Part shown: positions 1-42,312 of the stretch, piece after piece | Layout: the number at the start of each line of letters is the position of its first letter | How positions within the stretch are numbered: the first letter of the stretch is position 1 | Origin: Gemmatimonadales bacterium | GTDB lineage: Bacteria; Gemmatimonadota; Gemmatimonadetes; Gemmatimonadales; GWC2-71-9 | Length of the DNA stretch: 42,312 bases | Direction of reading: 5' to 3' | NCBI GenBank assembly: GCA_038321865.1 | Contig: JBBQFH010000029.1 | Location: forward strand, 1 to 42,312 | Made by a program: the position numbers and the translations under genes | The notes under the pieces: model-generated | What the model was told of the DNA's origin: nothing | Databases searched by the model: none | What the model saw: only the letters and a program-made list of their open reading frames with translations

Positions 1-576
1 GAGCTCGCCCCGGATGCGTACCGCCAGCGTCGCGGCGTCGCCCGAGGTGGTGGCCTGCGGGTACTTCGACCGCTGAGCGGAGAGCACCGACTGCGCCTTC
101 CGCAGGCGATCGGTGCCGCCTTCGCGGTAGAGCGCGAACGCCTCCCAGTACATCGCGTTGGCGACGTAGCCCGAGCTCGGATACCGGCGCTGCAGCTCGT
201 GGAACTGATCGCCCGCGTCGCGGTAGCGGCCCCGGTTGAGCGAGGCGCGCGCCACGCGGTACAGGGAGTCGGCGGGATCGCCCTGCAGCCACGCGTCCGG
301 CGCTTCGGTGCGCATGCTCCACGCGGCGGCCGGATCAGGGATGCCGCCGCCGATGCGATAGGCGTCCAGACCGGACCGCACCGCCGCGAGCTCCGCCACC
401 CGCTCGCCCGTCACCGTACGGACCCTGGCAAGCTCCGCGGCCCGCGTGCCCATCACGGCGCGGACCTCCGCCAGTTCTTCCGCTGCTGCCCGTGGCGCAG
501 TGGCCCGCTGGGCGATCGCCGGCGTGCCGAGGGCGGCCGCCGCCGCGAAGATGAGTCCTGCGTGAATCCACCGCAT
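1..576 (-). CDS. Exported TPR-like (BamD/YfiO-style helical repeat) protein, 5' part only; runs off the window edge
   Basis: Manually translated from ATG at 576 with a GGAGG RBS upstream: MRWIHAGLIFAAAAALGTPAIAQ (signal peptide)...DPADSLYRVARASLNRGRYRDAGDQFHELQRRYPSSGYVANAMYWEAFALYREGG. Frame is open to base 1. Absent from the ORF track because it has no stop in the window. Confidence 0.8.
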   Translation of the reverse strand, partial: MRWIHAGLIFAAAAALGTPAIAQRATAPRAAAEELAEVRAVMGTRAAELARVRTVTGERVAELAAVRSGLDAYRIGGGIPDPAAAWSMRTEAPDAWLQGDPADSLYRVARASLNRGRYRDAGDQFHELQRRYPSSGYVANAMYWEAFALYREGGTDRLRKAQSVLSAQRSKYPQATTSGDAATLAVRIRGEL

Positions 577-598
577 GAGTGTCGTTCCTCCGTGTGAG

Positions 599-1369
599 TC
601 AGATACCCGCGGGCACGGCCGTCCGCAGGCGCGGCAGCACATCACCCTGGTCCATGTCTTCGGTTACGAGATGCACGTCGCTTGAATCGCTGGCGCTGCC
701 CAGCTGCGCGATGCCGGCGAGCACCAGCTCGAGGTCCTGCAGCAGCTGGCGCGTCTGCGGCGCGGCGCCGGCCCGCGAGTCGATCAGCAGCCGGTTGGTG
801 CTGAGCAGGTGGCGCGCCGTCGCAAAGGCGACCGGCTCGACGTGCCCCGCGCGCACCGAGCTCCGGAAGAGCGTCAGGAACGCCTCCGACTGCCCGAGGT
901 GCTGATCGAGCGCCACGTTGTACGCGATGCCGGCGCTCCCGGCCGGGCGGCCCGGGGCCGCAACGCTCAGCGTGGGGGTGCCCGGCCGCGGAGACCGCTG
1001 CGGCGACGTGGCCAGCTGGGCGGACGGCACCGCCATCCGCTCCGGTGCGGTGACGATGCTGCTGTCACGCGACGCCGGCGCGGCCGGGCTCGGCGCGGTG
1101 GCAATACCGGGTGCCGCCGTTGCCGGCGACCGCTCCATCCATCGGCCGATGCCGATGCCGAGCGCCAGGACCGCGGCGATGCCCAGCCCGATCCTCCCCC
1201 ACCGACGGCCTGCCCTCGGCGCCACGGCCGCGACCGGCATTGCCTCGGCGCGGGCCGCCTCGGCCCGCGCCATCTGGATCCGCTGCCACATGGCGTCACG
1301 CGGCGTGGCCGGCGGCTCGTGGTAGCCGCTCGCTTCGTCCCGCAGCAGGTCGTCGATCCGGTCGTCCAT
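599..1369 (-). CDS. Putative single-pass membrane anti-sigma factor
   Basis: Directly downstream of the ECF sigma, AAGGAG RBS. Short N-terminal cytoplasmic helix (DAMWQRI), one TM segment (WGRIGLGIAAVLALGIGIGRW), Pro/Ala linker, helical C-terminal domain. Confidence 0.7.
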   Translation of the reverse strand: MDDRIDDLLRDEASGYHEPPATPRDAMWQRIQMARAEAARAEAMPVAAVAPRAGRRWGRIGLGIAAVLALGIGIGRWMERSPATAAPGIATAPSPAAPASRDSSIVTAPERMAVPSAQLATSPQRSPRPGTPTLSVAAPGRPAGSAGIAYNVALDQHLGQSEAFLTLFRSSVRAGHVEPVAFATARHLLSTNRLLIDSRAGAAPQTRQLLQDLELVLAGIAQLGSASDSSDVHLVTEDMDQGDVLPRLRTAVPAGI

Positions 1370-1380
1370 GTGCCGCTCCT

Positions 1381-1962
1381 TCAGTCAGTCACGAAATCCG
1401 CGAGCGCCTCGCGCAGACGGGCCCGGGCCCGGAACAGCTGCGCTTTCGAAGTCCCCGGGTGCACGCCGAGCGAGGCGCCGATCTCCTCGTGGGTGTACCC
1501 CTCCATGTCGTGCATCACGAACACCGTTCGGTATCCGTCCGGCAGCCCATCGATCGCGCCGTGGAGCCTGGTCTTGAGGTCGGGGTCGGCCTCCCGCGAG
1601 CTGCGGCCGATCTCGGGCGCATCCTCCAGCGCCACCTCCCGCTGCCGGAACCGCTTCACCTTCCGCAACCCGTTGAGCGTTACCGAAATCGCGATCGAAC
1701 CCAGCCAGGTGGAGAGGGCACTCTCTCCGCGGAATTCGGCCAGGCGGCTGAACGCCTTGATGAAGGTCTCCTGCACGTAGTCCTGGGCCTGGTCCATGTC
1801 GCCGGCCATCCGGTAGACCAGCCGGAAGACGCGGTCCACGTGCGCGTCGTACAGCTCGCGCTCGGCGTTGCCGTCTCCAGCCAGCACACGGACGATCAGG
1901 CTTCGGTCGCTCACCAGGCTCCGTACGCTGGGGTCAGGAACGCTGTGTCGGTCCTCTGACAC
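1381..1962 (-). CDS. ECF (sigma-70 group 4) RNA polymerase sigma factor
   Basis: Region 2 (AQDYVQETFIKAF...FRGESALSTWL) and region 4 (LPDGYRTVFVMHDMEGYTHEEIGASLGVHPGTSKAQLFRAR). True start may be the GTG at 1914 (GGAG upstream). Confidence 0.95.
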   Translation of the reverse strand: MSEDRHSVPDPSVRSLVSDRSLIVRVLAGDGNAERELYDAHVDRVFRLVYRMAGDMDQAQDYVQETFIKAFSRLAEFRGESALSTWLGSIAISVTLNGLRKVKRFRQREVALEDAPEIGRSSREADPDLKTRLHGAIDGLPDGYRTVFVMHDMEGYTHEEIGASLGVHPGTSKAQLFRARARLREALADFVTD

Positions 1963-2035
1963 GGGGGGCTCGAAAAGGGTTGCGTGGAGGGCGGTTCTCG
2001 ATGGTCACGCAACCATCTGCGCGCTGGAGGCATCT
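1957..2035. promoter_or_regulatory. Back-to-back ECF-type promoters (GCAACC-N15-GYRTCW on each strand)
   Basis: Minus strand reads CACGCAACC-cttttcgagcccccc-GTGTCA (1986 to 1957). Plus strand reads CACGCAACC-atctgcgcgctggag-GCATCT (2006 to 2035). AAC in -35 and TC in -10 are typical of ECF promoters. Confidence 0.6.
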
Positions 2036-2111
2036 CATGGACTGAACGGGTGCTGCTGGAGCGTCCCGTGACGGACGAGCGCCGATGGCGCGAGGCAAGC
2101 GAGGTGATGCG

Positions 2112-2258
2112 ATGGTTCTCATTCAGACCGCGACGCCCGAGACTCCCAATCCGGGGTATGTCGTATACGAAGGCGGCCGCCAGATCGGCCAGATCGTCGA
2201 GCCCCGCGGCGACCGCGTGGTGGGCCGCGGCGAAGGCACGGTGCTCCTCCAGCGGTAA
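2112..2258 (+). CDS. Small hypothetical protein, 48 aa (MVLIQTATPETPNPGYVVYEGGRQIGQIVEPRGDRVVGRGEGTVLLQR)
   Basis: GAGGTG RBS 5 nt before ATG, strongly G/C-ending codons, fills the gap between the ECF gene and the convergent mscS stop. Shorter than any ORF in the track. Confidence 0.6.
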   Translation: MVLIQTATPETPNPGYVVYEGGRQIGQIVEPRGDRVVGRGEGTVLLQR

Positions 2259-2264
2259 CCCGAA

Positions 2265-3107
2265 TCACGACGCTGGCGCGGGCTCGGCGGCTTTGGCCGC
2301 GGCATCCTGCAGCGCGCGCCAGATCGCGATGTTGAGCCGGCTCACCAGCTGGTCCGATGCGTCCACCCCGCGGGCCCAGGCCCGCACCTCGAAGTGCTGC
2401 CACCCATCGCTCATGTCCAGGAGATACGCCTCCACCTCCGGTGTGTCGTTGACCCAGTCCTCCGCCTTCGCGGTGGCGACGAGCAGCTGCTGCACCGCGG
2501 CCGGATCGCGATCGTAGCGGGTCCGGACCTTCACCTGGACCCGCCCGCTCCGGGCGGCGTAGCGCCAGTTGGTCACCCGCTGGGAGATGAAGTCGGAGTT
2601 GGGGACGATGATGGCGGTGTTGTCGTCGCTCACCAGCGTCGTGGCACGGATCGCGATCCGGCGCACCGTGCCGACGGCTTCACCGATCCGGACCTTTTCG
2701 CCCACCTTCACCGGCCGCTCGAACAGGATGACGAGCCCGCTGAAGAAGTTGCCGATGATGTTCTGCAGGCCGAAGCCGATGCCGACGCCGAGGCCGCCAA
2801 GGAGTGCGGCGACGGTACTCAAGTTGACGCCGACGACGGCCTGAAGGATGATCAGCAGGCCGACGGTGATCAGTGCGTAGCGGATCAGCGTCGCGATCTC
2901 ATCGGTGATTCCGGCATCGAGCCCGCGCCGCCGCAGCACCCCCTTGGCGACCCAGTTGGTCACCCGGCCCGTGATCCAGACCAGCAGGATCACCAGGGCG
3001 ATCACCACGATCATCTTGGCCAGCGTGAACGGCGTACCGGCGATCGGGGCTTCGAACAGGCCCCAGATCCGGTCGCCGGTGGTGCGAAGTTGGTTCAGCT
3101 GCAGCAT
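2265..3107 (-). CDS. mscS: Small-conductance mechanosensitive channel (MscS family)
   Basis: TM3 motif LGVGIGFGLQNIIGNFFSGLVILFERPVKVGE; GTVRRIAIRATTL; IIVPNSDFISQRVTNW. Confidence 0.93.
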   Translation of the reverse strand: MLQLNQLRTTGDRIWGLFEAPIAGTPFTLAKMIVVIALVILLVWITGRVTNWVAKGVLRRRGLDAGITDEIATLIRYALITVGLLIILQAVVGVNLSTVAALLGGLGVGIGFGLQNIIGNFFSGLVILFERPVKVGEKVRIGEAVGTVRRIAIRATTLVSDDNTAIIVPNSDFISQRVTNWRYAARSGRVQVKVRTRYDRDPAAVQQLLVATAKAEDWVNDTPEVEAYLLDMSDGWQHFEVRAWARGVDASDQLVSRLNIAIWRALQDAAAKAAEPAPAS

Positions 3108-3256
3108 TGCGTCAGCGCTCCCCGGTTGGTCCCGTCAGCTCCTTATATATGATAGCGGGGCCGCCGGGGAGGCCGCGCGACGCTCGGCCCGGCCGAGGCA
3201 TCTACCCACTCACACGCGACAGTTCCGCTGGTTACTTCGAGTCAGGGAGGTCCGAG

Positions 3257-4420
3257 GTGCAGCATTCGACGGCTCGTTCGATTCTGCTGATCGCCGCGCT
3301 CGCGGCAGCCGGCTCCGCGCTCGAGGCCCAGTCGGTGCCGCGGGTGGAGCTCGGAAAGCCGGAGGCCCGGTTCGCCGATCCGTTCGACAACGTGCGGGCG
3401 GTGCGGGAGTTGAGCGACGGCCGGGTGATCGTCGCCGACCCCAACGCCAAGACGGTCACGCTAGCGGATTTCCGTGCCGGCACCGGCACGGCGATTGGGC
3501 GGGAGGGACAGGGGCCCGGGGAATACGCTTTCCCCATCGGCCTGGTCGCGCTGGCAGGAGACACGACGCTGCTGGTGGATCCCGGCCAGCGGCGCTTCCT
3601 GGTGATCGCGCCCAATGGCAAGGCGTCCGCCCTGGTGCCGTTCCCGGGCAACATGATGGGATTGATCCGGGTGAAGGGCGCGGACCGGCAGGGCCGGATC
3701 TACATCCAGGCGAGCGAGCTTGGCGCGCGGATGGGACCCGGTTCGGATGATGCGCCGCTGCCGGACTCCGTCTCGGTTCTGCGGTGGGATCGCAGCACCA
3801 ACCGGCTCGACACCCTCGGCCGGGTCAAGATCGCCTCGATCCAGCGCGCCATGTCCGGTTCCGCCAATTCGCGGTCCATGATCATGCGGGCCCAGCCATT
3901 CAGCTCGCAGGACGACTGGAGCGTCGGGCGTGACGGGCGGGTCGGTGTCGTCCGGACGGCCGACTACCACGCCGAGTGGTGGCTGCCCAATGGCCAGAAG
4001 ACGCGGGGGGCGCCGGTCATCTATCAGAAAATCGCGGTGTCGCCGGCGGACAAGGAGGCGTTCAGGCAGGCGCAAAGCAACACGCGCGGCGGCTTCCGGA
4101 TGAACGTTGGCGGGGGAGGCAACGGCGGTGCGCCGCCCCCGCCGCCGCCGAAGCTGAGCGAGCCCGACTGGCCGGCGTTCAAGCCGCCGTTCCGCGAGGG
4201 GACGATTCAGGTCGCTCCCGACGGCACGATGTGGGTGCAGCGCTACGGCGTGGCGAAGGGGACGCCGGTGTACGACGTGTTCGATGCGTCGGGCCGGCTC
4301 ACGCGCCAGGTCGTCCTCCCGGCCGCGAGCCGGGTCGTCGGGTTCGGGGCGACGAGCGTATATGTCGCGACGACGACCGACGACGAGCTGGAAACTCTGA
4401 GCCGGTACCGGCGGCCATAG
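3257..4420 (+). CDS. Secreted beta-propeller (NHL/6-bladed-like) protein
   Basis: GTG start after GGGAGG, signal peptide (ILLIAALAAAGSALEAQ), IGREGQGPGEY turn motif, C-terminal VYDVFDASGRL. Confidence 0.75.
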   Translation: MQHSTARSILLIAALAAAGSALEAQSVPRVELGKPEARFADPFDNVRAVRELSDGRVIVADPNAKTVTLADFRAGTGTAIGREGQGPGEYAFPIGLVALAGDTTLLVDPGQRRFLVIAPNGKASALVPFPGNMMGLIRVKGADRQGRIYIQASELGARMGPGSDDAPLPDSVSVLRWDRSTNRLDTLGRVKIASIQRAMSGSANSRSMIMRAQPFSSQDDWSVGRDGRVGVVRTADYHAEWWLPNGQKTRGAPVIYQKIAVSPADKEAFRQAQSNTRGGFRMNVGGGGNGGAPPPPPPKLSEPDWPAFKPPFREGTIQVAPDGTMWVQRYGVAKGTPVYDVFDASGRLTRQVVLPAASRVVGFGATSVYVATTTDDELETLSRYRRP

Positions 4421-4501
4421 ACGTGACGAGGCAGGGACGGCCCTCGGCCAACCCTTCCGCCCGTCGCCGTGTCTTACCCCGACACCCTGCCTGGAGCCCT
4501 G

Positions 4502-5695
4502 ATGCCGCGCTGGCTGCCCACCGCCGTCCTGCTGCTCGCCGCCTGTGGCTCCGTCACGCATCCCCGACTCGCCGTTGCGAAGGTCGATACCCTTCCGGGC
4601 CGCATCGTCTCCGTCACCAGCCCGGGTCCGACCGGCTGGGCGGACAGCAGTACGGGATGGAAACTGGTCCCGGCCGGCACCATCGGGGGCGAGAGCGGCA
4701 CGCCGGGCGAGCTCATCAATCCGCAAAGCCTGGCGGTGGATGATGCGGGCCGGGTGTACGTCAGCGACAACAAGCCGACCATCGTCAAGGTGTTCGCCCC
4801 CGACGGACGCTTCCTCCACACCATCGGACGCGAAGGTGAGGGGCCCGGCGAGTTCAGGGTGGCGTTCGTCGCCACGTACGGCACCAGGCTGGTGGTGCAC
4901 GATCCCCGGATTTCGCGCACGTCCGTCTTCGACAGCTCCGGCGCATTCCTGAAGAGCTGGGCCAGCTCCTGCTGCTACTACATGCAGATCACCGTCGACA
5001 CCGCCGGTCGTGTGTACGTGCCCGGCATGGTGACCAAGGAGCAGAAGCGGATGATCAACTTCACCCGGTACAGCCTCGATGGCGTGGTGGTCGACACTGT
5101 ATCCGTGCCGCGGCCGGAGCAGGAGCAGAAGGACTGGGTCATCAAGTTCGGCAAGGGCAACATGATGTCCACCAGCGTGCCGGCAACTCCGCAGATGACG
5201 TCGGCGGTGAACCCGGCCGGCGGCGTCCTCTACGGATTTTCGAGCGACTACCGCATCGCCGTCAGTCCGACCGGCCGCGACACGGTGTCGCTGTTCGGCC
5301 GGGCCTGGACACCGGTTCCAGTCACCGGAGCGTGGCGCCACGCCACCGTGCAGCGGATGATTACGGACCAGTCGAAGTACACACCGGAGGCGGCGGTCCG
5401 CGCCGCGTTCCAGGAGGGCGACATCCCGTCCACCTTTCCCGCGTTCGACGCGATTTCGGTGGATCGTCAGGGCAATCGCTGGCTCAGGCTGCCGAATGCT
5501 ACCGATAGCGTGTCGACCCATTTCGATGTCTTCGACTCGACCGGACGGTTTCTCGGTCCGGTGACGGTACCACGGATGCTGACGTCGTACGGCGGGCTGG
5601 CCTGGGGGCGTGACGAACTGCTCGCCATCCTGGAGACCGAGGACGGCGTTCCAGTCGTGCAGCGCTTCAGGCTCGAGCGGACAGTCGCACGCTGA
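4502..5695 (+). CDS. 6-bladed beta-propeller (NHL-repeat) lipoprotein
   Basis: Lipobox LLLAAC; NHL repeat LINPQSLAVDDAGRVYVSD; IGREGEGPGEF; FDVFDSTGRFLG. Paralogue-like to the upstream gene. Confidence 0.8.
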   Translation: MPRWLPTAVLLLAACGSVTHPRLAVAKVDTLPGRIVSVTSPGPTGWADSSTGWKLVPAGTIGGESGTPGELINPQSLAVDDAGRVYVSDNKPTIVKVFAPDGRFLHTIGREGEGPGEFRVAFVATYGTRLVVHDPRISRTSVFDSSGAFLKSWASSCCYYMQITVDTAGRVYVPGMVTKEQKRMINFTRYSLDGVVVDTVSVPRPEQEQKDWVIKFGKGNMMSTSVPATPQMTSAVNPAGGVLYGFSSDYRIAVSPTGRDTVSLFGRAWTPVPVTGAWRHATVQRMITDQSKYTPEAAVRAAFQEGDIPSTFPAFDAISVDRQGNRWLRLPNATDSVSTHFDVFDSTGRFLGPVTVPRMLTSYGGLAWGRDELLAILETEDGVPVVQRFRLERTVAR

Positions 5696-5799
5696 TCTGC
5701 CGCCAGGCAGTTATGCCGCACTTGCGTCCCTTCGCTTCCGGCGCGCATCCTCCATATTCACAGCCACGCACGCGCCCGACTCCCGAACGGACTGGCCCC

Positions 5800-6933
5800 A
5801 TGACCGCCCTCCGCCGCGCCACGCTCGTTCTTGCCGTCGCCGCGCCCGTGCTGCTTGGCGGCTGCAAGGCCAGGGACGCCGCGGCCGGGACCGGCCGGGA
5901 CTCAGCCGCCGGCGCCACCAAGCCCTCAGCCATCTCGCTGCCCGTCGTCGGCCAGACCGTCCGCAAGGGCGACCTCGTCCTCTCGGTCGTGACCACCGGC
6001 CAGGTCCGCTCCGATGCGATGTCCCGCCTCAAGGCGGAGGCAGGCGGCACGGTGCAGGCGGTGATGGTGGTGCCGGGCCAGCGCGTCGCCAAGGGCCAGG
6101 CGATCGTGCGCCTAGATCCGCGCCCGCTCGACCTCGCCGTGCGCGAGGCGCAGGCGGCGGTGGACCAGGCGAGCATGACCTACCGCGACAACATCGAGCC
6201 GGACTCGATCGTGTCCGGCAAGGCGCCCACCGAGGAGCGCCGGCAGAACGCGCTGGCCCGCTCCGGGTTGTCCGGCGCCCGCGTCCGGCTCGAGCGCGCG
6301 AAGTACGACCGCGAGCGCGCCACCATCTCCGCCCCGTTCAGCGGCATCATCGATCGCGTCGACGTCTCGGCCGGCGAGCGCATCTCCGCCGGCCAGGACG
6401 TCGCCACCGTCGTGGACATGGGCAACCTCCGCATTGAGGCCGCGGTCCTCGAGCACGACCTGCCGCTCATCAAGGTCGGCGGGCTCGCCACGGTCACGAC
6501 CGCGGCGGCGCCGGACCAGCCGGCCACCGGGCGCGTGTCCGCCGTGCTGCCGCTGGTCGACAGCGCCACCCGCGCCGGCCGCGCGCTCGTTCGCGTGAAG
6601 AGCAACGGCACGCTGCGGCCGGGCATGTACGCCGACGTGCGGCTCGAGTCCACCCGGCTCGCCAACCGGATCCTGGTGCCCGCAGCGTCCGTGATCGAGC
6701 GCGAAGGCCGGCCGCTCGTGTTCGTGGTGAAGGATGGTCGCGCCCAGTGGACCTACGTGAATCCGGGCCGCACCAACGGTGTGGACACGGAGATCCTTCC
6801 CGACTCCTCCACCGGGCAGATCCCCGTCGCCGTCGGCGACACGGTGCTGACCGAGGGCCACCTGACGCTCACGCACGACGCCCCGGTGCGTGTCGTCGCG
6901 AAGACCGAGCCCGCGGCCGAGCCGGCGCGGTGA
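5800..6933 (+). CDS. RND efflux periplasmic adaptor (membrane fusion protein), lipoprotein
   Basis: Lipobox LLGGC; lipoyl half-motifs GQRVAKGQAIVRLD and TISAPFSGII; LRPGMYADV. Confidence 0.95.
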   Translation: MTALRRATLVLAVAAPVLLGGCKARDAAAGTGRDSAAGATKPSAISLPVVGQTVRKGDLVLSVVTTGQVRSDAMSRLKAEAGGTVQAVMVVPGQRVAKGQAIVRLDPRPLDLAVREAQAAVDQASMTYRDNIEPDSIVSGKAPTEERRQNALARSGLSGARVRLERAKYDRERATISAPFSGIIDRVDVSAGERISAGQDVATVVDMGNLRIEAAVLEHDLPLIKVGGLATVTTAAAPDQPATGRVSAVLPLVDSATRAGRALVRVKSNGTLRPGMYADVRLESTRLANRILVPAASVIEREGRPLVFVVKDGRAQWTYVNPGRTNGVDTEILPDSSTGQIPVAVGDTVLTEGHLTLTHDAPVRVVAKTEPAAEPAR

Positions 6934-9900
6934 GCCTCAGCTCGTACGCGATCCGCCGCCCCGTCACGACGGTCGCGGCCACGATCGCCGTCTGCCTGCT
7001 CGGCGGCATCTCGCTTGGCCGGCTCCCCGTGTCGCTGCTGCCGGACGTCGCCCTCCCCGTGCTCACTATTCGGACCACCTACGCCGGGGCCGCCGCGAGC
7101 GAGGTCTCCCGCTTCGTCGCGGAGCCGATCGAGCAGGCGATCGCGGCCACGCCGGGACTGGTCGAGCTGCGCTCGGTCAGCCGGAACGGCGAGGTGACGA
7201 CGACCGCGCACTTCGCGTGGGGCACCGACATGCCCACCACGGTGCTCGGCATGCGGGAGAAGCTCGACAACGCGCGGAGCCAGCTCCCCGTCGCGGCGGA
7301 GCGCCCCACACTCCTCACCAGCGACCCCGGCGAGCGGCCCATCGCCGTCCTGGCCCTCACCGGCAAGGGCGACCTGCGGTCCCTCGCGCGCACCGCGCAG
7401 GACGTGCACAGCCGGCGGCTCGAGCAGCTGGACGGCGTCGCCAGCGTGGCCGTGGTCGGCGCGCCGGAGGACGAGATCCGGATCGATGTCGACCCCAACC
7501 GCATGCGCGCGCTCGGGCTCTCTTCCGACGACATCGCCAACGGCGTGAAGGCGGCGAACGCCAGCGCGCCGGGCGGGACGATTCGGCGGGGCCAGTTCCG
7601 CTTTTCGGTCCGCGCGCTCACCGAGTTCAGGAGCCCCGACCAGATCGGCGACACGCCGGTCGGTCCGGCGCGCTCCGGCATCCGGCTCCGCGACGTGGCC
7701 ACCGTCCGCCTCACATCGGCCGATCCGGTCACCGTCACCCGCCTCGACGGGAAGCCCGCGGTCGGGCTCGTCGTCTACAAGGACGCGGGCTCCAACACCG
7801 TCGCCGTGACCCGAAACATCAACACCGCCGTCGCCACGCTCACGAAGGAGTTTCCCGAGCTCAAGGTGACCGTCGTGGCGGCGCAGGCGGGCTTCGTGAA
7901 CGCGGCCCTCGGCAACCTGGTGCAGGAGATCGTGGCGGGCGGCGCGCTCTCGCTCCTCGTGATCCTGCTGCTGCTGGGAGATCTCCGGAGTTCGTTCGCC
8001 GTCGCGCTCATCGTGCCGCTGTCGGTGCTGGTCTCGCTCGTGGTGCTGCAACTCCTGCATGTGACGATCAACGTGCTTTCCCTCGGAGGGCTCGCGCTCG
8101 GCGTCGGCATGCTGGTGGACAATGCGATCGTGGTGGCGGAGGCGACGGCGCGAAACCGGGAAGACGGGATGCCGGCCATCCAGGCGGCCCGGAGTGCCTG
8201 CGAGGAGGTCGGCGGGCCGCTGATCGCGGGCACACTGACGACGCTGCTGGTGTTCGGGCCGATCGTGTTCGTGCGCGGGCTGGCAGCGGCGCTCTTCCGC
8301 GACCTTTCGCTCAGCGTGGTCGCGTCGCTGAGCGCATCGCTCCTGCTCGCGCTGACGCTGATGCCGGTCATGGCCATCGGCCGGCGGGGTTACCGCGAAG
8401 ACGCCGAGGGACTGGGATCGTCGCCGTTGAAGATCGGGAAGTTCGATCAGCTCGTCGGCCGGCTCGCGCCGATCGGCCATCGGGTGGCTGAAGGGTATGA
8501 GCACGGCATGGCGTGGTGCCTGGCGCGGCCGCGCACGGTGTTCGCGATTTCGATCGTGACGGTGATTCTCACCGTCATCGTCGGCCTCCGGCTCCCTCGC
8601 GAAATCCTGCCACAGGTGGACGAGGGGGTGGTGGTCGCCGCGCTCAAGCTGCCAGAGGGCACCGCCATCGAGGAAAGCGTGCGGCAGGCCGGCCGCGTCG
8701 AGACGGCCGCTCGCCGGCTGGGCGCGAGCAAAGTCTACGCCCGCGTCGGCGCCGCGACCGACGAGGAAATGCTGTCCGGCGCCGATCCCGGCTCGTCCAG
8801 CACGGCGCAGCTCATCATCCGGGTGCCGGACAGGAAGAAGGCCGGTCCATTCGCCGATTCGCTGCGTGCTGCGGTGCCCGACCTGGCCCAGGGCGCACTC
8901 GCACTCGACCTCGCCGGACAATCGGAGTTCGGCAGCCTCATCGGCCGCGAGGGGCGGCTGGTCCGCGTGGAAGTATCGGCCGGCAAATCCCGCGACGCGG
9001 AGGCATGGGCCGAACAGGCCCGCCAGGCCGTCGCGAAGCTTCCCTCGCTCGCCGACGTGCGCGACGCGTACAGTGGCACCCAGCCGCAGGTGGAGATCGC
9101 GCTCGAACGGGAGCGCATTGCCGAGCACGGCATTTCGGTGGACGAGGTGTCCAACGCGCTGGCCGGTGGCCTGGGCGGCGTGAAGGCGAGCGAGCTCCGC
9201 GAGACCGACCGCCGGACTCCGATCATGGTCCGCTTCGCGGGCAACGCGAACGAGGACCTGACCATCGCGCTCGCGACGACGGTGCACGGCGTGCCACTGG
9301 GCCAGCTGGTGAGCGTGAAGGATGCGCGTGCACCGATCGAGGTGGTGCGCGTCGGCCAGCGGCCGGTGTCGGTGGTCGAAGGCGTCGTCGAGCGCGGCGG
9401 GACGGCACGCGCCTCGGCCGACGTCAACCGGACGCTCGCCGCGCTGCCGACGCCCCCGGGCGTGCGCTGGGCCGTCACCGGCGCCGACGCCGAGCAGCGG
9501 CGGACGACGTCGGAGCTCTCCATCGTGGCGGTGCTGTCGGTGGCGCTCGTTTTCCTGGTGCTGGCCGGGGAGTTCGGCTCGTTTGTCGCGCCGACGCTCA
9601 TCATGCTCACGGTGCCGCTCGCCGGCGCCGGCGGCATCTTCGTGCTCTGGCTCACGGGACAGAGCCTCAACGCCGTCTCGCTCATCGGCATGGTCGTCAT
9701 GATCGGCATCGCCGACAATGATGCCGTCGTCAAGCTCGAGGCGATTCAGCGCTTCCGCGAGCAGGGCTACCCGCTCGAGGAAGCGATCATGCGGGGCGGC
9801 CGGCAGCGGCTGCGCGCGATTGCGATGACATCGCTCACCACCGTCGTCGGCGTGCTGCCGCTGGTGATCGGGGCCGGGAGCGGCGGCCAGCTCTATCAGC

Positions 9901-10043
9901 CACTCGCCGCCGGCGTAATCGGCGGATCCATCACTGCCACGCTGGTCACCTTCTTCCTCCTGCCGACCGCGTATGCCGTCATCGAACGCCGCCGCGAACG
10001 GAAACGCGTCGCGACCGCCGCACTCGTGCCGACACCCGCGTGA
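6930..10043 (+). CDS. RND efflux permease subunit 1 (AcrB/MdtB-like)
   Basis: GTG start overlapping the adaptor stop (GTGA). AIRRPV N-terminus, LPVSLLPDV, INVLSLGGLALGVGMLVDNAIVVAE, RLRAIAMTSLTT. Confidence 0.95.
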   Translation: MSLSSYAIRRPVTTVAATIAVCLLGGISLGRLPVSLLPDVALPVLTIRTTYAGAAASEVSRFVAEPIEQAIAATPGLVELRSVSRNGEVTTTAHFAWGTDMPTTVLGMREKLDNARSQLPVAAERPTLLTSDPGERPIAVLALTGKGDLRSLARTAQDVHSRRLEQLDGVASVAVVGAPEDEIRIDVDPNRMRALGLSSDDIANGVKAANASAPGGTIRRGQFRFSVRALTEFRSPDQIGDTPVGPARSGIRLRDVATVRLTSADPVTVTRLDGKPAVGLVVYKDAGSNTVAVTRNINTAVATLTKEFPELKVTVVAAQAGFVNAALGNLVQEIVAGGALSLLVILLLLGDLRSSFAVALIVPLSVLVSLVVLQLLHVTINVLSLGGLALGVGMLVDNAIVVAEATARNREDGMPAIQAARSACEEVGGPLIAGTLTTLLVFGPIVFVRGLAAALFRDLSLSVVASLSASLLLALTLMPVMAIGRRGYREDAEGLGSSPLKIGKFDQLVGRLAPIGHRVAEGYEHGMAWCLARPRTVFAISIVTVILTVIVGLRLPREILPQVDEGVVVAALKLPEGTAIEESVRQAGRVETAARRLGASKVYARVGAATDEEMLSGADPGSSSTAQLIIRVPDRKKAGPFADSLRAAVPDLAQGALALDLAGQSEFGSLIGREGRLVRVEVSAGKSRDAEAWAEQARQAVAKLPSLADVRDAYSGTQPQVEIALERERIAEHGISVDEVSNALAGGLGGVKASELRETDRRTPIMVRFAGNANEDLTIALATTVHGVPLGQLVSVKDARAPIEVVRVGQRPVSVVEGVVERGGTARASADVNRTLAALPTPPGVRWAVTGADAEQRRTTSELSIVAVLSVALVFLVLAGEFGSFVAPTLIMLTVPLAGAGGIFVLWLTGQSLNAVSLIGMVVMIGIADNDAVVKLEAIQRFREQGYPLEEAIMRGGRQRLRAIAMTSLTTVVGVLPLVIGAGSGGQLYQPLAAGVIGGSITATLVTFFLLPTAYAVIERRRERKRVATAALVPTPA

Positions 10044-13000
10044 TTCGCTGGGCCGTGGGGCGCCCGGCGGTCATCTGGGCCATCTGTCTCTCGCTGCTCC
10101 TTTCCGGCGCCGTCGCCTTTGCCCGGCTGCCGCTGGCCGCGCGAACCACGGTCGAGCTGCCCACCCTGCAGGTGCGCGCCAGCTGGAACGGCGCGGCAGC
10201 CGAGCTGGTGGAGACCTACCTCACGTCTCCCATCGAGTCGGCGATCCAGTCGGTGCGCGGCGTCAAGCGCACCAGCAGCGTGTCCGGTGACGCGCAGTCG
10301 AGCATCACGGTGGAGCTCGAGCCCGACGCCAACATCCAGCTGACCCGCCTGGCCATCCTCGAGCGCATCGAGGTGCTGCGTCCCGACTTTCCCGCCGGCG
10401 CCGGCAGTCCCACGGTCAGTAATTACGTGCCGGATGATCTCGACGAGACGCCGCTCCTCACCTACTCCGTGTCCGGGCCGTACACCGCCGGTGCGCTCAG
10501 CAAGCTGGTGCGCGAGGCGATCACGCCGCGCGTGAGTGCGGTGCCCGGAGTGGCGGGTGTGAACAGCTTCGGCAGCGCCGAAATCGGCGTCGCGGTGGCC
10601 TACAACGGCGCCCGGCTCCGCGAGCTCGACATCTCGCCCGACGCGCTGCAGCGCGCCCTGGCCAATTCGCGGGTCGTCGCGGCGCTGGGTGACGAGCAGG
10701 TCGGAGCCACCGAGCGCCGCATCGTGCTGCGCGATCAGCCCGGCGTGATGGAGGATCTGGCCAACCTGCCGATCACCGGCGCCGGCGGGCGCATCTATCC
10801 GCTCGGCGAGCTCGCCACCATCCGGCAGGATGAGGACTCGCGCGGCATGTTCTTCCGGATCGACGGCGAGCCGGCCGTGTCGCTCACCATCGCGCGACTG
10901 CCCAACGCCGACGCGATCAAGACCGCTGCCAGCGCCCGCGCGGTCATGACGGACCTGGCCCGCACCCTTCCCGCCGGCGTCCGCCTCGTCGTCCGCTCGG
11001 ACGATACGGTGGACCTCAAGCGCGAGCTCAACGACCTGATTCTCCGCGGGCTGATCGCGTTCGCGGCTGTCATGCTGGTACTGGCGGTCACCCTCCGGAA
11101 CGCCAAGTCGGTCGGGCTCGTGATGGGAAGCGCCGCCGTGGCGATCGCCGGCACCGCGCTCGGTCTCTACCTCCTCCACATCCCCGCCAACCTCCTCACG
11201 CTGGCCGGGCTCGGCATGGGGATCGGCATTCTGGTGCAGGACGGCCTCATCGTGACCCTCCGGCTCCGGAGCCAGCCGGACACCCCGGCGGGGCGCGCGG
11301 AAGCGGGCCGGCTGATCGCACCGGCGGTCGTGGGATCCACCCTCACGACCGCGGTCGTCCTCTTCCCGTTTCTCTACCTGCAGGGCAACGCACGCGCCGC
11401 GTTCATCCCGTTCGCCGCGGCATTCACCCTCGCGCTGGGCTGGTCGGTGGTGTCATCGCTGCTCATGGTGCCGGCGCTCGGGGCGGGTCACGGGCTCTAC
11501 GATGCCGGCTGGCCGCGGACGGAGCGCGCATACCGCACGCTCGTCGGCGCGCTCACCCGGCGGCGCTGGATCACGATGACGGTCGCCGTGGCGGTGCTGG
11601 CGGTGCTCGCCTGGGGGTTCGTCAAGAAGGTCCCCAAGTCGGCCGGATTCGGCAGCTTCTTCGGCGAGCGCACCACCCTCGCCGTGCGGCTCGGCTTTCC
11701 CCGCGGGTCCGATCCCGAGGCGCTCGACCGCGGCATGCGCGACTTCGAGTCCATCGTCGTCGGCACGCCGGGAGTGGACCAGGTCATCACCCAGGGCACC
11801 GGTGACGGCGCGTTCATGCGCGTCGTGTTCGAGCGCGAGGCCGGGCTCGGGAGCCTGCCCTACGAGATGCAGGAGGCGCTCACGCAGCGCGCCCTCCTGA
11901 TCGGCGGCGCCGAGGTCAACGTGCAGGGGAAGGGACCCGGCTTCTACGCCGGCGGCGGTGGAGGCGGTGCCGTCTCCTACCGCATCAAGCTGCTGGGCTA
12001 CTCCTTCGACGGAGTAGAGCAGCTGGCGCTGGATCTCAAGAGCCGCCTGGAGCGGATTCCGCGGGTGAAGAGCGTGGACGTCAATGCCGGCAGCTTCTTC
12101 CGCCAGGAACGCGCATTTACCGTCACCCTGGAGCCCGATCGCGCGGCGCTCGCGCGCTACGGGCTGACCACCACCGACTTTGCCCGGGCCATCACCAGGG
12201 AAGTGCGCGGGCCCGTGGGCCAGCAGGCGATCGAGATCAACGGTGAGGAAACCAACGTTTCGCTCAAGGCCGCCGGCGCCCGGGACCGTTCCCTCGAGGA
12301 GCTCCGGGCCGCGCTGGTGCCCAACCCTGCCGGCGCGCCGGTGCGCGTCGGCGACCTCGCCCGGGTGGACGAGCGCGAAGGACTGAGCAGCATCAGCCGC
12401 GAGGATCAGCAGTACGTCCGCATCGTGAGCTATGACTTCCGCGGCCCCCAGAAGCTGGCTGACCGGACCCACAAGGCATTCATGGCCTCGATCTCGGTCC
12501 CGGCCGGCTACAGCGTCGGCGACGACGAGTTCTCCTGGGGCAACGACGACAGCACCAAGGGACTCTGGCTGGTCTTCGCCATCGGTGTGACGCTCGTGGT
12601 GCTCGCCGTGGCGATGGTGTTCGACTCGGTCTGGGCGGCGGCCATCGTGTTCGCCAGCCTGCCGTTCGCGCTGGCGGGCGTGGTCGCGGCGTTCTGGCTG
12701 GCCAAGGCGGCATTCACCCGGGAGGCGGCGGTCGGGGTCATCCTCGTGGTCGGATTGGCGGTCCACCAGGCGATCCTGCTGGTGGACGCCGCGCTCAACC
12801 GCCGGCGCCTGGCGCAGAAGGAAGGCCGCGGGCTCCGGCTGACCGCGGTGGAGGCAGCCGATGCCGCCGGCGAGCGGTCGGGAATGATCGTGCTGGTGAC
12901 GCTCACGACGCTGGCCAGCCTGCTGCCGTTGGCGATCGGCACCGATTCGGACAGCCTGTTCGGCGCGATCGCCCTGGCGACTACCGGCGGGACCATCTTC

Positions 13001-13084
13001 GGCACCCTCGGCGCGATGCTGGTGGTGCCCGCGATGGTGGTCGGGGGCAGACGGGTGTCCAGGACTCATACACCCCCTGTGTGA
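10040..13084 (+). CDS. RND efflux permease subunit 2 (divergent)
   Basis: GTGA overlap with permease 1. ETYLTSPIESAI, NLLTLAGLGMGIGILVQDG, TLTTLASLLPL; RND 12-TM layout. Confidence 0.93.
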   Translation: MIRWAVGRPAVIWAICLSLLLSGAVAFARLPLAARTTVELPTLQVRASWNGAAAELVETYLTSPIESAIQSVRGVKRTSSVSGDAQSSITVELEPDANIQLTRLAILERIEVLRPDFPAGAGSPTVSNYVPDDLDETPLLTYSVSGPYTAGALSKLVREAITPRVSAVPGVAGVNSFGSAEIGVAVAYNGARLRELDISPDALQRALANSRVVAALGDEQVGATERRIVLRDQPGVMEDLANLPITGAGGRIYPLGELATIRQDEDSRGMFFRIDGEPAVSLTIARLPNADAIKTAASARAVMTDLARTLPAGVRLVVRSDDTVDLKRELNDLILRGLIAFAAVMLVLAVTLRNAKSVGLVMGSAAVAIAGTALGLYLLHIPANLLTLAGLGMGIGILVQDGLIVTLRLRSQPDTPAGRAEAGRLIAPAVVGSTLTTAVVLFPFLYLQGNARAAFIPFAAAFTLALGWSVVSSLLMVPALGAGHGLYDAGWPRTERAYRTLVGALTRRRWITMTVAVAVLAVLAWGFVKKVPKSAGFGSFFGERTTLAVRLGFPRGSDPEALDRGMRDFESIVVGTPGVDQVITQGTGDGAFMRVVFEREAGLGSLPYEMQEALTQRALLIGGAEVNVQGKGPGFYAGGGGGGAVSYRIKLLGYSFDGVEQLALDLKSRLERIPRVKSVDVNAGSFFRQERAFTVTLEPDRAALARYGLTTTDFARAITREVRGPVGQQAIEINGEETNVSLKAAGARDRSLEELRAALVPNPAGAPVRVGDLARVDEREGLSSISREDQQYVRIVSYDFRGPQKLADRTHKAFMASISVPAGYSVGDDEFSWGNDDSTKGLWLVFAIGVTLVVLAVAMVFDSVWAAAIVFASLPFALAGVVAAFWLAKAAFTREAAVGVILVVGLAVHQAILLVDAALNRRRLAQKEGRGLRLTAVEAADAAGERSGMIVLVTLTTLASLLPLAIGTDSDSLFGAIALATTGGTIFGTLGAMLVVPAMVVGGRRVSRTHTPPV

Positions 13085-13122
13085 CCTGCGTCACACCGGA
13101 AGTGGCTCCCACGTTATATCCT
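13080..13122 (+). promoter_or_regulatory. CRP/FNR-family box TGTGA-N6-TCACA with a -10 element in class II geometry
   Basis: TGTGAcctgcgTCACA at 13080-13095 is a perfect CRP core. TATCCT at 13117-13122 starts 29.5 bp from the box centre. Confidence 0.55.
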
Positions 13123-13226
13123 GTCGCTCGGCAATCGCTCCATCTTTCAGGCATTCGCGTAATCCGTTTCGGTCGTCATTCTGGCGGCGCGACGGCGCGC
13201 GCCACAACCCGTACCGAGGATTCTGC

Positions 13227-14114
13227 ATGCGCAAACTGATACTCCTGGCCGCTATCGCCCTGACCGCCGCGGGCTGCGATGCCAGCAAGGAGAAGCTCGG
13301 CACCGCGATGGCCGACAACCAGCGGATCTCCGCCGAGAAGGACAGCCTCCTGACTGAGGTGATGGCCAACGCGACGCTGGTCAACGACATCAATACCGAA
13401 CTGGCCAAGGCGCGGAGCCTCGGCGCCAATCCGGTCGCCCCGGGCGAGGCCGGTGCCTCGGCCAATGGCGCCGATCGCCAGGTCGTGCTCGGCAAGATCC
13501 GCGATGCCATCACTCGTCTGAACGAGAGCGAGGCCCAGCTCGAGCGCAGCAAGACGCGCCTTGCCGCGATGACGAAGAAGGACACCCGCCTTATCGCCCA
13601 GATCAATCAGTACCAGAAGACGGTGACCGAGCTCAAGGCGACGATCGAGTCGCAGCAGGCCGAGTATACGGCGATCATCGACAGCCAGAAGGTCCAGATC
13701 GTGGCGCTGCATGCCACCGTGGACACCGCCCGTCAGGTCACCACGCAGCTCTCGACCGAGAAGCAGGCGCTGATCGATACGCTGAACACCGTCTATTATG
13801 TGGTCGGCACCAAGGATGAGCTGGTCAAGAAGGGTGTCGCGGTCCAGGAGGGCTCGAAGTTCCTGGTCTTCGGCGGGCACCACCTGGCGGCCGCGCGCTC
13901 ACTCACGCCGGCGCCGTTCGTCACGATCAACCGGATGCGCGACAGCACGATCGCGCTCCCGGACTCGACCAAGAGCTACAAGATCGTGACCCGCCAGGAC
14001 CCGGCGTTCGTCCAGCCGGCGGCCAAGGATGGGAAGCTCCGCGGCACGGTGCACATCACCTCGCCGGAGCAGTTCTGGGCTCCGTCGCGCTACCTGATCA
14101 TCGTTCAGAACTGA
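13227..14114 (+). CDS. Coiled-coil lipoprotein resembling the Bacteroidota Cbp1-like family
   Basis: Lipobox LTAAGC, long heptad region, C-terminal LNTVYYVVGTKDELVKKGV...ITSPEQFWAPSRYLII. Family assignment is from recall, not a search. Confidence 0.7.
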   Translation: MRKLILLAAIALTAAGCDASKEKLGTAMADNQRISAEKDSLLTEVMANATLVNDINTELAKARSLGANPVAPGEAGASANGADRQVVLGKIRDAITRLNESEAQLERSKTRLAAMTKKDTRLIAQINQYQKTVTELKATIESQQAEYTAIIDSQKVQIVALHATVDTARQVTTQLSTEKQALIDTLNTVYYVVGTKDELVKKGVAVQEGSKFLVFGGHHLAAARSLTPAPFVTINRMRDSTIALPDSTKSYKIVTRQDPAFVQPAAKDGKLRGTVHITSPEQFWAPSRYLIIVQN

Positions 14115-14153
14115 GTTGAGCCGTAAGTAGTTGCTCTGATTGATCTTAATGTA

Positions 14154-14195
14154 ACGTTGCGCCGTCGGTCCCGATCGGGATCGACGGCGCAATGT
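14154..14195. terminator. 42-bp near-perfect palindrome: probable terminator of the lipoprotein gene and/or cruciform-forming element upstream of gyrA
   Basis: ACGTTGCGCCGTCGGTCCCGA-TCGGGATCGACGGCGCAATGT. The two mismatches are G-U pairs on the + strand. No clear U-tract. Confidence 0.55.
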
Positions 14196-14386
14196 CGTAT
14201 AACTGGCCGATCACTGGCGTAATGTTGTAGGCAGAGGGACGGTGTGCCCGTGTGAGAAAGCCTAACACGCTGGAACATAAGAATTTGCAAGGCAGGTCGA
14301 GCGTTGCGCCGCGAGCCGCCCTTCTTTAATATTCGGCTTCCACGGCGTGCACCACGCCGGCCTCCACTTCCATTCGCCCAGCCGCC

Positions 14387-16876
14387 ATGACCGCACCCAA
14401 TTCGCGCGAACGCATCCTGCCTCGGCTCATCGAAGAGGAGATGCAGCAGTCGTTCATCAACTACTCGATGAGCGTCATCGTCTCCCGCGCCCTGCCGGAT
14501 GTCCGCGACGGGCTGAAGCCGGTGCACCGCCGCATCCTGTACGCCATGAATGAGCTGGGCCTGGTGCCGGGCCGGGCGTACAAGAAATCGGCGACGGTCG
14601 TGGGTGACGTGCTGGGCAAGTACCACCCGCACGGCGACAGCTCGGTCTACGATGCGATGGTCCGGATGGTCCAGGACTTTTCGCTGCGGTACCCGCTGGT
14701 GGACGGCCAGGGCAACTTCGGATCGGTCGACGGGGATCGGGCGGCGGCGTACCGGTACACCGAGGCCCGGCTGACCCGCGCCGCGATCGAGATGCTGGAG
14801 GACATCGACAAGAACACCGTCGACTTCCAGCCCAATTTCGACGACCGGCTGCAGGAACCGAGCGTTCTCCCGTCCAAGATTCCCAACCTCCTCATCAACG
14901 GGTCCAGCGGCATCGCCGTCGGCATGGCCACCAACATTCCGCCCCACAACCTGCGCGAGGTGGTGAAGGCGGTCGAGCTGCTGGTGGACGATCCCGAGAC
15001 GACCATCGAGTCGCTCCGGAAGGTCATCAAGGGTCCCGACTTCCCGACCGGCGCCTACATCTACGGGCGCCAGGGGATCAAGGACGCCTACGAGACCGGC
15101 CGCGGCCGGGTGGTGATGCGGGCGCGGGCGCAGATCGAGGAAAAGGAGTCCACCGGCAAGTCGCAGATCGTCATCACCGAGATCCCCTACCAGGTCAACA
15201 AGGAAAACCTGGTCAAGGCGATCGCCGAGCTGGTGAACGAGAAGAAGCTCGACGGCATCGCCGACGTGAACGACGAATCGGACAAGGACGGCATGCGGAT
15301 CGTCGTCAAGCTCAAGCGCGACGCGATTCCGAACGTGGTGCTGAACCAGCTGTACAAGCACACCACGATGCAGGCCACCTTCGGCGTGATCATGCTGGCG
15401 CTCGATAACGGCGCGCCCAAGATCATGAACCTGAAGCAGCTGCTCGAACGCTTCATCCAGCATCGCCACACCGTCATCGTCCGCCGGACGCAGTTCGATC
15501 TCGACGCGGCGCTGGCCCGGGAGCACATCCTCGAGGGCCTCAAGATCGCGGTCGACAACATCGACGAGGTGATCAAGATCATCCGCGGGTCGGAGGACAC
15601 TCCGACGGCCGATGCGCGGCTCCGGAAGCGCTTCGGGCTGAGCGAGAAGCAGACCGACGCCATTCTCAACATGCGCCTGGCCCGCCTCACCGGCCTGGAA
15701 ATCGACAAGCTCGAGGCCGAGCTGGCCGAAGTCCGCGGCACCATCAAGGAGCTCAAGGGGATCCTTGCCTCCAAATCGAAGCGCATGGAGATCCTCAAGG
15801 CCGAGATGGCCGAGATGGCGGACAAGCACGGGGACGAGCGGCGCACCGAGATCCTCTCCGACCAGGGGGACTTCTCGGTCGAGGATCTGATCGCCGAGGA
15901 GGACATGGTCATCACCGTGTCCCACACCGGCTACATCAAGCGGATCGCGGTGTCGGCGTACAAGAAGCAGCGCCGCGGCGGCCGGGGCCTGACCGGCACC
16001 GACCTCAAGGCGGACGACTGGGTCGAGCACCTCTTCATCGCCAGCACCCACGACTACCTCATGTTCTTCACCAATGAGGGACAGGTCTACTGGCTCAAGG
16101 TGCACGAGATTCCGCAGGCGAGCCGGGCGGCACGCGGCAAGCCGATCATCAACTGCATCGCGATCCGGGCCAACGAGACGATCGCGGCGCTGGTGCCGGT
16201 GCGGGAGTTCGTCGAGGACAAGTCGCTCATTTTCGCCACCCAGAACGGCACGGTGAAGAAGACGGTGCTGTCGGCCTACGGGAACGTGCGCGCCGCCGGC
16301 ATCAACGCGATCAACATCGAGAAGGGTGACGAGTTGATCGACGTGCAGGTGTGCGACGCCAGCAGCGACATCGTCCTCGCCACCAGCACCGGCATGAGCA
16401 TCCGGTTCCACCAGGGCGACGTGCGGGACATGGGCCGGGCCACCACCGGCGTGAAGGGCATCGAGCTCGACAAGGACGATCGGGTCATCGGAATGGTCGT
16501 GGTCCGCCGGGACGCGACGCTGCTGTGCGTGAGCGAGAAGGGCTACGGCAAGCGGTCCGAGCTCACCGAGTACCGGGTCCAGCGGCGCGGCGGCAAGGGG
16601 ATCATCACCTTCAAGGTCACCGACAAGACCGGCAATATCGTGGCGCTCAAGGAAGTGATTCCGGACGACGAGCTCATGATGATCACGCGGCACGGCGTCA
16701 TCATCCGGGTGCCGGTGGACGGGATCCGGGTCATCGGCCGCAACACGCAGGGCGTCAAGGTCATGAATCTCGACGACGGCGACACGCTGGTCGATGTGGC
16801 GCGGGTCGTGAAGGAGGACGAGAGCGGCCAGGAGGAGGTCAGCGGTGAGGTGACGCCGACCGCCGCGGTGGAGTAG
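14387..16876 (+). CDS. gyrA: DNA gyrase subunit A
   Basis: [29 protein letters not shown] catalytic Tyr, GyrA-box QRRGGRG, beta-pinwheel repeats, acidic tail. Confidence 0.98.
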
Positions 16877-16886
16877 CTTACCGCTC

Positions 16887-17828
16887 GTGATAGCGATCGA
16901 GTCGATCCGGCGCGCCGCTGCCGCCCTCGCGGGGGGGGGGGTGCGCACGCCGCTGGTGACCGTGCCGGCGGCGCTCCTGCCGGGGCCTCCCGTCGGCCTC
17001 AAGTGCGAGCAGCTCCAGCCGGTCGGTGCCTTCAAGCTGCGCGGTGCCTTCACCGCCATCAGCCGGCTCTCCGACGCCGATCGCGCGCGTGGCGTCATCA
17101 CGCACTCGAGTGGCAACCACGGCCAGGCCGTCGCGTTCGTGGCACGGCACTTCGGCATTCGGGCCATCATCGTCATGCCCGCCGACGCGCCGGCCATCAA
17201 GGCGGACGCCGTCCGGCGATATGGCGGCGAGATCGAGATCGTGACCGATCGGGCCCAGCGGCAGCCTCGCTGCGAGGAGCTGGCCCGCGAGCACGGGATG
17301 GTGATGGTGCCGCCCTATGAAAATCCCGACGTGATCGCGGGGCAGGGCACCTGCGGAGTCGAGATCCTGGAGCAATGGCCCGAGGTCGAGGCCATCGTGG
17401 TCCAGGTTGGGGGAGGCGGGCTGATCGCGGGCATCGCATCGGCCGTGAGCGCGCTCAGGCCTTCGGTCGAGGTGATCGCGGTGGAGCCGGACGGCGCGCC
17501 CAAGCTCGCCCGCGCGCTCGCGGCGGGCCACCCCGTCCGGCTGGACAGCGCCCGCAGCATCGCCGACGGGCTGCTGCCCTTCCAGATCGGTGCACTGCCC
17601 TTCGAGGTGATGAGCGGAATCGTCCGGCGGGCGGTGCAGGTGTCCGACGCCGAGATCGGCGCGGCGGTGAAGTTCCTGCACGACCGGATGCAGCTCGATG
17701 TCGAGCCGTCTGGCGCCGCTGCCTTTGCCGCCGTGCTCGCCGGTCGCGTGGTGCCCTCGGGACCGACGGTCGCGATCCTGAGCGGCGGCAACGTGGATCC
17801 CGATCTCTTTCACCGTCTGGTGCACTGA
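16887..17828 (+). CDS. PLP-dependent threonine/serine dehydratase (serine racemase-like, no regulatory domain)
   Basis: LKCEQLQPVGAFKLRGA (PLP Lys), SSGNHGQAVA, GQGT, VGGGGLIAG, EPSGAA, LSGGNVD. Confidence 0.93.
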   Translation: MIAIESIRRAAAALAGGGVRTPLVTVPAALLPGPPVGLKCEQLQPVGAFKLRGAFTAISRLSDADRARGVITHSSGNHGQAVAFVARHFGIRAIIVMPADAPAIKADAVRRYGGEIEIVTDRAQRQPRCEELAREHGMVMVPPYENPDVIAGQGTCGVEILEQWPEVEAIVVQVGGGGLIAGIASAVSALRPSVEVIAVEPDGAPKLARALAAGHPVRLDSARSIADGLLPFQIGALPFEVMSGIVRRAVQVSDAEIGAAVKFLHDRMQLDVEPSGAAAFAAVLAGRVVPSGPTVAILSGGNVDPDLFHRLVH

Positions 17829-19259
17829 ATGAGCCTGGCGCCCAAGATCCTCGTGGCCGATGACGATCAGGCGCTGTCGCGGACGCTCTCCTGGATTCTG
17901 AAGGAGAATGGCTACGAGGTCGTGGCGATTCCCGGCGGAGAGCACCTGTTCGAGCACCTCGCCTCCGATCAGTTCGATCTGCTGCTCCTCGACATCATGA
18001 TGCCGAAGGTGGACGGGCTGCAGCTGCTCCAGCGGGTGAAAAGCGATCCGAGATACAAGGACCTGCCGGTCCTCATGATCTCGTCAATGCCTCCCGAGGA
18101 AGCCACCGTCAGGAGCCTCGGGCTCGGCGCCGCCGATTTCATTCCGAAGCCGTTCCGGGTGCGCGAGCTGCTGGCCCGGGTGCGTGCCCACCTGCGGGTC
18201 GGGCGCGAGCTCAACCAGGCCAAGGCCGAGGCGCGCTCGCGCAACGAGATGATGGAGATCCTGCAGGAGGTCACGGCGTCGCTCAAGCCGGACGAGATCT
18301 ATCAGATCCTCGTGCGCCGCGTGGCGCAGGGCCTGAAGATCTCCCGCTGTTCCATCATTCTCGCCGGCGCGGGGGAAGAGAGCGGCACTGTCGTCGCCGC
18401 CTACGAGAACCCGACGCTCCAGAGCCTGGGCGTGGACCTCCGCCGCTACCCCGAGATTCAGCACGCATTGGCCACGGGTGAGGTAGTGCTGGTGCAGGAC
18501 GTCGCGACCGATCCCCTGTTTCGTGGCTTGCGGACGGAGTGGGAGAGCCAGGGGCGTGACCTTCCGTGCCGCTCCGCCATCGCGCTGCGCTTTTCGCTGC
18601 GGGACACGCCCGCCGGAGTCTTCTTCCTCCGCACGACCGGTGAGGACGTCCCGCTCAACCAGAGCGACGTCCAGTTCGCCGAGGAGGTGATCAACGCGGC
18701 GGTGGCGGCGCTGGAGAAGGCGTACGACCTCGAGACGGCCGTCACGGGGCAGGAAGCGCTCCGCCACCTGGCCGAGACCGATCCGCTGACGAGCACGTAC
18801 AACCGCCGGGCGCTCACCGAGAAGCTCGAGCAGGAGATGGACCGGGCCGCACGTTACGCCACGATGCTGACCTGCATGATGATCGACATCGACAACTTCA
18901 AGCAGATCAACGATACCCACGGCCATCTCGCGGGCGACCTGATCCTCAAGCAACTGGCCGCGCTGCTCAAGCGCGAGCTGCGCTCGCCCGACATCGTGGC
19001 CCGCTACGGCGGCGAGGAATTCGTGGTGTTGCTGCCGGAGACGAACAGCATCGAGTCGCGGAACTTCGCCGATCGCGTCCTCAAGCGCGTTTCATCGTAC
19101 GACTTCGGGGAGCCGGGGAAGCCGGTCTGGGTCACCATCAGCATCGGGCTCGCGTCGTTCCCCGACCAGCGCATCACCGACGGCCGCTCCCTGCTGGAGC
19201 TGGCCGACAACCATCTGTATCGCGCCAAGAGCGAGGGTCGCAACCGTTTCCGGGACTGA
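17829..19259 (+). CDS. Diguanylate cyclase with REC, GAF-like and GGDEF domains
   Basis: REC (VADDD, LLDIMMPKVDG, FIPKPF), central GAF-like segment, TDPLT, DIDNFKQINDTHGHLAGD, RSPD I-site, RYGGEEF active site. Confidence 0.95.
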   Translation: MSLAPKILVADDDQALSRTLSWILKENGYEVVAIPGGEHLFEHLASDQFDLLLLDIMMPKVDGLQLLQRVKSDPRYKDLPVLMISSMPPEEATVRSLGLGAADFIPKPFRVRELLARVRAHLRVGRELNQAKAEARSRNEMMEILQEVTASLKPDEIYQILVRRVAQGLKISRCSIILAGAGEESGTVVAAYENPTLQSLGVDLRRYPEIQHALATGEVVLVQDVATDPLFRGLRTEWESQGRDLPCRSAIALRFSLRDTPAGVFFLRTTGEDVPLNQSDVQFAEEVINAAVAALEKAYDLETAVTGQEALRHLAETDPLTSTYNRRALTEKLEQEMDRAARYATMLTCMMIDIDNFKQINDTHGHLAGDLILKQLAALLKRELRSPDIVARYGGEEFVVLLPETNSIESRNFADRVLKRVSSYDFGEPGKPVWVTISIGLASFPDQRITDGRSLLELADNHLYRAKSEGRNRFRD

Positions 19260-19263
19260 CCCC

Positions 19264-20379
19264 GTGAATCACCGCCGCTGTCCGCGGTGCCAGACCAACT
19301 ACGCCGCTCCCGCCCGCTACTGCAGGCGTGACGGCTCGCCGCTGGTCGAGCTGTCCGTGCCCGATCCGGCGCTCGACGCGCCGCCTGCCCCCGCGCCCGC
19401 CGTCCCGCCCGCGGACCAGCCGACCGACCGCTCGACCGCCGACACGGCGCCCTCGCCAGCGCTCGGTGACGCCGGCGACGATCGTCGCTACAGCACCCTC
19501 AGCGGCCAGACGCTTGACGGCCGGTACCGCATCGTCCGGAAGGTCGGTGAGGGCGGCATGTCGTTCGTCTATCAGGCGGAGGAGATCGAGACCGACCGCA
19601 CCGTCGCCGTGAAGGTGCTGACGCCAAGGCTCTCGCGCGATCCGCCGTCGGTCGAGCGTCTCAAGCGCGAGGCCGCGATCGCGATGCGGTTCGACCATCC
19701 CAACGTCTGTCCCATCTTCCGGGTCGGTCAGACGGCTGACGGCGTGCTCTACCTCGTGATGCCGTTCCTCGCGGGCGAGCCGCTGAGCGACTTCGAGTCA
19801 CGGATCGGGCCGCTGTCGCTGGAGCAGGGGCTTCCGATCCTGGTGCAGGTGTGCCACGGGCTGCAGCACGCGCACGAGCTGAGCACGGTGCACCGCGATC
19901 TCAAGCCGGAGAACGTGATGCTGGTGCCGGACGAGCGGGAGAAGAGCGGGCTTCGTGCCGTGGTCATGGACTTCGGACTCGCCAAGCAGCGGCGCAGCGC
20001 CGGCCCCGATGCCGCCAAGCTCACCCAGACCGGCATCGTGCTGGGCACGCCGGAATTCATGAGCCCGGAGCAGATTCGCGGCAAGCCGCTCGACGGCCGC
20101 AGCGACGTCTACGCCATCGGCGTGCTCGCCTTCGAGATGTTCACCGGCCAGCTGCCGTTCACCGGCAAGAATGCGCAGGAAACCATGCTGGCCAGGCTCC
20201 GCGGGCAGCCGACTCCGATCCGCTCCCTGCGGCCCGAGCTGCCGGGCCGGCTGGAAGCGGTCATCACGCGCGCGCTCGCGATGCAGCCCGCCGACCGGCA
20301 AGCCAACATGGAGGAGCTCGCGTTCGCCTTTGAGACCGCCGGCCAGGGCGGCGTGCTGGCGCGGCTCTTCCGGAAATAG
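19264..20379 (+). CDS. Hanks-type Ser/Thr protein kinase with N-terminal zinc-ribbon-like motif
   Basis: CPRC...YCRRDG, GEGGMSFVY, VAVK, HRDLKPEN, DFG, GTPEFMSPEQ. No TM or sensor domain. Confidence 0.95.
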   Translation: MNHRRCPRCQTNYAAPARYCRRDGSPLVELSVPDPALDAPPAPAPAVPPADQPTDRSTADTAPSPALGDAGDDRRYSTLSGQTLDGRYRIVRKVGEGGMSFVYQAEEIETDRTVAVKVLTPRLSRDPPSVERLKREAAIAMRFDHPNVCPIFRVGQTADGVLYLVMPFLAGEPLSDFESRIGPLSLEQGLPILVQVCHGLQHAHELSTVHRDLKPENVMLVPDEREKSGLRAVVMDFGLAKQRRSAGPDAAKLTQTGIVLGTPEFMSPEQIRGKPLDGRSDVYAIGVLAFEMFTGQLPFTGKNAQETMLARLRGQPTPIRSLRPELPGRLEAVITRALAMQPADRQANMEELAFAFETAGQGGVLARLFRK

Positions 20380-20402
20380 CACCGACAACAGGGGAGCGAA
20401 TC

Positions 20403-21230
20403 ATGCGGCGTTTGAACTTGTGGGGTTCGGCGATGTCGTACGTGCTGGTGACCGTGGCCGCGATGGGGGCCGGCGCCGCGGCGGCCTGCGGCGCCAGGAC
20501 GGCGACCGCTTCGGCGGTAGGCCGTCCGCTCGACGCGGTCACCACCCACGGTGAGTGGGTGGAGGTGCATCGCGGCGCCGACTCGATTCGCGCATACGTC
20601 GCCTATCCCGAGCGCAGGACGAAGGCGCCGGCGGTGATCGTGATTCACGAAATCTTCGGGCTCACCGACTGGGAGCCTACCGTCGCCGACCGGCTCGCGA
20701 GGCAGGGGTACGTGGCCATCACGCCCGACCTCCTCTCCTCGCGGTTCGGCCGCTCGCCGGTGTCGGGAGATTCCGGGCGAAAGCTCATCGCCCTGCTGCG
20801 GCCGGAGGGGATCACCGCCGATCTCGATGCCGTCTATGCGTACCTCAACGGGCTGCCCGCAGTCGAACGCGATCACATCGGGACGATCGGATTCTGCTGG
20901 GGCGGCGGCCAGAGCTTCCGGTACGCCACGAACAACCCGCGGCTCAAGGCCGCAGTGGTGTGTTACGGGGTGTCACCGGATTCCGCCGCGCTGGGCCGGA
21001 TCACGGCGCCGATCCTCGGCGTCTACGGCGAGAGTGATGCGCGAATCGACGAGACCCTGCCCGGCCTTTCGGCGCGTCTCCGAGCGATGGGAAAGCCGTT
21101 CGAGTACGACATCTATCCGGGGACCGGGCACGGCTTCCTCAGGCCGGGGCGCCAGGGATCGGATGGGCCGCAGGTCGATCGTGCCTGGGAACGCATCATG
21201 GGGTTCTACGGCCGCACCCTTGGGAGGTGA
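20403..21230 (+). CDS. Dienelactone hydrolase family protein, probably exported
   Basis: GGGGAG RBS; VIHEIFGL, GFCWGG nucleophile, ESD, GTGHGF. Confidence 0.92.
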   Translation: MRRLNLWGSAMSYVLVTVAAMGAGAAAACGARTATASAVGRPLDAVTTHGEWVEVHRGADSIRAYVAYPERRTKAPAVIVIHEIFGLTDWEPTVADRLARQGYVAITPDLLSSRFGRSPVSGDSGRKLIALLRPEGITADLDAVYAYLNGLPAVERDHIGTIGFCWGGGQSFRYATNNPRLKAAVVCYGVSPDSAALGRITAPILGVYGESDARIDETLPGLSARLRAMGKPFEYDIYPGTGHGFLRPGRQGSDGPQVDRAWERIMGFYGRTLGR

Positions 21231-21234
21231 GCCG

Positions 21235-21531
21235 GTGATCCACCACATCGTATTGTTCCGGATGCACCCGACGACGGGACCGCTGCAGGTGGAGGACGCC
21301 CGCCGCGCGCTGGAGACCATGCAGGGATCCATCCCGGAGGTTCGCCGGGTGAGCTTTGGTCCCAATCTGGGTCCCAGCGCCGAGGAATGGCCCCACGTGC
21401 TCGTGGTCCAGGTCGACACCATGGCCGCCGTCGAGCGCTACCTCGCGCATCCGGTCCACGTCGACACGGTGGCGAAGTACGTCGCCCCCATCCGCGCGGC
21501 GCGGATGGCCATCGATGTGGCGGTCGCATGA
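21235..21531 (+). CDS. Dabb (stress-responsive A/B barrel) family protein
   Basis: GTG start: VIHHIVLFR...IPEVRRVSFGPN...YLAHPVH, the Dabb signature. Confidence 0.88.
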   Translation: MIHHIVLFRMHPTTGPLQVEDARRALETMQGSIPEVRRVSFGPNLGPSAEEWPHVLVVQVDTMAAVERYLAHPVHVDTVAKYVAPIRAARMAIDVAVA

Positions 21532-23141
21532 TCCTGGCCTTGCTGCTCGCCGGCCAGGATCCGCTCGCCGTGCGTCCCGACACCGTGCACCCGGTGCACG
21601 ATGCGCTGCACTACGATGTGACCATCGCCGTGCCGGATACCGGGCAGATGATCCGGGGTGAGGCGGCGGTGACGTGGCGGATCACGTCGTCCGCGCCGAT
21701 ACGGCTGCAGCTCGACACGGCGCTCTCGGTCACACGTGCGGCCTGGTCGGGCGACCGCCGCCTGCTCCGCGGCGAGTGGCGGCGCACCGGCGAGCTGATC
21801 GAGTTTCCGCATCACCGGGCGATCGGGGACACCGTCACGACCCGGCTGCAGTACACCGGTCGGGTGCGCGACGGACTCATCATCAGCACCAATCCCTATG
21901 GGGCGCGCACGGCATTCGCCGACAACTGGCCTGACCGGGCCCACCACTGGTTTCCGGCCCAGGATCACCCGGGCGACAAGGCGACGGTGAGCTTCCACGT
22001 CGAGGTTCCCGCCGGGTGGCAGGCGATCGGCGTCGGCTCACTGCGCCGGACGGACACGCTGCCGGGCGGGCGGACCCTCTGGCACTACCGCCTCGATGCG
22101 GCCGTGCCGGTCTACAACATGGTGGTCGGGGCGGGACGCATGACCATCACGCGGATGGGAATTCCGGGTTGTGGCGCACGCTGTGTGCCCGTGACGGTCT
22201 GGGCCTACCCGGAGGATTCCGCGTATGCGGTGTCCGGTCCGTTCCGCAGGGCGCCGGAGATACTCCAGTACTTCACGCAGCTGGTCGGGCCCTTTCCCTA
22301 TCCCGCGCTCGCACACGTGGAGTCGAGCACGATCTTCGGCGGCGCCGAGAATGCGAGCGCCATCTTCTACGGCGATCGGCTGTACGCGGCGCGGCGCCTG
22401 CAGGAGAGCACGGTGGCGCATGAGACGGCGCACCAGTGGTTCGGCGATGCGGTCACCGAGACCGACTGGCACCACCTGTGGCTGAGCGAAGGGTTCGCGA
22501 CCTACTTCGCCGCGCTGTGGGAGGGGCACGCGGCGGGCGACAGCGCGTTTCAGCGCGTCATGCACGCCGCTGCCGTGTCGGTCTTCGACATGACCGACAG
22601 CGGCCGCACCGTCCCCAACCGGGTGACCGACCGGCCGATCCTCGACCCTGCGGCCACCGACCTGATGGGACTGCTCAACAGCAACAACTACCCCAAGGGC
22701 GCCTGGGTGCTGCACCAGCTCCGCGGGCTCATCGGCGACTCGGCCTTCTTTCGCGGCCTCCGGAATTACTACGCCCTGCACCGGAACGGAAACGCGCTCT
22801 CGTCCGACTTCGCTGCCGTCATGGGCGATGCCGCCCACGCCGACCTGGGCTGGTACTTCACGCAGGCGCTCACCCGGCCCGGCTACCCGGTGCTCGCGAT
22901 CGACCCCAGCTACGGCGATGGCCATCTGTCGCTGGTGATACGGGAGACGCAGCCGGCGGAGTGGGGCGAATTCACCATTCCCGGCCTCGAGCTGTGGATC
23001 GATGGCCAGGTACGGCGCGTGGACGTGCGCGGCCGCGAAACGCGGCTCGAGCTGGCCGGCATCCCGCGCCCACCGGCGAAGATCGAGGTAGATCCGCGCG
23101 GCCGGTGGCTCCTCAAGTCGACGGTGACCGGTGCGCCGTAG
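21528..23141 (+). CDS. M1 family zinc aminopeptidase, probably exported
   Basis: ATGA overlap; HETAHQWFG...WLSEGFATY (HEXXH-18-E); YPKGAWVLHQLR; GGAEN exopeptidase motif variant. Confidence 0.93.
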   Translation: MILALLLAGQDPLAVRPDTVHPVHDALHYDVTIAVPDTGQMIRGEAAVTWRITSSAPIRLQLDTALSVTRAAWSGDRRLLRGEWRRTGELIEFPHHRAIGDTVTTRLQYTGRVRDGLIISTNPYGARTAFADNWPDRAHHWFPAQDHPGDKATVSFHVEVPAGWQAIGVGSLRRTDTLPGGRTLWHYRLDAAVPVYNMVVGAGRMTITRMGIPGCGARCVPVTVWAYPEDSAYAVSGPFRRAPEILQYFTQLVGPFPYPALAHVESSTIFGGAENASAIFYGDRLYAARRLQESTVAHETAHQWFGDAVTETDWHHLWLSEGFATYFAALWEGHAAGDSAFQRVMHAAAVSVFDMTDSGRTVPNRVTDRPILDPAATDLMGLLNSNNYPKGAWVLHQLRGLIGDSAFFRGLRNYYALHRNGNALSSDFAAVMGDAAHADLGWYFTQALTRPGYPVLAIDPSYGDGHLSLVIRETQPAEWGEFTIPGLELWIDGQVRRVDVRGRETRLELAGIPRPPAKIEVDPRGRWLLKSTVTGAP

Positions 23142-23874
23142 TATCGCCGCCATCCTGCTCGCCCTGGCGGCGTGCGGGCTGCCACCGCTTCGCGGCAAGG
23201 CGGAGGTGGGCAAGGACGCCTATGCCGTCTTCGTCGCCAACGTGCCCGGCGGCGCCGATCTCTTCGCGTTGCTGCCCGACGGCGGTGCACCCATTCCGCT
23301 GACATTCAGCCCGGTCGAGGAATCAAATCCGCGGCTGTCGCCCGACGGCGGGATGGTGCTGTTCCTCCGCCACCAGCGGACCGGCACCGTCGACCGGCGG
23401 ACGGTGTGGCTGCTCAATCTGCTCAGCGGCGCCGAGCGGGAGCTGGCGCTGCCCCCCCGCCTGCACGCGCAGGCGGCGAGCGCCGCCTGGTCGCGTGACG
23501 GGCGGGCCGTGTACATCCGCACCGATCGCGGCACGGTCCGCGCCGCGCCCCCACCGGCCCGTCCCGAGCCGCGACTGATCCGCGTCACCGAGCTTCCTGC
23601 CGCGGATTCGAGCTTCCTCGTGCGGCTCGGCGAGCCCGCTTTCGCGACCGTCGTGGATTGCGCCCCCGCACTGTGCATCACCGACGGGGAGACGCTCTCG
23701 CCGCTGGCAAGCGGGGCCCGTGGCGCGGTCCGATGGGGCCCGGATTCGGTGGGCTACTTTCGTGGGGATCAATTCGAGGTGCGGCCGCTGGGCCCGGGCC
23801 GGGCCCGGCTGCTCGGATGGAAGCCGGAGCCGGTGCACCCCCGCGAGCTCACGTACTTCCCGGGCAGGCGCTAG
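23131..23874 (+). CDS. Lipoprotein with TolB/PD40-like repeat
   Basis: Lipobox LLALAAC; EESNPRLSPDGGMVLF; AWSRDGRAVY. Confidence 0.7.
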   Translation: MRRSIAAILLALAACGLPPLRGKAEVGKDAYAVFVANVPGGADLFALLPDGGAPIPLTFSPVEESNPRLSPDGGMVLFLRHQRTGTVDRRTVWLLNLLSGAERELALPPRLHAQAASAAWSRDGRAVYIRTDRGTVRAAPPPARPEPRLIRVTELPAADSSFLVRLGEPAFATVVDCAPALCITDGETLSPLASGARGAVRWGPDSVGYFRGDQFEVRPLGPGRARLLGWKPEPVHPRELTYFPGRR

Positions 23875-24491
23875 CGCGGCGGGGCTGGATCTCGCGCTGC
23901 GGCGATCGCGTCCCACGCCGCCTCCAGCGTGAGCGCAGCCTGAGGATGGGCGGCGTCCCACTCGCCGGCGCCGACGCGATCCGCCGCGAACGACACGACC
24001 GCCAGCCACACGGCGGCCCACAACTCCGCCGGACCCGCTCGAATCACGCCGTCCGATTTTCCGCTCGCGATCACCAGCTGCAGGGCGTCCCGGAACTGCC
24101 GCGCACTGTCGCGGCTCCCGTCGTCCAGGTACCGCTCCTCCCGCGCGGACAGCAGCATCCGCATCGCGGGCCCGTCCCGGCCCGCCTCCTCGAGGATCCG
24201 CCTTGCGATCTGCTGCAGCCGGTCGCGCACCGGCACCCGCTCGGCCTCCGACTCCCGCACGATGGTCAGCGCCCAGAGCTGGACGTCCCGGTACGCCGCG
24301 TTGAGCAGCTCGTTCTTTCCGCTGAAGTGCCGATAGATCGTGCCTTCGGCGAGGCCGGCCCGCTCGGCCAGCATCGGCGTGGTGGTCGCGCGAAAACCGA
24401 CGGTAGTGAAGAGCTCCAGGGCAGCCCGCAACAGCCGTCGCCGGGTGGCTTCCGCATCGCGACGGACGGGGGCGGCGGGAGGAATAGTCAT
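23871..24491 (-). CDS. TetR/AcrR family transcriptional regulator
   Basis: TRRRLLRAALELFTTVGFRATTTPMLAERAGLAEGTIYRHFSGKNELL helix-turn-helix. Confidence 0.95.
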   Translation of the reverse strand: MTIPPAAPVRRDAEATRRRLLRAALELFTTVGFRATTTPMLAERAGLAEGTIYRHFSGKNELLNAAYRDVQLWALTIVRESEAERVPVRDRLQQIARRILEEAGRDGPAMRMLLSAREERYLDDGSRDSARQFRDALQLVIASGKSDGVIRAGPAELWAAVWLAVVSFAADRVGAGEWDAAHPQAALTLEAAWDAIAAARDPAPPR

Positions 24492-24498
24492 CGGAGAT

Positions 24499-24542
24499 AA
24501 TCTACGGGAAAGTTGAAGCGACCGCCCGGGCCCGGCTAGATT
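24499..24542. promoter_or_regulatory. Divergent sigma70-type promoters between tetR and the dehydrogenase
   Basis: Plus strand: TTGAAG-N18-TAGATT (24513-24542). Minus strand: TAGATT (24504 to 24499) 7 nt before the tetR ATG. Confidence 0.45.
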
Positions 24543-24589
24543 TCAAGGCTGTGGCAGGATTCCGCTCACGCTGAAGAGGGGCTTCGCTC

Positions 24590-25729
24590 ATGAAGATGCT
24601 GGTGCTCGGTGCCGGGCTGCAGGGCTGTGCCTGCGCCTACGATCTGCTGCAGAATCCCGCGGTCGAGTCGGTTACGCTGGCCGACCTGCACCCTGAGCGG
24701 CTGCCCCGATTTCTCGACGTGGTCCGGGCGCGGCTCAAGCCGGTGAGGCTCGACGTGACCGACGAATCGGCGGTGCGTGCCGTGATGGCGGGTCAGACGT
24801 CGGTCATGAGCGCGCTTCCCTACTATTTCAATGGGCCGACGGCGCGGCTCGCGGTGGATGCCGGCGCCCACTTCGCCGATCTCGGCGGCAACACCGAGAT
24901 CGTATTCGAACAGAAGAAGCTGCACGCAGCCGCCAGCGCGAAGGGGATCAGCGTCATTCCCGACTGCGGGCTCGCGCCCGGCATGGTGAACATCCTCGCC
25001 GCAGAAGGCATCCGCCGCGTCGAGAAGCCCATGACGGTCAGGATCTACGTCGGCGGCCTGCCGCAGCATCCGGAGCCCCCGCTCAACTATCAGATCGTGT
25101 ACTCGCTCGAAGGCGCGCTGGACTACTACACCACCCCTTCCTGGGTGCTGCGGGGCGGCAAGCGTGCCCAGGTGGATGCGCTTTCCGGGCTCGAGAACGT
25201 CGAGTTTCCCGCACCCGTCGGCACGCTCGAGGCGTTCCACACCGGCGGCGGGATCAGCACGATGCCGTTCGCGTGGGAGGACCGGATCGATGTCATGGAA
25301 TACAAGACGCTCCGTTATCCGGGCCATGTCGCCATCATGCGGCCGATTCGCGACCTGGGGCTGCTCGACAACACGCCGATCGAGGTGAAAGGCCAGCGGG
25401 TGGTGCCGCGCGACCTGTTCATCGCCGCGGTGCATCCGAAGCTGTTCAAGCCGGAAGGCCAGGACCTGGTCGCGCTCAAGGTCGAGGTGACCGGGACGTC
25501 GGCGGGCAAGCCGGCACGGGTGGCGTTTCAGCTGCTGGACTACGCCGATGCGGAACGCGGCATCAGCGCCATGATGCGCACGACCGGTTATTCGCTCTCG
25601 ATCACCGGGCAGATGCAGGCGGACGGGCGGGTGTCGGCCAAGGGCGTCCATACCCCGGACGAGGCGATGCCGTTCCGGGGATACGTGGACGAGCTGGCCC
25701 GCCGGGGAATCCGGATCGAGGAGAGCTGA
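24590..25729 (+). CDS. Saccharopine dehydrogenase family protein (lysine 6-dehydrogenase-like)
   Basis: VLGAGLQG Rossmann motif, SALPY, DLGGN, DCGLAPG, YVGGLPQ, YKTLRYPGH, SAMMRTTG. Confidence 0.92.
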   Translation: MKMLVLGAGLQGCACAYDLLQNPAVESVTLADLHPERLPRFLDVVRARLKPVRLDVTDESAVRAVMAGQTSVMSALPYYFNGPTARLAVDAGAHFADLGGNTEIVFEQKKLHAAASAKGISVIPDCGLAPGMVNILAAEGIRRVEKPMTVRIYVGGLPQHPEPPLNYQIVYSLEGALDYYTTPSWVLRGGKRAQVDALSGLENVEFPAPVGTLEAFHTGGGISTMPFAWEDRIDVMEYKTLRYPGHVAIMRPIRDLGLLDNTPIEVKGQRVVPRDLFIAAVHPKLFKPEGQDLVALKVEVTGTSAGKPARVAFQLLDYADAERGISAMMRTTGYSLSITGQMQADGRVSAKGVHTPDEAMPFRGYVDELARRGIRIEES

Positions 25730-25742
25730 GACGGCCGACCCG

Positions 25743-26264
25743 CTGAATTTCGACCAGCTCTGGCACGACGCGCTCAGCTACACCCGCTTCGTGGCCGAGA
25801 GCACGCGGCACTGCTCGCTGTGGGAAGGGGTGTACCGCCTTGCCGTGGTCCCGCAGTGGGCGCTGGAGGCCGTGCCCGCCGATGCCGGGATTCGACTGCT
25901 GGTGCTGGTGGAGGATTGGTGCGGCGATGCCTCGAACACGGTGCCCATCGTCGCGAAGCTGGCGGACCAGGCGCCGGGGCTGGAGCTCCGGCTGCTTCGC
26001 CGCGACGAGCATCCTGCCGTGATGGACCGCTATCACACGGACGGCTCGCGCTCCATCCCCATCATCATCGCGCTGGACCGCACCTTCCGCGAGTTGGGCC
26101 ACTGGGGCCCTCGGCCGGCGGAACTGCAGGCCTTCGTCATGGCCAACCGGGAAGCGGTGCCGAAGGCACAGCTCTACCCGCAGGTCCGCCGCTGGTATGC
26201 GAAGGATCGGGGGGAGGCCACGCTGCGGGAAGTGCTCGCGATGCTCGGCCCCGCCCGCGCCTAG
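25743..26264 (+). CDS. Thioredoxin-like protein (single-Cys WCGD type)
   Basis: LVLVEDWCGDA, RSIPIII (cis-Pro), WGPRP. First ATG/GTG is at 25791, but coding-like sequence (LNFDQLWHDALSY) extends to a CTG at 25743. Confidence 0.85.
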   Translation: MNFDQLWHDALSYTRFVAESTRHCSLWEGVYRLAVVPQWALEAVPADAGIRLLVLVEDWCGDASNTVPIVAKLADQAPGLELRLLRRDEHPAVMDRYHTDGSRSIPIIIALDRTFRELGHWGPRPAELQAFVMANREAVPKAQLYPQVRRWYAKDRGEATLREVLAMLGPARA

Positions 26265-27595
26265 AAGGCCCAGCCGCTCCCGGCCGAGAAGCGCCACCCT
26301 TCGCCGCTCCTGGCGATGTTCCCGGTGAAGATAGTGGAGCGAAGCAGCCGCGCCGCGAGGCCGATGCCGACGGCCACGTGGAGGTGCTGGCCGTTGACGG
26401 CGAAGGTCTCGTTCTCGAACACCCGACCCGCATCGACGAACGCCACGACGCTGCCCGAGGCGATCTCGCCGAAGGGCAAGAAATCCTGTCGCAGCTCCAG
26501 GCTTCCGAAGACCACTCCGCTGCCGACGAAGCGTCCCGCGGCGAACCCGCGGTTTGACGTGTATCCGCCGTAGACCGGCAGCGGGAGCTCCCAGGTCGGC
26601 AGCTCGAAGCGGGCATCGAACGACGGGGTGCCGTGAAGGTCGGATGCCCCGATTCTGGCGGCCAGCACGGTCGACGGGCGAAGGGGCACGAAGCCGCGCG
26701 CCAGGCCATACACCCGCGTGTAGCCGTCGCCGCCGTTACCGGCCTGGAAACCGGCCTCGACCAGCAGTCCGGTGCGCGGGTTGTACTCATTGGCCCGCGA
26801 GTCCCACACCAGGGCGATCCGGCCGTTCAGGTCGGTCTCGGACAGCCCGGCTCCATGTTCCGAGGCGAACACACTGGGCCCGTCGAGCGCCCCGAATTCC
26901 GCCCGCTCGACTCCGCCGCGCCCGGCGAGATACAGGTGCCCGATCAGCAGTCGGCTCAGGTCGGCGTAGGCCAGGTAGCGCTTGCGCTCGAGCCGGAACA
27001 GGTTCGGCTGGGTGCTGTCGGCCAGCGCCTTGTCGTAGAGGCTGTTGTTGCCGAAGCCGTAGTAGCCGAACCGCGTCTCCCGCGTCACCATCGCGGCCGA
27101 GGCCAGCCGCCAGTTGACCCATAACAGCGGCGCGTCGAAGCGAACTGAGCCCAGGTAGCTTCCGTGAATGCCGACGCCGGCATCGAACGTCACCGCAGCC
27201 CGGTAGGTAACCCGGTCTTCGAACGCGGCCGGCAGCCAGGGGCGCACGCGGGCCACGGCGAGGAGGTCGCCGCCGGTTCCCGAGATGAAGGGAAAGTAGC
27301 TGACGCGCCAGGGCGGTCCGCCTTCGACGGCGAGCTCCGCCGGTGGTTTGCCCGCGGGCTGGGCATCGACGCGGACGGTGTCGAGCGGCTCGCGCAGGGC
27401 GCGGGCGGTATCGGCGCGTGTTCGCGGTGCCACCTGCGCCGCCGGCGGCGCCTTGGGATTGGTCGTGGGCTTGCCCTGTTCGGCGGTGTTTCCGGGCGTG
27501 GGTGGCTTGGCCGGCGTCGGCTGCTGTGCCCCCAGAGCTCCGGAACCGAGCAGGGCGGGAATCGCGAGCATCCAGGCGCGGGCCACGGCGTGCAT
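26261..27595 (-). CDS. Omp85/BamA-TamA superfamily outer-membrane beta-barrel
   Basis: Signal peptide, WDSRANEYNPRTG, SNRGFAAGRF (RGF/Y loop), FVDAGRV, C-terminal GWAF. Confidence 0.85.
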   Translation of the reverse strand: MHAVARAWMLAIPALLGSGALGAQQPTPAKPPTPGNTAEQGKPTTNPKAPPAAQVAPRTRADTARALREPLDTVRVDAQPAGKPPAELAVEGGPPWRVSYFPFISGTGGDLLAVARVRPWLPAAFEDRVTYRAAVTFDAGVGIHGSYLGSVRFDAPLLWVNWRLASAAMVTRETRFGYYGFGNNSLYDKALADSTQPNLFRLERKRYLAYADLSRLLIGHLYLAGRGGVERAEFGALDGPSVFASEHGAGLSETDLNGRIALVWDSRANEYNPRTGLLVEAGFQAGNGGDGYTRVYGLARGFVPLRPSTVLAARIGASDLHGTPSFDARFELPTWELPLPVYGGYTSNRGFAAGRFVGSGVVFGSLELRQDFLPFGEIASGSVVAFVDAGRVFENETFAVNGQHLHVAVGIGLAARLLRSTIFTGNIARSGEGWRFSAGSGWAF

Positions 27596-28638
27596 CAGGT
27601 CGACCTTTGAAAGAGGTAGGCGGCATCGCGCGAGCCGCCCTGGTTGCCATCGTGCGCGGCATACGACACCGGATACAGCGACGCCGCCCCGAACTCCCCC
27701 AGCTTGTTCACCGCGTAGAACTGAAGATCGAACTTCGGCTTGCCGTCCGGCCGGAGCAGCTGCGGCGTGGTCGCCGCCATCACCCGCTTCAGCGTCTCCA
27801 GGCAGGCGTCCGTCGGCTTCATTCCGCGTCGCATGTGCTCGACCGTCAGGAAGCCTCCGCAGACCATGATGTTGGACTCGCCGCGCCCGGTCGATCCCGC
27901 GGCACCGACGTCGTTGTCGGTATACTGCCCCGCGCCCGTGATCGGTGAATCGCCGGCCCGGCCGGGAATCTTCCAGGCCAGTCCGCTGGTCGTCGTGACC
28001 GAGCTGATGTCGCCCCTGGCGTTCACGACGTCGAGGTTGATGGTGCCCGTCGGCCGGGTCACCATCCGCTCGTGCGGGGGCACATCGACCCAGTCATCCT
28101 CGTGGCCGCGGTTGGCGCGCCACTCCAGCCACAGCTGCCTGGCTTCGGGCGTCAGGAGGTCCTCTTCCTTGAAGCCGTACGAGAGTGCGAAGCGCTTCGC
28201 CCCTTCTCCGACCAGCATGATGTGCGTGGTGTACTTGAGGACCAGGCGCGCCACCTCGCTCGGCGTCTTGATGCCCTCCAGTGCCGCCACCGCCCCCGCG
28301 CGCTTCGTCGGGCCGTGCATGCACGACGCGTCGAGCTGGACCACGCCATTCTCGTTCGGGAGCCCGCCGTATCCGACCGAGTTGTCGGTCGGGTCGAGCT
28401 CCTGGATCTTGACGCCCTCGACCGCGGCATCCAGCGTGTCAGTCCCCTCCGCGATCAACTCCATCGCGCGCTGGACGGCGCGGAGCCCGTTGTTCGATGC
28501 CACCGCCGCCGGACGGCTCGCTCCGCGGAGCAGAATCGCCGCCGATCTCGCGCCCATGACCGGCTGCGGGATCGCCGCCGCGGCGGCGGCGGCACCGGCG
28601 GTGCCGAGGAACCGCCGGCGAGAGACCGAATCAGGCAC
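27595..28638 (-). CDS. Tat-exported Ntn-hydrolase, N(4)-(beta-N-acetylglucosaminyl)-L-asparaginase / isoaspartyl peptidase family
   Basis: SRRRFLG Tat motif, SVGYGGLPN, QLDASCM, G-TIN nucleophile, TTSGLAWKIPGRAGDSP, STGRGE. Confidence 0.92.
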   Translation of the reverse strand: MPDSVSRRRFLGTAGAAAAAAAIPQPVMGARSAAILLRGASRPAAVASNNGLRAVQRAMELIAEGTDTLDAAVEGVKIQELDPTDNSVGYGGLPNENGVVQLDASCMHGPTKRAGAVAALEGIKTPSEVARLVLKYTTHIMLVGEGAKRFALSYGFKEEDLLTPEARQLWLEWRANRGHEDDWVDVPPHERMVTRPTGTINLDVVNARGDISSVTTTSGLAWKIPGRAGDSPITGAGQYTDNDVGAAGSTGRGESNIMVCGGFLTVEHMRRGMKPTDACLETLKRVMAATTPQLLRPDGKPKFDLQFYAVNKLGEFGAASLYPVSYAAHDGNQGGSRDAAYLFQRST

Positions 28639-28795
28639 GGGACACCTCCGGAGCGAGTTGACAAGATGAGCAGCCGTCGGGATTTACGCTCGCCCGACGC
28701 AGGTGTCAACCGCAACTTGCTCCATTCCCCCTGCCGCCCGTAACTTCCGCCGGGGCAACCTAATACTGCACCAGCGACCGTTTTTGTTCCGTGAG

Positions 28796-29887
28796 ATGAC
28801 TCACCTGAGCCCGGAGCACCAGCGCACGATGCCCCGCCGTCCGCGGCTGGACCCCGAGATCTTCCACCTTCCCGTCGAGCGGATGCGGGCGGGCTATTAC
28901 AGCGACAAGTATTTCGTGCGGGCCCGCGAAATCCTGGAAGCCGACGGGTATCAGGCGCACGTCACGATGCAGGTATTCGGGAAGCAGCACGCATTCCTCG
29001 GCGGCATCGACGAAGCCATCGCCATTCTCAAGCTCTGCGCCACCGACTGGGCGGGGCTGACCGTGTCCGCGCTGTACGACGGCGACGCCATCGAACCATG
29101 GGAAACGGTGCTGCTCATCGAGGGCCCGTACGACGCCTTCGCCCACCTCGAAACCTTGTACCTCGGCGTGCTCGCCCGGCGGACCCGGGTCGGCACCAAC
29201 ACGCGCCGGGTCGTGGAGGCCGCGTCACCCAAGGAGGTCATGTTCTTCCCCGCTCGGCACGACCACTGGCTGGTCCAGACCGGCGACGGCTATGCCGCGC
29301 ACATCGCCGGCGCCATCGGCGTCTCGACCGACGCCCAGGCGTCCTGGTGGGGCAGTGAAGGGGTGGGCACCGTGCCCCACGCACTGATCGCAGCGTACGA
29401 TGGCAGTACCGTGCTCGCCACCGAAAAGTTCGCCGACTTCATCGATCCGGCGGTCAAGGTGGTGACGCTCGTCGACTTCGACAACGACTGCGTGGGCACT
29501 TCCCTCGAGGTGGCGCGGGCCCTGGGCGACCGGCTGTACGGCGTTCGCCTCGATACGAGCGAGATGCTGGTGGACCGATCGGTGATCCCGCAGATGGGAC
29601 GGACCAAGCCGACGGGCGTGAACCCGCAGCTCGTCTGGAACGTGCGGGATGCGCTCGATCGCAACGGCTATCCTCACGTCAAGATCGTCGTGTCCGGCGG
29701 CTTCAACGTCGAGAAGATCAACCACTTCGAACGCGAGCGCGTGCCGGTGGACGCGTACGGGGTCGGCTCCTCACTGTTCGAGGGCCGATTCGATTTCACC
29801 GCCGATGTCGTGCTCAAGGACGGAAAGCCGTGCGCCAAGGTCGGCCGCGAGTTTCGCCCCAACCCGCGGCTCGAGCGGGTGAGCTGA
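28796..29887 (+). CDS. pncB: Nicotinate phosphoribosyltransferase-like (type II PRTase)
   Basis: YYSDKYF, LETLYLGVL, GTVPHAL, VRLDTS, IVVSGGF, YGVGS. Adjacent to a nicotinamidase. Start may instead be the ATG at 28829. Confidence 0.8.
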   Translation: MTHLSPEHQRTMPRRPRLDPEIFHLPVERMRAGYYSDKYFVRAREILEADGYQAHVTMQVFGKQHAFLGGIDEAIAILKLCATDWAGLTVSALYDGDAIEPWETVLLIEGPYDAFAHLETLYLGVLARRTRVGTNTRRVVEAASPKEVMFFPARHDHWLVQTGDGYAAHIAGAIGVSTDAQASWWGSEGVGTVPHALIAAYDGSTVLATEKFADFIDPAVKVVTLVDFDNDCVGTSLEVARALGDRLYGVRLDTSEMLVDRSVIPQMGRTKPTGVNPQLVWNVRDALDRNGYPHVKIVVSGGFNVEKINHFERERVPVDAYGVGSSLFEGRFDFTADVVLKDGKPCAKVGREFRPNPRLERVS

Positions 29888-29889
29888 CC

Positions 29890-30537
29890 ATGGCACCCGG
29901 ACGCACGATTTTCTGGGACGTGGACACGCAGCACGACTTCATGAACGCCGATGGGAAGCTCTACGTCCCGGGCAGCGAGGAAATCATCCCCACCCTCGCC
30001 CGGCTGACTGCGTATGCCCACGCCCGCGGGATCACGATCGTCGCCAGCGCGGATGACCATGTGTCCGGACATCGCGAGCTGAGCGACTCACCCGACTTCC
30101 GGGAAACCTTTCCGCTCCACTGCATGCGGGGCACGCCGGGGCAGCGGAAGATCGCGGAAACGTCACTGCGCGATCCGCTGGTGATCGAGCCCGATCGCCA
30201 GGATCCGGTCGAGCTCGCCGAAAGGGTGCGCGCGCATCCGGGGGACATTCTTTTTCACAAGCACTGGTTCGACGTCTTCACCAATCCGAACGTGGCCCCG
30301 GCGCTGGACGCCCTCGACCCGGCGCACGTGGTCCTGTACGGCGTGGCCCTGGATGTCTGCGACCGGTATGCGGTGGAGGGGTTGCTGCAGCACTGTCCGG
30401 ACGTCCGCCTGTCACTGGTCACCGACGCCGCACGGGCGATCGACCCGGCCGCAGGCGAGCGCCTGCTGGACCAGTGGCGCGGCCGCGGGGTCGCGATGGT
30501 GTCGTCGGCGGACGTGCTCGAGGGCCGGGTTGTCTAG
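29890..30537 (+). CDS. pncA: Nicotinamidase / isochorismatase-family cysteine hydrolase
   Basis: WDVDTQHDF, ADDH, FPLHC, K, GVALDVC catalytic Cys. Confidence 0.85.
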   Translation: MAPGRTIFWDVDTQHDFMNADGKLYVPGSEEIIPTLARLTAYAHARGITIVASADDHVSGHRELSDSPDFRETFPLHCMRGTPGQRKIAETSLRDPLVIEPDRQDPVELAERVRAHPGDILFHKHWFDVFTNPNVAPALDALDPAHVVLYGVALDVCDRYAVEGLLQHCPDVRLSLVTDAARAIDPAAGERLLDQWRGRGVAMVSSADVLEGRVV

Positions 30538-31615
30538 CCAGGCTCCGGCACCCGGCCGCTACTTCCTTCCCGGCCCGGTCGCGGTACACCCAGAGGTGCT
30601 GGCGGAAATGACGCGGCCGCTGATCTCGCACCGGGGGCCGGAGATGGCCGCGCTCCTCGAGCGGATCCAGCCCTCGCTCCAGCAGGTCTTTCGCACGTCG
30701 CGTCCGGTGATGGTCGCCACGAGCTCGTCCACCGGGCTCATGGAGGCGGCGGTGCTTGCCGGCGTGCAGCAGCGGGTGCTGGTTGTCGTGGGGGGCTTCT
30801 TCGGCGAGCGGTTTGCCCAGGTCGCGGAAGCGTGCGGGAAGGAGGTCGTTCGGGTGATGATTCCCGAGGGCAGCGGCATCGAGGTCAGCCAGCTCGCCCG
30901 CTTCTTCGACGGCCCCGAAGTGGATGCCGTTGCGCTGGTACACTCGGAGACCTCCACCGGCGCGCTGGCGCCGCTGCGCGAGATCGCGACCGAGGTACGC
31001 CGACGCGCCGACGTGATGCTTCTGGTGGATGCGGTGAGCTCGGTCGGCGGACTTCCCGTCGAAACCGACGCGTGGGGTCTGGACTTCGTCTTCACCGGAT
31101 CGCAGAAGGCACTGGCGCTGCCGCCCGGACTCGCCTTCGGGGTCGCGTCGAGACGCCTCATGGAGCGGGCACGGGCGAATGGCGGTCGCGGCTGGTATTT
31201 CGACCTCGTCAAGCTCGAGGCCGCCGCCATCGAGTCCATGCCGACGCAGACGCCGGCGGTCTCGCTCCTCTTCGCGCTCGATCGTCAGCTGGCACGCATC
31301 GAAGCGGCGGGCGGAATCGAGGCGCGGTGGGCCCGCCATGCCCTGATGCGGGAGCGGGTGGAACGGTGGTGCGACGACGGCAGCGGCTATGCGCTCCTCG
31401 CGCCGCCCGGCCGGCGGTCCTGGACGGTTTCCGCACTCCGGCTTCCTCCGGGCCGTGATGCGTACGCACTGGTCGCGCGTCTCGCGGCTCAGGGGTTCAC
31501 CGTGACCACGGGACTCCCGCCGCTCGACAGGGACGTGATCCGCATCGGCCACATGGGTGAGGTGACGCCGGCCGAGCTCGACGTGCTCCTGGCCGCACTA
31601 AGTGACAATGACTAA
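30530..31615 (+). CDS. Class V PLP aminotransferase (alanine-glyoxylate / serine-pyruvate type)
   Basis: TTG start overlapping the upstream gene; FLPGPV, HSETSTG, VDAVSS, GSQKALALPPG, IRIGHMG. Confidence 0.92.
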   Translation: MSSQAPAPGRYFLPGPVAVHPEVLAEMTRPLISHRGPEMAALLERIQPSLQQVFRTSRPVMVATSSSTGLMEAAVLAGVQQRVLVVVGGFFGERFAQVAEACGKEVVRVMIPEGSGIEVSQLARFFDGPEVDAVALVHSETSTGALAPLREIATEVRRRADVMLLVDAVSSVGGLPVETDAWGLDFVFTGSQKALALPPGLAFGVASRRLMERARANGGRGWYFDLVKLEAAAIESMPTQTPAVSLLFALDRQLARIEAAGGIEARWARHALMRERVERWCDDGSGYALLAPPGRRSWTVSALRLPPGRDAYALVARLAAQGFTVTTGLPPLDRDVIRIGHMGEVTPAELDVLLAALSDND

Positions 31616-31625
31616 GTCCCTGATC

Positions 31626-31667
31626 TGTGACCTGTCGCACAGCACCCATTTTCCGGCGCGCTAAGTT
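31626..31667 (+). promoter_or_regulatory. CRP/FNR-like box and -10 element for the candidate sRNA
   Basis: TGTGAcctgtcGCACA (31626-31641, one mismatch to consensus) and TAAGTT (31662-31667). Confidence 0.45.
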
Positions 31668-31672
31668 CAACC

Positions 31673-31850
31673 GCAGTGAACGTGGTGGGCCGGTAACAAG
31701 GCGCGAGACATCCGATCAGCCTCCTGAGCGCCCTGCTCAGAGCCGGATGGTTGCCGGTCAGGCCAGGTTCGCTGCAGGCTCCCCTCACGAACCCCTCGAT
31801 CAAATTTCTCGCCGGGAACGGGCGTTCGCGCCCGTTCCACCCGCCTTTTC
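31673..31850 (+). ncRNA. Candidate structured small RNA, family not recognised
   Basis: Nested helices 31673-81/31767-75, 31688-97/31750-59, 31709-14/31744-49 and 31724-29/31735-40. Wobble pairs work only on the + strand. Lies between convergent genes, with a promoter upstream and a terminator downstream. Confidence 0.55.
31815..31850 (+). terminator. Intrinsic terminator-like hairpin, possibly bidirectional
   Basis: Perfect 10-bp stem GGAACGGGCG-TTCG-CGCCCGTTCC followed by ACCCGCCTTTTC. Confidence 0.7.
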
Positions 31851-31871
31851 TGCCTGCGGCGTGTGAGCAGA

Positions 31872-33647
31872 TCACGCGCGCGGAGTTCGCCGCCAGCGCT
31901 CGGCGCGATCTGACCACAGGACCGCGGCGGCACCGATGAACGCGAGAAACAGCATCAATTGAAATGGCAGCCCCCACCGACGCACTCGGCCGGCGGCAGC
32001 GAACGGTTCGCTGCCGCCGGTGACATGTTCGGTCGCCCGACGGCGGGCTGATGCCTGCACCGAGCGCCACGCACGAGCGGGCCGGACATCGAAGTCCAGG
32101 CTGGCTGAATCGCCGCGGATGCGGTGCCAGCCTGTTCGGCGGGGCCAGTAGGTCCCGTGCCACTCCGAAGACACGATGCGATCCTGCGCGAGATACACCG
32201 AGTCTGTGCTGCCATCCGGATCGACGATGCCGGCCACCACGGCCGTCGACGTTCCGAAGCGGGTGAGCCGAAGCGGTGCACCGACCCGCGCGGGAGCCTC
32301 CGCCACCCAACGCTCCCCGTCGGGCCGGGCCACGCTTCCGATCAGGAGCGACCAGTAGGACGCGAATCGTTCCGGCTCGCCGCCAAGTAGCCAGCGAGAC
32401 GGGGTGGCCGCGAGGGTGACGGCCACCGCACCGGTGCCAAGCGGTCGGCGCGCCGCGGCCACCCCGCCAGCCGAGTCGGTGACGAGGACAGTCGCCGCCT
32501 CTCCGACGCTCAGCGAGAGTGGCGCGAGCGCGATCGGCCGACGGTCGACCTGCCCGTCCCACCCGAGTTGCGTCACGCGCTCAGGCGAGGCGCGGAGCCC
32601 GAACCCGGCGAGGAGCCGGTCGCCCCGATCGGGCACGGCATCCAGCCGCACGATGAGTCCGAGCCCTCTCGCGCGGACCGCCAGCGTCAGCGCGGAGCGC
32701 TCGCTCGTGCCCAGTCCAGCGAGCGAGCGGCCATCGAGCAGTACCGCGTCGTAGCGGGAGAGTGCGGCGGAGTCGATCCGCCCAAGCTCGCCGACCGGGC
32801 GGTTCACGTTCGTCGTCCGGTAACGCGCGCGGCTGATTTCGGTTCGCACGGTGAGCTGGCCGCCGGCCGCGGCCATCCAGTCCTTGAGATACCGTGTTTC
32901 GAAGGTGGGCGCGCCGTCGACTACCAGGAGTCGCGGAAGCGCACGCCGCACGACGGAGACCCCCATGGTCTCGGCGGAAATTCCGCCGGCGCCGAAGATC
33001 CGGATCACGTAGTGCAGGCGTGCGGCGGTTTTCGGAACGGTGCCCAGGCTGAAGGTCGAATCCGGCGCGACGCGTGCCGAGTCGGCCGGTCCGGCCGGGT
33101 CGTCGAGCCTGACGCGCGTGCCCGGCGCGATGCCGGTCGTCGTGCCCCGTAGGGCGAACCTGCTGCCGGCCGCCACGCTCGGGGCCCAACGCACCGTGCC
33201 GATGCCAGGGGGAAGCGCTGCCGCGACAAAGCGCGCAGGCACTCCCCGCAGCGCGTCCATCTCCCCCTCACGGAGGCCCCAGCCGACGATGATGGCCGCT
33301 CTCGTGGCCGGATAGTGGCGCAACACGAACGCGATATCCGGTACCGCGCTCGCGCTGGCCCCGAAGCGGCTGGTCTCCTGCTCGTCCAGCACGTAGACCG
33401 ACCCGCGTGCGGAATCGGCGAGGTGCCGCACGAGAGCCGGGTCGGCGCCCTCGGTGGCGATCACGGCGACGGCGCGCTCCGGGTGCGTCACCGGGCGCTC
33501 CGAGGCCAGAAGCGCAAGTGACGCAACCGCGATCACCGACGCCGCGATGCGGCGGCCGACGTGCCGGCGGTCGAGGCGGCGCCACTCCAGCCAGATGAGG
33601 CCCAGCGCCGCGATCCCGGCGGCCGCTCCCACCAGCGGAAGCGTCAT
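31872..33647 (-). CDS. Membrane-anchored hypothetical protein of the MoxR cluster (Ig-like plus GATase-like region)
   Basis: ATG at 33647 overlaps the upstream stop (ATGA). Two N-terminal TMs, LLVVDGAPTFETRYLKDW, C-terminal TM. Confidence 0.75.
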   Translation of the reverse strand: MTLPLVGAAAGIAALGLIWLEWRRLDRRHVGRRIAASVIAVASLALLASERPVTHPERAVAVIATEGADPALVRHLADSARGSVYVLDEQETSRFGASASAVPDIAFVLRHYPATRAAIIVGWGLREGEMDALRGVPARFVAAALPPGIGTVRWAPSVAAGSRFALRGTTTGIAPGTRVRLDDPAGPADSARVAPDSTFSLGTVPKTAARLHYVIRIFGAGGISAETMGVSVVRRALPRLLVVDGAPTFETRYLKDWMAAAGGQLTVRTEISRARYRTTNVNRPVGELGRIDSAALSRYDAVLLDGRSLAGLGTSERSALTLAVRARGLGLIVRLDAVPDRGDRLLAGFGLRASPERVTQLGWDGQVDRRPIALAPLSLSVGEAATVLVTDSAGGVAAARRPLGTGAVAVTLAATPSRWLLGGEPERFASYWSLLIGSVARPDGERWVAEAPARVGAPLRLTRFGTSTAVVAGIVDPDGSTDSVYLAQDRIVSSEWHGTYWPRRTGWHRIRGDSASLDFDVRPARAWRSVQASARRRATEHVTGGSEPFAAAGRVRRWGLPFQLMLFLAFIGAAAVLWSDRAERWRRTPRA

Positions 33648-35698
33648 CGCGATTCCAGGTGCTCGAAGTAGCGCTGGGTGAGGGGGGCGACACCTGGCAG
33701 CACACGGCTTGGCAGCGGAGCGGCGCCAGGCAATGCCCGAAGCAGACCCCTGAGCGCTTCCGATGCGCAGCGCACGCACGTCGCTCCCGCCCGGGCGCTG
33801 TCCGCCACCGCGCGCAGCGCCCGCATCGTCACGAGCTGGTCGGGCTGCACCGCCGCCAGTGGTGCCAGCTCGACCTCCGCCTGCTCCAGGGCCCGTACGT
33901 CCGCCGCGCCGATGGCAACGCCGGGGGCGAGCGTGCCGAGCACGCCCACCGCCACGCGCACCGCCGGCAGGGCCGGCAGCACCGCCAGAGTGTCCCGGTC
34001 TGCGCGGCTCGCGATCGCATCGAGCTTTCCGGTGAGGCGGGTTCGCAACGGATCGAGCGGCGGCGGCTCGAACCCGACCTTCTGCACGTACACCCGCGCG
34101 CTCTGCTGGGCCTGCTTCAGCAGGTCCAGCGCCCGGTACTCGTACGGCAACGCCTCGGCGGGGCGGTAGGTGCGGAGCCGCAGCTCGGCCGCCCACATCT
34201 GCTCGAGCGCGCCCTTGAGCTTGGCCTTCACCGTCGCGGCGAGCAGGGTCGAGTTCTCCGGCGTATCGTGCTGGTGCGCCGTCGTCGCGTCGTCACCGGT
34301 CTCGGTCTCGTCACCGACGAACTGCCCGTAGCGTGCGCGGAGCAGCCCCTGGTCGAGGCCGATATCGTTCGACCGGTTCCGAAACGACTCAAGGGTGATG
34401 CGCGGCCGGTCGGCCAGCAACTTTTCGGTATCGATGATGATCTGGCGCTCACTGCGGAAATACTCGGGCTGGAGCCGAAGTGCGATGCCGGCGATCGTTG
34501 CCGTCGCGATGCGCGCGGTGTCGAGGATGCTGAGAAAGACGGTTTCCGACCGTGCGACGTTCGGCTGGGGCGTGCGCCGGTCGCTCACTTCGGCATGGAA
34601 GTACAGCTCGTCACCCGGCTTGAGGCCGAGCGCCGCGAGATCCAGCGTGGCGCGCAGCGTGACGCCGTGCGGCAATGTCGAGTGCGGCCCACCCGCAACG
34701 AGCGCGAACGTGCGCTCGCGAAACCTGACCGCCTCACCCTCGCCGGACGTGAGCGTTGCCACCAGGCGCGCGGCCCCCAGCCCGTAGTCGTCCCCGGCGA
34801 CGGCTTCGACCGATACCCTGAGTGCGCTCCCGGGTGCCAGCTCGGTCCGGCCACGCGGAGCCGTGATGGCGATGGTCGGCGCCGCGTCCGGCTCCACCGC
34901 GAGGCGGTGGAAGTCCGACACCACGTGCCGCCCGCCTCGTTCGGCGATCACCTGATACAGGACGGACGTCCGCGCGTGAATGGTGCCGCTCCGGATCGGT
35001 CCGCTGGCCTCGAGCCGCACCGTGTCGTCGGTCGTCGTCACCAGCCACGCGGAGTCGGCCTCGACGCCGATGCGCCAGACGACGTCGGCGCCTTCCGGTG
35101 CGGCGATGTCCCACGCGCGCTGGTCGCGCGCCGGCAGTCCGGTGTAGGGCGGCGGCGTCACGCGCACATCGACGCCGCCGATCAGCGCTCCCGCTGCCGG
35201 CGGCGCGACGGCGCGCACCGGCGTATCGCGCGCCGGCACGCCCCGGGGAATGAGCAGCAGCAGCGCACCCGCCAGCGCCGCGATGACGCCCCCGGCCATC
35301 GCTCGGCGCGACGCGCGGTCGGGCGGCGCGTCCAGTGCGCCCACTCGGTCGAACGCGGCCGCGACTCTCCGGCGCTCCAGCGCCGCCACCAGGGGCAGCG
35401 ACCCGGCCTCGGCGAGCAGCAGCTCGGTGCTCTCCTCGAGCTCGAGGATCGTCCGGTCGAGATGCCGCGCCACGTGGACCGCGGCGACCGGGTGGCGCCG
35501 CGCGCGATCCCACGCCCAGACCAGCAGCGCGGCGAAGGCGAGCATCGCGGCCGCGGCCGCAAGCGTCGCAGACCCGCCGAGCGCGCCGGTGAGTCCGGCC
35601 GCCAGGAGCGCCGCCCCGACCGCGAGCGCGAGCGCTGACGCCCGCCGGCGACCGCGATACCGGCCTGCCATCCGCTCGAGCGCCTGCGCGTGCGTCAC
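33644..35698 (-). CDS. Membrane protein, DUF4175-like (TM segments, Ig-like domains, helical C-terminus)
   Basis: GTG at 35698 (GTGA overlap). LEESTELL, VTPPPYTGLP, DDYGL, LKPGDELYF, YFRSERQIIIDTEKL. Confidence 0.8.
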   Translation of the reverse strand: MTHAQALERMAGRYRGRRRASALALAVGAALLAAGLTGALGGSATLAAAAAMLAFAALLVWAWDRARRHPVAAVHVARHLDRTILELEESTELLLAEAGSLPLVAALERRRVAAAFDRVGALDAPPDRASRRAMAGGVIAALAGALLLLIPRGVPARDTPVRAVAPPAAGALIGGVDVRVTPPPYTGLPARDQRAWDIAAPEGADVVWRIGVEADSAWLVTTTDDTVRLEASGPIRSGTIHARTSVLYQVIAERGGRHVVSDFHRLAVEPDAAPTIAITAPRGRTELAPGSALRVSVEAVAGDDYGLGAARLVATLTSGEGEAVRFRERTFALVAGGPHSTLPHGVTLRATLDLAALGLKPGDELYFHAEVSDRRTPQPNVARSETVFLSILDTARIATATIAGIALRLQPEYFRSERQIIIDTEKLLADRPRITLESFRNRSNDIGLDQGLLRARYGQFVGDETETGDDATTAHQHDTPENSTLLAATVKAKLKGALEQMWAAELRLRTYRPAEALPYEYRALDLLKQAQQSARVYVQKVGFEPPPLDPLRTRLTGKLDAIASRADRDTLAVLPALPAVRVAVGVLGTLAPGVAIGAADVRALEQAEVELAPLAAVQPDQLVTMRALRAVADSARAGATCVRCASEALRGLLRALPGAAPLPSRVLPGVAPLTQRYFEHLESR

Positions 35699-37107
35699 GG
35701 CCGCGGCCGATGCACGGTCCACCGCTCGGCCAGGAACAGGATCCCCGCGGCGAGCAGGAGCAGACTGCGCAGGGGAAGGGCTCCCGCCACGCCGGTCCGG
35801 CGCGGGCCGGATGGCGTCGGCCGAATCTGGCCAGGAGCCACGCTCCGTGGATCGAATCGGGGTGGCCCATCGAGGCCGATCATCGGCGCGGCCCAGAGCC
35901 GCGCGAGCAGCTCGGGAAAGGCCGATTGCCGGACCAGGTCGCTCCATCGCGGATTCAGGCGTCCGCGCACCGTCAGAACTCGCGCCGCCCCTTCCACGGC
36001 CTCGCCGAGCAAGGGCCGGCCGAAGGCGTCGGTGAGGGGCGCTTCGGCGATGGCGATGTCGCCTGGCGGCGGGGAGGGGCCGCCCGATTCCGTGAGCACC
36101 GTGGAGCCGGCGCCGCCCGGCGGCGGCGGGCTCGAGTCGAGCCATGCAAGCCAGGCGCCCGGCGCGCCGGTTTGTCCGCTGGCCGGCGGCGCTGCAGCGG
36201 TGTCGACCGATGTGCGGAGTCCGTAGAATTCGGACACTGCCGCCACTGCGGCACTCAGGTAGTGCCGGTCTGCCAGCCGGTTTGCCGCGGCCGCGATGGT
36301 GAACCGGACCGGCGCCGGCTGGAGGAGGCGAATGGTGTCGACGCCGAGCCCCGCCCAGCGGCGGTCGCCGGCGCCCCCGACCGAGAGGCCGGAACGTCCG
36401 GCGGCGGAAATGTCACCGGCGGTCGGGAGCGTCAGCGAGGGAGAGCGGAGCCCACCCCGTGTGGCGGCGCCGAGGGCCACCGTTGCCGAGTCGGGACCGG
36501 CCCACCCGCTCTCGAGCCAGGTGCTGTCGCGCTGTGCCCCGCCCACGAGGCGGACCTCCACCGGAGCGCCCAGAGCCGGACGGTCGCCCCGGAAGCTGGC
36601 TACTCTGGGGCGAAGCACGACCATGATCGACGAGCCCGGCGGCAGGCGGTGGTCGGCATCCCGCAACAGCGACCAGGCATCAGGTGGAATGGGACGCTCG
36701 GCCGCCGTCTGGATACCGAGCGTCGTCGGCTCGAAGCCCGGCGATAGTGACCGGACCGCCGTGCCCGCGTGGCGAAGCGAATCGAGCAGCGGGTCGTCGG
36801 CGAGGAGCCGGGAATCGGCCAGGACATCGGGCGCGATGAGCACCCAGTACTCGGCCCGGGGGGAGGAATGACGGAACAGCGGCCCGGCCAGCGCCAGGGC
36901 AATCGCCGCGACGATGCCGCAGCGGAGGAGGAGGCGCCACGGATCGTGCAGCTGGAGCCGCCGGGCGCGGGGAGTGGCCGTCCCCACGATGTGGCGGAGG
37001 CTGCCGACCCGGATACGGCGCCCGATCCGCCGGCGCCGGAGGTGGATCACGAGCGGCACGACCAGTGCCCCCAGCGCGGCCAGCCACAGCGGCGAGAGCC
37101 AGATCAC
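35695..37107 (-). CDS. BatA-domain membrane protein
   Basis: N-terminal double-TM BatA motif PLWLAALGALVVPLVIHL...GSL...LLLRC...LALAGP; C-terminal TM ending LAERW. Confidence 0.88.
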   Translation of the reverse strand: MIWLSPLWLAALGALVVPLVIHLRRRRIGRRIRVGSLRHIVGTATPRARRLQLHDPWRLLLRCGIVAAIALALAGPLFRHSSPRAEYWVLIAPDVLADSRLLADDPLLDSLRHAGTAVRSLSPGFEPTTLGIQTAAERPIPPDAWSLLRDADHRLPPGSSIMVVLRPRVASFRGDRPALGAPVEVRLVGGAQRDSTWLESGWAGPDSATVALGAATRGGLRSPSLTLPTAGDISAAGRSGLSVGGAGDRRWAGLGVDTIRLLQPAPVRFTIAAAANRLADRHYLSAAVAAVSEFYGLRTSVDTAAAPPASGQTGAPGAWLAWLDSSPPPPGGAGSTVLTESGGPSPPPGDIAIAEAPLTDAFGRPLLGEAVEGAARVLTVRGRLNPRWSDLVRQSAFPELLARLWAAPMIGLDGPPRFDPRSVAPGQIRPTPSGPRRTGVAGALPLRSLLLLAAGILFLAERWTVHRPRP

Positions 37108-37109
37108 GA

Positions 37110-38015
37110 TCAGCGCATGCCGGCGGCGCGGCGGCGCGCGGCCAGAAAGACCCGGAGCGCCGCGTCGAGCGGCTGGTCGAGGAGGAAGCGCTCGTATTCG
37201 ATGCCGCGCTCCTGCAGCTGCACGCGGAGCGCCGCATGGTCGCGCGCCAGTGCCTCGACGTATGCAGCCCGCTCCCGCCCCGGCTCGACCTCGAGGACGC
37301 GACCGGTCTCCAGCTCCTCGAGCTCGACCGCCCCGCCGTAATCCAGTTCGAGCTCCGCGCGTCCGAGGATGTGCATCACGATCAACTCATGCCGCATGGC
37401 GGCCAGCTTGGTGGCGGCCTCCCGGATCTCGTCTCCGCGCTCGTGGAGGTCGGTGAGGATGACCGTGATGCCGCGGCCGCCGCCGACGGCCAGCGCGCGC
37501 TCGACCCGATCCCAGGCCGGCCAGGCCCCGTCCGGTTCCATGGACTCCAGCTGGTGCATGACGCGGTGCAGGTGGGCCTGCCCCCGGCCCGGGCGGATCG
37601 CCTGCAGGGCGCCGTCGTTCAGGGCGTACAGGCCGACTGCATCACCCTGGCGGATGGCGAGCAGCGCAAGCGCCGCGGCGACGAACCGCGCGTAATCGAG
37701 CTTGGACACCCCTTCAAGCTGGGCCATGGAGGCACTGGCATCGAGCACGAGACGCAGCGTCAGGCTGGTCTCGATCTCCGACTCGCGCACGAAATAGCGG
37801 TCGGAACGTCCGTAGAGCTTCCAGTCGACCCGGCGGAGGTCGTCGCCAGCCTGATAACTCCGGTACTGGCTGAACTCGAGGCCGGCGCCCGGCATCCGGC
37901 TCGGATGGGCTCCATACATGAAGCCGTCCACGACCGTGCGGGCCACCAGCGAGAGATCACCGATGGCCGCCAGGGTGGCGGGGTGAATGAATCGATAGTT
38001 GGTGGCGGGCATCAC
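37110..38015 (-). CDS. DUF58 / vWA-domain protein
   Basis: GAGLEFSQYRSYQAGDDLRRVDWK, MIDAS-like LDASASM, ILTD. Confidence 0.93.
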   Translation of the reverse strand: MMPATNYRFIHPATLAAIGDLSLVARTVVDGFMYGAHPSRMPGAGLEFSQYRSYQAGDDLRRVDWKLYGRSDRYFVRESEIETSLTLRLVLDASASMAQLEGVSKLDYARFVAAALALLAIRQGDAVGLYALNDGALQAIRPGRGQAHLHRVMHQLESMEPDGAWPAWDRVERALAVGGGRGITVILTDLHERGDEIREAATKLAAMRHELIVMHILGRAELELDYGGAVELEELETGRVLEVEPGRERAAYVEALARDHAALRVQLQERGIEYERFLLDQPLDAALRVFLAARRRAAGMR

Positions 38016-38237
38016 AACGCGTAAATAAGCGACTGCTCCAATAAGCCTGTGTTCAGCAGGGCGTCAGAGACTGGTTCACGAGGCATAAATCCGGTGGTTT
38101 TCCGGAAAATGTCAAGGCACATATCGGTAAGGGTTTGCGCAACAATTTTGCATAATTGAGCGTATATTTATCACCGATTTAAGCCAGTCTGAGATATCGA
38201 ACACGTTCGGGCGATGCTGGCCATAATCTGTACGTCG
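38016..38237. other. AT-rich intergenic spacer with nested inverted repeats inside the MoxR operon
   Basis: About 46% GC by hand count over 38021-38230, versus roughly 70% in the flanks. Contains several palindromes. Confidence 0.7.
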
Positions 38238-39248
<1,011 letters not shown>

Positions 39249-39255
39249 GGCCGGC

Positions 39256-39927
39256 TCATCCGAGCATCGCCTGCATCACGATGTTGACCCCGAACTTGGT
39301 GTTGTCCTCGGCGAGGAATCGCTTGTTGCGGAAGTCGTAATCCCACTCGCACCCGTAATCCTTGTTGCTGTAGAGGACGGCGACCCGGCCATCGATCTGG
39401 ATCGCCTTGAGGTAGTCGTGCACCAGGTCGTCACCCCACCCGTTGAGCTCGAGCCCGGTGGTGGGCGGCCCCTCCGGAAAGCGGAAGAAGGCCGAGTAGA
39501 GACCGTGCGTCCCGGGCAGCTTCCGGAGGGCCGACGGCCCGAAGATCGCCGCCATCTGGGACTCGAACGACCGGGCGAAGAGCCCATCCACGTCGTGATT
39601 GCAATCGTCCACGAACACGAAGCCGCCGCCCCGGACGAAGCGCTCGAATACATCGCGTTCCCGCCGATCCAGCTGCACCAGCCTGTGACCCGCCAGGTAG
39701 GCGAACGGGGTGTCCAGCACTTCCACGCTGGCGAGATCGACCACGTGCTCCCTCGTGTCGATCTGGACGGTGGTGTACTCCAGCAGCGAATGCAGCAGGT
39801 TGGCCGGCATCCGCTGGTCCACGTCCCAGTCACCCGAGGCGTACCTGAGGCGGACGAAACGAAAGTCCGCCCGCCGGCGGCCGAAGGCCAGCGCCCGGGC
39901 GCCGGCGGTGTCCTCCAGCTCGATCAC
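39256..39927 (-). CDS. DUF4159 family protein
   Basis: FVRLRYASGDWD, GGFVFVDDCNHD, NKDYGCEW, DNTKFGVNIV. Confidence 0.85.
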   Translation of the reverse strand: MIELEDTAGARALAFGRRRADFRFVRLRYASGDWDVDQRMPANLLHSLLEYTTVQIDTREHVVDLASVEVLDTPFAYLAGHRLVQLDRRERDVFERFVRGGGFVFVDDCNHDVDGLFARSFESQMAAIFGPSALRKLPGTHGLYSAFFRFPEGPPTTGLELNGWGDDLVHDYLKAIQIDGRVAVLYSNKDYGCEWDYDFRNKRFLAEDNTKFGVNIVMQAMLG

Positions 39928-39943
39928 CCGGCGAAGCGCCAGC

Positions 39944-41260
39944 TCACACGGCGTCCGACAGCGACGAGAATTCGAAATCCCGCACCCGCATCGGCGGGAT
40001 GAGGCAGCCGCGCACGCGCATCGGGCGTCCCAGGGCCTCGACGTTGTTCAGCATCATCACCGGCGACATGTTGAACCGGAAATTCTTGACCGCGTACCGG
40101 ATCTGCCCATTCTCGACGTAGAACGTCCCGTCCCGGGTCAGCCCCGTGAGCAGGAGCGTCTGCGGGTCCACGAAACGGATGTACCACGTCCGGGTCACCA
40201 GGACGCCGCGCGCGGTATCCCGCACCAGATCCTCGAGCGAGGCGGTGCCGCCTTCCATGATGAGGTTGGCGGGAAACACCGTGGCAGGCTTGTTCTGCTT
40301 CTGCGCCCAGTACCGTGAGTAGGAGAGATTGCTGACGACGCCCTTGTCGATCCAGCGGGTGCGCTCGAAGGCCCGCCCGTCGCCGGCCCACGGCGATGTC
40401 GGGACGTCCGGGTTGGCGGGGTCGGAGGTGATGGTGATCCGCTCGTCGAGCAGCTTCTGGCCGACGCGCGTCTTGCCGCCCGGCGCCGTCAGGAAGCTCC
40501 GACCCTCATCGGCGGAGCGGGCGTCCATGCTGAACGCCATGTCCTGGATCAGCTCGACCGAGGCCTCCGGCTCCAGGATGACGGTGTACTTGCCCGGCTC
40601 GATCGCGCGCGGATTCCTGCTGGCGACCGCCTTGTCCAGCGCGATCTGCGACGTGGCGGCCACGTCGAGCCGGCTCACGTCGTTGTAGTCGCGCGTGACG
40701 TAGCCCGAGCCGGTGCCGTCGTTGCTGCGGATCGTGGTCGAGTAGTTGACCCCGGTTTCCCTGTGATACGCGAAGAGCCCTTTCGAGTTCATCATCGCCG
40801 ACCAGCTCGAGCCATCCTGAATGAAGCCCGCGGCGGTGCACTCCTTCGACCTCGCGCCGCCGATGCTCGACTCGGCCGCCGCGGCGCGATACTCCGGGGT
40901 GATTTGCGCGGTCGAATCGAAGAATGCCGTCGTGGGTAGATAGGTCTGCTGCGGCAGCGGCGGCATGAACTCCGGGTCTTCCGGTGCCAGACGGGCCAGC
41001 TCCTCCGATTCACGCACCACGCGCTCGAGGGCGGCGTCGTCGAACTGGTTGATCGTCGCCGCGCCGGCCCGGCGGCCGAAGCTCGACTGCACCACCAGCG
41101 ACCGATTGGTCGAGGCACCGGCCGTCGTCACCGTGTTGCGGGCGTAGCGGAGGTTGCCGCCGCTGTTGGCGTTGAGGTTCGCCTCACAGGCGTCGGCCTT
41201 CGACAGCTTGATGACGCGCTCGAGAATCGCCCGCGCATCCTGCTCGCTCAGCGGCGGCAT
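39944..41260 (-). CDS. TldE/PmbA-like subunit (no HExxxH)
   Basis: ATG at 41260 (TGATG overlap). LRYARN, IEPGKYTVILEP, TGLTRDGTFYVENG, NFRFN. Confidence 0.9.
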   Translation of the reverse strand: MPPLSEQDARAILERVIKLSKADACEANLNANSGGNLRYARNTVTTAGASTNRSLVVQSSFGRRAGAATINQFDDAALERVVRESEELARLAPEDPEFMPPLPQQTYLPTTAFFDSTAQITPEYRAAAAESSIGGARSKECTAAGFIQDGSSWSAMMNSKGLFAYHRETGVNYSTTIRSNDGTGSGYVTRDYNDVSRLDVAATSQIALDKAVASRNPRAIEPGKYTVILEPEASVELIQDMAFSMDARSADEGRSFLTAPGGKTRVGQKLLDERITITSDPANPDVPTSPWAGDGRAFERTRWIDKGVVSNLSYSRYWAQKQNKPATVFPANLIMEGGTASLEDLVRDTARGVLVTRTWYIRFVDPQTLLLTGLTRDGTFYVENGQIRYAVKNFRFNMSPVMMLNNVEALGRPMRVRGCLIPPMRVRDFEFSSLSDAV

Positions 41261-42312
41261 CAGATCTTCCTCGCCGTATTCAGCACGTTGACGCCGTTGA
41301 AGCGGGTAGTCGAGGAGCCATGGGCAACGGCGCTGATCTGGCCCGGCTCCCCCTTGCCGTCGAAGAACGATCCGCCGAGCCGGTAGTCGCGCCGGTCGCA
41401 GACCTGGACGCAGGAGTTCCAGAATTCGCGGGTGTTGGCCTGGTAGGCCACGTCCCGCAGCATCCCGACGATCTTGCCGCCCTTGATCTCGTAGAAGAGC
41501 TGCCCGCTGAACTGGAAGTTGTAGCGCTGCTGATCGATCGAGTAGGACGATTCGCCGACGATGTAGATCCCCTTGTCCACCCCGGCGATCATCTGCGCCG
41601 GCGTCAGCGGCGCGGCGCCCGGCTGGAGCGACACGTTCGGCATCCGCTGGAACTGCACGTCGCTCCAGCTGTCGGCATAGCAGCAGCCGTCCGACGCCGT
41701 CTGGCCGAGAATGTGGGCCTGGTCGCGGGTCTTCTGGTAATCCACCAGGATGCCGTCCTTGATCAGTGTCCACTCCTTCGTCTTCACCCCCTCGTCGTCA
41801 TAGCCGACCGTCCCCACCGCGTGTGGCTGGGTTTTGTCGGCGAGCATCGTGACCTGGGGGCTGCCGTAGGCGAAGGTCTTGCTCTGCCACTTGTCGAGGG
41901 TGAGGAAGCTGGTGCCGGCGTAATTCGCCTCGTAGCCGAGCACCCGGTCGAGCTCGGTCGGATGGCCGCACGACTCGTGGATCGTGAGCCAGAGATGCGA
42001 GGGGTCGAGGACGAGGTCGTACTTGCCGGCGAGCACCGACTTGGCGGCGAGCTTTTCCCGCGCCTGCGGTGCCGCAAGCTGGGCATCCTCCAGCATGTCG
42101 TAATACGTCGAATACTTCCGCGCGCCCGGCCCGGCGACCTTCCCGGCCGGCCGCCCCGAGAGGTACTCCCACCCCATACCCATCGGCGCACTGAGGGAAT
42201 CGCGCGTCTCGAACTTTCCGCTCGCCTTGTCGATCATGGTAACGCTGAACTGCGGCCAGATCCGGTGCACGTCCTGGTCGATGTAGCTGCCGTCGGTGGA
42301 CGCGAAGTATTT
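41260..42312 (-). CDS. tldD: TldD-like metalloprotease subunit, 3' part; start lies beyond the window
   Basis: HESCGH zinc motif, YDDEGV, QRMPNVSL, SIDQQRYNFQF. Frame is open to the window edge. Confidence 0.92.
   Translation of the reverse strand, partial: KYFASTDGSYIDQDVHRIWPQFSVTMIDKASGKFETRDSLSAPMGMGWEYLSGRPAGKVAGPGARKYSTYYDMLEDAQLAAPQAREKLAAKSVLAGKYDLVLDPSHLWLTIHESCGHPTELDRVLGYEANYAGTSFLTLDKWQSKTFAYGSPQVTMLADKTQPHAVGTVGYDDEGVKTKEWTLIKDGILVDYQKTRDQAHILGQTASDGCCYADSWSDVQFQRMPNVSLQPGAAPLTPAQMIAGVDKGIYIVGESSYSIDQQRYNFQFSGQLFYEIKGGKIVGMLRDVAYQANTREFWNSCVQVCDRRDYRLGGSFFDGKGEPGQISAVAHGSSTTRFNGVNVLNTARKI

Follow-up and report, generated by a model that had tools for sequence, protein, structure and literature searches.

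Does the gap between two convergent genes in a 42,312-nt stretch of Gemmatimonadales DNA (hereafter the window) give rise to an RNA of its own and, if so, to what kind of RNA? The gap (31616–31871) is bounded by a plus-strand ORF ending at 31615 and a minus-strand ORF ending at 31872, and the original prediction placed in it an independently transcribed small RNA with a CRP/FNR-type promoter and a terminator. All the features named there were found in the sequence exactly where they had been placed (Table 1). The gap holds a real, conserved and structured non-coding unit of about 175 nt on the plus strand, which, judging from comparative evidence, is most likely a CRP-activated, Hfq-independent sRNA. 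The element is present in one copy in the window's genome, and the covariance model of the family matches the window at 31672–31850. Upstream, the aminotransferase gene closes a run of nicotinate phosphoribosyltransferase, isochorismatase-family and aminotransferase genes, whereas the convergent ORF is the last in a gene run with DUF58/BatA domains.

Table 1. Features of the element and its neighbours in the window.
Feature	Position	Strand	Remarks
Class V aminotransferase (upstream neighbour)	30353–31615	+	True start probably later than 30353
CRP-type box TGTGA-N6-GCACA	31626–31641	+	Centred on 31633.5 (−41.5 relative to A31675 as start); class II position
−10 hexamer TAAGTT	31662–31667	+	Family consensus TAT(C/A)(T/C)T; 20 nt after the box; putative function
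Predicted RNA, ~175 nt	31673–31849	+	Predicted start 31674–31675; predicted end in the U-run
5′ rod	31673–31775	+	P1, P2, P3 and apical hairpin; fold and compensatory changes
P1	31673–86/31762–75	+	Helices 31673–81/31767–75 and 31683–86/31762–65
P2	31688–97/31750–59	+	Fold
Bulged GCGAGA, 5′ strand of putative pseudoknot	31703–31708	+	97/98 genome homologs
P3	31709–14/31744–49	+	Fold
Apical hairpin	31719–43	+	Helix 31724–29/31735–40
Apical loop with CCC	31729–31735	+	Family consensus UCCCCUG; CCC in 97/98 loops
C/U linker, predicted unpaired	31776–31806	+	Two C-runs, 31781–84 and 31792–95
UCUCGC, 3′ strand of putative pseudoknot	31807–31812	+	98/98 genome homologs, most of them selected on UCUCGC
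10-bp hairpin, UUCG loop	31815–31838	+	Stem nearly invariant, loop variable; double changes in 4/10 pairs
C-rich tail ACCCGCC (7 nt), then U-run	31839–31851	+	Homolog counts
Probable relic of second CRP-type box, TGTGA-N5-TCACG	31862–31876	+	Overlaps stop codon of convergent gene
Downstream convergent ORF	31872–34196	−	No family match; true start probably later

Database searches revealed about 200 homologs, 98 from genomes and 102 from metagenome contigs among the matches listed, two sets that may overlap. They share one layout: 20 nt separate a TGTGA-N6-(G)CACA box from the −10 hexamer, and a rod of ~100 nt is followed by a G-free linker of C and U, which hardly varies in length, and then by a 10-bp hairpin, a C-rich tail and a U-run. 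The RNA is 174–189 nt long (median 178). A blastn search of 151 family genomes returned 23 places, of which 9 are true homologs; the remaining 14, all brief matches by chance that lack the element, were dropped. In a collection of species-representative genomes, 91 stretches matched an exact pattern for the 3′ part; of the 80 with titles listed, 79 are titled Gemmatimonadales, Gemmatimonadaceae or Gemmatimonadota, the remaining one bearing the label Bacillota. A record with this label (L039) carries the RNA with gene neighbours as in the window's genus, and the label is probably wrong. The pattern used for metagenomes, which fixed neither the hexamers nor the promoter, matched at least 120 loci; the 112 unique matches listed include 102 real elements and 10 chance matches without any hallmark.

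A covariance model search of 150 family genomes detected the RNA in 15 of them, spread over 8 of 78 genera. In a sample of the phylum, 14 of 150 genomes were matched, all but one within the family, and the single exception (28.5 bits), with neither the box nor the hexamer pair, was set aside as a chance match. In a sample of the class, a second covariance model matched 4 of 150 genomes, all in the family. As these searches scored only 18 candidates per genome, diverged copies may be missed. A loosened hairpin pattern matched 18 of 151 genomes, but an upstream box was present in only 3 of 19 loci; the viral contigs searched contained no match to the element. As far as they reach, these searches place the RNA in some members of a single family of uncultured Gemmatimonadales. 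Two differing copies of the RNA locus (L038 and L062) lie on two contigs of one assembly, which may reflect a mixed bin or a duplication.

The minimum-energy fold of 31670–31850 on the plus strand reproduces the rod and the 3′ hairpin with a z-score of −3.53, none of 200 shuffled sequences folding as well; the original prediction was to be abandoned if the folding energy was no better than that of dinucleotide-shuffled controls. For the minus strand, the z-score is −1.61, with 8 of 200 shuffles as good. The four G–U pairs in the window's rod, read on the plus strand, had been taken to point to a plus-strand RNA, and the homologs share this bias, with 456 G–U cells versus 64 A–C cells. This excess, together with the better folding of the plus strand in 31 of 33 homologs (every third of the 98), favours a plus-strand RNA. 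Two other pairings were discarded, namely, a whole-gap fold joining both gap ends, which has low ensemble support and a weaker z-score (−2.69) and is not conserved, and a helix of 31770–79 with 31853–62, which can form in the window but is absent in homologs.

Conservation and covariation in relatives, the check proposed at the outset, bear out the rod. RNAalifold recovers the rod and the hairpin from a plain MAFFT alignment (62 of 90 unique sequences), in which 20 of 47 named pairs show changes on both sides, more than in any of 500 shuffles. In the model-fitted alignment of the 98 homologs, which is biased towards the modelled structure, 96.6% of cells pair, compared with 37–44% in slid controls, and double changes occur in 30 pairs, with compensatory changes in 10 of 11 pairs of P1, 7 of 7 of P2, 3 of 6 of P3 and 6 of 7 of the apical hairpin. 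When kinship is allowed for by mapping changes onto a tree, structure pairs change together on 54.9 branches versus 18.2 expected, about 39 of these co-changes being independent and compensatory, while other column pairs stand at 0.92 of expectation. In a home-made R-scape-like ranking of 15051 column pairs, structure pairs account for 7 of the top 10; under the stricter tree-based null of this type, 1 of 41 pairs reaches E<0.05. This last figure would fit a reading in which the conservation reflects DNA-level features (binding sites or a repeat) or a gene for a small peptide, with no functional RNA involved, a reading that we consider very improbable in view of the compensatory changes and the G–U excess. 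Moreover, the element is single-copy in the genome, indels among homologs shift frames, and an ORF of at least 10 codons led by a Shine–Dalgarno sequence is found in only 13 of 98 homologs on the plus strand and 37 of 98 on the minus strand. One detail of the proposed fold did not survive: GCCUCC (31719–24), originally read as an unpaired seed, contains in homologs the paired GCC strand of the apical helix and is not conserved as an unpaired stretch.

The promoter elements are conserved too. The box is kept in 98 of 99 genome homologs and, among the matches listed, in 97 of 98 metagenome homologs, for which the search pattern left the box out, and the −10 hexamer stands at one fixed distance from the box in 94 of 98 homologs. 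FNR reads TTGAT, its site being TTGAT-N4-ATCAA, whereas a recognition helix with the R-E-x-x-x-R motif reads TGTGA. The left half-site of the box is TGTGA in 96 of 98 homologs and does not conform to an FNR site. A CRP-like protein encoded in the genome carries SSRETVSR (R-E-x-x-x-R) in its recognition helix; its best NCBIfam match is CRP, albeit below the cut-off, and its solved relatives are CRP/CAP. Judged by this half-site and this protein, the box is of the CRP type and not of the FNR type, so that of the ‘CRP/FNR-type’ promoter suggested originally, the conserved activator-type box and the −10 hexamer at fixed spacing stand, with the FNR alternative falling away. At the level of sequence, a TGTGA-N6-TCACA-like site near −41.5 and a CRP with the R-E-x-x-x-R helix correspond to a predicted class II CRP promoter. 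The genome also encodes five nucleotide-cyclase domains, and words of the TGTGA-N6-TCACA type with a 6-nt spacer occur in it 40 times (27 of them intergenic), against 11–17 occurrences for other spacers; the enrichment is similar in 1.6 Mb of one relative. A consensus scan called no sigma-70 promoter at the element, as would be usual for a promoter in which an activator site stands in for the −35 hexamer. Elsewhere in the window, a perfect TGTGA-N6-TCACA site (13080–13095), with a −10-like word ~20 nt downstream, lies 139 nt before an ORF of 295 aa (13227–14114) that has weak Pfam matches of the coiled-coil type only.

The view of the element as a free-standing plus-strand unit rather than a 5′ leader holds, the two flanking genes being convergent as described. 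Across the homolog loci, the flanking genes differ in identity and direction on either side. Of 88 loci, 68 have the closest upstream gene on the strand of the RNA and 20 have it on the opposite strand; for the closest downstream gene, the corresponding figures are 54 and 32 of 86 loci. Because the neighbours vary on both sides and a second box lies 3′ of the RNA, at a distance of at most 200 nt in 61 of 96 homolog loci, the RNA is not the leader of either neighbour. Nonetheless, the RNA keeps to one chromosomal neighbourhood, mostly directly 3′ of pncB-like, pncA-like or aminotransferase genes, and its compact fold with an invariant core is riboswitch-like and its terminator atypical, as might be expected of a cis element, that is, a 3′ end structure, ligand sensor or attenuator acting on the upstream NAD-salvage/aminotransferase gene or on the downstream gene. 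Such a role is improbable for an RNA with its own conserved promoter motif, given that the upstream gene points away in the 20 loci mentioned and that the downstream gene, which in the window is convergent, has a box of its own in the 61 loci.

Downstream of the rod, the linker measures 29–34 nt in 93 of 98 homologs and contains 2.7% G. Its C-runs, at linker positions 6–8 and 17–19, are clustered beyond what composition alone would produce; two CCC runs are present in 82% of homologs versus 36% in shuffles, and the best pairing of the linker to the AAGGAGGU word averages 6.1 nt versus 4.9 nt in shuffles. With the apical loop and the tail, the element has several conserved C-runs in predicted unpaired regions, as is typical of RsaE/RoxS-type sRNAs. 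The GCGAGA bulge had been proposed to pair with UCUCGC, and the near invariance of both hexamers agrees with this proposal: among the matches listed, metagenome homologs, which were not selected on the hexamers, carry GCGAGA in 101 of 101 full-length cases and UCUCGC in 102 of 102. An exact complement of the hexamer arises in 1.8% of shuffled linkers, and the duplex with its flanks has a computed energy of about −10 kcal/mol. Because the alignment of 98 homologs contains no covariation between the hexamers, we infer their pairing rather than observe it, and regard the pseudoknot as plausible. Diverged units in other genera, described below, retain a CCUCGC word without a consistent partner, and the word may accordingly matter in its own right.

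Of the terminator originally proposed for the element, the 10-bp UUCG hairpin is present. The tail reads ACCCACC in 86 of the 98 homologs, ACCCGCC in 6, YCCCUCC in 4 (a CCCUCC tail confined to diverged homologs) and otherwise in 2, and at least four T residues occur within 6 nt after it in 78 of 98. However, all 98 homologs counted have 7 nt of C-rich sequence between the stem and the U-run, which departs from a canonical intrinsic terminator, and the consensus scan called no such terminator at the element; we infer that transcription ends in the U-run.

Against Rfam 15, as the original prediction had recommended, no match at the gathering threshold was obtained in the window or in 20 homolog loci, and at relaxed thresholds the best E-values were 1.5 for the window and 0.45 for 10 homolog loci, with no family recurring. 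RF00013 (6S RNA) gave no match in the window's genome at E≤1 and none in 150 family genomes, and in the window's genome there is no room for a 6S RNA before rny, where the upstream gene is one that we take to be zapA. SRP RNA, RNase P RNA and tmRNA were each found above the cut-off on other contigs of the genome. Pfam Hfq had no match in any of the 151 family genomes. The portions consulted of the literature on Gemmatimonadota and RNA, including PMC9331176, describe no regulatory RNA, and the main text, as far as accessed, of a survey of ncRNA in 50 genomes (PMC11109978) does not name the phylum, although a motif in its supplement might overlap the family. Overall, the ncRNA family appears to be new, whereas regulators of the kind closest to it are already known.

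By working mode, the closest known RNAs are sRNAs with C-rich regions, namely, RsaE of Staphylococcus and its counterpart RoxS of Bacillus subtilis, FsrA and CsfG. The likeness to RsaE/RoxS and to the enterobacterial CyaR rests on the four unpaired CCC places, the CRP-type promoter and the lack of an Hfq match. According to the sections consulted of PMC4409812, RsaE/RoxS pair with Shine–Dalgarno sequences through several C-rich regions with little effect of Hfq; the element shares with them the free-standing gene and several short C-runs in loops or single strands, and would also share control by a metabolic transcription factor and little or no dependence on Hfq. It differs in its longer, covarying rod, putative pseudoknot and invariant 3′ stem and in a CRP-type box in place of ResD/SrrA control, and there is no sequence or Rfam match between them. 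CyaR is CRP-dependent and binds the Shine–Dalgarno region of ompX, as stated in the part of PMC11795201 consulted; CRP activation and Shine–Dalgarno pairing, both only predicted for the element, would be common to the two, but CyaR needs Hfq, not found in the element's family, and has a different fold, and the element gives no Rfam match to it.

The hypothesis that we favour, if tentatively and with slightly less than even confidence, is that of an sRNA of ~175 nt that represses mRNAs by pairing of its CCC motifs with G-rich ribosome-binding sites, without Hfq. Under this model, cAMP–CRP would bind at −41.5 and activate a sigma-70-type promoter; the RNA would fold into the rod, with the GCGAGA bulge pairing with UCUCGC and thereby keeping the C/U linker looped out at a constant length; and four CCC motifs (in the apical loop, two in the linker and in the 3′ tail) would nucleate short duplexes on Shine–Dalgarno regions, much as the C-rich regions of RsaE/RoxS do. 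The genome's Shine–Dalgarno words are AGGAG and GGAGG, the gene caller having favoured such words. Target searches by duplex energy without accessibility, in two genomes and of low power, gave no signal above controls. A duplex scan of five segments against the start regions of ~3000 called genes performed no better than shuffled segments, and joint top targets of six segments across 375 ortholog pairs with one relative did not exceed permuted controls. Exact 10-mer complements near start codons amounted to 118 scattered matches with no standout. The usual downstream gene, which encodes a small basic protein, was likewise rejected as a target, its ribosome-binding site ranking at a median percentile of 0.38–0.55 (42 loci) and hence not being preferred. 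Within the model itself, a closed pseudoknot would limit pairing by the linker.

The pattern of conservation also tells against base pairing, since only 1 of 31 linker columns is invariant, unlike in a typical seed; conservation peaks instead at the two hexamers, P3, the 3′ stem and the tail, where 6 of 6 and 6 of 6 positions in the hexamers and 17 of 25 in the 3′ hairpin hardly vary. These near-constant paired positions, as well as the tightly kept total and linker lengths, would suit an RNA in which the invariant core, with the pseudoknot stacking on P3 at one side and on the 3′ hairpin at the other, forms together with the fixed-length linker a shape read by a protein. The partner could be RNA polymerase, in a 6S/Ms1/CoRP-like role under carbon limitation, or a factor that binds C-rich RNA and is titrated by way of the repeated CCC motifs. 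The absence of Rfam 6S matches from the family and of space for a 6S gene before rny fits this possibility, as do the first two null target tests and the report, in the portion consulted of PMC11077062, that other RNA polymerase-binding RNAs occur in lineages without 6S. The small basic protein gene that comes next in 42 of 85 loci, usually behind the second box, also speaks for this role, but tblastn did not find it in the window's genome. The hallmark of 6S RNA is a rod closed by pairing of the 5′ and 3′ ends, with a central bubble. The element is similar to 6S RNA in size and in its long irregular rod, and occurs in a lineage without Rfam 6S, but its 5′ end pairs with the middle (around position 100) and not with the 3′ end, leaving the linker, hairpin and tail outside the rod, and it lacks the symmetric central bubble; its patchy distribution is also unlike that of 6S, Ms1 and CoRP or of any housekeeping RNA of RNA polymerase. 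With the conserved bases located in helices, the lengths fixed and no Rfam 6S, we regard a protein-binding role as possible and nearly as likely as base pairing.

Either way, the family is well defined by its ~200 homologs, unusual fold and conserved promoter; it would provide a first handle on post-transcriptional control in Gemmatimonadota and is a ready candidate for Rfam, and the choice between mRNA pairing and RNA polymerase binding bears on what replaces 6S RNA in lineages without it. A bolder version, unlikely in our estimation, would see here a new class of regulatory RNA: cAMP–CRP-induced, ring-shaped and pseudoknotted, binding RNA polymerase or another core factor and co-induced with the small basic protein, in a lineage without recognisable 6S or Hfq. 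It would then be one member of a larger set of rod RNAs with CRP boxes that occupy this locus.

Several further elements occur at the homologous or syntenic loci. At the syntenic site after the aminotransferase gene, 4 of 40 loci from genomes without a model match, plus one more, contain a diverged unit (L152:1402–1600, L179:1255–1480, L188:1191–1400, L191:1208–1390 and L333) with a CRP-type box, a 5′ rod, a C-rich linker in which CCUCC, AUCCUCGC and similar words occur, and a 3′ hairpin related to that of the family; these units are probably distant members of a wider group. A further CRP-type box followed by a long folded non-coding stretch is present at L179:1577–1830, L188:1416–1660, L152 (from 1611 and from 1808) and L333, with L152 possessing a third CRP-type box that also leads into a folded non-coding stretch, and in L188 and L333 the long stem of the downstream unit stops before a U-rich run. 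The downstream stretches likely represent a second ncRNA family in tandem, the motif of which was not found in the window's genome. The small basic protein (L005:1754–2074, L029:2656–3030 and 40 more loci) is ~100–160 aa long in most intact copies, with a conserved N-terminus and a Lys/Arg/Ser-rich tail, and has no match in Pfam or NCBIfam; some of its copies appear to be disrupted. Finally, short imperfect heptamer-like tandem and inverted repeats occupy the spacer that follows the U-run in L008, L035, L061, L084, L094, L134 and L138.
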